DNA of 64,000 nucleotides, taken from positions 24,490,001 to 24,554,000 of the forward strand of contig OZ024757.1 of the NCBI GenBank assembly GCA_964016885.1, written 5' to 3'. The translations under genes were made by a program, and so were the position numbers. How positions within the stretch are numbered: the stretch's first letter is position 1; each line of letters opens with the position of its first letter. This DNA comes from Eledone cirrhosa. Its lineage: Eukaryota. The notes beneath the pieces are model-generated. The model was not told the origin of the DNA, made no database searches, and saw only the letters and a list, made by a program, of their open reading frames with translations. Shown in pieces: positions 1 to 64,000 of the stretch.

Positions 1-45
1 TATTATCACCTAGAAACGATCGTAAAGCAGTGAAGTATATTCCTA

Positions 46-56
46 ATGTATACATG

Positions 57-90
<34 letters not shown>

Positions 91-401
91 TATATATATA
101 TATGTATATATAGATATATATATACATATATACATATATATATATATACACATATATACATATATATATATATACATATATATACACATATATATATATA
201 TGTATATATACATAAATACATACATATATATATATATGTATATATACATAAATACATACATATATATATATATATACATAAATACATACATATATATATA
301 TATACATACATATATACATATATATATATACATACATATATATATACATATATATATACATATATATATACATATATATATATACATACATATATATATA
401 C

Positions 402-438
<37 letters not shown>

Positions 439-496
439 CACATATATATATATATATATATACATACATATATATATATATATATACATACATATA

Positions 497-532
<36 letters not shown>

Positions 533-584
533 TACATAATCATCATTGTTTAACATCTATTTTATACATATATATATGTGTGTG

Positions 585-640
<56 letters not shown>
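46..640. repeat. (TA)n/(TACA)n/(CA)n compound microsatellite (representative of dozens in the window)
   Basis: Direct reading; such tracts generate the Y/I/C/V/H/T pseudo-ORFs. Confidence 0.95.
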
Positions 641-1320
641 CACAGGCATACACAAAGACCACCATGTTGTGTTTTGATTCAACAACTACTGTCTGCACAG
701 GGATATCTAGGACTACATTATCCAATGTACACATTGTTATATTTTGTTTATTAAAACAGTGGTGACTGCTCTGAGTAAAATTTAACTATAATTTCTAACA
801 AACATCATAACAAGTGGCCATCTACATCCACTAAACCTGCTAAAAATAGCAGCCAAATCTCCTTTAAATTTCACACTACCTACCATTTAAATAAAAAGAG
901 CTATTTCTGAATATAATTACAAATAAACACCAAACGGGTAGGATATGGTCACCTCGGTTGGAATGTGGTTGATCACAGATCGGTGATGACCTTGGGCTAA
1001 ACAAAAACGGTGGTGTAGTGGTGGTGTGGTTGGCATGGCAGAGAGGGTTGGCAGTGGGGGGGGGGGGGGGGGGGGGGGGGGGTGTTAGTCCCTGCCCTCC
1101 TTACAACTCATTCCCCACCCCCAACCCTCTCTCCTGAATACCTGACAGCTACAAGGAGGACACACTATATTGCACCTGAGGCTCAGAGAGTGAGAGCAAC
1201 AAACTGGTGCACAGAGCAGCAGAAAGGTGGTGCGAGGAGGGGGAAGGGGGGGGTTAAGAGCTGACATGTATGTCTTGCAAAATATAACAATAACAGCACT
1301 AATAATAATATATAATTATG

Positions 1321-1358
<38 letters not shown>

Positions 1359-1445
1359 GAAAGAGAGAGAGAGACGCAAATAATTAGAACTTTCAAATAA
1401 ATGTTTTATATGGTGGTCGTGGTGGTGTCTTCGTCATGGTGGTGG

Positions 1446-1606
1446 TGAAGAAGAAGAAGAAAAAGGGAAAAGAAGAAAAAGAAGAAAAAAGAAAAAGAAA
1501 AAAAAGAAGGAAAAAAAGAAAAAAGAAAGAAAAGAAAAGAAAAGAAAAGAAAAGAAAAGAAAAGAAAAGAAAAGAAAAGAAAAGAAAAGAAAAGAAAAAG
1601 AAAAAG
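1446..1606 (+). repeat. (GAAAA)n polypurine repeat
   Basis: Direct reading. Confidence 0.9.
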
Positions 1607-1883
1607 ACTAAGAATAATTACGATGATGATGTTTGCCACAAGGGTGTGAGATGTGAGAATGTTTCATTAGAAATGTGGTATAGAGGAGGGTGGGGGGGAT
1701 AAAGAATCAGGGGTGTGGGGGAGGGGCAGTTATGCAACTGTTGCAGTGATTGGTTGGTTCTTAATGAGGTTAGTCTTTTAAAAAAGAAACCTGTATATAT
1801 AATGTATGCAGGGGTGGGGAGCAGATGTGGGGAAGGGACACATATATACACACATATATTTATATATACAGATATATATATAC

Positions 1884-1919
<36 letters not shown>

Positions 1920-2101
1920 GTGTGTATTTATATATATATATATATATAAACATATATATATATATATATATACACATATATATATATACACACACATATA
2001 TATATATATATACACATATATATATATATATATAAACATATATATATATAAACATATATATATACACACACATATATATATATACATATATATGTGTATA
2101 T

Positions 2102-2171
<70 letters not shown>

Positions 2172-2217
2172 ATGTATATATATATATATATATATACATA
2201 CACATATATATATAATG

Positions 2218-2520
2218 GAGGCACATGGCTCAGTGGTTAGAGTATTGGCCTTGCAATCGAAAGGTTGTGAGTTCAATTCTCAGAGCAAGACACTTTATTT
2301 CACATTGCTCCAGTTTACTCACCTGTAGAAATGAGGGGTCCCTATCATTCCACTGCAAAGTGGTCGTGGAGATGCCATGGCAAAAAAGCACCCAGCACTC
2401 ACTGTAAATGAGGTTGGTGTTAGGAAGGGCATCCAGCTGTAGAAATCAAGCCAGAATCAGTTCCTGTCCCACCCTTGCAAGCAGGGAAAAGCGGACGTAA
2501 AATGAAATGATGATGATGAT
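2218..2520 (+). mobile_element. tRNA-derived SINE family A with RTE-type 3' tail
   Basis: A-box TGGCTCAGTGG, B-box-like GTTCAATTC, tail CCCACCCTTGCAAGCAGGGAAAAGCGGACGTAAAATG(ATG)n shared with RTE fragment 3570-3800. Further copies at about 10185-10620(-), 20562-20893(+), 30566-30893(-), 31915-32308(-), 46480-46745(-), 47820-48172(-), 50715-51032(-), 54850-55185(-), 55348-55565(+), 55843-56340(-). Confidence 0.85.
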
Positions 2521-2532
2521 ATACATATATAT

Positions 2533-2575
<43 letters not shown>

Positions 2576-2738
2576 TATATATACACATATATATATATAA
2601 ACATATATATATATATATACATATATATACACACATATATATACAGATATATATATATACACATATATATATAAACATATATATATATACACACATATAT
2701 ATATACACACACATATATATATACACACACACTTATAT

Positions 2739-2795
<57 letters not shown>

Positions 2796-3512
2796 TATAT
2801 ATATATAAACACACATATATATATATATATATGTAAACACACATATATATATACATATATATATATAAACACACATATATATATGTATAAACACACACAT
2901 ATATATATATACATATATATATAAGGATCGATCGACTTTCGTCAAATCGGACCGAGGAAACAATGTTTCCGTTGGTCTTTCCAATTGCTAGTATTATCTA
3001 TCGGTCACAACTCCAGGTAGATATATACACACACATATATATAAACATATATACATATATAAACATATATACATATATAAACATATATATACACATATAT
3101 ATAAACATATATATGTATATATATATACATATATAAACATATATATACACACATATATAAACATATATATATATATATATATATACATATATAAACATAT
3201 ATATATATACACACATATATAAACATATATATATATATACACATATATATAAACATATATACATATATAAACATATATACATATATAAACATATATATAT
3301 ATACATATATATACATACACACATATATATATATACACACATATATTTATACGCACATATATATATACACATATATACATATATAAACATATATATATAT
3401 ACATACATATATAAATATATATATACATACATAAACATATATATATATGCATACATAAATATATATATACATATATAAACATATATATATACATACATAT
3501 ATAAATATATAT

Positions 3513-3555
<43 letters not shown>

Positions 3556-3569
3556 TAAAAATATAACAA

Positions 3570-3800
3570 CCGATGGGTGAAGAAGTGCCAGGAAATGCCA
3601 GTTGAAGGAAGACGTGGTCGAGGTAGACCACGAAAAACATGGGCGGAGGTGGTGAGAACAGACCTCAGAAAATTGAAGCTCATGGTGGAGATGACGAGGG
3701 ACCGTGACGAGTGGAGAGATGCTGTGCTGAATAAGACCCGTCCCACCCTTGCAAGCAGGGAAAAGCGGACGTAAAATGATGATGATGATGATGATGATGA
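3570..3800 (+). mobile_element. RTE LINE 3' fragment (second family)
   Basis: [27 protein letters not shown]...RDEWR plus (GAT)n tail; related fragments at 9648-10160 and 51050-51270. Confidence 0.85.
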
Positions 3801-3889
3801 TATAAACATACTAGCGTGGAAGATAGCCGTTAAACGATGATTATGATGATATATATATGTATATATATATATATATATATACATACATA

Positions 3890-6800
3890 CAGGGTCGCGC
3901 TAACGAGGTTGTAGAAATGCTTGAACGTAAGGAGGTCGATGTTTGTTGTATTCAAGAGACCAGGTGGAGGGGTGGGTCTGCTAGGTTCATTGAGGGTAAA
4001 AAACGATGTTATAAGCTTTTCTGGGTGGGAAACGACGATGGGCTGGGTGGAGTAGGAATCATGGTAGCAGAAAAGTGGGCAGATAAGATAATAGACGTAA
4101 ATAGAGTGAACGACAGAATAATTAAAATACGACTTGTCCTCAATAGAACTACGGTGACAGTAATATCTGCGTACGCACCCCAATCCGGACTGCCCGGCAC
4201 TATAAAAGACAGATTCTATGAGACACTGATGCTAACTCCCTCCCAAATATCCGACAGTGACTATATAATTATCGCAGGCGACCTAAATGGTCACGTTGGA
4301 CAACATTGTGACGGCTACGACGAAATCCATGGAGGCTATGGGTTTGGTACTAGAAATGAGGAAGGCTCCAGAATCCTGGAATTCTGTGATGCAAATAACC
4401 TAACTATCTGTAACACTAACTTAAAAAAACGTGACAATCACCTGATCACCTATAGATCCGGGGAACACACAAGCCAGGTAGATTATATCCTTACCAGAAG
4501 ACGTGACAGAGTGTCTGTTGTAAACACTAAATCCCTCCCCCATGAAGAATGCACCTCCCAACATAGACTGATAATTAGCGACCTCATAGTCAGGACGAGA
4601 CGTACTCGACAGCAGAAGAGGACTATCCTCAGGAGAAAAATATGGAAGCTAAAGGACCCCACAGCCAGGAATAAATTTCAAAGCATATTACTTGATGCTT
4701 TCGACAGTAAGGAAGAACATTTAGAGTCGGACAATATAGAGGGAGAGTGGGAATTTCTGAAAGCAAAACTGCTGTTGGCGACAGACGAAGTCTGTGGCTG
4801 GAGCAGGCCTGTAGGCAGGAGGAGAGTAACATGGTGGTGGAACAGTAAGGTGGAGGGGTCAATTAAGGCCAAAAAGCAGGCTTGGAAAGTATGGCGGGAT
4901 GGGGGAAGTAGAGAAGACTATCAAGTGGCCAGGAGGGAAGCTAGGAGAGAAGTGTACTTAGCAAGAAGGGAAGCTGAGGAAAGAAAGTTCAAGCATGTTC
5001 TACAACGCGATGACCAAAAACGTGAGGTGTTCAGGATTGCTAGGCAATGCGTCAAGGAAAACCGTGATATTGTCGGGGAGAAGTGTGTACTAAACGACGA
5101 TGGCACACTTGCCATCACTGACGCTGATAAGAAGGTAGCTTGGAAGTGTCACTATGAAAGGCTACTAAATGAGGAGAATAAATGGGAGAAAGACAGTCTC
5201 CCCCATATCGACCCAATAGAGGGACCAGCAGTGTTAGTCGAGGGGAGTATAATAAGTAAGGCAATCAAGGATATGAAGACGGGTAAGGCGGCTGGGCCTT
5301 CGGAAATAGTTGCTGAGATGCTGAAGGCATCTGGCACGGTGGGACACACCATGGTCACCCGCATAGTTAACCAAGTCGTACAGAATGGGGTTGTTCCGAA
5401 GGACTGGCATAGCAGCATCATCGTTAACTGTTATAAGGGTAAAGGAGACGCCCTAGATAGGAGTAACTATAGAGGCATTAAATTAATCGACCAGGTCATG
5501 AAGGTCACGGAAAAAGTAATAGCGCAACTAATCAGAGAGAGAATTGACCTAGATGAAATGCAGTTCGGGTTTGTGTCAGGCAAAAGTACCACAGACGCTC
5601 TTTTCATAGTACGACAACTACAGGAGAAGTACCTAACTAAAGGTAAACCCCTCTACTTAGCTTTTGTCGACTTGGAGAAAGCCTTCGACAGAGTCCCCCG
5701 CTCCATTATCTGGTGGGCTCTTAGAAAACTAGGCGTTGACGAATGGCTTGTGAGGGCTATACAAGCCATGTATAAAGAAACAGTCAGCAAGGTTAGAATT
5801 AACAACGAATATAGTGAAGAGTTTAGCGTAAAAGTTGGCGTCCATCAGGGCTCTGTTCTCAGCCCACTACTATTTATTATTGCCCTTCAGGCTATAACAG
5901 AGGAGTTCAAGACAGGCTGCCCATGGGAACTCCTATACGCAGACGACCTGACACTCATAGCGGAATCAATGGCCGAGCTGGAGAAGAAATTCCAAACATG
6001 GAAGCACGGCCTAGAGTCAAAAGGACTTAAAATTAACCTGGCTAAGACCAAAGTTCTAGTTTGTAGGAAAGAAAACAAGGCGGCGGTCCCTTCTGGGAAA
6101 TGGTCGTGCTCGGTGTGTAGGGAAGGCGTAGGTAGAAACTCCATTTTATGTCCTAAATGCAAAGTATGGGTGCATAAAAGATGTAGTGGGATCACAGGTA
6201 AGCTAACTAAGAACATAGATTTTACATGTGGCCGGTGCTCTGGTGCAATAAGTAGCAGCAAGTGCCCACAAAATACTAGCTCTTTCAATTGCGCAGAGGG
6301 TTCTATAGAAATAGTGGACAGCTTCCGTTACCTGGGCGATAAAATCAGCAGTGGGGGAGGGTGCTCTGAAAGTACTGTAGCTAGAGTCAGAACTGGTTGG
6401 AAAAAGTTCAGAGAGCTTATACCACTATTAGCTGCTAAAGGGTTCTCACTAAAAATGAAAGGCAGGTTGTACGATGCCTGCATACGAACAGCAATGCTGC
6501 ATGGCAGTGAGACCTGGGCATTGTGTGCAGAGGATATACGCAGACTAGAGAGGAACGAAGCTTGCATGCTCCGCTGGATGTGTAACAGTAATATACGTGA
6601 ACGGCAAAGCATAAACGAACTAAGGAAAAAATTAGAGATAAGAGGGATCAGATGTTGTTTACTCGAGAGAAGGCTACGTTGGTATGGACACGTGATGCGC
6701 ATGAAAGTCGATAGCTGTATAACAAAGTGCAGGGCAATAAAGATAGACGGTAGTCACGGAATAGGCAGACCTAGAAAAACCTGGGACGAGCTGATAAACT

Positions 6801-6892
6801 CCGACATCACACACTTACACCTCTCCAAGACAATGTCACTGGACCGAGACCTTTGGCGGTACTCAGTAACAGAGAAGACCCGCCTTACCTAG
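3890..6892 (+). CDS. RTE ORF: AP endonuclease + reverse transcriptase + PHD-like C4HC3 finger
   Basis: About 1000 aa without stops. The ORF-track start at 3857 lies in flanking (TA)n and is not the real start. Confidence 0.88.
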
Positions 6893-7295
6893 ATATATAG
6901 TAAAACCTACTCCAGCCAGTAGGCATCTCTAACAAAATACACCCCGTCCCACCACCACCACCCCCACCCCATCCACACCACCCCGTTCTATGTAAAGTTA
7001 TGTTGGTGCCGCGCCATCGAGGCCGAAACAAATGAGATCGTGTAGGTGTCATGACAAAAAAACACAGTCCACGCTGTAATGTGGCCGTGTAGGCAACACG
7101 GTAAAAACCTCCCAGACCCACACTGTAAATGTGGTTGGTGTTAGGAAGGGCATCCAACTGTAGAAAACCTGCCAGGCAGTCCTATGCGAGCAAGACAATC
7201 ACTCTTGCCTCAAGTGGGACTACCCCCGTCCAAACCCATGCAAGCGTGGAACACGGACGTTAAACGTTGATGATGATGATGATGATGATGATGAT
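3890..7295 (+). mobile_element. RTE-clade LINE, near full length, 5'-truncated at start of APE domain
   Basis: Open ORF to 6892 with APE ([28 protein letters not shown]), RT ([30 protein letters not shown]) and C-terminal GRPRKTW; about 400-bp 3' UTR ending in (GAT)n. Confidence 0.95.
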
Positions 7296-7384
7296 ACATG
7301 CAGTAATTATTTATATTACCAAAAAAATAAATAGACCAAAATTTGCATAACAATTGAAAACTCTCCAATTCACCTATATATAAA

Positions 7385-7520
7385 TATATCGTTTCTGAAT
7401 TTGTTTAGCAAGATTCTTTATCTGAAATCGTGTGTTGAAACCGATATTGTTATACTTTGGGAGGGTCATGTTGCCAATAAGATGACAACATTGGCAACAT
7501 GACCCTCCCAAAGTATAACA

Positions 7521-7524
<4 letters not shown>
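7385..7524. mobile_element. Fold-back 3'-end fragment of Penelope-like element
   Basis: 35-bp inverted arms 7444-7478/7490-7524; reverse complement of 7395-7475 aligns with 13835-13915, downstream of the GIY-YIG relic. Confidence 0.7.
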
Positions 7525-7559
<35 letters not shown>

Positions 7560-7561
<2 letters not shown>

Positions 7562-8006
7562 AAAGCTCTATTTAAATTGTTGGGATACAACAAGCAAATA
7601 TTTTTATAACAGATATAAAGCACTCAACAAGTATTTGGAGTAAACATACGATATTAACAAATGGAAACTATATTTATAAAACCATATTTATTTCATTATA
7701 CATATTTCAAGGACACCAAGTTAAATTATGGTGTGCTTTCATCAGACAAAATATAATATAGATCAGTTTTATAAATAAATATTGACATACCCTTAAAAAA
7801 TGGAACCATTACTGCAACCATTACTATCCAGGAGCTTCCAACAGTAATGGTTGCATTTTTTAAGGGTATGTCAATATTTATTTATAAAACTGATCTATAT
7901 TATATTTTGTCTGATGAAAGCACACCATAATTTAACTTGGTGTCCTTGAAATATGTATAATGAAATAAATATGGTTTTATAAATATAGTTTCCATTTGTT
8001 AATATC

Positions 8007-8010
<4 letters not shown>
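7560..8010. mobile_element. Palindromic hammerhead-bearing element, family P1 (Penelope-like pseudo-LTR inversion)
   Basis: About 170-bp inverted arms 7646-7814/7842-8010 plus an unduplicated tail 7560-7645, flanked by (TA)n; homologous to 12315-12738. Confidence 0.75.
7897..7972 (+). ncRNA. Minimal type I hammerhead ribozyme motif (mirror copy about 7684-7759 on minus)
   Basis: CTGATGA 7911-7917; stem II AAGCACACC/GGTGTCCTT; GAAA 7948-7951; self-complementary helix III ATATGTAT; AUA site; helix I ATATTATATTTTGT/ATGAAATAAATAT with G.U pairs and one bulge. Confidence 0.7.
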
Positions 8011-8063
<53 letters not shown>

Positions 8064-8224
8064 TATATATATATATATACACACAATATATATGTAGGAG
8101 GTGAGTAATATTGTAGAACAATAAAACTATGCATATATCAGATAAATAGCACATAATAAAATATATGGAACTTTTTTAACCATCTTTTAATTTCTTCTCT
8201 CACATAATATATATATATATATAT

Positions 8225-8840
8225 ATGGTGGCTGCCAACTCGTTTTCGAGTACGGCCACTACTTTATGTCCATGTAGGAGAACCCCTACCGATGCGCTGA
8301 ACGAGTGTGACTGTTGAGTCCAGCCAGCGACTTGAAAACTCTGATACAAACACTACACTTGTGACAATTATTGACACATAGTGCTGGGCCCATGGTACCA
8401 TGTGACGACAAGTGCAGAGAGATCTCCAGATATAAAGCAATGCCTGTGCTGTGAAGCTTTTATAGTGAGCAAAGGCACTGCACAAAGCCAGTCCCACTCT
8501 CTTAACCAAGATGATATTTACCAAAAAGAAGAACAAGTCAACATGATTGGATACCATCAGGGTTGCAGGTGTTATATCAGAGTTTTCCTTCTTCTAGAAT
8601 TCTGCTTTGACAAAGGCTAAGGGGTCATCATCTCTCCCGGTGATTTTGGATGGCCATTGACTCTTAAGAGCTCCTTTGCCCTTTGACAGGTTTTGTTTTT
8701 AGTCCTGCAGGATGTCCAAAGTCACCCTCCTCACCAAAAAAACTTGGTGGGGTTGCCAGTTTAGTCGCCAACGACCCGACCATGAGACAGGTTGTACTGG
8801 GATACATGTTACCAGTAGCATCAACTGGTGACCTGACATA
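8225..8840 (-). mobile_element. About 610-bp non-autonomous element with C2H2 zinc-finger 3' end (RTE-derived, internally deleted type)
   Basis: Homologous to 26462-27072(+) and 19385-19770(-); encodes CSVCIRVFKSLAGLNSHTRSAH*; flanked by (TA)n. Confidence 0.7.
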
Positions 8841-8992
8841 TATATATATATATATATACACATATATATACATACATATATGTGTGTGTATATATATATA
8901 TATATATATGTCTGTGTGTGTACATACATATATATATATATATATATATGTATATATGTCTGTGTGTGTGTGTGTGTGTGTACATATATATG

Positions 8993-9023
<31 letters not shown>

Positions 9024-9472
9024 TTATATGTGTGTGTATATATATATATATTTATTTATACATGCATAAGGGTGGTTGGTGACAGGAAGGGCACCCTGCT
9101 GTAGAAACGATGTTTAAAAGGGTTGAGAGGACTCTTCACTTGAGTCAATGACACAACAACCTCTCTAGTGTTGGTGATCTACACTAGAAATGCACCCAGT
9201 ACACACCGTAAACTGGTTGGTGATAAGAAGGGCATGCAGCCATAGATATTTTGCCAAACATGGGTTGGGAGGACCCTTCAGTTTGTGTCAAAAGACACAG
9301 CAACCTATCCTGTGCACATGAGATCATACATAAGTGAGATGACAGACCCCCCCCCCCCCCCCCCCCCCGCAGCCTGTGTGGGCAGTCAGTGGCCTCACAT
9401 CAGTACTGGCTTGACCTATGTAGACCTATCCAAGCCTTGGTAGCAAGGAAAGTGGACATTAAACAATCATGA

Positions 9473-9608
<136 letters not shown>

Positions 9609-10719
9609 TGTGTGTGTGTGTGTATATATATATACACACATATATATAAGGACAGGTTGGAAGAAGTTTAGGGAACTGCTTCCTCTGTTGACAAAGAAGG
9701 GTTTCTACCTGCATACGAAAAGACGGTTATATGATGCCTGTGTGAGATGCGCGATGCTGCAAGGTAGTGAGACATGGGTACCAACTGCAGAGGATATGCG
9801 ACGTCTGGAGAGGAATGAAGCAAGTATCCTCCGTTGGATGTGCAATGTCAATGTGCGTGAACGACCAAGCATAGACGAGTATAAGAGGGATAAGTTGTGG
9901 TGTGAAGGAGAGATGGCATGGACATGTGATGCGCATGGAGGATGACCGCTGGGTAAAGAAGTGCCAAGAAATCCCAGTAGAAGGAAGACACAGTAGAGGT
10001 AGACCACAAAAAATATGGGCGGAGGTGGTGAGAGCTGACTTCAGGTCGCTGAAACTCACCGAGGAGATGACAAAGGACCATGACAAGTGGAGAGATGCTG
10101 TACTGAATAGAATCCATCCAACCCTTGTAAGCAGGGTAAAGCGGACGTAAAATGATGAAGATATATATACATATATCATCAACATCATCATCACCGTTTT
10201 ACGTCCGTTCTTCCACACTAGCATGGGTTAGACGGGTTGTGGGCAGTCTCTGGTCGGCTGACCTTGTCTTGCTCATACAGGAACTGATTCTGGCTTGATT
10301 TCTACAGCTGGATGCCCTTCCTAACACCAACCTCATTTACAGTGAGGGCTGGGTACTTTTTTGCCGTGGCACCTACATGTCCACTTTACAGTGTGGGCTG
10401 GGTGCTTTTTTTGCTGTGGGACCTCCACGACCACTTTGCAGTGGAATGATAGGGACCCCAGTCCTATAATCTCACTTCTACAGCTGAGTAAACTGGAGAA
10501 ATGTGAAATAAAGTGTCTTGCTCCAGGAAACAACACATCACCCGGTCTGAGAATTGAACTCACAAACTTTCAATTGCAAGCCCAACCCAATGCTTTAACC
10601 ACTAAGCCATGCGCCTTCACTCTTCATATATATATATATATATATATAAGGGCAGTGCCCCAGCATGGCCTCAGCCAGATGGCTGGAACAGGTAAAAGAG
10701 TAAAAACTAAAAGAGTAAC

Positions 10720-10753
<34 letters not shown>

Positions 10754-10804
10754 CCAAACCCATGCAAGCATGGAAGATGGACGTTAAACGATGATGATGA
10801 TGAT

Positions 10805-10867
<63 letters not shown>

Positions 10868-10925
10868 TTATGTATATATATGTGTGCGTATATATATGTG
10901 TGTGAATATATATATATATATACAT

Positions 10926-11128
10926 ACGAGGGTGGGCTGAAAAGTTCATAGACTGACTATAAAGGAGTGTTGTTAGAATTATAAATCTTGTATACATTAA
11001 TTTAAACACTTTTTTTTAATTAATAACTGCATTGTTTCTTCCTAGGGACTATGTTGAAAAATAAACCCCCATTTGGTCATTCCACGAGAGTATCTTAGTC
11101 AGTTTATGAACCTTTTTGCTGGCCCTCA
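10926..11128. mobile_element. Mariner-type MITE
   Basis: TA|CGAGGG...AAAAGTTCATA and TATGAAC...CCCTCATA imperfect TIRs; homologue at 62637-62830. Confidence 0.65.
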
Positions 11129-11489
11129 TACACACACATATATATATATATATATAAATGTGAGAACATAAATTCAGCAAATGGCTCGAATAAGAGTTGA
11201 TCACTCTAAATAATAACTTATAAAATTGGGTAAAATACACCTAGAGACACATATACATATGCACACACATATATAACATACACAGCATACACATACACAC
11301 ACATACACAGCATAGTCACAACATATAAATACACGCATAACATGTGTGCAGGCACACACACATACATACACAACAAACGCATACACATGTGCACACACAC
11401 ATGCATACATACACACAACATATGCACGCATATACACAGAACACACTCACGCAGACAATATGTACATGCTAACACACACAATTGTTACC

Positions 11490-12070
11490 TCTAACCACTA
11501 ACACTAACTATAGCCTACACAACCACCACCACTACCTCTAACATCACAACTACTACTACTGCAACCATAACCACTATCACCACCACCTCTACTACCACAA
11601 CCACCATCATCAATGCTACTGTCACCACCACCACCACCAACAATAACTACCACCACCACCTACTACCACCACAACCACTATCATCACTGCTACCACCACC
11701 ACCAACTACCACCACAACCACCACCATCACTGCTATCATCACCACTGTCACCACCACCACTATCACCACTGTCACAACAACCACTACCACCACCACCACC
11801 ACCACTATCACCACCATCACCACTGTCACCACAACCACGACCACCACCATCTCCACTATCACCACCACCAACAACAACAACCACCAAAAACAATAACCAC
11901 CACCATCACTGCTATCATCACCACTGTCACCACCACCACTATCACCACCATTACCACCGTCACCACCACCACTATCACCACCATTACCACTGTCACCACA
12001 ACCACCACCACCACTACCACTATCATCACCATCACCACTGTCACCACCACCAATCACCACCACCACCACC
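11490..12070. repeat. Degenerate (ACC)n/(ACT)n trinucleotide tract
   Basis: Direct reading. Confidence 0.85.
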
Positions 12071-12314
12071 ATACCTGTCTGGCCTACATATCTGTTCAGT
12101 GATATCACCTGTTTGAATTTATGATGAAGGCTGGATGGTAGTAGTAGTGGTAGGGGTGGTGGTAGTGATGGTGGTGGTGGTGATGGTAATAGTAGTAGTA
12201 GTAGTAAATGAATGGTAGAATGGTTGACCAATGCCTTGTGAGTGAAATTTGCTAGATGGTAACTATGCAAAAGCCCATCGTATACATATATACTTATATA
12301 TATATATATATACA

Positions 12315-12738
12315 ATATATTAACAAATGGAAACTATATTTATTTCATTATACATATTTCAAGGACACCAAAGTACATTACGGTGCACTTTCATCAGATC
12401 AAATATAATATAGATCAGTTTTATAAACAAATATTGCCATACCCTTAAAGAATGCGACCATTTCTATCCGGGAGCTTCCAACAGAAATGGTCGCATTCTT
12501 TAAGGGTATGTCAATATTTGTTTATAAAATTGATCTATATTATATTTTATCTGATGAAAGCGCACCATAATTTACTTTGGTGTCCTTGAAATATGTATAA
12601 TGAAATAAATATGATTTTATAAATATAGTTTCCATTTGTTAATATATCGTATTTTTACTCCAATAATTTGTTGAGTGCTTTATATCAGTTATAAAAATAT
12701 TTGCTTGTTGTATCCCAACAAATTAAATATAACTTCTA
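12315..12738. mobile_element. Palindromic hammerhead-bearing element, family P1 copy 2
   Basis: Arms about 12315-12465/12483-12647, tail 12648-12738; CTGATGA 12551-12557, GAAA 12588-12591, mirror TCATCAG at 12391. Confidence 0.75.
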
Positions 12739-12759
12739 CATATATATATATATATGTGT

Positions 12760-13015
12760 GTGAAAGCATGTGACTGAGGGGTTGGAGAATTGAATTCGCA
12801 ATTGTGAGGTTGTGATTTTGATTCTCGGATCGGCTGATGCATTGTGTCCATGAGCAAGACACTTTATTTCACATTGCTCCTTCTGCCCGGATTTGCAACC
12901 GACAGATAGTATTAGCAATTGGAAAGACCAATGGAAACATTGTTTCCTCGGTCCGAATTGACGAGCTCCACCTCACTTGTTAAGCGAATGAAGTCTGGGA
13001 TCTTATTGATCAACT
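12760..13015 (-). mobile_element. SINE family D
   Basis: Contains GGACCGAGGAAACAATGTTTCCATTGGTCTTTCC body also seen at 2925-3020, 17900-18200 (tandemly repeated) and 56580-56790. Confidence 0.6.
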
Positions 13016-13049
13016 GTCAATATGTATGTGTGTATGTGTGTGTGTGCTA

Positions 13050-13920
13050 CTCAGTTTAGAAAGGCCCTAAGAAAACCCTGATCAGTAAAACTTACCCCTT
13101 TAAGGAAACCTGCTGTACAAATAATAAATGTGTAATATGTAGAGTAAGTCCACAAATAAATTGTATAACTAGAAATGTAGTCTATAGCATAAGATGTACA
13201 GAGCGTGCCTGCAGAAACATGATAACAAGGTACATAGGAGAGACAGCCTGTAGCATAGGAGAGAGGTTAGATGAACACTGGAGTGAACTCAAAGGACAGA
13301 CAGACAATTCAGTACTATGAACATGCCAGACTAAAACATGATGGTAAAATAGACATCATAGAAGTTAAAATAAACATAGGAATGACTCGACAATTAGACG
13401 AAATAAAGAGGCTACAGAAATAGAATTTAAGAAAACCTAAGCCGAACAGAAAACATGAATGGAATAACAACTATACACAAACACACACAAGTGACCAAAT
13501 GTAGAATATAAACACATAAACACTTACAGACTCAGTCACAAACACACAAGCACACACCAAACAGAATACATGCACACAAATGCATATGCCAAGAGAGAAA
13601 TAAATAAATAAAAAACATTATAGGAACACAATGGATGGAAACATGATAATCACTGAAGATGTCACAGATATGTGTGATGAAAGAACTTTGAGAAACTATA
13701 TTTATATTTTTAACTGTTGGTCAATCAATGAGAAACATTTATTGCCAGCTAAATTATTTTTAGAAATATAAAAATATACTGAAGCAAAAACCAAACCAAA
13801 CAGTGAGTGTGTTTTACTATATTTTGTTAATATTAGGACATCACCCACCCCAAATATAACAATATCTGTTTCAACACACGATTTCATATCAAAAACCTTA
13901 CAAAAAAATACATCACAGCA
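13050..13920 (+). mobile_element. Penelope-like element 3' relic: C-terminal GIY-YIG endonuclease, degenerate hammerhead, 3' end
   Basis: CCTNNKCVIC...RNVVYSIRCTERACRNMITRYIGETACSIGERLDEH (about 13090-13300), then frameshifted; CTGAAGA-GTCAC..GTGAT-GAAA at 13653-13682. Similar 3' remnant at 15395-15570. Confidence 0.8.
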
Positions 13921-13930
13921 TATGTATATA

Positions 13931-14145
13931 TACAGGGTGTTTCAAAAAATTTAATATTATTTGAGATGTAAATATCCCAGAAACTCCAAGGTCGAGGACA
14001 ACAAGACTAAGCAGGCTCCATGTTGAGTAACACAAAATATATTCCTCAAAGCATGTCCATGTTATAACATTAATTTACAATATATATTTCAATGTGACAA
14101 CCTTGGGAACAAGCCATTGATATCAAATTTTTTGAAACACACTGT
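13931..14145. mobile_element. Tc1/mariner MITE
   Basis: TA|CAGGGTGTTTCAAAAAATTT ... AAATTTTTTGAAACACACTG|TA; similar small MITE at 61500-61615. Confidence 0.75.
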
Positions 14146-14399
14146 ATATATATACACATATATACTTATACATATATATACGTATATATATACATAGGTG
14201 TCACAACAAAAGGCACCCAGTACTCACTGTAAATGTGGTTGGCATTAGGAAAGGCATCCAGCTGTACAAACCAACCCAAAATCAGTTCTGTGTGAGCAAG
14301 AAATGGTCACCTGACCTGACTTATCTCACAACAGCAGGACAACTTGTCTAACCCATGTTAGTGTGGAAAAATGGATATTAAACAGTGATGATGATGATG

Positions 14400-14419
<20 letters not shown>

Positions 14420-14430
<11 letters not shown>

Positions 14431-15001
14431 TGAGGATGTCTGTCTATGTGTGTATGAGTGTATTACTTATGTTTCAGGGAGTGTTATGCACATAAAAAAA
14501 TTCAACTTTTTGATCTCCTAGGGTCTGCATTAGGTGAAAAACTGCATTTTTTAAAGCTTTTTAGGGGTTTTTTGAGGCGTTAAGTCAGACCGATTTCCTT
14601 GAAATTGTAACAATGTATTAGTCAGTCTCTTCTTCATACCGTGAGCAAAGAAAATCCAACTTTTTTATGGCCTAGGGCCCGCATTAGGTGAAAAACTTCA
14701 TTTTTTCAGCTTTTTAGGGCTTTTTGGATGTGCTACGTCTAGCCAATTTTCCCGAAATTTCAAGGCATATTATGCTCATGAAAAGAATTCCTTTTCTTGA
14801 TCCACTAGGACCCGCATTAGGTGAAAACCTGCATTTTTCCTGCTTCATCAAGGAAAATCTTAAAGATTATCCAGCCATCAGAGTATTCGGTTTATTTTCT
14901 TTACATATTGTCCAGGCATGCGGTTTTTTCCACGATTAGGTCTGTTGGCGGCCCGCATTCCAAAATACCTTATCCCGTGCAATGCTGGGTACCACTGCTA
15001 G
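14420..15001 (+). mobile_element. Non-autonomous Helitron-like element
   Basis: 3' GC hairpin CCCGTGCAATGCTGGG followed by CTAG|T; internal diverged repeats (GCATTAGGTGAAAA x3). Confidence 0.7.
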
Positions 15002-15036
<35 letters not shown>

Positions 15037-16054
15037 CAATATATACATACATATATGTGAGTGTCTGTGTGTTTATGCAGATGTATATGTTGTGGACATA
15101 TATATGTATGCGTGTGTCTATCTCCAAAGCTGTGTTTACATGTTACACTGCTTAACAAAGGTGATATTTGTTGATCTCTTGTAAGTTTGCAGTTCAATAA
15201 ATAGAAATCAATAAAATGAAAGTGTTATGTTATAAAGAAATAGTTAGAGATCAATATAATTGACTTTTAGTAATACACAAACACACACACACACACACAC
15301 AATTACACAGATACACACAGAGACCAGAAACACTCTGGGAAAGGACAAGATGGAATAAATAGAACAAAAGAGATAAAGAGCAGCAAGAATAGTCATTGAG
15401 AAGGTCATAGGATGTGTGATGAAAGAGTTTTGACAATTAACAATTAAACAATTATCTGGTTACTCAACTAACCAATGAGTGGATTAGTTACTCAACTAAT
15501 AATATACTGAGGTGGAACTCAACTGGTGTTTGTGTTTTTATTGACAGCATGACACTACCAAAGTATAACAATATATATATGCATATATATGCATATATAT
15601 GTAAATATCGGTTATATTGAATAATAATAATAATAATTTTCTACTTTTGGCACAAGGCCAGCAATTATCCCAGTGTATTACTGGTACTTTATTTTATCGA
15701 CCCCGTAAGGATGAAAGGCAAAATAATTGAAATATGTGATTTGTTTACAAGCAAATGGCCTCACTATGCTTTGTTTTTGATGACTATCGTCATCCATGTG
15801 TTCAACAGTAGCATCGAGGAACTTTCAACATGTTTCTGGGTCATTCCCCTTCATTGGGACTGTATGCCTCTCTGCTACTCGACTGAACTGTTGAAAATAT
15901 ATAGTATTTTCTAATGTATACATCGGCTGATTAGCCACATTTGCATACTGAAGACCCTCTCCCTGCTATTTCAAGCGTAAACCTAATATATTCCTTCCAT
16001 ATACTGTACCGATTGTGTTGTTATTTCTGTTTACCTTTTACATATATATATATA

Positions 16055-17040
16055 TAACTAAGAATATAGATTTTATATGTGGCCGGTGCTCAGGTGTAAT
16101 AAGTAGCAGCAAGTGCCCACAGAATACTAGCCCATTCCATTGCACAGATGGTTCTATAGAAATAGTGGACACCTTCCGTTACCTGGGTGACAAAATCAGC
16201 AGTGGTGGAGGGTGCTCTGAAAGTACAGTAGCTAAGTCAGAACGGGGTGGAAAAAGTTCAGAGAGCTTATACCACTATTGGCCGCTAAAGGTTTCTCTCT
16301 AAAAATGAAAGGCAGGCTGTATGATGCCTGCATACGAACAGCAATGTTACATGGCAGTGAGACTTGGGCATTGTGTGCAGAGGATCTACGCAGACTGGAG
16401 AGGAACGAAGCTTGCATGCTCCATTGGATGTGTAATAGTAATATACGTGAACGGCAAAACATAAATGAACTAAGTGAGAAATTAGGAATAAGAGGGATCA
16501 GATGCTGTTTACTTGAGAGAAGACTACATTGGTATGGTCACGTGATGCGCATGAAAGACGACAGCTGTATAAAAAAGTACAGGGCGATCAAAATAGACGG
16601 TAGCCACGGAGTAGGCAGACCCAGAAAAACCTGGGACGACTTGATAAATTCCGACCTCATACACTTACAACTCTCCAAGACAATGTCACTGGACCGAGAT
16701 CTTTGGCGCTACGCAGTAATACAGAAGACCCGCCTTGCCTAAGTGCAAAGCAAAACCTACAGTCAGTAGGCACCTCTTACCAAAATACACCCCCGTCCCA
16801 CTACCCCCACTCCATCCACACCACCCCCTTCCGATGTTAAGTTATATTGGTACCACAACATCCAGTCCTAAATAAATGAGGTCGTGTAGGTGTCACGACA
16901 AAAAAACACAACAGTCCACGCTGTAATGTGGCCATGTAGGTAACACGGTAAAAACCTCCCAGTCCACACTGTAAACGTGGTTGGCGTTAGGAAGGGCATC
17001 TAGCCGTAGAAAACCCACCAGACAGTCCTGAGCAAGACAA
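16055..17040 (+). mobile_element. 5'-truncated RTE copy of the 3890-7295 family
   Basis: TKNIDFICGRC...AMLHGSETW...KTRLA* with a frameshift, plus 3' UTR; other 3' pieces at 42030-42432 and 46762-47210. Confidence 0.9.
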
Positions 17041-17439
17041 CCAAATGTTCATTCTTACTATTATTCCAGAATTTTGGGACACACAGTATGTATATATTGT
17101 TTTTTTCCAACCCTGGGCCTTCTTACTCCTGTTGAAGAAACCCCTCCCTGGATGACTTCCACCACTTGGTACTGTCACAGGAGTGTAGCCGTACTCACCA
17201 CACATGGCCAATTGCGGGTTGGTGTGGCTATTTACCCCATAGTTAGGATGGATGACCATTGATGCTGAGAAGGTCGCCTGCCCTTTTAATAGCTCTTGCT
17301 TCTTGTGCTGCTGGGATTCCACTCACCCTTCTCACCAGACCAGGGTCTGGTGGAGGAGCTGGTTTAGTCACTGACCACTCAACAATGAAGATGTCAGTAG
17401 CTGGCAGAAGTCTGACCTGACCAAGCACAGGAGTATATT

Positions 17440-17665
17440 TAACCCTTTAGCATTTACATTACACTATATATACTGTTGTATTTTTGTGGTAAAAGAATTA
17501 TCTCACATCGAATTATCTCACATCGAATCTACGAGATTTTGATGTTATTTATTTTGAGAACAATACCTTAATGTCAGTATGAGCAACCAGTTACAGCTTG
17601 TTTGAACAGAAAGAGGTGAGAGAATTCTGGCCAGATACAGCTGATTTAAATGCTAAAGGGTTAAA
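17440..17665. mobile_element. piggyBac-type MITE
   Basis: TTAA|CCCTTTAGCATTT ... AAATGCTAAAGGGG|TTAA; homologue at 59418-59632. Confidence 0.75.
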
Positions 17666-18699
17666 AATTCTTTTTTTCTTTAATCTGGCAGAATAAATAT
17701 TTTGTTTACATTAAGTGTTATCAACTATTACCAGTTTTGGTTGGTCTGTCAATCTTATTAAATATTTAAAAAGTCTTCATACTTTGTAGCAAACATTGAA
17801 GAGTCTAGTTTGAGGATTCCATTTTCTCTCCCTCTCATCAGCCATGAGGGAGGAGGGGCTGAAGAAAGACATGGCCTTTCCATCCTTCATAAGAAAAGGA
17901 AAGGAGCTGATCATCAGATCATACCAAGGAAACAATGTTTCCATTGGTCTTTCCATTGACAATACTATCTGACAGAAGAAAGGAACTGATCATCAGATCA
18001 TACCAAGGAAACAATGTTTCCATTGGTCTTTCCATTGACAATACTATCTGACAGAAGAAAGGAACTGATCATCAGATCAGATCAAGGAAACATTTCCATT
18101 GGTCTTTCCGGTGCTAATACTATCTGTCAGTTACAACTCCAGGTAGGAGAAAGGAGCTGATCATCAGATCAGACCAAGGAAACTATGCCTCAGTCACAAC
18201 TCCCAAAATTTGATTACATAAATTCCAGTGCTTTGAGGTCAGTAATATGAAAAAAATCAAAGACTACGATATTTTTCAAGCAGAAAACATTTAAATATTT
18301 TCACTATTTCTTAATATACTATTAGGTGGTGGTGGTGGTGGTGGTGGTGGCAGCGGCAGTGGAGTGTAGGGGTGCAAAGTGTGAGAAAAACAAACATACA
18401 TGGTTACTGAAGTGAGAGAGACACACCCACATCTGTTCAATATAATGAAAGAGTCACTGTGTACAGATATGTTTCACCATCATCATCACCATTTCATGGC
18501 TATTTTCCACGCTTGCATGGGTTAGACGAGTTCTCATGCTCTGAGGGTAGACAGAGAGGTCAAATGACTGATTCTTTCTCATACATTCTGTACCCAACCA
18601 CTTCAGGGTGTGTACCAGGTTTGTTTTCTTACAACACGAGCACTACCACCTGAAAGGATGGCCTGGGTGATTTTGTCATGGCACCAGTACAACCACATT

Positions 18700-19017
18700 A
18701 CAAGGGGAACTGGATGCTTTTGTTGTGGCACCAGCACTACCACTTTACTGAGAGGACAGGGTGCTTTTGTTGTGGCACCAGCACTACCACTTTACTGAGA
18801 GGACAGGGTGCTTTTGTTGTGGCACCAGCACTACCACTTTACTGAGTGGACTGGGTGCTTTTGTTGTGGCACCAGCACTAAAACTTTACTGAGTGGACTG
18901 GGTGCTTTTGTTGTGGCACCAGCACTACCACTTTACTGAGTGGACTGGGTGCTTTTGTTGTGGCACCAGCACTACCACTTTACTGAGTGGACTGGGTGCT
19001 TTTGTTGTGGCACCAGC
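18700..19017. repeat. 47-bp minisatellite
   Basis: Unit GGCACCAGCACTACCACTTTACTGAGTGGACTGGGTGCTTTTGTTGT; related arrays at 60120-60560 and 45120-45540 (opposite strand); motif also occurs in the SINE/RTE 3' UTR. Confidence 0.85.
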
Positions 19018-19169
19018 TAAGTAGTGAGTCTTGTTACTTTATAGTTTCACCTCTGCACTCACAGGATCATCAGACGAGGCAATCTGTCTGTTGGTCCTCT
19101 GAGTATACAGGTGAAACCCAAGAGTAAGTAGACTGATTACTGAGCCATAATAAGAAAAATATTAAAACA

Positions 19170-19770
19170 TTCACTGGGAATAGCTGGCTGTGGTTGGATT
19201 TTATGTACTTTTGCATGTCGTTTGAGCTCACCGCCTGATCTACATTCTCTACCACATGCTTGACAGGCATGATGAGTAACATCTCCAACAGCAGCCTGGT
19301 AGTCAACCACTGGTCTCACTTTATGACTGCGTAGATGACTTTCAAGTCCAGCTTTGCTGAGGCATTACTCGCACAGACGCTGCATGGCCACTACTTTATA
19401 TCCATTTAGGAGAACCCCTACTGATGCGCTGAATGAGTGTGACTTTTTAGTCCAGCCAGTGACTTGTAAACTCTGGTACAAAGACTACACTTGTGACAAT
19501 TATTGACACATAGTGCTGGGCCCATGGTACCATGTGACGACAAGTGCAGAGAGATCTCCAGATATAAAGCAATGCCTGTGCCGTGAAGCTTTTGTAGTGA
19601 GCAAAGGCACTGCACAAAGCCAGTCCCACTCTCTTAACCAAGATGATATTTACCAAAAAGAAGAACAAGTCAACATCATTGGATACCATCAGGGTTGCAG
19701 GTGTTATATCAGAGTTTTCCTTCTCCTAGAATTCTGCCTTGACAAAAGCTAAGGGGTCATCTCTCCCGGA
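19170..19770 (-). mobile_element. Zinc-finger element copy fused to two additional C2H2 fingers
   Basis: CSLC..SHTHSAH, then CLSKAGLESHLRSH and CQACGRECRSGGELKRHAKVH. Confidence 0.65.
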
Positions 19771-22700
19771 TATATATATACATACATATATATATATATA
19801 TATATAAATTATTACAAATGTAAGCTATTGCCGTATATTGACTAAAGAAATTAAATAAATTATTTAGCCTGATAGTGGGGTTAAGAACCCTCGGAGAAAT
19901 GGAAAAAGATAAGTATTGACGTACATGGTGTTGGTGGTGGTAGGGGTTGCATTAGTGGTATTGGTGGTGGTGGTGGTGGTGATTGTTGTATTGGTGTTGG
20001 TGGTGGTAGCGGTTGTATTAGTGGTATTGGTGGTAGGGGTGGTAGGGGTTGTATTAGTGGTATTGGTGGTGGTGGTGGTGGTGATTGTTGTATTGGTGGT
20101 GATGACTGTTGTTGTTGTTGTGGTGGTGGTGGTACAATCTGTAACAGTAATGAGTGGGGGAAGGGCTAATGTGAAAGCTGGAATGCAGATCAGCAACCTT
20201 GTAATTCCACACCCACACATACATATACACAGTACAACACACCAAATACACACACACATACATAAGTTTCTTAAGAAAGCCAAACACCTTAACAGAAAAG
20301 ACTTCATATATTATATATATATATATATATATATTCTGAGTTCAAATCCCGCCGAGGTTAACTTTGCCTTTCATCCGTATGGGGTCGATAAAATAAAGTA
20401 CCAGTACTGGGTAATTGCTGGCCTTGTGCAAAAGTAGAAACAATTATATATATATATATATATTATATATATATCTTTTATTATATATATATATATTATA
20501 TATCTTTTTTATATATATATATTATATATATATAAATCTTTTTTTTATATATATATATATAGAGGCACATGGCTTAGTGGTTAGAGCATTGGCCTTGCAA
20601 TCGAAAAGTTGTGAGTTCAATTCTCAGACTGGGTGATGTGTTGTTTCCTTGAGCAAGACACTTTATTTCACATTGCTCCAGTTTACTCAGCTGTAGAAAT
20701 GAGATGATAGGGACTGGAGTCCCTTTCATTCCACTGCAAAGTCGTTGTGGAGGTATATGGCAAAAAAGCACCCAGCACTCACTGTAAATGAGGTTGGTGT
20801 TAGGAAGGGCATCCAGCTGTAGAAATCAAGCCAGAATCAGTTCCCGTCCCACCCTTGCAAGCAGGGAAAAGCGGACGTAAAATGAAATGATGATATCTTT
20901 TTTATATATATATCTTTTTTTATATATATATATCTTTTTATATATATATATTTTATATATATATTTTTCTCTTTTTATATATATATTTTTTTAATATATA
21001 TTTTATATATATATGTACTGTTTATTAAAATAACAGATTAAAGTTTAAGCAAAGAATCACTGCTTTCACCCTTAACGGGATCTTCTGAAACTATGTACAG
21101 ATTTTCGAATTTATTGACTTTCAACAGCCTGTAATAAATTTGCAAAAACAATATCTAAAAATAAGTTTAATTCAAATATTTATAGAATCTTTACTGGTGG
21201 ACAGATTATTATGAACATTTACAATATTAGAGTAAAACCTGTAATTTTTTAAGTAATGATCACAGTCCTTTTTTTTTTTTTCAACTACATGACATTTAAG
21301 AGTTAAACTAACATTGTAAGCAGCTGGTATTTTTTTCTAATAAAATATTTATCGGACACCTGACAGTTATTCTGAAGATTTGCAATATTAACTTTTTGGT
21401 AACCAACCCAGCCAAAACTATCTGGTTCTACGAAATAAAACCACCCATTTTAAAGGTTTTTAATTCAAATTAAAATCTTCCAACATAATTTTATATAGGA
21501 ACCTTACATTGAATTACTATCTTAGTTATGGAATAATTAATAATATTTGTAAATCCCTCAAAATTCTTCATTAATTAAAATATAATGTATTTCATTAGAA
21601 ATGCAGTCATAAAAGTGTTAAATAAAGACTTTAATGTTTAATGTAAGGCAGTCATAGTACTGTTTTATACTTTTCAAGAATGACTAGCTAACATGGTTTC
21701 ATGTGGTTTGTTAATTCAAATATTTATAGCATTGGACAGATTGTTGAGAAAATTAGATGTATTAGGGCAAAGACTTTAATTTATAATTGTTTCTACTTTT
21801 GGCACAAGGCCAACAATTATTCCAGTGTATTACTGGTACTTTATTTTATCGACCCCGTAAGGATGAAAGGCAAAGTTAACCTCGGTAGGATTTGAACTCA
21901 GACCATAAAAGGCTGTAACTCTTTGCTCCAAAGCATGGCGTCCGACCCTCTTCCAATACTGCCAATCCACTGCCCTTTAATTTATAACATGATGTAATCA
22001 TAGTGCTGTTTTGTACTTTTCAAGAATGTCTTGCTAATGTAGTTTTATGTGGTACAGGATGTAAGAGTTAATCAGAACTATATGTAACTGGACTGAAGTA
22101 TTTTCTATACCTGATAAATATTTCTATATTCACCACATACATTTCTTTTACAGATAAACCACCGAGGCATGTGGTACTTAAAGACAATTTCACCTTTTCA
22201 AAGATTGAAAGGATAACACAGGGTTTCCTGTTGCACCTAAGAACATAGGGGTCACATCCTCCCCTAACTTTATGTTACAAAATAACACAAATTAATTCAA
22301 TAGAGACCTACTTTTATTTTTACACTTTTTTTTCTTCTTTTAATAAATAAATAATCCTTCACACACACATATATATATATATATATATAGTGCAAAATGG
22401 GAGCCAGCCTAAGAAAATATAACACCAACACATCCCTGCAACAAAAGAACCTCACAGCCCCATTAAATTTTGTGATAAGCCCTTTTCTGCATCATGAGAC
22501 CAAAAGCAGCATTTTCCACCTTCTAAAATGTTTCCTAGAGGCTCTGTGTGTATCTCTTTCTTTTTCTCTCTCCCTTTCTTCCTCTATATATACATATATG
22601 TGTGCGTGTGTACATATATTTTATGAATATATATATATTTTTTTTATTAATATATATGTGTGTGTGTGTTTTATGTGTGTATATAATATATATATTAAAT

Positions 22701-23042
22701 CAAGATTATATCATTTTATGACGCTACCAATCTCTCGCTTGACTGATTTGGCAAACTAGTAGTGGTAGCATGTCAATAGCTGTATAGGGACCAATTCCTT
22801 TTAATGAAAATATACAAGTTAAAAAGGCACAAAAAAATATGAACATATATATACATACACATACATATATACACACACATATAAACATATATATATATAT
22901 ACAAACACACACACACATATAAACATATACAAACACACACACACATATAAACATATACAAACACACACACACATATAAACATATATATACATATACAAAC
23001 ACACATATAAACATATATATATACATATACAAACACACACAG

Positions 23043-23083
<41 letters not shown>

Positions 23084-23091
23084 AACACACG

Positions 23092-23133
<42 letters not shown>

Positions 23134-23394
23134 CCACAGATGCACTCAGCCATACTAAAACAGTAACTTTACATGAAAGATGAAATGTTTTTATAACATA
23201 ACAACAACAATAAAAGAATTGCAACGATGGATGAGTGACAACTAAACATTGACTGTGTATGTGTGTGTGTATGTATGTGAGTGTGTATGTATGTATGAGT
23301 ATGTATGTAGGCGGGAGTATGTGTGCACATATATATATATATGTTTATGTACATATGCAATATATAGACACACACACACATATATATATATATA

Positions 23395-26389
23395 TCATCA
23401 TCATCATCAACGTTTAACGTCCGTGTTCCACGCTTGCATGGGTTTGGACGGGGGTAGTCCCACTTGAGGCAAGAGTGGTTGTCTTGCTCGCATAGGACTG
23501 TCTGGCAGGTTTTCTACAGTTGGATGCCCTTCCTAACACCAACCACATTTACAGTGTGGGTCTGGGAGGTTTTTACCGTGTTGCCTACACGGCCACATTA
23601 CAGCGTGGACTGTGTGTTTTTTTGTCGTGACACCTAGACGATCTCATTTGTTTCGGCCTGGATGGCGCGGCACCAACATAACTTTACATAGAACGGGGTG
23701 GTGTGGATGGGGTGGGGGTGGTGGTGGTGGGACGGGGTGTATTTTGTTAGAGATGCCTACTGGCTGGAGTAGGTTTTACTATATATTTAGGTAAGGCGGG
23801 TCTTCTCTGTTACTGAGTACCGCCAAAGGTCTCGGTCCAGTGACATTGTCTTGGAGAGGTGTAAGTGTGTGATGTCGGAGTTTATCAGCTCGTCCCAGGT
23901 TTTTCTAGGTCTGCCTATTCCGTGACTACCGTCTATCTTTATTGCCCTGCACTTTGTTATACAGCTATCGACTTTCATGCGCATCACGTGTCCATACCAA
24001 CGTAGCCTTCTCTCGAGTAAACAATATCTGATCCCTCTTATCTCTAATTTTTTCCTTAGTTCGTTTATGCTTTGCCGTTCACGTATATTACTGTTACACA
24101 TCCAGCGGAGCATGCAAGCTTCGTTCCTCTCTAGTCTGCGTATATCCTCTGCACACAATGCCCAGGTCTCACTGCCATGCAGCATTGCTGTTCGTATGCA
24201 GGCATCGTACAACCTGCCTTTCATTTTTAGGGAGAACCCTTTAGCAGCTAATAGTGGTATAAGCTCTCTGAACTTTTTCCAACCAGTTCTGACTCTAGCT
24301 ACAGTACTTTCAGAGCACCCTCGTCTGCGTATAGGAGTTCCCATGGGCAGCCTGTCTTGAACTCCTCTGTTATAGCCTGAAGGGCAATAATAAATAGTAG
24401 GGGGCTGAGAACAGAGCCCTGATGGACGCCAACTTTTACGCTAAACTCTTCACTATATTCGTTGTTAATTCTAACCTTGCTGACTGTTTCTTTATACATG
24501 GCTTGTATAGCCCTCGCAAGCCATTCGTCAATGCCTAGTTTTCTAAGAGCCCACCAGATAATGGAGCGGAGGACTCTGTCGAAGGCTTTCTCCAAGTCGA
24601 CAAAAGCTAAGTAGAGGGGTTTACCTTTAGCTAGGTACTTCTCCTGTAGTTGTCGTACTATGAAAAGAGCGTCTGTGGTACTTTTGCCTGACACAAACCC
24701 GAACTGCATTTCATCTAGGTCAATTCTCTCTCTGATTAGTTGCGCTATTACTTTTTCCGTGACCTTCATGACCTGGTCGATTAATTTAATGCCTCTATAG
24801 TTACTCCTATCTAGGGCGTCTCCTTTACCCTTATAACAGTTAACGATGATGCTGCTATGCCAGTCCTTCGGAACAACCCCATTCTGTACGACTTGGTTAA
24901 CTATGCGGGTGACCATGGTGTGTCCCACCGTGCCAGATGCCTTCAGCATCTCAGCAACTATTTCCGAAGGCCCAGCCGCCTTACCCGTCTTCATATCCTT
25001 GATTGCCTTACTTATTATACTCCCCTCGACTAACACTGCTGGTCCCTCTATTGGGTCGATATGGGGGAGACTGTCTTTCTCCCATTTATTCTCCTCATTT
25101 AGTAGCCTTTCATAGTGACACTTCCAAGCTACCTTCTTATCAGCGTCGGTGATGGCAAGTGTGCCATCGTCGTTTAGTACACACTTCTCCCCGACAATAT
25201 CACGGTTTTCCTTGACGCATTGCCTAGCAATCCTGAACACCTCACCGTTTTGGTCATCGCGTTGTAGAACATGCTTGAACTTTCTTTCCTCAGCTTCCCT
25301 TCTTGCTAAGTACACTTGTCTCCTAGCTTCCCTCCTGGCCACTTGATAGTCTTCTCTACTTCCCCCATCCCGCCATACTTTCCAAGCCTGCTTTTTGGCC
25401 TTAATTGACCCCTCCACCTTACTGTTCCACCACCATGTTACTCTCCTCCTGCCTACAGGCCTGCTCCAGCCACAGACTTCGTCTGTCGCCAACAGCAGGT
25501 TTGCTTTCAGAAATTCCCACTCTCCCTTTTTCTTGTCCGACTCTAAATGTTCTTCCTTACTGTCGAAAGCACCAAGTAATATGCTTTGAAATTTATTCCT
25601 GGCTGTGGGGTCCTTTAGCTTCCATATTTTTCTCCTGAGGATAGTCCTCTTCTGCTGTCGAGTACGTCTCGTCCTGACTATGAGGTCGCTAATTATCAGT
25701 CTATGTTGGGAGGTGCATTCTTCATGGGGGAGGGATTTAGTGTTTACAACAGACACTCTGTCACGTCTTCTGGTAAGGATATAATCTACCTGGCTTGTGT
25801 GTTCCCCGGATCTATAGGTGATCAGGTGATTGTCACGTTTTTTGAAGTTAGTGTTACAGATAGTTAGGTTATTTGCATCACAGAATTCCAGGATTCTGGA
25901 GCCTTCCTCATTTCTAGTACCAAACCCATAGCCTCCATGGATTTCGTCGTAGCCGTCACAATGTTGTCCAACGTGACCATTTAGGTCGCCTGCAATAATT
26001 ATATAGTCACTGTCGGATATTTGGGAGGTAGTTAGCATCAGTGTCTCATAGAATCTGTCTTTTATAGTGCCGGGCAGTCCGGATTGGGGTGCGTACGCAG
26101 ATATTACTGTCACCGTAGTTCTATTGAGGACAAGTCGTATTTTAATTATTCTGTCGTTCACTCTATTTACGTCTATTATCTTATCTGCCCACTTTTCTGC
26201 TACCATGATTCCTACTCCACCCAGCCCATCGTCGTTTCCCACCCAGAAAAGCTTATAACATCGTTTTTTACCCTCAATGAACCTAGCAGACCCACCCCTC
26301 CACCTGGTCTCTTGAATACAACAAACATCGACCTCCTTACGTTCAAGCATTTCTACAACCTCGTTAGCGCGACCCTTTAGGGTGCCTAC

Positions 26390-26392
<3 letters not shown>
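23395..26392 (-). mobile_element. RTE LINE copy 2, near-identical to 3890-7295, with 412-bp internal deletion
   Basis: ORFs 24299-26350 and 23787-24344; junction YAD|EG at about 24321; (GAT)n tail at 23395. Confidence 0.95.
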
Positions 26393-26437
<45 letters not shown>

Positions 26438-26461
26438 CTATATATATATATGTGTGTGTCT

Positions 26462-27072
26462 TATGTCAGGTCACCAGTTGGTGCTACTGGTAACATGTAT
26501 CCCAGTATAACCTGTCTCATGGTCGGGTCGTTGGCGACTAAACTGACAACCCCACCAAGGTTTCTTGGTGAGGAGGCTGACTTTGGACATCCTGCAGGAC
26601 TAAAAACAAAACCTGTCAAAGAGCAAAGGAGCTCTTAAGAGTCAATGGCCATCCAAAATCACCGGGAGAGATGACCCCCTTAGCCTTTGTCAAGGCAGAA
26701 TTCTAGGAGAAGGAAAACTCTGATATAACACCTGCAACCCTGATGGTATCCAATGATGTTGACTTGTTCTTCTTTTTGGTAAATATCTTGGTTAAGAAAG
26801 TGGGACTGGCTTTGTGCAGTGCCTTTGCTCACTATAAAAGCTTCACGGCACAGGCATTGCTTTATATCTGGAGATCTCTCTGCACTTGTCATCACATGGT
26901 ACCATGGGCCCAGCACTATGTGTCAATAATTGTCACAAGTGTAGTGTTTGTACCAGAGATTTCAAATCGCTGGCTGGACTAAAAAGTCACACTCGTTCAG
27001 CGCATCGGTAGGGGTTCTCCTACATGGATATAAAGTAGTGGCCGTACTCGAAAACGAGTTGGCAGCCACCAT
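26462..27072 (+). mobile_element. Zinc-finger non-autonomous element copy 3
   Basis: Colinear with reverse complement of 8225-8840. Confidence 0.7.
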
Positions 27073-27112
27073 ATGTGTGTCTATATATTGCATATGCAAT
27101 ATATAGACACAC

Positions 27113-27143
<31 letters not shown>

Positions 27144-27334
27144 TATATGGATACATACATACCTATATATATACAGTTATACACATATATATATATATAT
27201 ATATATAATATACATACACACACCCGTATATATACACATATATATGTATACATACATACCTATATATATATACACACACACATATATATATATATATACA
27301 CACACCCATATATATGTATACATACAAATCTATC

Positions 27335-27968
27335 ATCATCATCATCATCACCGTTTTACGTCCGTTCTTCCACGCTAGCATGGGTTAGACGGGTTGTCCT
27401 GTTGTGGGCAGTGTCTGGTCGGCTGACCATGCCTTGCTCATACAGGAACTGATCTGGCTTGATTTCTACAGCTGGATGCCCTTCCTAACACCAACCTCAT
27501 TTACAGTGAGTGCTGGGTGCTTTTTCGTGGCGCCTACACGTCCACTTTACAGTGTGGGCTGGGTGCTTTTTTGCCGTGGCACCTCCACGACCATCTTGCG
27601 GTGGGGGGTGTGGGGGCATATTGTTTATATGCTTCAGCTTGTACCCATGGGAGGTCGGGTACTCTGTATTACTGCGTGACGCCAGAAGTTACGGTCGTGT
27701 GTCATTGTCTTTGAGAGGTGTAATTGGGTAAGGTCGGCTTTTATCACCTCATCCCAGGTCATCTTGGGTCTCCCCACTCCGCGGTTTCCATCAACTTCTA
27801 GTGCTCTGCACCTTTTTATGCAGCTGTCATCCTTCATACGCATCACGTGTCCATACCAGCACAACCGCCTCTCCTGCACACAGCATTTGATTCCTCTTAT
27901 GCTCAGTCTATCTCTCAATTCATTTATGCTTTGTCATTCACGTATATTACTGTTACACATCCATCGGA

Positions 27969-27972
<4 letters not shown>
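27335..27972 (-). mobile_element. RTE 3' fragment (third family) with UTR
   Basis: [28 protein letters not shown]...GRPKMTWDE; same UTR at 48420-48865 and 29825-30190. Confidence 0.85.
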
Positions 27973-28014
<42 letters not shown>

Positions 28015-28018
<4 letters not shown>

Positions 28019-28205
28019 GTTTCTACTTTTGGCACAAGGCCAGCAATTACCCAGTACATTACTGGTACTTTATTTTATCGACCCCATAAGGATGAAAGGC
28101 AAAGTTAACCTCGGCGGGATTTGAAATCAGACCGTAAAGGGACATAACTATGCTGGAAAGCATGGCGTCCGACTCTCTACCAATACTGCCAATCCACCGC
28201 CCCTA
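28015..28205 (-). mobile_element. tRNA-derived SINE family B
   Basis: TTCAAATCCCGCCGAGGTTAACTTTGCCTTTCATCC core; copies at about 15630-15722, 20335-20445, 21783-21977, 29538-29718, 31260-31390, 39665-39822, 57090-57280, 58945-59120. Confidence 0.8.
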
Positions 28206-28619
28206 CCGATACTGCCAATCCACCGAAGGACCCAGCATATTTATCAATGCCAGTACCGGTTGTATCTCAGCGTACTCAATAGGTAATGTAAGATACATTC
28301 CCAGAGTATATACATAGTTATTCGCTTCAATACAACACACGTAAAACGGGTGCCTATAATAGTTTCGGCCTCACTTAATGCAACAGTAAGATGCACTGCA
28401 CCCTCCATCAGCATATATTATGCAACAATGCATAATCGGCGTATATATATATATATACACACACACACATATCACATTCCAAGTCTTTTAAAAATTAACG
28501 CAGTGACCATGAACGCTCTTAAAAAGATCATATAAAATGACATAATATGAGATTGATAGTTGAAAAGGAGGGAGGGGGACTTCTTACTTTTTCTGTTCTT
28601 TAGTTCACTCTTTTTCTAA

Positions 28620-29480
28620 TGTCTCAGGAAAAATCCCTAGACAGATTTTACGGGCAAAACCCATTAGCAGGAAACCCAGGGATAGACCCCCCAAGGAAGA
28701 CGGTTGGATAACATTCATGAGCTTAAGAATCCCTAGATAGATTTTACAGGCAAAACCCATTAGCAGGAAACCCAGGGATAGACCCCCCAAGGAAGACGGT
28801 TGGATAACATTCATGAGCTTAAGAATCCCTAGATAGATTTTACAGGCAAAACCCATTAGCAGGAAACCCAGGGATAGACCCCCCAAGGAAGACGGTTGGA
28901 TAACATTCATGAGCTTAAGAATCCCTAGATAGATTTTACAGGCAAAACCCATTAGCAGGAAACCCAGGGATAGACCCCCCAAGGAAGACGGTTGGATAAC
29001 ATTCATGAGCTTAAGAATCCCTAGATAGATTTTACAGGCAAAACCCATTAGCAGGAAACCCAAGGATAGACCCCCCAAGGAAGACGGTTGGATAACATTC
29101 ATGAGCTTAAAAATCCCTAGATAGATTTTACAGGCAAAACCCATTAGCAGGAAACCCAAGGATAGACCCCCCAAGGAAGACGGTTGGATAACATCCATGA
29201 GTTAAGAATCCCTCGACAGATTTTCTGGCAAAACCCATTAGCAGGAGACCCAAAGGAAAATGGTTGGATAATATCCATGAGCTTAAGAATCCCTAGATAA
29301 ATTTTACAGGTAAAACCAGCTGGCAGGAAACCCAGAGCAATATGGCTGGATAACAGCCATGAGATCAGCTGGTCATGCTTGGGGATCCAGCTGGATCAAT
29401 TGGAGACAGTTGCTTCTGACAGGACTCGCTGGAAGGAATGTTTGAGGACTCTGACTCTACAACCCTCTCAGGAATAAGTG
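28620..29480 (+). repeat. 96-bp minisatellite (about 7 units) amplified from an RTE-like ORF C-terminus
   Basis: Period 96 (28725 to 28821); reads IPRQILQAKP.SRKPR.RP..RWLD and continues into TVASDRTRWKECLRTL; unamplified relative at 60760-60990. Confidence 0.85.
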
Positions 29481-29786
29481 AGTGAAGGAGAAGAAGAAGT
29501 ATCTATTTACATGTTTACTGTGTGTTTTTTTGACAATATAATTGTTTCTACCTTTGGCACAAGGCCAGCAATTACCCAGTACATTACTGGTACTTTATTT
29601 TATCGACCCCGCAAGGATGAAAGGCAAAGTCAACCTCAGCGGGATTTGAACTCAGATCGAAAAGGGACGTAACTATGCTGGAAAGCATGGCGTCCGACCC
29701 TCTACCGATACTGCCAATGCATATATAATATTAACATATATGTATAAATATATATATATATATATGCATATATAATATAAACATGT

Positions 29787-29826
<40 letters not shown>

Positions 29827-30189
29827 ACACACGACCGTGACCTCTGGTGTCACGCAGTAATACAGAAGACCCAACATCCCCCGGGAACAAGCCGAAGCAT
29901 ATAGACAATATGCCCCCATCCCTTCCCACTGCAAGGTGGTTGTGGAAATGTCATGACAAAAAAGCATCCAGCCCACACTGTAAAATGGACGTGTAGACGC
30001 CACAGCAAAAAAGCACCCAGGACTCACTGTAAATGAGGTTGGTGTTAGAAAGAACATCCAGCTGTAGAAACCACGCCCAAATCAGTTCCCGTATGAATAA
30101 GACAAGGTCACCTGACCCTACATTGCCCACAACAGGACAACTCATCTAACCCATGCTAGCATAGAAGAATGGACATAAAACAATGATGA

Positions 30190-30217
<28 letters not shown>

Positions 30218-30224
<7 letters not shown>

Positions 30225-30408
30225 CAACAGTGACATAAACAGGTACTCAAGTTTTGTTGGTTTCTGGGTCCCAATTGAAGAAATTGGGGCCCAGAATCCA
30301 ACAAAACTTAAGTACCTGTTTATGTCACTGTTGTAATTATTTATACTAAACTCGTCCTATGGACCGAGTGCACTTACTCTTGGATATTTCCACTTTACTT
30401 TTACTTCA

Positions 30409-30410
<2 letters not shown>
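30218..30410. mobile_element. Fold-back element in (TA)n with hammerhead-like centre
   Basis: About 60-bp inverted arms 30218-30277/30283-30340; centre TTGAAGA..TGGGGCCCA-GAA(A/T)C; tail to 30410. Confidence 0.5.
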
Positions 30411-30461
<51 letters not shown>

Positions 30462-32920
30462 TATGTGTGTGTGTGTGTCTGATGGTAGCTAAGATCCTTC
30501 CATAGGCGGTATGCCGGTTGTGCACTCTATATATGCATATGTATATATATATATATATATATATATCATCATCATCATCATTTCATTTTACGTCCGCTTT
30601 TCCCTGCTTGCAAGGGTGGGACGGGAACTGATTCTGGCTTGATTTCTACAGCTGGATGCCCTTCTTAACACCAACCTCATTTACAGTGAGTGCTGGGGGC
30701 TTTTTTGCCGCGGCACCTCCACGACCACTTTGCAGTGGAATGATAGAGACCCCAGTCCCTATCATCTCATTTCTACAGCTGAGTAAACTGGAGCAATGTG
30801 AAATAAAGTGTCTTGCTCAAGGAAACAACACATTACCCGGTCTGAGAATTGAACTCACAACCTTTCGATTGCAAGGCCAATGCTCTAACCACTACACACA
30901 TACAAAGAGATCAACCGCAGATGTGGCCTGGCTGCCAGGGTCATGCACTCCCTATGTAAGCTCCTTTTGGTGCCAAAGCTCAATCTCCGAGAAGACTAAG
31001 TTCTGTATTTACAATGCATGAATCCTCCCCATTCTCCTCTAAGGAGTAGAAACATGGTCCCTCACAAAGAACCTGGCAAAAAAAGTGATTGGCGTTAGGA
31101 AGGACATCTAGTTTAGATGTCCTTCCTAACGCCAATCACTTAAGGTAGTCAGTCCAACTTTTCCGGTCTCAGAATTTGATTACCTGTCCAACCCATGCCA
31201 ACATGGAAAGCAGACAACATGATGATATACATATATAGATACATACATACATACACAACTCTGCCAAGGTTAACTTTGCCTTTCATCCTTACGGGGTTAA
31301 TAAAATAAAGTACCAGTAACGGACTGGCGTTGATTTCATCAACTTTCCCTTCCCCCAAAATTGCCCCACTGCCTAAATCGGAAACCATATATAATATTAA
31401 ATCATTCAGTGCAGTGTAATGGGGTGTAGGGTGGTGTACTGAGGTGTAGGCTGGTGTGGTGTAGTGTAGGGTGGGGTGGAGTGGTGTAGGGCAGTGTAGT
31501 GTAGGGTGGTGTGCTGTAGGGTGGTGTGGTGTAGTGTAGTGTAGTGTGGTGTGGTGTACTGAGGTGTGGGAGGGTTTGAGGTGGGGTGTGATATGGTGTG
31601 GTGTTGTGTGGTGAGGTGTACTGAGGTGTGGTGTGTATGGTATGGTATGCGTGGTGTGGTGTAGGGTGGTGTACTTAGGTCTGGTGTGTATGGTATGGTA
31701 TGGTATGGTGTGGTGTAGATGTATTGAGGTGTGGTGTGTATGGTGTGGTGTAGGGTGGTGTACTGTGGTATGTATGGTGTGCGTGGAGTAGTGCGATGTA
31801 GTGGGAAGTGTGTGTTTATGTGGTGAAATATAGTGTGGTGTGCATGTGTTTGAGGGATGTGCACATATGCATGCATGTGTTTATGTGTGTGTTTTACATA
31901 TGCATGTATGTGTGTATCATCATCATCACTGTTTTATGTCCGTTCTTCCACGCTAGCATGGGTTAGACGGGTTGTCCTGTTGTGGGCAGTGTCCGGTCAG
32001 CTGACCTTGTCTTGCTCATACGGGAACTGATTCTGGCTTGATTTCTACAGCTGGATGCCCTCCCTAACACCAACCTCATTTACAGTGTGGGCTGGGTGCT
32101 TTTTTTACCGTGGCACCTCCATGACCACTTTGCAGTGGAATGATAGGGACCCCAGTCCCTATCATCTCATTTCTACAGTTGAGTAAACTGGAGCAATGTA
32201 AAATAAAGTGTCTTGCTCAAGGAAACAACACATCACCCGATCTGAGAATTGAACTCACAACCTTTCCATTGCAAGTCCAATGCTCTAACCACTAAGCCAT
32301 GTGCCTTCATGTGTATGTGTGTGTTATATGCATGTTTGTGTGTATGCATGAGTGTATGTGTATGGTGTATGCACATGTGTGTGTGGTGTATGCATGTTTG
32401 CATGTGTGTATATGTGTGTCTGGTGTATGCATGTTTGTGTGTGTGGGTGCAGTGTATGTACTTTTGTGTGTGTATGTGTGGTGTATGCACGTATGTATGT
32501 GTATATGTGTGTGTGTGTGGTGTATGCACGTTTGTGTGTGTGTGCAGTGTATGTACATTTGTGTGTATGCACTATGTGTGTCATGTATGCATGTTTGTGT
32601 GCGTATGTGTGTGTCTGGTGTATGTGTGTGTGTGGTGTGTGAGTGTTTATGACTGTAGAGTAGTATATATGACTGTGGGGTTGTGTGTGAGTCAGACAAT
32701 GACAACTATAAAACTATCATTACAGTTTTCTCACGAAAGTTTTTTGCCTATAAAAAAATGTGAAAGAAACATGGTCTAATTTTTTGTACAATAGAGAACC
32801 ACCCAGTGTTTCTATTGTTGGAGAAACATCTACAACTTCTGGGCTGAGAACAAACCACTATACCTAACATTTGGTGGTCTGAGGAGATGGGTGCTAACTG
32901 GGTACACCACTTTCTATAAT

Positions 32921-34830
32921 GTAAATGTGAGAGATAGGCAGAGCTTGGATAAACTGAGGGAGAAACTGGGTTTTAAGAGGAATTTGAAGTTGGGTGCAGT
33001 GTAAATGTGAGAGAAAGACAGAGCTTGGATAAACTGAGGGAGAAACTGGGTTTTAAGAGGAATCTGAAGTTGGGTGCAGTGTAAATGTGAGAGAAAGACA
33101 GAGTTTGGATAAACTGAGGGAGAAACTGGGTTTTAAGAGGAATCTGAAGTTGGGTGCAGTGTAAATGTGTGAGAAAGACAGAGCTTGGATAAACTGAGGG
33201 AGAAACTGGGTTTTAAGAGGAATCTGAAGTTGGGTGTAGTGTAAATGTGTGAGAAAGACAGAGCTTGGATAAACTGAGGGAGAAACTGGGTTTTAAGAGG
33301 AATCTGAAGTTGGGTGCAGTGTAAATGTGAGAGAAAGACAGAGCTTGGATAAACTGAGGGAGAAACTGGGTTTTAAGAGGAATCTGAAGTTGGGTGCAGT
33401 GTAAATGTGTGAGAAAGACAGAGCTTGGATAAACTGAAGGAGAAACTGGGTTTTAAGAGGAATCTGAAGTTGGGTGCAGTGTAAATGTGTGAGAAAGACA
33501 GAGCTTGGATAAACTGAGGGAGAAACTGGGTTTTAAGAGGAATCTGAAGTTGGGTGCAGTGTAAATGTGTGAGAAAGACAGAGTTTGGATAAACTGAGGG
33601 AGAAACTGGGTTTTAAGAGGAATCTGAAGTTGGGTGCAGTGTAAATGTGAGAGAAAGACAGAGCTTGGATAAACTGAGGGAGAAACTGGGTTTTAAGAGG
33701 AATCTGAAGTTGGGTGCAGTGTAAATGTGTGAGAAAGACAGAGCTTGGATAAACTGAGGGAGAAACTGGGTTTTAAGAGGAATCTGAAGTTGGGTGCAGT
33801 GTAAATGTGAGAGAAAGACAGAGCTTGGATAAACTGAGGGAGAAACTGGGTTTTAAGAGGAATCTGAAGTTGGGTGCAGTGTAAATGTGAGAGAAAGACA
33901 GAGCTTGGATAAACTGAGGGAGAAACTGGGTTTTAAGAGGAATCTGAAGTTGGGTGCAGTGTAAATGTGAGAGAAAGACAGAGCTTGTATAAACTGAGGG
34001 AGAAACTGGGTTTTAAGAGGAATCTGAAGTTGGGTGCAGTGTAAATGTGAGAGAAAGACAGAGCTTGGATAAACTGAGGGAGAAACTGGGTTTTAAGAGG
34101 AATCTGAAGTTGGGTGCAGTGTAAATGTGTGAGAAAGACAGAGCTTGGATAAACTGAGGGAGAAACTGGGTTTTAAGAGGAATCTGAAGTTGGGTGCAGT
34201 GTAAATGTGAGAGAAAGACAGAGCTTGGATAAACTGAGGGAGAAACTGTGTTTTAAGAGGAATCTGAAGTTGGGTGCAGTGTAAATGTGTGAGAAAGACA
34301 GAGCTTGGATAAACTGAGGGAGAAACTGGGTTTTAAGAGGAATCTGAAGTTGGGTGCAGTGTAAATGTGAGAGAAAGACAGAGTTTGGATAAACTGAGGA
34401 AGAAACTGGGTTTTAAGAGGAATCTGAAGTTGGGTGCAGTGTAAATGTGAGAGAAAGACAGAGCTTGGATAAACTGAGGGAGAAACTGGGTTTTAAGAGG
34501 AATCTGAAGTTGGGTGCAGTGTAAATGTGAGAGAAAGACAGAGTTTGGATAAACTGAGGGAGAAACTGGGTTTTAAGAGGAATCTGAAGTTGGGTGCAGT
34601 GTAAATGTGTGAGAAAGACAGAGCTTGGATAAACTGAGGGAGAAACTGTGTTTTAAGAGGAATCTGAAGTTGGGTGCAGTGTAAATGTGAGAGAAAGACA
34701 GAGCTTGGATAAACTGAGGGAGAAACTGGGTTTTAAGAGGAATCTGAAGTTGGGTGCAGTGTAAATGTGAGAGAAAGACAGAGCTTGGATAAACTGAGGG
34801 AGAAACTGGGTTTTAAGAGGAATCTGAAGT
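32921..34830 (+). repeat. 80-bp minisatellite (about 24 units) derived from RTE ORF 3' region
   Basis: Unit GTAAATGTGAGAGAAAGACAGAGCTTGGATAAACTGAGGGAGAAACTGGGTTTTAAGAGGAATCTGAAGTTGGGTGCAGT (VNVRERQSLDKLREKLG); runs out into VQKRRLRWY at 34831. Confidence 0.92.
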
Positions 34831-35027
34831 GATGTGCAAAAGAGAAGACTGCGTTGGTATAGATATGTAATGCATTATAGATGTTGATCGCTGTGTGAAG
34901 TGCGATGCTGCATGGTTGTGAAACATGGGCCATGACTGCATAGGCTGTGCATTTACATTGCATCCAATGTTTCATTGGATGTGCAATGTAAATGTGAGAG
35001 AAAGGCAGAGCTTGGATGAACTGAAAG

Positions 35028-35500
35028 CGAGATATGTAGAGAGCTACTGTCAGACAGGTGAGAGATGTGTAGAGAGTTACAGTTAGACAGGTGAGAGATG
35101 TGTAGAGAGTTACAGTCAGACAGGTGAGAGATGTGTAGAGAGTTACAGTCAGACAGGTGAGAGATGTGTAGAGAGTTACAGTCAGACAGGTGAGAGATGT
35201 GTAGAGAGTTACAGTCAGACAGGTGAGAGATGTGTAGAGAGTTACAGTCAGACAGGTGAGAGATGTGTAGAGAGTTACAGTCAGACAGGTGAGAGATGTG
35301 TAGAGAGTTACAGTCAGACAGGTGAGAGATGTGTAGAGAGTTACAGTCAGACAGGTGAGAGATGTGTAAAGAGTTACAGTCAGACAGGTGAGAGAGATGT
35401 AGAGAGTTCCAGTCAGACAGGTGAGAGATGTAGAGAGTTACAGTCAGACAGGTGAGAGATGTAGAGAGCTACAATGAGACAGGTGAGAGAGATGTAGACA
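35028..35500. repeat. 33-bp minisatellite (about 14 units)
   Basis: AGAGATGTGTAGAGAGTTACAGTCAGACAGGTG. Confidence 0.9.
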
Positions 35501-36815
35501 GCCAATTTTAAACTCCTCTGTTGTGGCCTGGACATCTATGATGAACAACAGTGGGCTAAGAACTGAACTTTGATGAACTATCTATACCTTGTTTCACTAA
35601 ACTCACTTCTTACTCTCACTTTACTAACGGCTCCTCTGTACATGGCTTGCACTGCTCTCACAAGCCATTCCTCTACACCTAATTTCCTTAAGCACCACCT
35701 GATAATAGATCAGGGTACCCTGTCAAAAGCCTTCTCTAGATCAACAAAAGCTAAATATAGTGACTTATTCTTGGCTAGGAAATTCTTGTGTAGTTGCCTG
35801 ATTAAGAAGATGGCATGTGCCATACTTTTCCCAGGCATAAAACATCTGGTCAAATTTGACTCTTTCTCCAATTAGTTGTGCTATAACTCTTTCCATCACT
35901 TTTATAACTTGGTTCATTAGTTTTATTTCTCTATAGTTGCTCCTTTCTAGAGCATCACTTTTGCCCTTGTAGCAATTTATGATTGTACTGCTGCTAGCAG
36001 TTATTAGTTTGACCCCTACTTCTCCTGATGCTTTTAGCATCGCAACAACTATCTCTGGTGGTCCTGCAGCTTTACCATTCTTCATCTCTGATTGTTTCTT
36101 TGACCGTATAACTATCAACTTGAATAGCTGGTCCTTCTGTTGTGGGTTGTTTCTCTTCATCCCATTCATTCTCTATATTCACCAATCTCTCATAGTAACA
36201 TTTCAAGGCCTCTATCTTTTGAGCATCAGTGGTGCTAAGTACACCAACATCATTTCTACCACATGTTTCCCCAACCACATCTCAATTTACACTGGCACGC
36301 TACCTTGCACTGCAGAACACTTCATATCTCTGGTCCTCAGATCTCAAGACATTGGCAAACTTTCTTTTTTCAGACTCTCTCTAAGCTGTATATACCTGTC
36401 GTCTAGCTTCTCTCTGGGCTACCTGGTATGGTCTTTGCTACCTACCTCCATTTTTCTAGTCTTTCAATGCCTATCTCTTGGTTTTAATGGCTCTATCCAC
36501 CATGGTGTTCCAAAACCAGGTCACCCTCTGTCTGGCTGGCGCTTTACTCTAGTCACAAGTCTAGTCAGTAGTTTGCAAAAGGTTGTCACATAGGAATTTC
36601 CAGTTGTCCTCTATGTTACATGTACCTAGCTTGTCACCCCTCTCATCTAATGCATCCTGTAGGGCGTTTTTAAACCTATATTTAACTAAAAGGTCCTTTA
36701 CTTTCCAAACCCCTCTGTCCCCATATTTTCCTGCATATCTTGTTCTGGTGTTTATTTTGATGTCACTAATAACTAAATTGTGTTGGGCAGTGTATTCTTC
36801 CTCAGGGAAGTGTTT
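35500..36815 (-). mobile_element. Degenerate RTE LINE internal fragment
   Basis: [55 protein letters not shown] with stops and frameshifts. Confidence 0.85.
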
Positions 36816-37142
36816 ATAATAATATACATACAAATATATACATGTACATATATATATACATATATACACATGCATACAAATACATAAATACATACATATA
36901 TACATAATACATATATATATATATATATATACATATATATACATATATATATACATACATACATATCTACATACACACATATATATATATACATATATAT
37001 ATACATACACATATATATATATATACATATATACATTTATATATACACACATACATATATACATACATACATATATACATACACATATATATATATATAT
37101 ACACAGACATATATACATACATATATAAATACATATCTACAT

Positions 37143-37193
<51 letters not shown>

Positions 37194-37813
37194 CATACAT
37201 TTATACATACATACATATTTACATACACACACACATACATATATACATTTATATATACATACATTTATACATACATACATACATATATACATTTATACAT
37301 ATATACATACATACATACATATATATATATATGTATATATATATACATGTTTGTAGCTGTCTTGCTCCACCTACACACATCTATTGTATAGTATTGAAAC
37401 TACTTAACTAGTCAGTCCTGTATTTTTCTTGTCATTAACAATTTTCATACTTTACTAACACTTGAACTGTCATACAAGACAATATGCCTGTGTATGCATG
37501 TATATGTGAATGTATGTATGTATGTGTATGTGTGTATGTATGCACATAGACACACCTATATATATATATTTATACACATACACATATGAATAGGTATCTG
37601 TATAAGCGTGAATCTAATATAATTGAGTAAATTTGTCTCCTGTATTTTATTTGTTTCATTTTACTATATATATATGTACATATATATATATATAAATATA
37701 TATATGCCTGTATATATGTACCTATGTACATATATGCGTGTGTATGTATGTACGCATACACACCTATGCATATACAAGCGTATGTATATATTTATGTATA
37801 AATGTGTGCATGC

Positions 37814-37844
<31 letters not shown>

Positions 37845-38089
37845 TGTACATATACAGGTATATACATAGTAATGCATGCCTGTATATATGTACATATATA
37901 TATATATGTGTGTGTGTGTATTTATGTATGTTTAGGTGAAAGGTATAAGCTAATAAACAAGGTAGCCAATCCTTAGCAGCACCAAGCCCTTCTTAGTTAC
38001 CTCATATCCTTCTTAACTATGCCCTACCCTTATTATCTATTTTGTGTCTTTAATAGCTAGGACCCTCTCCTTTTTAGCTACACCCTACC

Positions 38090-38352
38090 TCTATTACCTA
38101 CAAACGTCTGGCTCAAGCCAGTCTCTGTGGTGTTAAGTAACTGAGAATACAAGACTACACCCTGGACAGGATGCCAGTCCATCGCAGGGTTAAATCTCCA
38201 GCTATTGTTGGTACTCATTTTCAGCTGAGTATCCAGGAACAACATGAAATTAAGTATTTTACTCAAGAACACAACACAACCCAGCCCAGGAATCAAACCC
38301 ACAACATTACAATTGTAAATCCAACACCCTTGCCACTAGGCCACACACCTCC
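38090..38352 (-). mobile_element. SINE family C (ATGGACTGGCATCCTGTCCAGG core)
   Basis: Copies at 39390-39645, 57500-57715 and 57770-57975. Confidence 0.65.
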
Positions 38353-39939
38353 ATACTATTAGCTATGTCCCTTTCCATCTTAGCAATGTTTTGGCCACCC
38401 TTAGCGTCACCCGACACCCTCAATAAAACCCCAACACCCTCAGCAAAGCCCCCAAATCCTCAGTAAAACCCCAACTCCTTTAGCAACACCCCAATACCCT
38501 TAGTAAGAGCCTGTCCTGTCATCAACATAATCCCTCGTTATCAAATTTCAGTCACAGTATATTACAGGTTTGGAGATACAGAGGAGATAACTGGTTTTGG
38601 AGATGGGCGAGGTGGGGTGGGGGTGGGGGGTGGGGGTGGGGGGGTGAATGAGTGGATAGCTAGATCAGTTGTGGGTGGTGGAGACTGTCATGGTTATGGT
38701 GGTGGTGGAGACTGTCATGGTTATAGTGGTGGTGGTGGTTAGGGGGAGGTTGGAAGTGTGGGAATAATATGTCATAGAAACCAGGCCATACACACGGACT
38801 GACGCATACAGACACACACACACTTACACATACACAAAAGAAACCACTATAGCACTCCAGCCCATAACCCTGGAAAAGTGGCCTGAGACAGTAATTTTTG
38901 TATAAAAGCTCACAATAGGCCGGTTCCTCATACCACCACCTTCTCCAACCCCCACCCCCTCTCTCCTATGACTCACAGTTTTGAGGTCATGTGAATATTT
39001 TGGTCTGCAACAGTAAAGACACTGGAGTCGGTGAGTTAGCAGAAATAACTGACAGCATTTGGTCTTCTTCTCCAGGGAGACCCCAGTTCAAATCCTACCT
39101 GGGTGGAGGTGAGGGTGGAAGCGAAAGGTGTGGGCGGTGGGGGACACAATGTCAGGTCATGTTGACCTCTTTTTGTTTTCATAATATATGACTTTCGCAA
39201 ATTACTTGGAAATTGAAAGGCCACGAGGTCGGTGGTCAGAGGTCGATGTAGTGACTAAAATATACCCCAACTCTGGTTAACAAATATAGGAATCTTATTC
39301 AGAAAGTGGGTGACAATTATAGGGGTGACCCAATATGAAGGGAGGAAGGAATGAACAGAACTTGTTAAAGTGCTAGATGTCTAAAAAAAATGTCTAAAGT
39401 CTGCCTCGAGCCCAGAGCCTCTTCAAGCCAGTACTTACCCCAGTTTCTGTGGTGTGAAGTAACTAAGAGTATAAGACACCTTCCTGGACAGGATGCCAGT
39501 CCATTGAGGGTTAAACAGCTGTTGCTGGTACTCATTTTCACCTGAGTATACAGGAAATGAAGTGTCTTGCTCAAGAACACAACACAGCCCAGGAATCAAA
39601 CCAACGACATTATGATTATAAGTCCAAATCACTTACCACTAGGCCACCCACCAGGGACAGGATATTAGGGCAGCAAATTGGCAGAGTCGTTAAAATGTCG
39701 GATAGAATGCTTTGTGGTATTTATTCTGGTTCTCTGCTCTCTGAGTTCAGCCAAGGTCAACTTTGCCTTTCATCGATTTGAGGTCGATAAAAAAAGTACC
39801 AGTCTTGTACTGGGGTTGATTTCAGTGTGGTTTGGGGGTAGGGATAGAAGCAAACTTGTCCCTGTGGGCTAGAGACAGAGAGGGGGGGACAGATTAAGAT
39901 ATTAATACTCACATGTCCCTGGGGGCAAGGATCACATTA

Positions 39940-40670
39940 AGCTATTAACAACACTTACCTGCCCCTGAGGGTTGTAGCAGGGGGCAGGTAACACATTAAG
40001 ATGTTAACAACACTTACCTGCCCCTGAGGGTTGTAGCAGGGGGCAGGTAACACATTAAGATGTTAACAACACTTACCTGCCCCTGAGGGTTGTAGCAGGG
40101 GGCAGGTAACACATTAAGTTATTAACAACACTTACCTGTCCCTGGGGGTTGTAGCAGGGGGCAGGTAACACATTAAGATGTTAACAACACTTACCTGCCC
40201 CTGAGGGTTGTAGCAGGGGGCAGGTAACACATTAAGATGTTAACAACACTTACCTGCCCCTGAGGGTTGTAGCAGGGGGCAGGTAACACATTAAGATGTT
40301 AACAACACTTACCTGTCCCTGAGGGTTGTAGCAGGGGGCAGGTAACACATTAAGATGTTAACAACACTTACCTGCCCCTGAGGGTTGTAGCAGGGGGCAG
40401 GTAACACATTAAGATGTTAACAACACTTACCTGCCCCTGAGGGTTGTAGCAGGGGGCAGGTAACACATTAAGATGTTAACAACACTTACCTGCCCCTGAG
40501 GGTTGTAGCAGGGGGCAGGTAACACATTAAGATGTTAACAACACTTACCTGCCCCTGAGGGTTGTAGCAAGGGGCAGGTAACACATTAAGATGTTAACAA
40601 CACTTACCTGCCCCTGAGGGTTGTAGCAGGGGGCAGGTAACACATTAAGATGTTAACAACACTTACCTGT
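39940..40670 (-). repeat. 59-bp tandem array (12 units) starting at the GTF3C5 exon E donor
   Basis: ACACTTACCT recurs at 39951, 40010 ... 40659; each unit contains CAG|GTAAGT on the gene strand. Confidence 0.92.
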
Positions 40671-40780
40671 CCATTGTTCTGGTTCAACAGGGACTGGACA
40701 TCATCATCCACAATGTCACATATCTGGTAGAACATCTGGCGGAAAGGTGGCAGGATGTGGGCTCGGAACTTGTAGGTGCT
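40667..40780 (-). CDS. GTF3C5: GTF3C5 internal exon E
   Basis: CCCAG| acceptor, CAG|GTAAGT donor, 114 nt, phase 0-0. STYKFRAHILPPFRQMFYQICDIVDDDVQSLLNQNNGQ vs recalled human SVYIFREGALPPYRQMFYQLCDLNVEELQKIIHRNDGA. Too short for the ORF track. Confidence 0.92.
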
Positions 40781-40784
40781 CTGG

Positions 40785-41345
40785 GTAGATAGATAGATAG
40801 ATAGATAGGTAGACAGGTAGGTAGGTAGATAGATAGCTAGACAGGTAGGTAGGTAGGTAGATGGAGAAGTAGATAGATAGGCAGGTAGGTAGGTAGGTAG
40901 ATAGAGAAGTAGATAGATAGGCAGGTAGGTAGGTAGGTAGATAGGTAGGTAGGTAAGTAGGTAGGTAGATAGATAGAGAACTAGATAGATAGGCAGGTAG
41001 GTAGGTAGGTAAGTAGGTAGGTAGATAGAGAACTAGATAGATAGGCAGGTAGGTAGGTAGGCAGGCAGGTAGATAGAGAAGTAGATAGATAGGCAGGTAG
41101 GTAGATAGAGAAGTAGATAGATAGGCAGGTAGGTAGGCAGGTAGGTAGATAGAGACGTAGATAGATAGGCAGGTAGGTAGATAGATAGAGAAGTAGATAG
41201 ATAGGCAGGTAGGTAGATAGAGAAATAGATAGATAGGCAGGTAGGTAGGCAGGTAAGTAGGTAGATAAAGAGAGAGGTTGAGAGGTAGATAGAGGGAGAG
41301 GTAATGAGGTAGATAGAGAGGACAAGTAGATAGACAGATAGATAC
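40785..41345. repeat. (GATA)n/(GGTA)n compound microsatellite forming the pyrimidine-rich acceptor region of exon E
   Basis: Direct reading. Confidence 0.85.
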
Positions 41346-42555
41346 ATATCAGAATCAGTTCCCATATGAGCAAGACAAGGTCAGCCGACCGGACACTGCC
41401 CACAACAGGACAACCCGTCTAACCCATGCTAGCATGGAGGAACGGACATAAAACGGTGATGATGATGATGACATATATATATATATACACAGTGAAATTC
41501 CATTATAATGAAATTCATAGATTTATGCACACACACACACAAATATATACATATACACATATATATATACATATACACATATATATATGCACACACACAC
41601 AAATATATACATATACACATATATATATATGCACACACACACAAATATATACATATACACATATATATATATGCACACATATATATATATATATGCACAT
41701 GCACACACACACAAATATATACATTTACACACACATATATATATACACACATATATATATGCACACACACACACAAATATATACATATACACTTATATAT
41801 ATATGCACACACACACACAAATATATACATATACACATATATATATACACACATATATATATGCACACACACACAAATATATACATATAGACATATATAT
41901 ATACACACATATATGCACACACACACACAAATATATACATATACACATATATATATACACACATATATATATATACACACATATATATGCACACACACAC
42001 ACACAAATATATACATATACACATATATATTAAGTACAAAAGCGAAACCTACAGTCAGTAGGCACCTCTAACAAAAATACACTCCCGTCCCACTACCCCC
42101 CCCCCCCCCCCCCCATCCACACCACCCCTTTCAATGTAAAGTTATGTTGGTACCACAACATCCAGGCCGAAACAAATGAGGTCATGTAGGTGTCACGACA
42201 AAAAAAACACGCAGTCCACGGTGTAATGTGGCTGTGTAGGTAACACGGTAAAAACCTCCTAGTCCACACTGTAAACGTGGTTGGTGTTAGGAAGGGCATC
42301 CAGCTGTAGAAAACCTGCCAGACAGTCCTATACGAGCAAGACAACCAATCTTGCCTCAAGTGGGAAAATTCCCGTCTAAACCCATGCTAGTGTGGAAGAT
42401 GGATGTTAAACGATGATGATGATGATGATGATGATATGCATACACATACAAATATATACATCATCATCATCATACATACATACATACATACATATATATA
42501 TATACTTATATACATATATATATATATGTGTGTACATATATACACTCAAATCTGC

Positions 42556-42599
<44 letters not shown>

Positions 42600-43044
42600 C
42601 ACACATATACACATGTATACACACACACATATCTACCTACACTCATGTATATGCGCACACACACACAAGCTACCTGTATAGTGACCTATGGGATCACACA
42701 GACACACACACATACACACACACAATCACACAGGTAGACACATGCATAAACACACACACACACATTCCATAAGTAGTTTCAAACCTATTTCTTTCATGAG
42801 TCATACATATATATATATATAATTGTGCACAAATCTATATACATATGTAAATATATAGCCCGTTCATACATATGCAAATATATGTGCATTGTTGAAGAGA
42901 GAGGTGTTGGGGGAGGGAGGAGGTAGTGGTAGAGGTTAAATGAATTAATATAAGACAAGTAGTGTGTAGCTGTCTCTCTCTCTCTCTCTCTTGTATTCAG
43001 ACAATCTATCTCTTTTTATGAATCTGTTCATATCTAGCTAGCTA

Positions 43045-44755
43045 TCACCCCAGCCAGTTTTATGAAAGGTGGGTGAAAGTTGCGAGAATGGCCCGTGTGA
43101 ATGGGCCTTCTCTCTACCTCAGCCTGTAGGTGGAAAAGGATGAAGGAAGAAGGGAGCACCCTCTCTTTGTGCTCCCGTAGAGAAGGGTCGCACATTTTTT
43201 TTCGGGGGTGTGTGTGACCCCAAAACGATCCCTCCCTATTGAGGACCTTTTTGTTATAATTTTATTTGTTATTACATTTTTTTTACTCGATTTCTATGTA
43301 ACCCCCCCGCCCATGTATGTGTCCCTTTCTTTGTGCCCTCGTGGCAAATAAATAGAAATTTATCTATCTATCTATCTGTCTGTCTAAGGTGGGTGAAAGT
43401 GGTGAGAATGGCCCGAGTAAATGGGCCTTCTCTCTATATCAGCCTGTAGGGTGAGGAAGAGAGGAAAGGAGTGCTCACTCTTGGTGCTCCTGGAGATGAG
43501 GGTTGCACATTTTCTTTCGGGGGAGTATGTGTCACCCAGAGTTAATGTCTCCCCCCTATTGGGGAAAATCGATTGTTTTTCTTTAATTTTCATCTGTGAT
43601 ATTGTTTTACACGTTTTTATTGAATGTAAACTTCCCCCATTGTACTTGTCCCCTTCTTTTGTGCCCTTGTGGCTAATAAAGAAATATATCTGTCTGTCTA
43701 TCTATCTATCAACCTATCTAACTGTCTGTCTGTCCATCAACATATCTAGCTATTTATCTGTTTCCCTATCTATGTCCCCTGTATATCTACCTACCTATCT
43801 TTGACTGCCGAGTCCATAGTGAGGATCAAACCGCCAGCCTTTTTCAAAAACGAAAGAGAAGCGGTTTTCCTCTGTACAGTGGCTATAGTGAAAGAGGTTA
43901 TATGGTGGACGAGATTGAGAGGACTGAAGACAGATGCCTTTCTCTCCGGACAACAACTCATTCCCTTCTTTAGGTACCACTTTAGAAGGAGAATCAGAGT
44001 AGAGAGAGAGGCACTGCACCCCAGTAAATTTACTGAAAGGTGGGTGAATGTGGCAAAAATGGCCCAAGTGATTGGGCCTTCTCTGTTTATAAGCCTGTAG
44101 GTTGAGGAAGAGAGCAAAAGGAAGAAGGGAGCACTTGCACAACACGCTCCTGAAATTGAGGGTTGTTCTATCGACGGGGTATTAAACAACCCGTTTGTGG
44201 CGCCTCCCCCCTATTGGGGATTTCGATTGTTATAATTGTTTGTTTCATATTTTTACACGATTGTATGTAAAATCCCCGGCATGTCTTTGGATTGTCCCCT
44301 TTTCTTGTGCGCCCTTGTGGCAAATAAAGAACTATATCTATCAACCTGTCTAACTCTATCTGTCCATCAACATATCTAGCTATTTATCTGTTTCCCTATC
44401 TACCTGCCTATCTATCTGTCCCCTTGTATGTCTACCTACCTATCTATCAACCCATCCATCTGTCTGTCTGTCCATCCATCAACCTATCCATCTATCTATC
44501 TGATATGTGTCCATTGTCATGATCACACCGCCACCCTCCTTCAAAAACGAAGGAGAGTCGGTTTTCCTATGTGTTATGGCTATGGTGGACGAGGTCAGAC
44601 ACCTTTCTCTCCGGTGAACAACTGATTCGTTTTTTTCAAATATCATTTTGGAAGAAGAATCAGGATGGAGAGAGAGGTGCTGTACCCCAGCATGTTTTAT
44701 AAAATGCGGGTGAATGTGGCAAAGATGCCCTTGTGGCTAATAAAGAAATTTATCT
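43045..44755 (+). mobile_element. Cluster of four co-oriented L1/Tx1-like 3' fragments in (TATC)n
   Basis: ORF 43801-44100 (AIVKEVIWWTR...FRRRIRVERE..FTERW); each copy ends near TGTGGC(A/T)AATAAAGAAAT followed by ATCT repeats. Confidence 0.6.
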
Positions 44756-44832
44756 GATATGTGCGTATGTATATATGTATACATACATATATGTATGTAT
44801 GTATGAAATGTATGTGCCTATCTATATCTCAT

Positions 44833-44868
<36 letters not shown>

Positions 44869-46037
44869 CTGCAGAAGATCCCCCTCCCCCTGTGTGCACA
44901 AAGGGAACTAGCTTGCAGCAATCCTTTGTCCCCCCCCCCCCAAAGTAATAATACCCCGATCACACTTAAATATCCTACATAGCTAATCAATGTCTAGCTT
45001 GCCACCCCAACCCCAACACATCTCACCTGCCCAGCTCATGAGGGCTAAACATCTGACCGCGCAGAATAGTGAATCATGATAAAAAGCACGAAACCATCCT
45101 GTAAGCTGATCTGGCATCACAACAAAAGCACCCAGCCCACACTGTAAAATGGTTGTGTTGTGTTGGTGTCACGATAAAAAAAACCAAGTCCACACTGTAA
45201 AGTGGTCGTGTTGGTTTCAAAATAAAAAGCACCCAGCCCACACTGCAAAGTGGCCATGCTGGTATCACGATAAAAAGCACCCAGCCCACACTGTAAAGTA
45301 GTCATGTTGGTGCCATGATAAAAAGCACCCAGACCACACTGTAAAGTGGTCATGTTGGTGCTATGATAAAAAGCACCTGGTCCACACTGTAAAGTAGTCA
45401 TGTTGGAGCCATGATAAAAAGCACCCGGCCCAAACTGTAAAGTAGTCATGTTGGTGCCATGATAAAAAGCACCCGGTCCACACTGTTAAGTGGTCGTGTT
45501 AGTGCCACGATAAAAAGCCCCCAGTCCAAACTGTAAATGTGCTTGGTGTTAGGAAGAGCATCCAGCTGTAAAAACCAAGCCAGAAACAGTTCAGTATGAG
45601 CAAGACAAGGTCATCTGACCTGACTTGACTTACAATGGGACAATATGTCTAATTCATGCTGGCATGGAAGAATGGAAGTTAAACAGTCATGATGACGATT
45701 TCCCTACTAGCAAGGGTTTGATGGGTTTACATAGACCAAGTCAGTACAGACCTCCCAGACAGACTGAGGGGTCTGCATCTCACTTATATAGGGTTATATG
45801 TTCTATTGAGTGAAGAGGAAAAGTTGTACCTTTTGACACAAACTGAAAGGTCCTCCAAACCCCTTGCTTGGCAAGCTTTATATCGTTGGATATCTTTCCT
45901 AACACCAATCACCTTACCCAATAATTAATAATAATAAAGCTGAAGTGTAAGTCAAATAATGTGTGGATTTTTATTGACAAAATTGGCAACATGACCACAC
46001 ACACACACATATATATATGTATATATATATATATATA

Positions 46038-46240
46038 TATATTTATTGTATAGAAGGAGCTTCTACAGGACTAGTACTGTTTCATTCAGATGAAATCTTC
46101 AGGAAGCTTCCTGAAGATTTCATCTGAATGAAACAGTACTAGTCCTGTCGAAGCTCCTTCTATACAATAAATATATTTTACTCTGCCATGTATTGAGTAC
46201 CTTACTTACTGTGGTTATCCCCGACTCAACCCGGGACCTA
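46038..46240. mobile_element. Loopless palindrome with hammerhead cores, family P3
   Basis: Arms 46038-46106/46107-46175 (one mismatch); CTGAAGA 46111, stem TTCA/TGAA, GAAAC-AGTACT-AGTC (GUC site 46142-46144); helix I imperfect; flanked by (TA)n. Confidence 0.7.
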
Positions 46241-46241
46241 C

Positions 46242-46291
<50 letters not shown>

Positions 46292-48388
46292 TCATCATAC
46301 TCATTTAATGTCTGCTTGCCCTGCTAGCAAAGGTTGGATGAGTCTACATGACAAAGTCAGAACTGAAACAGGGCTACTGACCTCCCTGACAGGCTGACGC
46401 GTCTGTATCCCACTTACATATTCTCATTTTATCTATCGAGTGCAGTTGTCAAGTCTTTTGACAAACAAAATATATTCATTCATCATCATTTCATTTTACG
46501 TCCACTTTTCCCTGCTTGCAAGAGTGGGACGGGAACTGATTCTGGCTTGATTTCTACAGCTGGATGCCCTTCCTAACACCAACCTCATTTACAGTGAGTG
46601 CTGGGTGCTTTTTTGCCATGGCACCTCCACGACCACTTTGCAGTGGAATGATAGGGATCCCAGTCCCTATCATCTCATTTCTACAGCTGAGTAAACTGGA
46701 GCAATGTGAAATAAACTGTATTGCTCAAGTAAACAACACATCACCTGTTATATATATATATATGACAATGTCACTGGACCGAGACCTTTGGCGGTACTCA
46801 GTAATAGAGAAGACCCGCCTTACCTAAATACATAGCAAAACCTACTACAGTCAGTAGGCATCTCTAAAATACACCCCCGTCCCACCACCCCACCCCATCC
46901 ACACCGCCCCCTTCTATGTAAAGTTATGTTGGTGCCACACCATCCAGGCCGAAACAAATGAGATTGTGTAGGTGTCACGACAAAAAAACACACAGTCCAC
47001 GCTGTAATGTGGCCGTATAGGCAACACGGTAAAAACCTCCCAGACCCACACTGTAAATGTGGTTGGTGTTAGGAAGGGCATCCAACTGTAGAAAACCTGC
47101 CAGACAGTCCTATGCGAGCAAGACAATCACTCTTGCCTCAAGTGGGAAAACCCCCGTCCAAACCCATGCAAGCGTAGAACACGGACGTTAAACGTTGATG
47201 ATGATGATGATATAATGGACTAATATCGATTTATATTCGATATCTCAATATTTATGTCCTTTCTTACTGTGCAATATTTGAAACAACTTGTCAGTCATTA
47301 AATATATAAATCATCATCATCATCACCGTTTTACATCCGTTCTTCAACGCTAACACGGGTTGTCCTGTTGTGGGCAGTGTCCGGTTGACTGACCTTGTCT
47401 TGCTCATACAGGAACTGATTCTGGCTTGATTTCTACAACTGGATGCCCTTCTTAACACCAACTTAATTTACAGTGAGTGCTGGGTGCTTTTTTTTTCATG
47501 GCAGCTACACATCCACTTTACAGTGTGGGTGCTTTTATGCCATAACACTTCCACGACCACTTTGCAGTGGGAGGGGGTGGGGGCATAGTGTCTATATGCT
47601 TCAGCTTCGGCTTGTACCCGTGGGAAGTCTACATTGTGGACTGGGAGCCTCTTTACCGTGTCTTCCACACGACCACTTTACAGTGTGGACTGGGTGCTTT
47701 TTCTTGTCTCACCGACACAGTGGACGAAAATGGGAGGATGGGGTAGGGTGTGTAGGGTGGGGTATATATTGGGTTAAGAGGTGCCTACTGACTGTAGGTT
47801 TGTATGTATTGTGTTAAGGTATCATCATCATTTATCATTTCATTTTACGTTCACTTTTCCCTGCTTGCATTGCAAGGGTGGGACGGGAACTGATTCTCGC
47901 TTGATTTCTACAGCTGGATGCCCTTCCTAACACCAACCTCATTTACAGTGAGTGGTGGGTGCTTTTTTTGCCATGGCACCTCCAAGACCACTTTACAGTG
48001 GAATGATTGGGACCCCAGTCCCTATCATCTCATTTCTACAGCTGAGTAAACTGGAGCAATGTGAAATAAAGTGTCTTGCTCAAGGAAACAACACATCACC
48101 CGGTCTGAGAATTGAACTCACAACCTTTCCATTGCAAGCCCAATGCTCTAACCACTAAGCCATGCGCCTTCACATGTATTCATAAATCTTTGTTCTCTCC
48201 AGCATTTTAAATATGATTTTTACTCTGCTTATTATATGATTGTTAAGCTATCTCTCTTTCCATCTAATCACATGACTCGCTAGTCTAACAACCTAATATA
48301 CATTGAGCGCAGTAACCTTCTCTATACTGGCTAGTAAGCTGCATAACTAATCACTTTTCTCTCCTACTAATTAGCTTACTTGCTTTTA

Positions 48389-48419
<31 letters not shown>

Positions 48420-49473
48420 CATCACTGTTTTACGTCCGTTCTTCCACGCTAGCATGGGTTAGACAGGTTGTCCTGTTGTGAGAAGTGTCCGGTCGGCTGA
48501 CCTTGTCTTGCTCATACGGGAACTGATTCTGGCTTGATTTCTACAGCTGGATGCCCTTCCTAACACCAACCTCATTTACAGTGAGTGCTGGGTGCTTTTT
48601 TTTCCGTGGCGCTTACACGTCCACTTTACAGTGTGGGCTGGGTGCTTTTTTGCCGTGGCACCTCCACGATCACTTTGCATGCAGTGGGAGGGTGTGGGGG
48701 CATACTGTCTATATGCTTCAGCTTCGGCTTGTACCCATGGGGGGGGGGGTATTCTGTATTACTGCATGACGCCAGAGGTTACAGTCGTGTGTCATCATTT
48801 GAGAGGTGTAATTGGGTAAGGTCAGCTTTTATCACCTCATCCCAGGTTTTCTTGGGTCTCCCCACTGCATCCTTCAAAGCTTCCATGCTTCCCAAAATTC
48901 GCCAACACTACACCTGATATTCCCCCTCAACACACACACACAAACACACACACACACGCACGCATATGTCTGTGTTTATATCATGACTCATACTCTGTTC
49001 ACTTTCCTGACATTTGTACATTATTCTATGTACAATACATGCACCTTTAATGAGTTGTAATGCACCCGAACACAGTGCACAATAATTTTCATTATTATTA
49101 TTATTATCACCATTTCATGTCTATTTTCCATATTTGCATGGGTTATACAGGTTCTCATGTACTGTGGCTAGACAGACAGGTCAGACAACTGTGCCTTGCT
49201 CATACATACCATTTTTGCATACTTTCTATGGCTGGATGACCTTCCTAATGCCAACCATATCACAGCATATACAGAGTTTTCACATGGCACCAAAACTAGC
49301 TGCTATATTTAACATCAGTATTTAATGTCTGTTTTCCCTGCTAACAAAGGTTGGACAAATATATGTATATATGTATATATATGTATATATGTCTTATATG
49401 CATATGTACATTTGCATATGCATGCCCAACTCATTAGACAAAAGTCTGCATTGAAAGTGTTAACTTTAAGATA

Positions 49474-49547
<74 letters not shown>

Positions 49548-49739
49548 TGTGAGAGAGATGGAGAGAAGGGGAGAGAGAGAGAGAGGGGAGGAGAGAGAGA
49601 GGAAGAGGGATAGAGAGAGATGTAAAATCCCGACAGCGGTGCTAAGTGGTTTCGGCTCGTGTGTTTTGCTTGGCGCTGCTGTCAGGATTTTACACATCTC
49701 TACACCTCCCCATGCATTGAGTACTCCCACCTCCCATGA

Positions 49740-50690
49740 TTAGTGGTCTCCAATTTTGGAGAGAAACTCATGGTGACAGGGCGCATTCTTGTCGTGAAGA
49801 ATCTAAGTCTTTGTGCTCTATAGATCTGATCACTTTCGCCAAAAAGTCTCCCTGAAACACCTCAAAACGTTACAGTAGAATTCTCAATTGATGGTCTAGC
49901 GCAAGGGGACGAATTCTTGATGAACAGTACCATGGATGTCGAAAGAAACGATGAGCATGCTCTTGATTGAGCTGCGGTTCTGTCATGCCTTCTTCAGTCA
50001 TGGAGATGAAGGACTTTTCCACTGTGTTGACTGCTGCTTCACCTCAACGTCGTACCCATAGACCCAATTCTCATCACCGGAGATGATCCTTGACATGAAG
50101 GATAGGTCATCAGCGACATATTTATAGAGATCTGAAAAGACTTTGATGGGATGTTCTTTCTGCTCGGTGGTCAGCAGGCAAGGGATAAACGTTGCAGTGA
50201 CACACTGCATGTTTAATTCAGACATTAGGATTGCCACAGACCCATACAACAGACCAGCAACATCAGCAATATTGTTGATCGTCCACCAACGATCCTCATG
50301 AACAAGCTGATTAATATTCTCTACATTTCTGGGGATGACACTCTTCCAGATCGCTCGTCATTGTTCAAGGACATTCTTCCATTTTTGAAGCGCCCATGCC
50401 ACTCAGACATTGAGCATGCTTACCAAAGCATGCTCAATGTCTGTGTAGCAGACTTCCCAAGTTGAACACAAAATTTCACATTGGCTCTTCGTTCCAACTT
50501 CCTGTTCATGACAAAATCACAGGCTACAGCATACACATGATCACAAAAACATAAATTTCACAACTTGTGAAGTGAACACAGTAATGTCACTTGGCATACT
50601 GGTGCATGAAGCTCACTGCTGGTGCAACTGTGTGTTGCCATCTGTTGGTGTGCTACAGAACTAGTGTGGAAACTTTTTGATACCACCTCA
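49740..50690 (-). pseudogene. Decayed mariner transposon
   Basis: RIISGDENWVYGYDVEVKQQSTQW motif; HDKNAPCH second-D region; TIR-like TATGTGAGGTGGTATCAAAAAGTT. Confidence 0.8.
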
Positions 50691-51419
50691 CATATATATA
50701 TATATATATATTTTTTCATTTTATATCCGCTTTTCCCTGCTTGCAAGGGTGGGACAGGAACTGATTCTCGCTTGATTTCTACAGCTGGATGCCCTTCCTA
50801 ACACCAACCTCATTTACAGTGAGTGCTGGGTGCCTTTTTGCCGTGGCACCTCCACGACCACTTTGCAGTGGAATGATAGGGACCCCGGTCCCTATCATCT
50901 CATTTCTACAGCTGAGTAAACTGGAGCAATGTGAAATAAAGTGTCTTGCTCAAGGAAACAACACATCGCCCGGCCTGAGAATTGAACTCACAACCTTTTG
51001 ATTGCAAGGCCAATGCTCTAGCCACTAAGCCACTGATGTGAATGGAAATTGAACAGTGGGTGAAGAAGTGCCAGGAAATGCCAGTGGAAGGAAGCCACGG
51101 TAGAGGTAGACCAAGAAAGACCTGGGCAGAGGTTGTGAGAGCTGACCTCAAATCACTGAGACTTACAGTGGTGATGACAAAAGGATTGTGATGTGTGGAG
51201 AGATGCCGTGCTGAGAAGGACCCGTCCAACCCATGCAACCATGGAAAAGCGGATGTAAAACCGATGATGATGCTCATACATACATACATATATATTTGCT
51301 CCAGACTGTTTATGGATTAACTTGTACGAGCCGAGCACAGAAGAAAGGAGGTGAGAGACAGAGGTGTGAGAGGGGGGAGGCATTAGAACATTCAACGCTG
51401 GTTGAGAAAATTCACAATC

Positions 51420-51888
51420 TTCTGGACGAAGACCATTGTGCGTTTTTAAAGACAATAAGAATATAGTTTGGAGTTGGTGTGGCAACTCTATACAGAATTA
51501 TTTATGAAGATCTGAGCATGCCCAAAGTTTGTTCCTAGGGTGTCCAGTGACAATCAGAAGGAAGGACAGAGATGTGTACCAAAACTGTCTGCACAACCTC
51601 TCTACTGTCCACACCTTGTCCTCTGTGACATTTGGTTGTTTCCCAAGCTGAAGGAGAATCTCAGGGGCAATCATTTTGAAAACATTAAGAATGCAAAGGA
51701 GGCTGTGACAAGGGCCCTGGACACCTTCACTTTGAACGACTTCCAAGAGTCCTTCATGAAGTGGTTGGAGCACTACAAGTGCAGTGAAGTCAGAGGATCC
51801 TACTTTAAAAGAGCAAGTCTTGTACTTCTTTGAAATTAATAAATGTTTTCCCTGAAGAAGTCTCAAAACTTCCTCACTGCACCTTGTA
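51420..51888 (+). pseudogene. Decayed mariner fragment
   Basis: QPLYCPHLVLCDIWLFPKLKENLRG (YSPDLAPxD-like) ... WLEHYKCSEVRGSYF. Confidence 0.75.
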
Positions 51889-52811
51889 TATCTATCAATC
51901 CATCTTTCTATTGGTCAGTCTGACCAATTATACCAGTGAAACCTCACTGTTACTGCCCACATAATGAAAAGAAAGAAACAAAGATAATTGCTAATTAAAC
52001 TAATTAGTGAAGAATGTTAGTGGGAAGTGAGTGGTCAATGACCAGTGGAATCCTTTAAGTCCTGCCTTGACACAGAGGGAGGGAAGTTACACACACATAT
52101 ACATACACACACATATATATACACACACATATATAAATACACTCACACATATATATACACACACATATATATACACACATGTATAAAAAGACACACACAT
52201 ATATATACACACATGTATAAAAAGACACATATATATACACACATATATATATATATACACACACGTAAAACACACACGCACATATATATATATACACACA
52301 CATATAAACACACTCACACATATATATACACACACACATCTGTATATACACATACACACACACACATATGCATACATAGGTACATGCACACACAAACAAC
52401 TATATATAGACGGGGGGACAGACAGAAATACAGATATACAGAGAGAGGGGAGGGGAGGGAGATAGAAATACAGAGAGAGGGGAGGGGAGGGAGATAGAAA
52501 TACAGAGAGAGGGATATACAGAGAGAGGGAGGTACAGAGAGAGAGAGGTACAGAGAGAGAGAGATACAGAGAGAGAGAGAGAGAGATTCAGAAAGAGGGA
52601 GTTACAGAGAGAGAGAGAGAGAGAGGTATAGATAGAGAGAGAAATATAGAGATAGGGAGATACAGAGAGAGAGAGAAAGAGAGAGGGAGATACAGAGAGA
52701 GAGATATATATATAGAGAGAGATAGAGATAGATAGAGAGAGATACAGAGAGAGAGAAGTATAGATAGATAGGGAGATATAGAGAGAGAGATACATAAAAT
52801 GGTAGCCAAAC

Positions 52812-52981
52812 CTCAGCTTCTTCTTTGGTACGAGTTGTAGTTTCTCTGTGGTCTTTCCCTGGTAACAGTCCTGACCGGTTGATGGTAGCAACTTGACCAG
52901 TCTGTTTAGAGATGACCGTTGGTAGTTTATAACTGAAGGTGCTACGTTTGGCCTTGATGTCCAGCCCACCACTGCCACTTC
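52812..52981 (-). CDS. GTF3C5: GTF3C5 internal exon D
   Basis: TTGCAG| acceptor, GAG|GTTTGG donor, 170 nt, phase 1-0. LDIKAKRSTFSYKLPTVISK vs recalled human LPVKAKRSTYNYSLPITVKK. Confidence 0.9.
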
Positions 52982-53164
52982 CTGCAATGGACAGGACACA
53001 CAGACAGACATTTAACATGATCAGATTGGGACAGACATGTCTAACCACGGCACCCAGTTCTTAACACCACGGCATGTCTCCTCCCGTGCCCCTCCGCGTG
53101 CCTTTATATATTGACGGCACCTACACTCACCTGCTTCAACGCATTCAGAACATAAGCTGGCGAC

Positions 53165-53562
53165 ATCTGACTTTGAGAGAGATATATGCCGACCCCCCCA
53201 CGCATATCTGTCGTACGTAAAGAGAGAGTAAGATTTGCTGGCCACTGCCCTCGCACCACCTATGAGGCTGTGTCCCCTTTAGTGCTTTGGAAACCACAAG
53301 CAGTCACTAATAACAGGGGGCGCAAGCTCTCCTATCCCGATTTACTGGCCACTGCCCTCGTACCACCTATGAGGCTGTGTCTCCATTAGTGCTTTGGAAA
53401 CCATAAATAATCACTAATAACAGGGGCCACAAGCTCTCCTATCCCGATATCATCTCCAGAGATTCTGGTATTGAAATCCAGGACTTGGCAATGGCAATGA
53501 ATGACAGACCCATGTGGAAATCAATTGTTGAGTCCATTTTGGCTGAGGTCGCTGGATGATAT
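53165..53562 (+). mobile_element. RTE/RTEX-like LINE 3' fragment with internal duplication
   Basis: RVRFAGHC.R...SPLVLWKP...RGRKLSYPD (duplicated) ...AMNDRPMWK. Confidence 0.65.
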
Positions 53563-53589
53563 TTAGACCAAGTCTCCATTCTAAGGATA

Positions 53590-54300
53590 ACTTTCTCCCT
53601 CCCTCCCACCAATCACAGAGACCCTGAAAAAGTTGTGAGTACTGCCCCTCTCCACACTAGTCTCAGAAGCCCAGAAAAGGCCATGGGGACTGTCTTACCC
53701 TTAACCCAAACTAGTCTCAGAGGCACTGAAAAAGCCCATGACCATTGTCCGTTCTTCTCATCAGTTTCAGGGACCCTAAAAAGTGTCATGGGTACTTCCC
53801 CACCCTCAACTCATTCTCAGTGACCCCTAGAAAAAAAGAGAGATGGTCGCTGTCCCTCCCTCTCACTAGACTCAGAGACCTTGAAACGGCTATGAGCACT
53901 GCCCCACCACCACTCCACTATTCTCAGACGTCCTAAAAAAGGAATGGGCACTGTCCCTCCCCCACTAGTCTCAGAGGCTATGAAAAAGGCCATGGGTAGA
54001 GCCTCACCCTCACACGAGTCTCAGTGATCCTAGAAAAACGCAATGGGAACTACCCTCCTTCACATTAGTCTCAGAGGCTCTGCAAAGGTCATGAGAACTT
54101 CCCTTCCTCCCATCAATCTCAGTGACCCTTAGAAAAAAAAGTGTTATGGCCACTGTCCCTCCCTCCCACCAGTATGAGACCTCGAAAAGAGTTATGAGCA
54201 CTGCTCCACCTTCACACCAGTCCCAGAGGGGCTGAAAAAGGTTGTGTACTTCCCTTACTTCCCACCAGTTTCGGTGACCCCCTAAAAAAAAAAAGGGGGC
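53590..54300. repeat. Diverged minisatellite, about 55-60-bp period
   Basis: Recurrent CTAGTCTCAGAG...AAAAAGGCCATG. Confidence 0.6.
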
Positions 54301-54350
54301 ATGTGGAGGGCCCTTCCCTCCTTCATTAAAACCATAAATCCGATACTCAC

Positions 54351-54558
54351 GCTGCCGAACTCTAAAGTCAACAATTTGGTATTTCTTTGCTGCTGGGTCT
54401 TTGCGTGGGTCATAGCCAAACCGAACCCACAAGCTGCGCCATGGCCCTGTGATGAAGTAGTAGGCAATGAGGGGGAGCACATACTTCAAGGTGTCACGGC
54501 GGCAGTCGGTGGCCCCACAGATTCCATTCCTTGACCAAATTGGTTTCTCGTTGAACAA
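54351..54558 (-). CDS. GTF3C5: GTF3C5 internal exon C (Tau95 domain core)
   Basis: GACAG| acceptor, C|GTGAGT donor, 208 nt, phase 0-1. LFNEKPIWSRN...LPLIAYYFITGPWRSLWVRFGYDPRKDP...YQIVDFR is diagnostic of TFIIIC63/Tau95. Confidence 0.96.
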
Positions 54559-56840
54559 CTGTCAGAAGAAAAGGGAACAGCAACACCTTAAGACATACAC
54601 ATAAATAGAGGGATTACACACACATATATACAGATACACATACATATATATACACACACACATATCTATATATAAAGTTTGCGGTGCTGAAACCGAGGAA
54701 ACTACAAATCAGGGAAGTACTCTCTGCATGGGAAAAAGCAGAGTAGGTATAGAGGAAGGTAAAAGCCTTGCCAAATACAAGCTGAAACCACTAGGTGCTA
54801 CCCTCAGGTTTTTATCCTCTTTTTCTCTCTCTCTCTCTCTCTATATATATCATCATTTCATTTTACATCCGCTTTTTCCCTACTTGCAAGGGTGGGATGG
54901 GAACTGATGCTGGCTTGATTTCTACAGCTGGATGCCCTTCCTAACACCAACCTTATTTACAGTGAGTGCTGGGTGCTTTTTTGCCGTGGCACCTCCACGA
55001 CCACTTTACAGTGGAATGATAGGGACACCAGTCCCTATCATCTCATTTCTACAGCTGAGTAAACTGGAGCAATGTGAAATAAAGTGCCTTGCTCAAGGGA
55101 AAAACACATCACCCGGTCTGAGAATTGAACTCACAACCTTTTGATTGCAAGGCCAATGCTCTAACCACTAAGCCATGTGCCTCCATATATATATATATAA
55201 TCAAAGTTTAGCAAATAGGAAAAAGTTTTAAAATAAATTTTAAAAAGTTCACTGTACCTGCTATAATTACCCTTACCGGGTATATATATATGCACACATA
55301 TATTTATATATACCCACACACAAACATATATATATATATATATATATTACTCAGCTGTAGAAATGAGATGATAGGGACTGGGGTCCCTATCATTCCACTG
55401 CAAAGTGGTCGTGGAGGTGCCACGGCAAAAAAAGCACCCAGCACTCACTGTAAATGAGGTTGGTGTTAGGAAGGGCATCCAGCTGTAGAAATCAAGCCAG
55501 AATCAGTTGCCGTCCCACCCTTGCAAGCAGGAAAAAAGCGGACGTAAAATGAAATGAAAATGAAATATATATATATATATGTGTGTGTGTGTATATAAAT
55601 AGGGAGACACAAAGCATGCTTTGTTAACAAATGGCTAGCGAATTTGAATGGAAGGAAACATGGGTAGCATGTTGGTGTAATGGTAGCACATTGGTCCGGC
55701 AAACCAAAGATGTGGGTTTGTGTCCCATGTACATCGATACTCATCCTTTTTTTCCATTCAGAGGGTTTTTTAAAATCCCAACTAACAGACTAATTCTATG
55801 TAGTCAAATACGGCGTAAACATATATTACTACACATATATATATCATCATCACCGTTTTACGTCCGTTCTTCCACGCTAGCATGGGTTAGACGGGTTGTC
55901 CTGTTGTGGGCAGTGTCCGGTCGGCTGACCTTGTCTTGCTCATACGGGAACTGATTCTGGCTTGATTTCTTCTGTTGGATGCCCTTCCTAACACCAACCT
56001 CATTTAGTGGTGGGTGCTTTTTTTCCGTGGCACCTCCACGTCCACTTTACAGTGTGGGCTGGGTGCTTTTCTGCCGTGGCACCTACATGTCCACTTTACA
56101 GTGTGGGCTGGGTGCTTTTCTGCCGTGGCACCTACACGTCCACTTTTTTACAGTGTGGACTGGGTGCTTTTTTGCCGTGGCACCTACACGACCACTTTAC
56201 AGTGGAATGATAGGGCTGGGGTCCTATCATCTCATTTCTACAGCTGAGTAAACTGGAGCAATGTGAAATAAAGTGTCTTGCTCAAGGAAACAACACATCA
56301 CCCGGTCTGAGAATTGAACTCACAACCTTTCGATTAAGCCATATATATATATCCAATGTCAGTTATCCTGTAACAACAAGGAAAGTTGTATATTGAAGTA
56401 GGAGGGGAGGTGCATGCATATGGGGAGGAATCTATATATTAGAAGGGAAAGGAGGCAGGGATTTATATTGGGAGAGGGAGAGAGGAAGACATGTATAGAG
56501 AAAGGAGAGGGAAGAGTCTATTATTGAATAGGGGAGCAGAAAAACGGATAACAATTAAACTCAATCCCAGACCTCATTCACTTACAAAATGCAGTGGAAT
56601 TCGTGAAATTGGACCAAGGAAACAAGGTTTCCATTGGTCTTTCCATTGCTGATACTATCTACTGGTCGCGGCTCCTGGTAGAAAGAGTAATGTGAAATAA
56701 AGTGTCTTGCTCAAGGATGCTTGGCCCAGGAATCGAATTCACAACCTCACAATTTCATACCCAATTCTCTAACCACTAAGCCATGCCCCTTCACTAAAAC
56801 AGACAAAAACCCTGCAAATATTAGGGAAATTTGGACTAAC

Positions 56841-56977
56841 CTCTCGGAGTTTCTCTTCCAATGATGGATTCTTCACTTTGGATCTGAGGGTGGCCTCTGC
56901 CCCAGCCATTGGCACTGAGGGGACAGTCTTGTCCTCGAAGTTGACAAATATTGTGTGACGAGATCGTCTTTGTCTCG
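56841..56977 (-). CDS. GTF3C5: GTF3C5 internal exon B
   Basis: TTTCAG| acceptor, GAG|GTTAGT donor, 137 nt, phase 1-0. RQRRSRHTIFVNFEDKTVP...EEKLRE vs recalled human RARRPHNAIFVNFEDEEVP...EEELRK. Confidence 0.92.
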
Positions 56978-58015
56978 CTGAAAGAAGAGATAAGGGAGAC
57001 AGTGAAATGGTGAAGAGGGCACAGGAAGATATATTGTCATCATCATCATCATTATAACCACTAGCATCATCATTATCATCATCCCCACTAGGGTGGTGGA
57101 TTGGCAGTATCGGTAGAGGGTCAGACGCCATGCTTTGACACAGAGAGTTACAACCCTTTCCAATCTGAGTTCAAATCCCGCCGAGATTAACTTTGCCTTT
57201 CATCCTTATGGGGTCGATAAAATAAAGTACCAGTAATGCACTGGGTAATTGCTGGCCTTGTGCCAAAAGTAGAAACAATTATCATCATCTCCACTAGTAC
57301 TATAATCCTCACTACTAGTACTACCATCATCACCATTAACATCACTACCACTAGCATCACCATCACCTTCACCATCATTTGCATCATTATCACTAGCATT
57401 ATCATCACCACCATTTACATCATCATCATTACTATTATAATTATCATCATCATCAACACTAACATCCTCCTCCTCCTGTGTTTGCTATACCATCTAGAGC
57501 TTATTCTGATAAAACTGGTGTTGAGAGACTGAGAGTACAAGACTTCTCCCTGGACAAGATGCCAGTCCATCGCAGGGTTAACTCCCAGCGACTGTTTATG
57601 GCACTCCTTTTCAACTGAGTGGACGGGAACAACAAGGACACATCATGCCACCTGGTCAAGGAATAAAACCCACAACATGACAGTCATAAGATTACCCGCT
57701 AACCACTTGGCCTAGTTAAGCGTCCATATAAAGCTGTTAAGCCATGACAGACTAAGAAAGGTATCTAACACTAATGTCTAAAGTCTGTCTCGAGCCTGGA
57801 AGCTCATCAAGCCGGTGCTTATCCCGATTTCCTTGGCATTAAGTAACTGAGAGTACAAGACACCCTCGTGGACAGAACGCCAATCCATCGCAGAGTTAAA
57901 CCTCCGGCTATGACTGGTACTCATTTTCAGTTGAGTGTATTGGAGCAACCTGAAATAAAGTGTTTTGCTACATGACATTCAGAAACATTTTTTTCACACT
58001 CAGAGTTGCTGAAGC

Positions 58016-58942
58016 ATGGAACAAACTACCTGCATCAGTTGTTAGCTGTCGAGACACTGCATCCTTTAAAACTTCCATGGAACAAACTACCTGCATCAGT
58101 TGTTAGCTGTCGAGACACTGCATCCTTTAAAACCTCCATGGAACAAACTACCTGCATCAGTTGTTAGCTGTCGTGACACTGCATCCTTTAAAACCTCCAT
58201 GGAACAAACTACCTGCATCAGTTGTTAGCTGTCGAGACACTACATCCTTTAAAACTTCCATGGAACAAACTACCTGCATCAGTTGTTAGCTGTCGAGACA
58301 CTGCATCCTTTAAAACCTCCATGGAACAAACTACCTGCATCAGTTGTTAGCTGTCGTGACACTGCATCCTTTAAAACTTCCATGGAACAAACTACCTGCA
58401 TCAGTTGTTAGCTGTCGAGACACTGCATCCTTTAAAACCTCCATGGAACAAACTACCTGCATCAGTTGTTAGCTGTCGAGACACTGCATCCTTTAAAACC
58501 TCCATGGAACAAACTCCCTGCAACAGTTGTTAGCTGTCAGGACACTGCATCCTTTAACACCTCCATGGAACAAACTCCCTGCAACAGTTGTTAGCTGTCA
58601 GGACACTGCAATCTTTAACACCTCCATGGAACAAACTCCCTGCAACAGTTGTTAGCTGTCAGGACACTGCATCCTTTAACACCTCCATGGAACAAACTAC
58701 CTGCAACAGTTATTAGCTGTCAGGACATTGCATCCTTCAAAACTTCCATGCTTCCTGAAATTCGCCAACACTAAACCTGATATTCCCCCTCCATACACAC
58801 AAGCATGTATGTCTGTATGTATATCATGACCCATACACTGTTCACTTTCCTGACATTTGTACATTAATCTATGTACTATGCATGCACTTTTGATAAGGTG
58901 TAGTGCACCTGAGCACAGTACACAATAATTTTCATTATTATT
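58016..58942 (+). repeat. 61-bp minisatellite (about 12 units) from a CR1/L2-like ORF2 end, followed by its 3' UTR
   Basis: Unit reads WNKLPASVVSCRDTASFKTS; continues MLPEIRQH*, UTR and (ATT)n tail; unamplified relative at 48866-49108. Confidence 0.85.
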
Positions 58943-59639
58943 CAGAGTATCGGTAGAGGGTTGGGCGCCATGCTTTGAAGCATAGAGTTAGCTCCCTTTA
59001 TGATCTGAGTTCAAATCCCGCCGAGGTTAACTTTGCCTTTCATCCTTACGAGGTCGATAAAATAAAGTACCAGTAATGCACTGGGTAATTGCTGCCCTTG
59101 TGTCAATAGTAGAAACAATTATTTTAATACAACATAACCCAGTCCAGGAATCGAACCCACGACAGCGCTTTGAACGGAGTGCTAAAGTCAAAGACGCAGC
59201 TAATCAAACAGTCCATGGATAGATGAATATTCATCGGAGCTTGGAATAGAGGTATTGAAGAGGAGGCGATGAAAAAAAGCTAAAAAAAAATATCTAAATT
59301 ACGAAACATAACTCTTCAGTCAAACTGGCCAAAATAATCAAAATAAATAAATAAATATAATCATGGGAGTTAATGAAGTTTCAATATTTTACGAGTTGCG
59401 TCCCTTGAGAGAAGGCTTTAAGCCTTTAGCATTTATATTACTTTATATTTACTATTGTATTTTCATGGTAAAGGCTTTATCTCACATAATATCGAATCTA
59501 TAAGATTTTGATGTTATTTATTTTGAGAACAATACCATAACATTAGTATGGGTGGCCAGTTATGGCTGATTTGAACAGAAAGAGTTAAGAGAATTCTGGC
59601 CGGATATGGTCGGTTTAAATGCTAAAGGGTTAAGTCAGT

Positions 59640-60110
59640 AATGGGTAAACTACGGATAGATGTCGTTGCGAATCTGTTGGTGAGTTCCATCTGTACCTGC
59701 TATCCTGCCGACTTAATGCAGTGCAGTTCCTTCGACACTCAGCTCTGCATGACAAAATCCGAAGGAGCATCAATGTGTCTGGATTCCCATTACAACTGGA
59801 GACAGCTGGCTTTGATTGTGGCAATGGTAGGTGCCCAGATGGGATAACTCCCTTCCCATTCGGGAGAGGTAAATACTTAATCTGGGATGCCACATCCTGC
59901 GCCTTGTTCTTCAGCTCCAACTTGTCTTTTCAGCCACAAACTCAGGTATTGCCACCTGTAGGGCAGAGGAGCGGAAAGTTGCCAAATACCAGGGTTTGAC
60001 AGACTGCTTCCCTTTCATGCCAGTTGCTGTTGAGACTTCCGGTGTCCTAGGCACCCAAACTACCATTTTCCTTCGCAAAATCGGAAAAACAGCAGCTTGC
60101 CTAAGGAGCT
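59640..60110 (+). mobile_element. CRE-like (restriction-like endonuclease) non-LTR retrotransposon C-terminal relic
   Basis: LSC..RHSALHDKIRR...GRCPDGIT..PFGRGKYLIWDAT...AEERKVAKY...FMPVAVETSGVLG. Confidence 0.7.
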
Positions 60111-61044
60111 TTTTGTCATAGCCCCAGCATTACCACCTTACTGAGTGGACTGGGTGCTTTTACCATGGCACCAGCACTACCACCTTACTGAGTGGACTGG
60201 GTGCTTTTACCATGGCACCAGCACTACCACCTTACTGAGTGGACTGGGTGCTTTTACCATGGCACCAGCACTACCACCTTACTGAGTGGACTGGGTGCTT
60301 TTACCATGGCACCAGCACTACCACCTTACTGAGTGGACTGGGTGCTTTTACCATGGCACCAGCACTACCACCTTACTGAGTGGACTGGGTGCTTTTACCA
60401 TGGCACCAGCACTACCACCTTACTGAGTGGACTGGGTGCTTTTACCATGGCACCAGCACTACCACCTTACTGAGTGGACTGGGTGCTTTTACCATGGCAC
60501 CAGCACTATCACTTTACTGAGTGGACTGGGTGCTTTTACCAGCACTACCACCTTATAGAAAAGATTGGCTGTTTTTGTTGCAACTCCACCACTACCACCT
60601 TACAGTGTGACCTGGGAGTTTTTATCATGGCACCAACACTTCCTAAAGTTACAATATTTTTAAGAGTTTTCCTCGAGAAGTCAGCTTTTTTTTTTCTTTC
60701 TTTCATAATAACCACGAAAAGTGGCTGAAATGTGGTTCCTCAGACCTCAGAGAATCGCAACATTGAGAGATCACAGCTCTGATATTACGGGCAGGCGGTT
60801 AGAATGTCTCAAGAATCACTGGACAGATTTTACAGGCAAAACCAAGTGGCAGCAGACCCTGAGGTAGACCCTGAGCAGGAAGGTCGTGTTTGGAGATGAT
60901 TGCTTCTAACAGGTCCCGCTGGAAGGAGTGTTTGAGGACTCTGCCCCATAATCTTCCCAGGAATGAATGGGCAAAGAAGAAAAAGAAGAAATAGTAGCTA
61001 AATTGTCCCTCAAAATATATTTTAAAAAAATACGAAATCCTTAC

Positions 61045-61314
61045 CTGTTCCAATTAGATGACTTGGACGTTGATCTTGGGGGTTTACAAAGCCAGAACGA
61101 TGTTGCATTTCTGATCTGTAAAGGTATTCCATGGGTGTGTCCATTCGGGAGAAGATAATGGGTGGCAGGAATAAGGGTACATCAACCTTCAGCCAGTCTT
61201 TAACATCTTCTGGTGACTTAACAACCAATTTATCAAATATACTGGAAAATATCTTGGTTTCACTATCACCAGTCGAATGCGATATCATTGGTAAATACTG
61301 AAAGTCTACCATGC
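61045..61314 (-). CDS. GTF3C5: GTF3C5 (TFIIIC subunit 5) internal exon A
   Basis: TTACAG|GC acceptor, AG|GTAAGG donor, 270 nt, phase 1-1. Encodes GMVDFQYLPM...VPLFLPPIIFSRMDTPMEYLYRSEMQHR...LIGT, matching recalled vertebrate GMSDFQYL...LYIPPPIFSRLDAPVDYFYRPETQHR. Confidence 0.93.
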
Positions 61315-61626
61315 CTGTAAAAATAGTTCCCATTGCAATAGATCAAATCAAAATAAATCATTTTATCAATCATAATATGGCTAGACTTTCAACTGCTGAG
61401 GCCCTAAGCTATGATATTTGAGGACCTTCTCTAAAAAATATTATTATTTTTTATATTAACAGTAATGATAAAGAATTTATATATTTATATATATATATAT
61501 ACAGGGTGTCACAAAAAATGTATACACACTTTGATTACCTGTACAGGCAATATTTATTAGAATGTTGTTCAAGTGTGTATACATTTTTTTGGCTGGGGAG
61601 AGGGGGCACCCTGTATATATATATAT

Positions 61627-61775
61627 ATATTTATTAAAATAACAGATTAAAATTTAAGTAAAGAATCGCTGCTTTCACCCTTAACCGTTAAGGGTGAAAG
61701 CAGCGATTCTTTGCTTAAACTTTAATCTGTTATTTTAATAAATATTTGCTCTACGGTTCTTATATATTTGATATA
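61627..61775. mobile_element. Fold-back element folded inside a hammerhead-like stem II, family P5
   Basis: Arms 61627-61685/61687-61745; related piece 21020-21087(-) reads CAGAAGA-TCCCGTTAAGGGT-GAAAGCAGTGATTC. Confidence 0.6.
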
Positions 61776-62165
61776 TATTTATCCTTATATATATATATAT
61801 ATAATTTTTGATGATTTAGTGTCAAAAACTAAAAACTAAAGATAAAATAAAAATATATTTTAAAAATGAGACTCCCAAGTGTGTGTGCCCCTAAGCTTTA
61901 GTTTATTTGATTTATAGGTAAGTCCAGCACTGACAAAGGGGACTTTCACCAGCTGAGGCCCTAAGCTATACGAAATTTGAGGCCCTTCCTCTAAAAAAAA
62001 TGAAGGTAAAATTTTTTTTTATAAATGTACATGATTATTATTTTTTATATTAATATTAATGAAAGCATCTGAAACTATAACGATCTCCAGGAGACAGCCA
62101 ATGAGTGGGAATTGTCCTTGTGATTGCCTCTTCCCCGTTTTCTGTTTCCTATATTTCTCCCAGGT

Positions 62166-62198
<33 letters not shown>

Positions 62199-62208
<10 letters not shown>

Positions 62209-62618
62209 AAAGATGAAATAAAAGATGGTTATAAGAGTTCCATATATTTTATTATACGTATTTCGAATACAAAATGCTCCTGGGACAAAAATTGTGTTCT
62301 CTTCAGATAAAATAAGGCACAATGATATGAGGCATAATAGCACTTGTTTATAGGAAAGTGCTAAGTCTACTTAGCACTTTCCTATAAACAAGTGCTATTA
62401 TGCCTCATATCATTGTGCCTTATTTTATCTGAAGAGAACACAATTTTTGTCCCAGGAGGATTTTGTATTCGAAATACGTATAATAAAATATATGGAACTC
62501 TTATAACCATCTTTTATTTCATCTTTATTGTATATACTCCAGTTCTACCAACTGTCAAATGTTACTTATCTGATATATGCATAGTTTTATTGTTCTACAA
62601 TATTACTCACCTTCTATA
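62199..62618. mobile_element. Palindromic hammerhead-bearing element, family P4
   Basis: 168-bp arms 62199-62366/62369-62536 (2-nt loop, one mismatch), tail to 62618; related fragment at 8090-8205. Confidence 0.8.
62421..62490 (+). ncRNA. Minimal type I hammerhead ribozyme (mirror copy about 62245-62314 on minus)
   Basis: Helix I TATTTTAT/ATAAAATA (perfect); CTGAAGA 62429-62435; helix II GAACACAA/TTGTATTC; GAAA 62471-62474; palindromic helix III ATACGTAT; AUA cleavage after 62482. Confidence 0.8.
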
Positions 62619-62847
62619 TTATATATATATATATATAATGAGGGCCGGCTAAAACATTCATAGGCTGATTACAAAGGAGTGATGTTCATGCTGTGAAATC
62701 TTGCATGCATTAATATTAATTTCAACTCTTCTTATTAATAACAGCAGTGTTTCTTTCCAGGGACTATGTTGAAAAATAAACCTCATTTGCTCATTCCATG
62801 AGAGTATCTTGATCAGCCTATGAACATTTCATTCATATATATATATA

Positions 62848-64000
62848 CAGGGTGGGGCATAAGTTCGGAAGCAAATTTTTGAAATTTGACTTGTAAAAGT
62901 GTTGCAAGTATATCATTAATCTTCTTTTATTTTCAATGTTAAAACATTAGTCTATGTAAACATATTGGACTTTGTTTGAATTTCTTAAAGAAATTGAATA
63001 TATCACCCAATAGAGAAATGATACTCAAACTTCAGTGCACAGGAAGATCAGATTCGGATATTGCAAAGTTACTTTCGGTGGCTAGATCTACTGTTTGGAA
63101 AGCTGTGAAGCATTTTAAAGAGCAAGTTTTGTTGGATAGATCCAGAAGTAGAAAACCTCAAACTAAACAGACTCCAACCATCATCAAAGTCTTTCGAGAA
63201 AGGATAAGAAGCAATCTGAAAAGTTCCATGAGAAAAATGGCAAAAGAGGTCCAAGTAAGGCCTAGGACAATGTGAAGGATCATCAATGATGATTTGGGAG
63301 TGTCTTCCTTCACTCTTCAGAACAGACAAACCTTTTTTTGTAAAGACAAAACAAAAAAAGGCTAGAGAGAAGCAATAATTTGCTTAAAGAAATGAAACGT
63401 GACATGAAAGAGGAAATTGTCTGGTCAGATGAAAAGATTTTCATTGTTGAGCAGACACACAACTGAAGAGAATGACAAGTCATTGGGAAAAACCCATCAA
63501 CAATCAGTGTTGACCAAATATCTGTATTCCATACAATGAAACCAGCTTCTGTTATGGTCTGGGTGGCTGTTTCATTGTCTTGGAAGTCTCCTCTCATTTT
63601 TGTGGAAGAAAGGACAAAAATCAGCTCCCAATCTTACATAGTTGCTTCTGCAACTAATCATTTTGGCAATGATTATCTGTGAACCTCCCAACAGGATGGA
63701 GTTACCTCCCATACAGCAAATGTCACACAAGCTTGGTGCAAAGACCATCTTTCGAGGTTCTAATCAAAAGAAATATGGCCTCCTTGTTCGCCTGATTTGA
63801 ACCCTAAGGACTTTTCAGTATGGTTTATCCTAGAAGATAAAGCCTGTTTAAAAGTCCACAAGACAGTCGATGATTTAAAGGCATCTTTACTGAGCGCTTG
63901 GAGAGAAATTCCCCAACAAATGTTGCATGCTTCGGTGAAAAATGTTCAACTGAGGTTAGAGGCTGTTATTGCTGCACGAGGGTGTCATTTTGAATAAATA
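62848..64000 (+). pseudogene. Decayed DD37D (maT-like) Tc1/mariner transposon
   Basis: TA|CAGGGTG start; HTH (SDIAKLLSVARSTVWK); VWSDEKIF; QQDG...WPPCSPDLNPKD with 37 residues between the last two Asp; several stops. Confidence 0.85.

Follow-up and report, generated by a model that had tools for sequence, protein, structure and literature searches.

The GTF3C5 Locus

The window, by which we mean the whole 64-kb stretch analyzed here, consists of AT-microsatellite-rich animal DNA and carries five exons of GTF3C5 on its minus strand, which when joined give an open frame of 299 residues ending in NQNNGQ. The exon at 61045-61314 was placed by protein match, with 93% identity to Octopus vulgaris GTF3C5 over the matched part and 79% to Argonauta, and on the strength of this match the source genome is octopus-like. 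Further exons lie at 56841-56977, 54351-54558, and 52812-52981, the last of these preceding the exon of interest (40667-40780), a coding exon of 114 nt in phase 0 at both ends whose 3' end, GGA CAG, encodes Gly-Gln. Its translation (STYKF...NQNNGQ) has matches among the human GTF3C5 chains of the PDB (E 4e-8) and is identical to the matching stretch of octopus GTF3C5, in which GQ is followed by ETVCDEKDGW. The authentic donor of this exon, CAG/GTAAGT (40661-40669), fits the consensus perfectly and opens an intron that occupies positions 1-40666 and has a 59-bp tandem array at its 5' end. Because the next GTF3C5 exon (ETVCDEKDGW...) was not found within the 64-kb window, and so lies outside it, we infer that the intron exceeds 40.6 kb. 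The other four GTF3C5 introns span 1.4-12 kb, and an assembly join is possible.

Repeats flank the exon on either side. Upstream, its acceptor adjoins a 480-bp (CTAC/CTAT)n-type microsatellite (40784-41267), which is the source of the acceptor tract, and downstream lies the array. The AlphaFold model of octopus GTF3C5 is of low confidence (mean pLDDT 47.7) and places the junction in a predicted loop between helices 422-429 and 449-463 with a pLDDT of about 50; neither was used as evidence. A contig set whose kind is not on record (X1) matched the flank 38955-39421 without differences at a depth of 2, covered 40372-40605 in part and did not cover the exon at all. Among the 15 of its 101 joints that were listed, no exon-derived joint was present, and this set is uninformative on splicing.

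Structure of the Array

TRF places the repeat at 39921-40669 (period 59, 12.7 copies, 97% matches), and with the unit alignment and the count of a donor 14-mer it resolves into 12 homogeneous 59-bp units on the minus strand (39959-40666), in agreement with the first-pass annotation, which had described a 59-bp array at a GTF3C5 donor. Each unit is made up of a 53-nt GT...CAG segment, which is intronic, and six further nucleotides that copy the exon end in frame, as GGGCAG in 10 of the 12 and as GGACAG in units 6 and 9. The only AGs in any of the 12 units stand at positions 4-5 (inside GTAAGT), 52-53, and 58-59, and the earlier observation that no AG intervenes past the donor is correct for all of them. 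Eight of the 12 units are identical and only six of 708 bases are variant. Every unit leads into a perfect consensus donor, CAG/GTAAGT, and these decoys start at 40607, 40548, 40489, 40430, 40371, 40312, 40253, 40194, 40135, 40076, 40017, and 39958 (minus strand). The count of 12 extra consensus donors is likewise upheld by the donor 14-mer, which occurs 13 times in the window and every time within the array (chance mean 0.9; none of 100 shuffles reached 13). A transposon origin visible in the window was considered and rejected, as the 14-mer is confined to the array. Metagenome scans returned no matches to the array unit pattern or to the pattern of exon end plus donor.

Three further elements recur in each unit and are given here for unit 1 (minus strand). 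A branch-like hexamer at 40644-40649 puts its branch A at intron position +22. An inverted copy of the donor region at 40630-40640, repeating every 59 nt, is hairpin arm and pyrimidine tract in one. A CAG with the 6-nt copy of the exon end (40608-40616) forms a candidate acceptor and a candidate Gly-Gln microexon, the second AG abutting the decoy GT. The layout behind the earlier terms "mini-intron" and "microexon" is real, but the terms themselves are interpretation rather than observation. The earlier description of the unit is also sound as far as it goes, although it missed two diverged units on the same strand. Unit 13 (39913-39958, 46 nt) comprises a 40-nt GT-AG segment plus GGACAT, lacks 13 nt of the modern unit and has an imperfect inverted arm, while unit 14 (39856-39912, 57 nt) comprises a 51-nt GT-AG segment plus GGACAA, with a GTGAGT donor and an arm complementary to the GGACA form. 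Assemblies often err in tandem arrays, and this one is known from a single assembly. However, its distinct variants follow an ordered pattern that grades into the two diverged units. Reads that had been collapsed or expanded too far would not produce such a pattern, and an assembly artefact is extremely unlikely to account for the array or for its copy number.

Judged by its sequence, the feature is a donor-spanning minisatellite of the F7 IVS7 type. It is a head-to-tail array whose first unit lies across the exon-intron boundary, and all 12 downstream pseudo-donors are identical to the authentic donor. The class is known from human genes, and this array extends it to a cephalopod.

Origin and History

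The unit would have been born when a segment spanning the exon-intron boundary was duplicated locally in tandem, probably with the aid of microhomology, for which GGACA, shared by exon end and intron, is a plausible candidate at the first duplication. In the alignment, units 13 and 14 and the junction of units 9 and 10 have the exon's own GGACA, which suggests that GGA is ancestral and GGG derived. Coding constraint was rejected as a reading of the synonymous GGA CAG variants; given that GGA is the exon's own form and stands in both old units, they are better understood as a matter of descent. The arm has changed in step, with that of unit 14 complementing GGACA (-9.9 kcal/mol) and the modern arm complementing GGGCA, a difference of one compensatory pair. 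Template switching at a quasi-palindrome can yield a compensatory arm change of this kind, and the pair could derive from such switching or from selection. The arm was probably perfected by template switching or else fixed during homogenization, as GGA gave way to GGG with a corresponding change in the arm, and the DNA hairpin probably promotes slippage and expansion. None of the six variants hits a splice signal, an outcome with a chance probability of 0.32 in which five sites are too few to tell, and the sparing of splice signals was rejected as a signal of constraint.

Minisatellites are common in the window, with eight arrays in 64 kb (period at least 33, at least six copies, at least 84% matches). 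The seven other homogeneous arrays lie at 32920-34830, 28632-29252, 58015-58750, 60117-60541, 18659-19017, 35029-35498, and 45124-45537, with periods of 80, 96, 61, 47, 47, 33, and 48, respectively. Those of 47-49 bp have motifs in common and look derived from one dispersed repeat family. The window also holds an open 1021-aa LINE-type ORF (3827-6892, plus strand) with endonuclease and reverse transcriptase. Its residues 761-804, which immediately follow the reverse transcriptase core, match a PHD finger (PF00628) with an E value of 2e-5, at the curated cut-off. In such elements PHD fingers are known mainly from ORF1. A second copy, apparently of the same LINE family, lies at 23787-26395 on the minus strand in two frames (ORFs of 698 and 217 aa), and its 217-aa piece reads nearly as the C-terminus of the 1021-aa ORF.

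Hairpins and Donor Accessibility

Each decoy donor has perfect inverted arms of 11 nt on both sides, 15 nt upstream and 22 nt downstream, so the 11-bp pairing reported earlier is available in both registers, and the first arm can indeed pair with the real donor, at 9 of 10 positions. This arm had also been regarded as a mimic of the U1 5' end. It is no more than a purine-rich consensus donor in reverse complement and is thereby pyrimidine-rich and U1-like by construction; any inverted consensus donor resembles the U1 5' end, and we rejected the likeness as separate evidence. Tract, U1 likeness, and hairpin are one event and not three, as would be expected if an inverted copy of the donor region had supplied hairpin and pyrimidine run together.

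Predicted hairpin energies are -22.0 kcal/mol for a decoy and -11.4 kcal/mol for the real donor. The register in which the donor precedes its arm (-22.0) is slightly better than that in which the arm comes first (-19.9), and the better register covers the real donor too. Across six span limits, the real donor is predicted to be unpaired with a probability of 0.13-0.24 and the decoys with one of 0.06-0.24, and of the five donors of the gene the real one is the least accessible in folding (0.22 vs. 0.33-0.54 for the other four). The earlier proposal that a hairpin hides the decoy donor thus stands with respect to the predicted hairpin but not with respect to any clear sparing of the real donor. 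Since the real donor is likewise covered and the unpaired ranges overlap, these models allow at most a modest hairpin bias toward it. The unit folds below its dinucleotide shuffles, both as RNA (z -2.1, 2/40 as good) and as DNA (z -3.0, 0/40). One of six other arrays tested equals it, a 79-bp array of three copies at 17899-18130 (RNA z -2.3, DNA z -3.1). A single stretch related to the 79-bp array was read in translation near 56710-56585.

These figures bear on whether the hairpin has been selected to silence the decoys, with arm and decoy kept matched so that the array can persist beside the donor of an essential gene. The 11-bp arms are perfect, an old GGACA unit has a complementary arm where a modern GGGCA unit has a matching one, and the real donor still has a mismatch and a hairpin half as stable, all of which would suit such selection. 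However, the compensatory change amounts to a single pair, which template switching at a quasi-palindrome predicts as well, and the preferred register pairs each donor with the downstream arm, the real donor included. Units 6 and 9 carry a mismatch, and the 79-bp array folds equally far below its shuffles. In human F7, moreover, pseudo-sites are silent without such a structure (PMC1557585). Selected masking is quite unlikely on this balance.

The Acceptor-Like Layout

The first-pass annotation held every unit to be a mini-intron. Branch-consensus As occur in the unit at +14 and +22 only, and the minimum distance from 5' splice site to branch in fly is about 35 nt (PMC5762160). By this fly value, from which that of octopus may differ, a single unit lacks a branch consensus at a workable distance from its donor, so a single 53-nt unit would make a poor intron and the claim is unlikely to hold. 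An intron of two units (112 nt) has normal geometry, with distances of 81 nt between donor and branch A and of 31 nt between branch A and AG. The tract of the unit has pyrimidines at 13 of 17 positions but is C-rich, with T at only three, against 7-10 T in all five of the gene's real acceptors; among 86 background YAGs with at least 13 pyrimidines only one has three T or fewer. C-rich tracts bind U2AF poorly.

As to layout, a frame-preserving 6-nt Gly-Gln segment, within the 3-27 nt range of microexons, stands between an AG and a GT. An in-frame YAG 3-27 nt upstream is found at 17.5% of 8837 intronic positions; adding at least 13 of 17 pyrimidines leaves 0.9%, and adding 30 AG-free nucleotides leaves 0.4%, on criteria that were chosen after the unit had been seen. 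Both diverged units retain the AG-6 nt-GT arrangement. The second AG resembles a ratchet point for recursive splicing in that AG and GT are juxtaposed and a strong donor, CAG/GTAAGT, is regenerated in all 12 units. However, only 8 of 17 positions before it are pyrimidines, a competing AG stands 6 nt upstream, and all such sites fall in the first 0.75 kb of more than 40.6 kb, which would not subdivide the intron. The array takes up its first 2%, and recursive splicing there would take less than 0.8 kb off an intron longer than 40 kb.

Use of a decoy alone would add 59n nt, and all 12 such products frameshift or hold a stop. Pseudo-exons running from a unit AG to a later donor (65, 124, 183, and 242 nt) all frameshift or stop as well, and only the 6-nt form is in frame. 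At the protein level the junction falls among conserved residues (N431, G433, E435, C438), and of 127 scored homologues 126 have a spacing of 26 residues across it and one has 27. Neither GQGQ nor a GQ insertion was found in any of these 127 proteins, none of which is known to be from this species, to which the array may be specific. The set comprised 130 proteins, of which three without a required motif were dropped (two unrelated 55-aa entries and one read-through model); 127 remained, mostly vertebrate, with 11 cephalopod or cephalopod-like. With this composition, the spacing shows by sequence comparison a constraint on length and not the absence of an isoform. The two 55-aa entries (P0008 and P0010) are filed under the octopus GTF3C5 cluster, and the read-through entry is a cuttlefish GTF3C5 gene model (P0011) that continues past this donor into intronic sequence, probably through an error of the model.

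It is conceivable that the internal acceptors are active. The real donor would be joined to the AG of unit 2 or a later one (an intron of at least 112 nt) and the adjacent donor would then be used, leaving a 6-nt Gly-Gln microexon if the first AG served or no trace if the second acted as a ratchet; repeated rounds could yield up to about six GQ. The normal geometry of the two-unit intron, the in-frame outcome of each such path, and a layout that is uncommon by chance and retained in two old units speak for this, and human reporters can arrive at a 6-nt microexon in two steps (PMC6224609). That route is, however, repressed by the exon junction complex, which in human cells acts against donors lying within 15 nt of a newly formed junction, as an engineered 6-nt microexon showed (PMC6224609). 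In the array, moreover, the tract is T-poor and half buried in the predicted hairpin, the ratchet AG is weak as described, none of the homologues has a GQ insertion, and the position of the array makes it useless for subdividing the intron. Active acceptors are highly unlikely in our estimate, and the (GQ)n ladder proposed earlier is unproven and probably not made. More improbable still is an extension in which the array acts as a self-rescuing donor cassette. As each unit would bring its own acceptor, commitment to a decoy would still end in an in-frame mRNA, with the upstream units removed and one or more Gly-Gln microexons or no trace left behind, while hairpins would tune the shares of the paths and repeat number would set a ladder of GTF3C5 isoforms. 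If this were true, microexons and introns would have been caught in the act of arising from a minisatellite.

Comparison With Known Systems

A first repeat unit lying across an exon-intron boundary is described for human F7, IFI6 (6-16), CBS intron 13, LMNB2, and PDGF intron 4 (PMC1557585). Of these, F7, LMNB2, and PDGF use the authentic donor only, whereas IFI6 and CBS use two pseudo-sites in addition (PMC1557585). With the 37-bp VNTR of F7 intron 7 and these other genes the octopus array shares the reiteration of a donor down the intron in identical copies. It differs in being invertebrate, in the perfect consensus of its donors (CV 74 in F7), and in an 11-bp arm over the donor, which the authors did not find in F7. 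The octopus unit also has an AG 6 nt before the decoy, a feature that the human units may share, and, unlike the F7 VNTR, the array is known from the sequence of one assembly.

Other systems are less close. The cryptic microexons and RS-exons under control of the exon junction complex likewise place a 5' splice site 0 or 6 nt behind a 3' splice site, with a further donor beyond, but their acceptor is real and used (PMC6224609), whereas the octopus acceptor is a T-poor candidate repeated 12 times. Recursive splicing in long introns has in common with the array an AG/GT that regenerates a perfect donor and an intron of more than 40 kb, although the octopus sites all lie within 0.75 kb of the donor, follow a weak tract at the ratchet AG, and are known only as sequence. 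In intron gain by tandem genomic duplication, too, a duplicated AG/GT segment makes new GT-AG intervals (PMC3265369; PMC4974935). There, however, exonic DNA with an internal AGGT is duplicated and one copy becomes the intron, whereas in octopus an existing boundary is copied into an intron and 53 of the 59 nt are intronic. A literature search reaching few subscription papers and no supplementary files found no repeat unit with its own microexon, nor did passages of a tandem-repeat review describe one (PMC13196383).

Donor Choice at the Array

We consider it likely (probability about 0.7) that splicing still takes place at the first, authentic donor and that the array is removed inside one long intron and is probably neutral. 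Donor use in octopus is judged here from mammals, and all statements on splicing outcome are to be read in that light. The real donor would be picked by exon definition across the 114-nt exon and by 5'-first choice among donors, as in human F7. Hairpins, whose stability on decoys is twice that on the real donor, would passively tip the choice in that direction as well. The AG-6 nt-GT layout would be a largely silent by-product, and hairpin and acceptor-like AG are both best read as by-products. This reading is favored because the same architecture occurs in a known class of which F7, LMNB2, and PDGF use the authentic donor only (PMC1557585); because minisatellites are common in the window, the geometry of the single unit falls short of the fly minimum and the tract is T-poor; because the spacing at the junction is fixed in 126 of 127 homologues and all decoy-only products frameshift or stop; and because the variants give no sign of splice-signal constraint and the predicted hairpin is stronger on decoys. 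Several points stand against it, namely the rarity of the acceptor layout (0.9% or 0.4% of intronic positions, by post hoc criteria), the folding of the unit below shuffles, the low accessibility of the real donor, the retention of AG-6 nt-GT in both diverged units, and the one compensatory arm change.

A further point against it is the perfect match of the decoys to the consensus, the sole condition under which F7 pseudo-sites competed. F7 pseudo-sites are functional yet silent, no masking structure being found by the authors, and in minigenes they competed only when made perfect, reaching 70-90% use against a weaker first site (PMC1557585). The octopus decoys are perfect, but the first site is equally perfect and is first in order. 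The perfect decoys nonetheless raise the prospect of leakage, in which a measurable share of transcripts uses decoys or pseudo-exons (65, 124, 183 nt) and goes to nonsense-mediated decay (NMD), so that GTF3C5 output falls with copy number in a CBS-like manner. The decoys equal the real donor, their products and those of the pseudo-exons all frameshift or stop, and two pseudo-sites are in use in IFI6 and CBS. CBS activity, moreover, is reported to fall with repeat number (PMC5188458, citing Lievers 2001), which by analogy gives the earlier idea of a copy-number rheostat a human precedent. On the other hand, the F7 competition was against a weaker first site, hairpins are stronger on the decoys, and copy number is known from one assembly. 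Leakage of this kind is unlikely, yet leakage into NMD would be a likelier side effect than a (GQ)n ladder.

Significance

Overall, splicing at the authentic donor past a probably neutral array would extend a known human arrangement to a cephalopod. The array is also a natural test case, with 13 identical perfect donors in a row and a hairpin and an acceptor-like site in each unit. It could test first-donor choice outside mammals and with perfect donors, the condition under which F7 pseudo-sites competed. Should its internal acceptors be used, it would be a minisatellite minting in-frame microexons.

Follow-up and report, generated by a model that had tools for sequence, protein, structure and literature searches.

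An inverted, 5'-truncated copy together with a tail and a bias towards (TA)n microsatellites is described as the typical layout of Penelope-like elements (PLEs), and the way in which PLEs form inverted repeats is named as an open question (PMC8557442). The promoter is located within the pseudo-LTR (pLTR; PMC2377424). In a study on Poseidon of Anolis (PMC11167929), the PLE protein is reported to nick and extend both strands of AT-rich DNA, the tail corresponds to the region between two reverse transcription start sites on the sense RNA, hammerhead cleavage is dispensable for insertion, and RNA reads ending at the hammerhead site were not found. For the minimal type I hammerheads found in metazoan PLEs, in vitro cleavage was undetectable with single copies and poor with dimers; pairs on opposite strands, 100–700 bp apart, are already reported in the same paper (PMC4209133).

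The locus described here is a hairpin at 62199–62621 of the window, which denotes the whole 64-kb stretch of DNA analysed. It is very probably a PLE stub of two truncated end-repeat copies placed head to head in (TA)n, likely formed when both target strands were nicked and the same short RNA leader was copied twice. The layout of the hairpin is already published (PMC8557442, PMC3846280, PMC4209133). The complex EN+ PLE insertions (PMC8557442, Fig. 2; Adineta Pen2a, PMC3846280) share with it the head-to-head pLTRs, the palindromic joint, the tail on one arm, the microsatellite target and the pLTR hammerhead. In contrast to these insertions, the window arms consist of pLTR only and the tail comprises approximately 80–85 nt instead of 30–40 nt; moreover, it is located 5' of the ORF start, whereas the published tail lies inside the ORF. 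With its one-sided tail and inverted 5'-truncated copy, the locus has the EN+ PLE layout, albeit with a longer tail than published. Poseidon of Anolis (PMC11167929) is similar in its AT-rich target, its two tail-defining end points and a hammerhead left uncut in inserted copies, but the window family has a cysteine-rich linker before the GIY-YIG domain and carries both hammerhead and tail outside the ORF. A PLE-related type I hammerhead is likewise present in animal non-LTR retrozymes (bioRxiv 10.64898/2026.07.22.740005), in their case in head-to-tail tandem units, whereas it is arranged head to head and tied to an autonomous element here. A literature search with incomplete journal coverage yielded no paper on this PLE family, and a search for Penelope combined with inverted twin priming returned only off-topic papers. 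As a typical PLE insertion product, the single locus matters little. Its thousands of copies form a natural data set on PLE inverted-repeat formation, and they bear on the question of hammerhead cutting in vivo.

Structure of the locus and identity of the element

The inverted arms (62199–62366 and 62369–62536) are 168 nt long each, separated by a 2-nt spacer and 99% complementary. Length and spacer are as given in a preliminary description of this DNA, while the perfection claimed there is broken by one mismatch (62276/62459). The left arm belongs to a tail-less, 5'-truncated pLTR copy on the minus strand (62199–62370), which reads into (TA)n and includes the 2-nt loop; the loop was assigned to this arm because it matches the sequence 5' of the arm in other copies. 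The right arm is an inverted pLTR copy on the plus strand (62369–62536), followed on the same strand by approximately 80–85 nt (62537–62621). Since full-length copies contain this segment between the 5' pLTR and the ORF start, which is approximately 75 nt further on, it represents the PLE tail; in those copies, it continues as the 5' leader. The preliminary description included the segment in its range but left it unexplained. A small bulged hairpin is found right behind the pLTR end point (62537–62560), the outer pairs of which are lost in the window copy. As described before, the element is embedded in a (TA)n target microsatellite (approx. 62169–62204 on the left, overlapping the end of the tail-less arm, and approx. 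62620–62638 on the right), and a target-site duplication is unreadable within these flanks. A microRNA precursor was considered and rejected: the Rfam model MIR6274 reached 62.6 bits against a threshold of 80, with the same score on both strands, and the match reflects the hairpin shape.

The surrounding gene on the minus strand is GTF3C5, in line with the earlier assignment. A Tau95 exon below the Pfam cut-off (61046–61318) is located downstream of the intron, its acceptor approximately 880 nt from the element, and a further Tau95 exon is found at 54280–54561. Tau95_N exons are encoded outside the window (C18:24559015–24559215 and 24564353–24564445). Joining the upstream donor to the acceptor at 61318 preserves the reading frame and gives a minus-strand intron of 7.7 kb. 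One contig of 2077 nt (X4, run type unrecorded) matches the exon only (61045–61316), as a spliced mRNA would.

A genome search with the arm gave 1551 first-look candidates, and among the 40 scored, full-arm matches were 93–100% identical. The nearest other copies are 97% identical in the arm and 98% in the tail. A genome-wide copy search, suggested in the preliminary description, was carried out with a 21-nt pLTR anchor just behind the hammerhead and resulted in 12,036 exact matches belonging to several subfamilies (control: 0). Nine of the 28 other loci from the arm search extend upstream into a common body encoding a GIY-YIG domain. One of the loci (L065) comprises a full pLTR-ORF-pLTR unit of approximately 4.2 kb with direct pLTRs (arm plus tail at 1309–1563 and 5227–5479), and L068 is alike. 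The frames of both encode, in this order, a reverse transcriptase (RT) with YRDD motif, a cysteine-rich linker and GIY-YIG, and are broken by stops and frameshifts. The L065 frame aligns with seven intact full-length homologues of 736–822 amino acids. None of the family's own ORF pieces reached the Pfam cut-off, and GIY-YIG was found in only two of the seven homologues (E approx. 0.01); because of this weak Pfam support, the assignment to PLEs rests on motifs and layout. Judged by these, the window arm belongs to an abundant Penelope-like retrotransposon family, whose end repeat (pLTR) it represents in truncated form, and the pseudo-LTR proposed earlier is borne out by copies continuing into the RT and GIY-YIG frame. 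In the alignment, four conserved cysteines are found before GIY-YIG and a CxxC with histidines after it, in a spacing not fully identical to the published CX2-5CxxC, a motif shared by Nematis. With its cysteine-rich linker, the family may be Neptune-like, a label based on motifs. At another locus (L066, G000:C3:95547600–95554100), a pLTR of the family adjoins, in inverted orientation, an ORF that belongs to another PLE family, and has a small hairpin joint of its own.

Hammerhead motifs, their conservation and predicted cleavage

Each arm contains one minimal type I hammerhead motif. The plus-strand motif (62421–62490, predicted cut after 62482) is antisense to GTF3C5, and the minus-strand motif (62314–62245, predicted cut after 62253) is read in the direction of the GTF3C5 pre-mRNA. 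The cut site at 62482, named in the preliminary description, is thus antisense to the gene, and 62253 is the relevant one. The following parts were located on the plus strand: helix I with eight of eight pairs, all of them A-U (62421–62428 with 62483–62490), the CUGAAGA box (62429–62435), helix II (62436–62470), GAAA (62471–62474) and helix III, an 8-nt palindrome (62474–62481). A relaxed hammerhead descriptor matched exactly these two sites within the 64 kb analysed, and 100 shuffled sequences, with both strands considered, gave no match, whereas an Rfam scan gave no hammerhead match at E ≤ 1. The descriptor search confirmed a motif on both strands, i.e. one per strand and not two per transcript. 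Head-to-tail hammerhead repeats are absent at the locus, which harbors the inverted pair only. The core, the long helix II, the G10.1-C11.1 pair and the palindromic helix III are shared with the minimal type I hammerheads described in PMC4209133; the dimer type was correctly recognized earlier. Helix I, with 8 bp of A-U pairs, differs from the 4–5 bp given there.

The predicted fold of the monomer is weak (z 0.2 to 0.9; helices I and II together approx. −3.8 kcal/mol). Helix II of the window copy is weakened (−2.7 kcal/mol, compared to −8.9 to −14.7 kcal/mol in most sampled copies). A read-through transcript of both arms is predicted to form a duplex of −270 kcal/mol, in agreement with the long duplex anticipated in the preliminary description.

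Of 167 arms that cover the whole motif, 131 have all 12 core nucleotides intact, and the 8-nt palindrome of helix III is perfect in 123 of the 147 arms that could be scored. The subfamilies do not differ from one another at the 12 core positions, while their helix II has been rebuilt from different sequences. The helix III palindrome was retained via a linked double change (in subfamily A, the paired forms occur in 32 and 37 arms, a mismatched form in one), which argues that the motif was under selection in the mobile element; the double change represents one event inherited by many copies. Within subfamilies, 31 of 1898 core positions (1.6%) carry substitutions compared to 245 of 11277 non-core positions (2.2%, p = 0.14). 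After insertion, the cores decay at about the rate of their flanks, nearly neutrally. No A-to-G excess was found in the copies (A-to-G 30/4704, 0.64%; T-to-C 49/5206, 0.94%). Contigs of four runs (kind unrecorded), which mostly represent other copies, showed no A-to-G dominated pattern, and none of them bridges the hairpin.

With regard to cleavage, 11 of 103 truncations outside the start site described below are positioned 10–14 nt before the anchor (predicted cut at 11), where 3.9 were expected. This cluster ranks highest among 127 sliding windows (nominal p = 0.0025, uncorrected). It is treated as a lead only, because 10 truncations fall into an interval at the other helix I strand, one of the 11 at the predicted cut (L166) is an anchor artefact, and microhomology in the AT-rich region can mimic the signal. 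When contigs of run X1 were compared with a related arm, none of the six loose ends listed (of 64) was at the predicted cut.

Inverted pairs across copies and proposed formation of the hairpin

The layout was followed in two samples. The first 100 anchor matches listed represent 98 arms at 80 loci; the first 100 of 150 tail-border matches represent 115 arms at 89 loci, which by design carry at least one tail. Among the 98 anchor-picked arms, 23 head-to-head pairs were found, some of them sharing an arm, of which 19 have one tail, three none and one two. The 115 tail-picked arms formed 33 head-to-head pairs, none of them two-tailed. Tail-to-tail pairs were rare (one and two, respectively). Six of the 98 anchors, which come from the initial 51 Mb of a single contig, are part of close pairs with both cores intact; scaled up, this gives a rough estimate of 700 double-core hairpins genome-wide.

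The start points of truncated arms accumulate within 3 nt at an initiator-like site (pyrimidine-A), where 23 of 61 such arms begin in one sample and 12 of 93 in the other, compared to approximately 2% expected for a uniform distribution. The same site recurs as fold-back loose ends in seven contigs of run X1, and the window arms start 5 to 9 nt further inwards. The junctions suggest that transcription starts at this site. It is possible, though doubtful, that the joints are a genome-wide record of the RNA ends of the element, most of them transcription starts and a minority hammerhead cuts. If true, this would provide in vivo evidence for cleavage by a PLE minimal hammerhead and for reverse transcription of the cut RNA from both target strands.

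In the proposed course of events, the enzyme of the element would nick both target strands. One nick would prime at the pLTR end and give rise to the tail-less arm, the other would prime approximately 80 nt further down and give rise to the tail-bearing arm. Both cDNAs would run towards the 5' end of the RNA, stopping in the present case 5 to 9 nt before the common start, and their ends would be joined via the 2-nt microhomology. The hammerhead would be cargo of the pLTR, and the stub in the GTF3C5 intron is predicted to be an inert duplex removed with the intron by splicing.

The accumulation of arm starts at one initiator-like site supports the view that both nicked strands were extended on the same short RNA leader. 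It speaks against the model put forward for rotifer Penelope elements (PMC3846280), in which an antisense template is used for self-priming by fold-back, as both arm types pile up at this sense-strand site; such a fold-back would lead to the same stub and is an unlikely origin, even though palindromic joints are frequent and a 2-bp snap-back would be conceivable for the window joint. The arm lengths of 42 close one-tailed pairs bear on both routes: equal arms (within 6 nt, 11 pairs) are compatible with fold-back, whereas in 22 pairs the tail-less arm exceeds the tail-bearing one and in nine it is the shorter of the two. Fold-back of a tail-bearing cDNA cannot yield a longer tail-less arm and fold-back of a tail-less cDNA cannot yield a tail, so that a single folded cDNA does not explain the pairs. 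One tail per pair rather fits the two start sites on the sense RNA measured in PMC11167929. Many near-symmetric hairpins of similar size might also point to a mobile unit copied as a whole, either MITE-like or retrozyme-like. However, the shared start site accounts for the similar sizes, head-to-tail hammerhead repeats are lacking here, and the joints vary between copies, that of the window being unique (one exact match, and one different joint at one mismatch). This origin is largely refuted and highly improbable.

Compared to the probable formation as an insertion product, a regulatory role has hardly any probability. According to the preliminary description, the ribozyme would be shut by the antisense arm and could be freed by editing or folding, in this case to cut the GTF3C5 pre-mRNA. 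The intact core on both strands, the very stable predicted duplex and the helix III palindrome retained through the linked double change would be in accordance with such a switch. However, the antisense arm precedes the ribozyme arm in the GTF3C5 pre-mRNA, which argues against the co-transcriptional unlocking envisaged. Furthermore, each transcript carries one ribozyme of a type requiring dimers, helix II is weakened, the core decays nearly neutrally without being significantly better conserved than its flanks, an A-to-G excess is missing, and the arrangement is a frequent integration product with an estimated 700 or so comparable hairpins. Inactivity is explicable without a lock because single minimal hammerheads were not detectably active in vitro (PMC4209133). 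The lock is real as a prediction, and no function would be needed to explain it. Intronic perfect hairpins of this kind are predicted editing substrates, and the stub may undergo editing like any long intronic hairpin; no function in the GTF3C5 intron is indicated.

The two window arms share four changes, which were found in 0, 0, 4 and 1 of 111 related arms, and differ from each other at one site. A rare source copy or conversion from arm to arm would explain these shared rare changes. General homogenization of arms was not supported: among 36 pairs, the similarity within the pair exceeded that to other copies in 12 cases, equalled it in two and was lower in 22.

Further elements in and around the GTF3C5 intron

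In the host direction, the sequence of the inverted tail matches the 5' splice-site consensus (62605–62613, minus strand) and might serve as a cryptic donor. For part of the GTF3C5 exon (61101–61212), runs X1–X3 contain a second contig of approximately 92% similarity, perhaps derived from a paralogue, a retrocopy or a diverged allele.

A second, shorter hairpin is located in the same intron (61627–61792), with 59-nt arms, an extension of one arm and (TA)n flanks. It belongs to a different young repeat family, the copies of which are 96–100% identical and in several cases have inverted joints of their own. This hairpin contains a hammerhead-like GAAA box without the standard CUGA box; an ORF was searched for, and a link to the family was not established. 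The intron also harbors a decayed transposase with HTH matches, presumably of the Tc1/mariner type, and short TA-flanked elements (62848–64000, 61500–61614 and 62639–62830). Elsewhere in the window, LINE-type endonuclease and RT frames, which we take to be RTE, are encoded at 3827–6892 and 23787–26395, one of them open over 1021 amino acids and the second copy broken. Neighbouring introns contain tandem arrays with units of 61 nt (58030–58740) and 47 nt (60110–60560).
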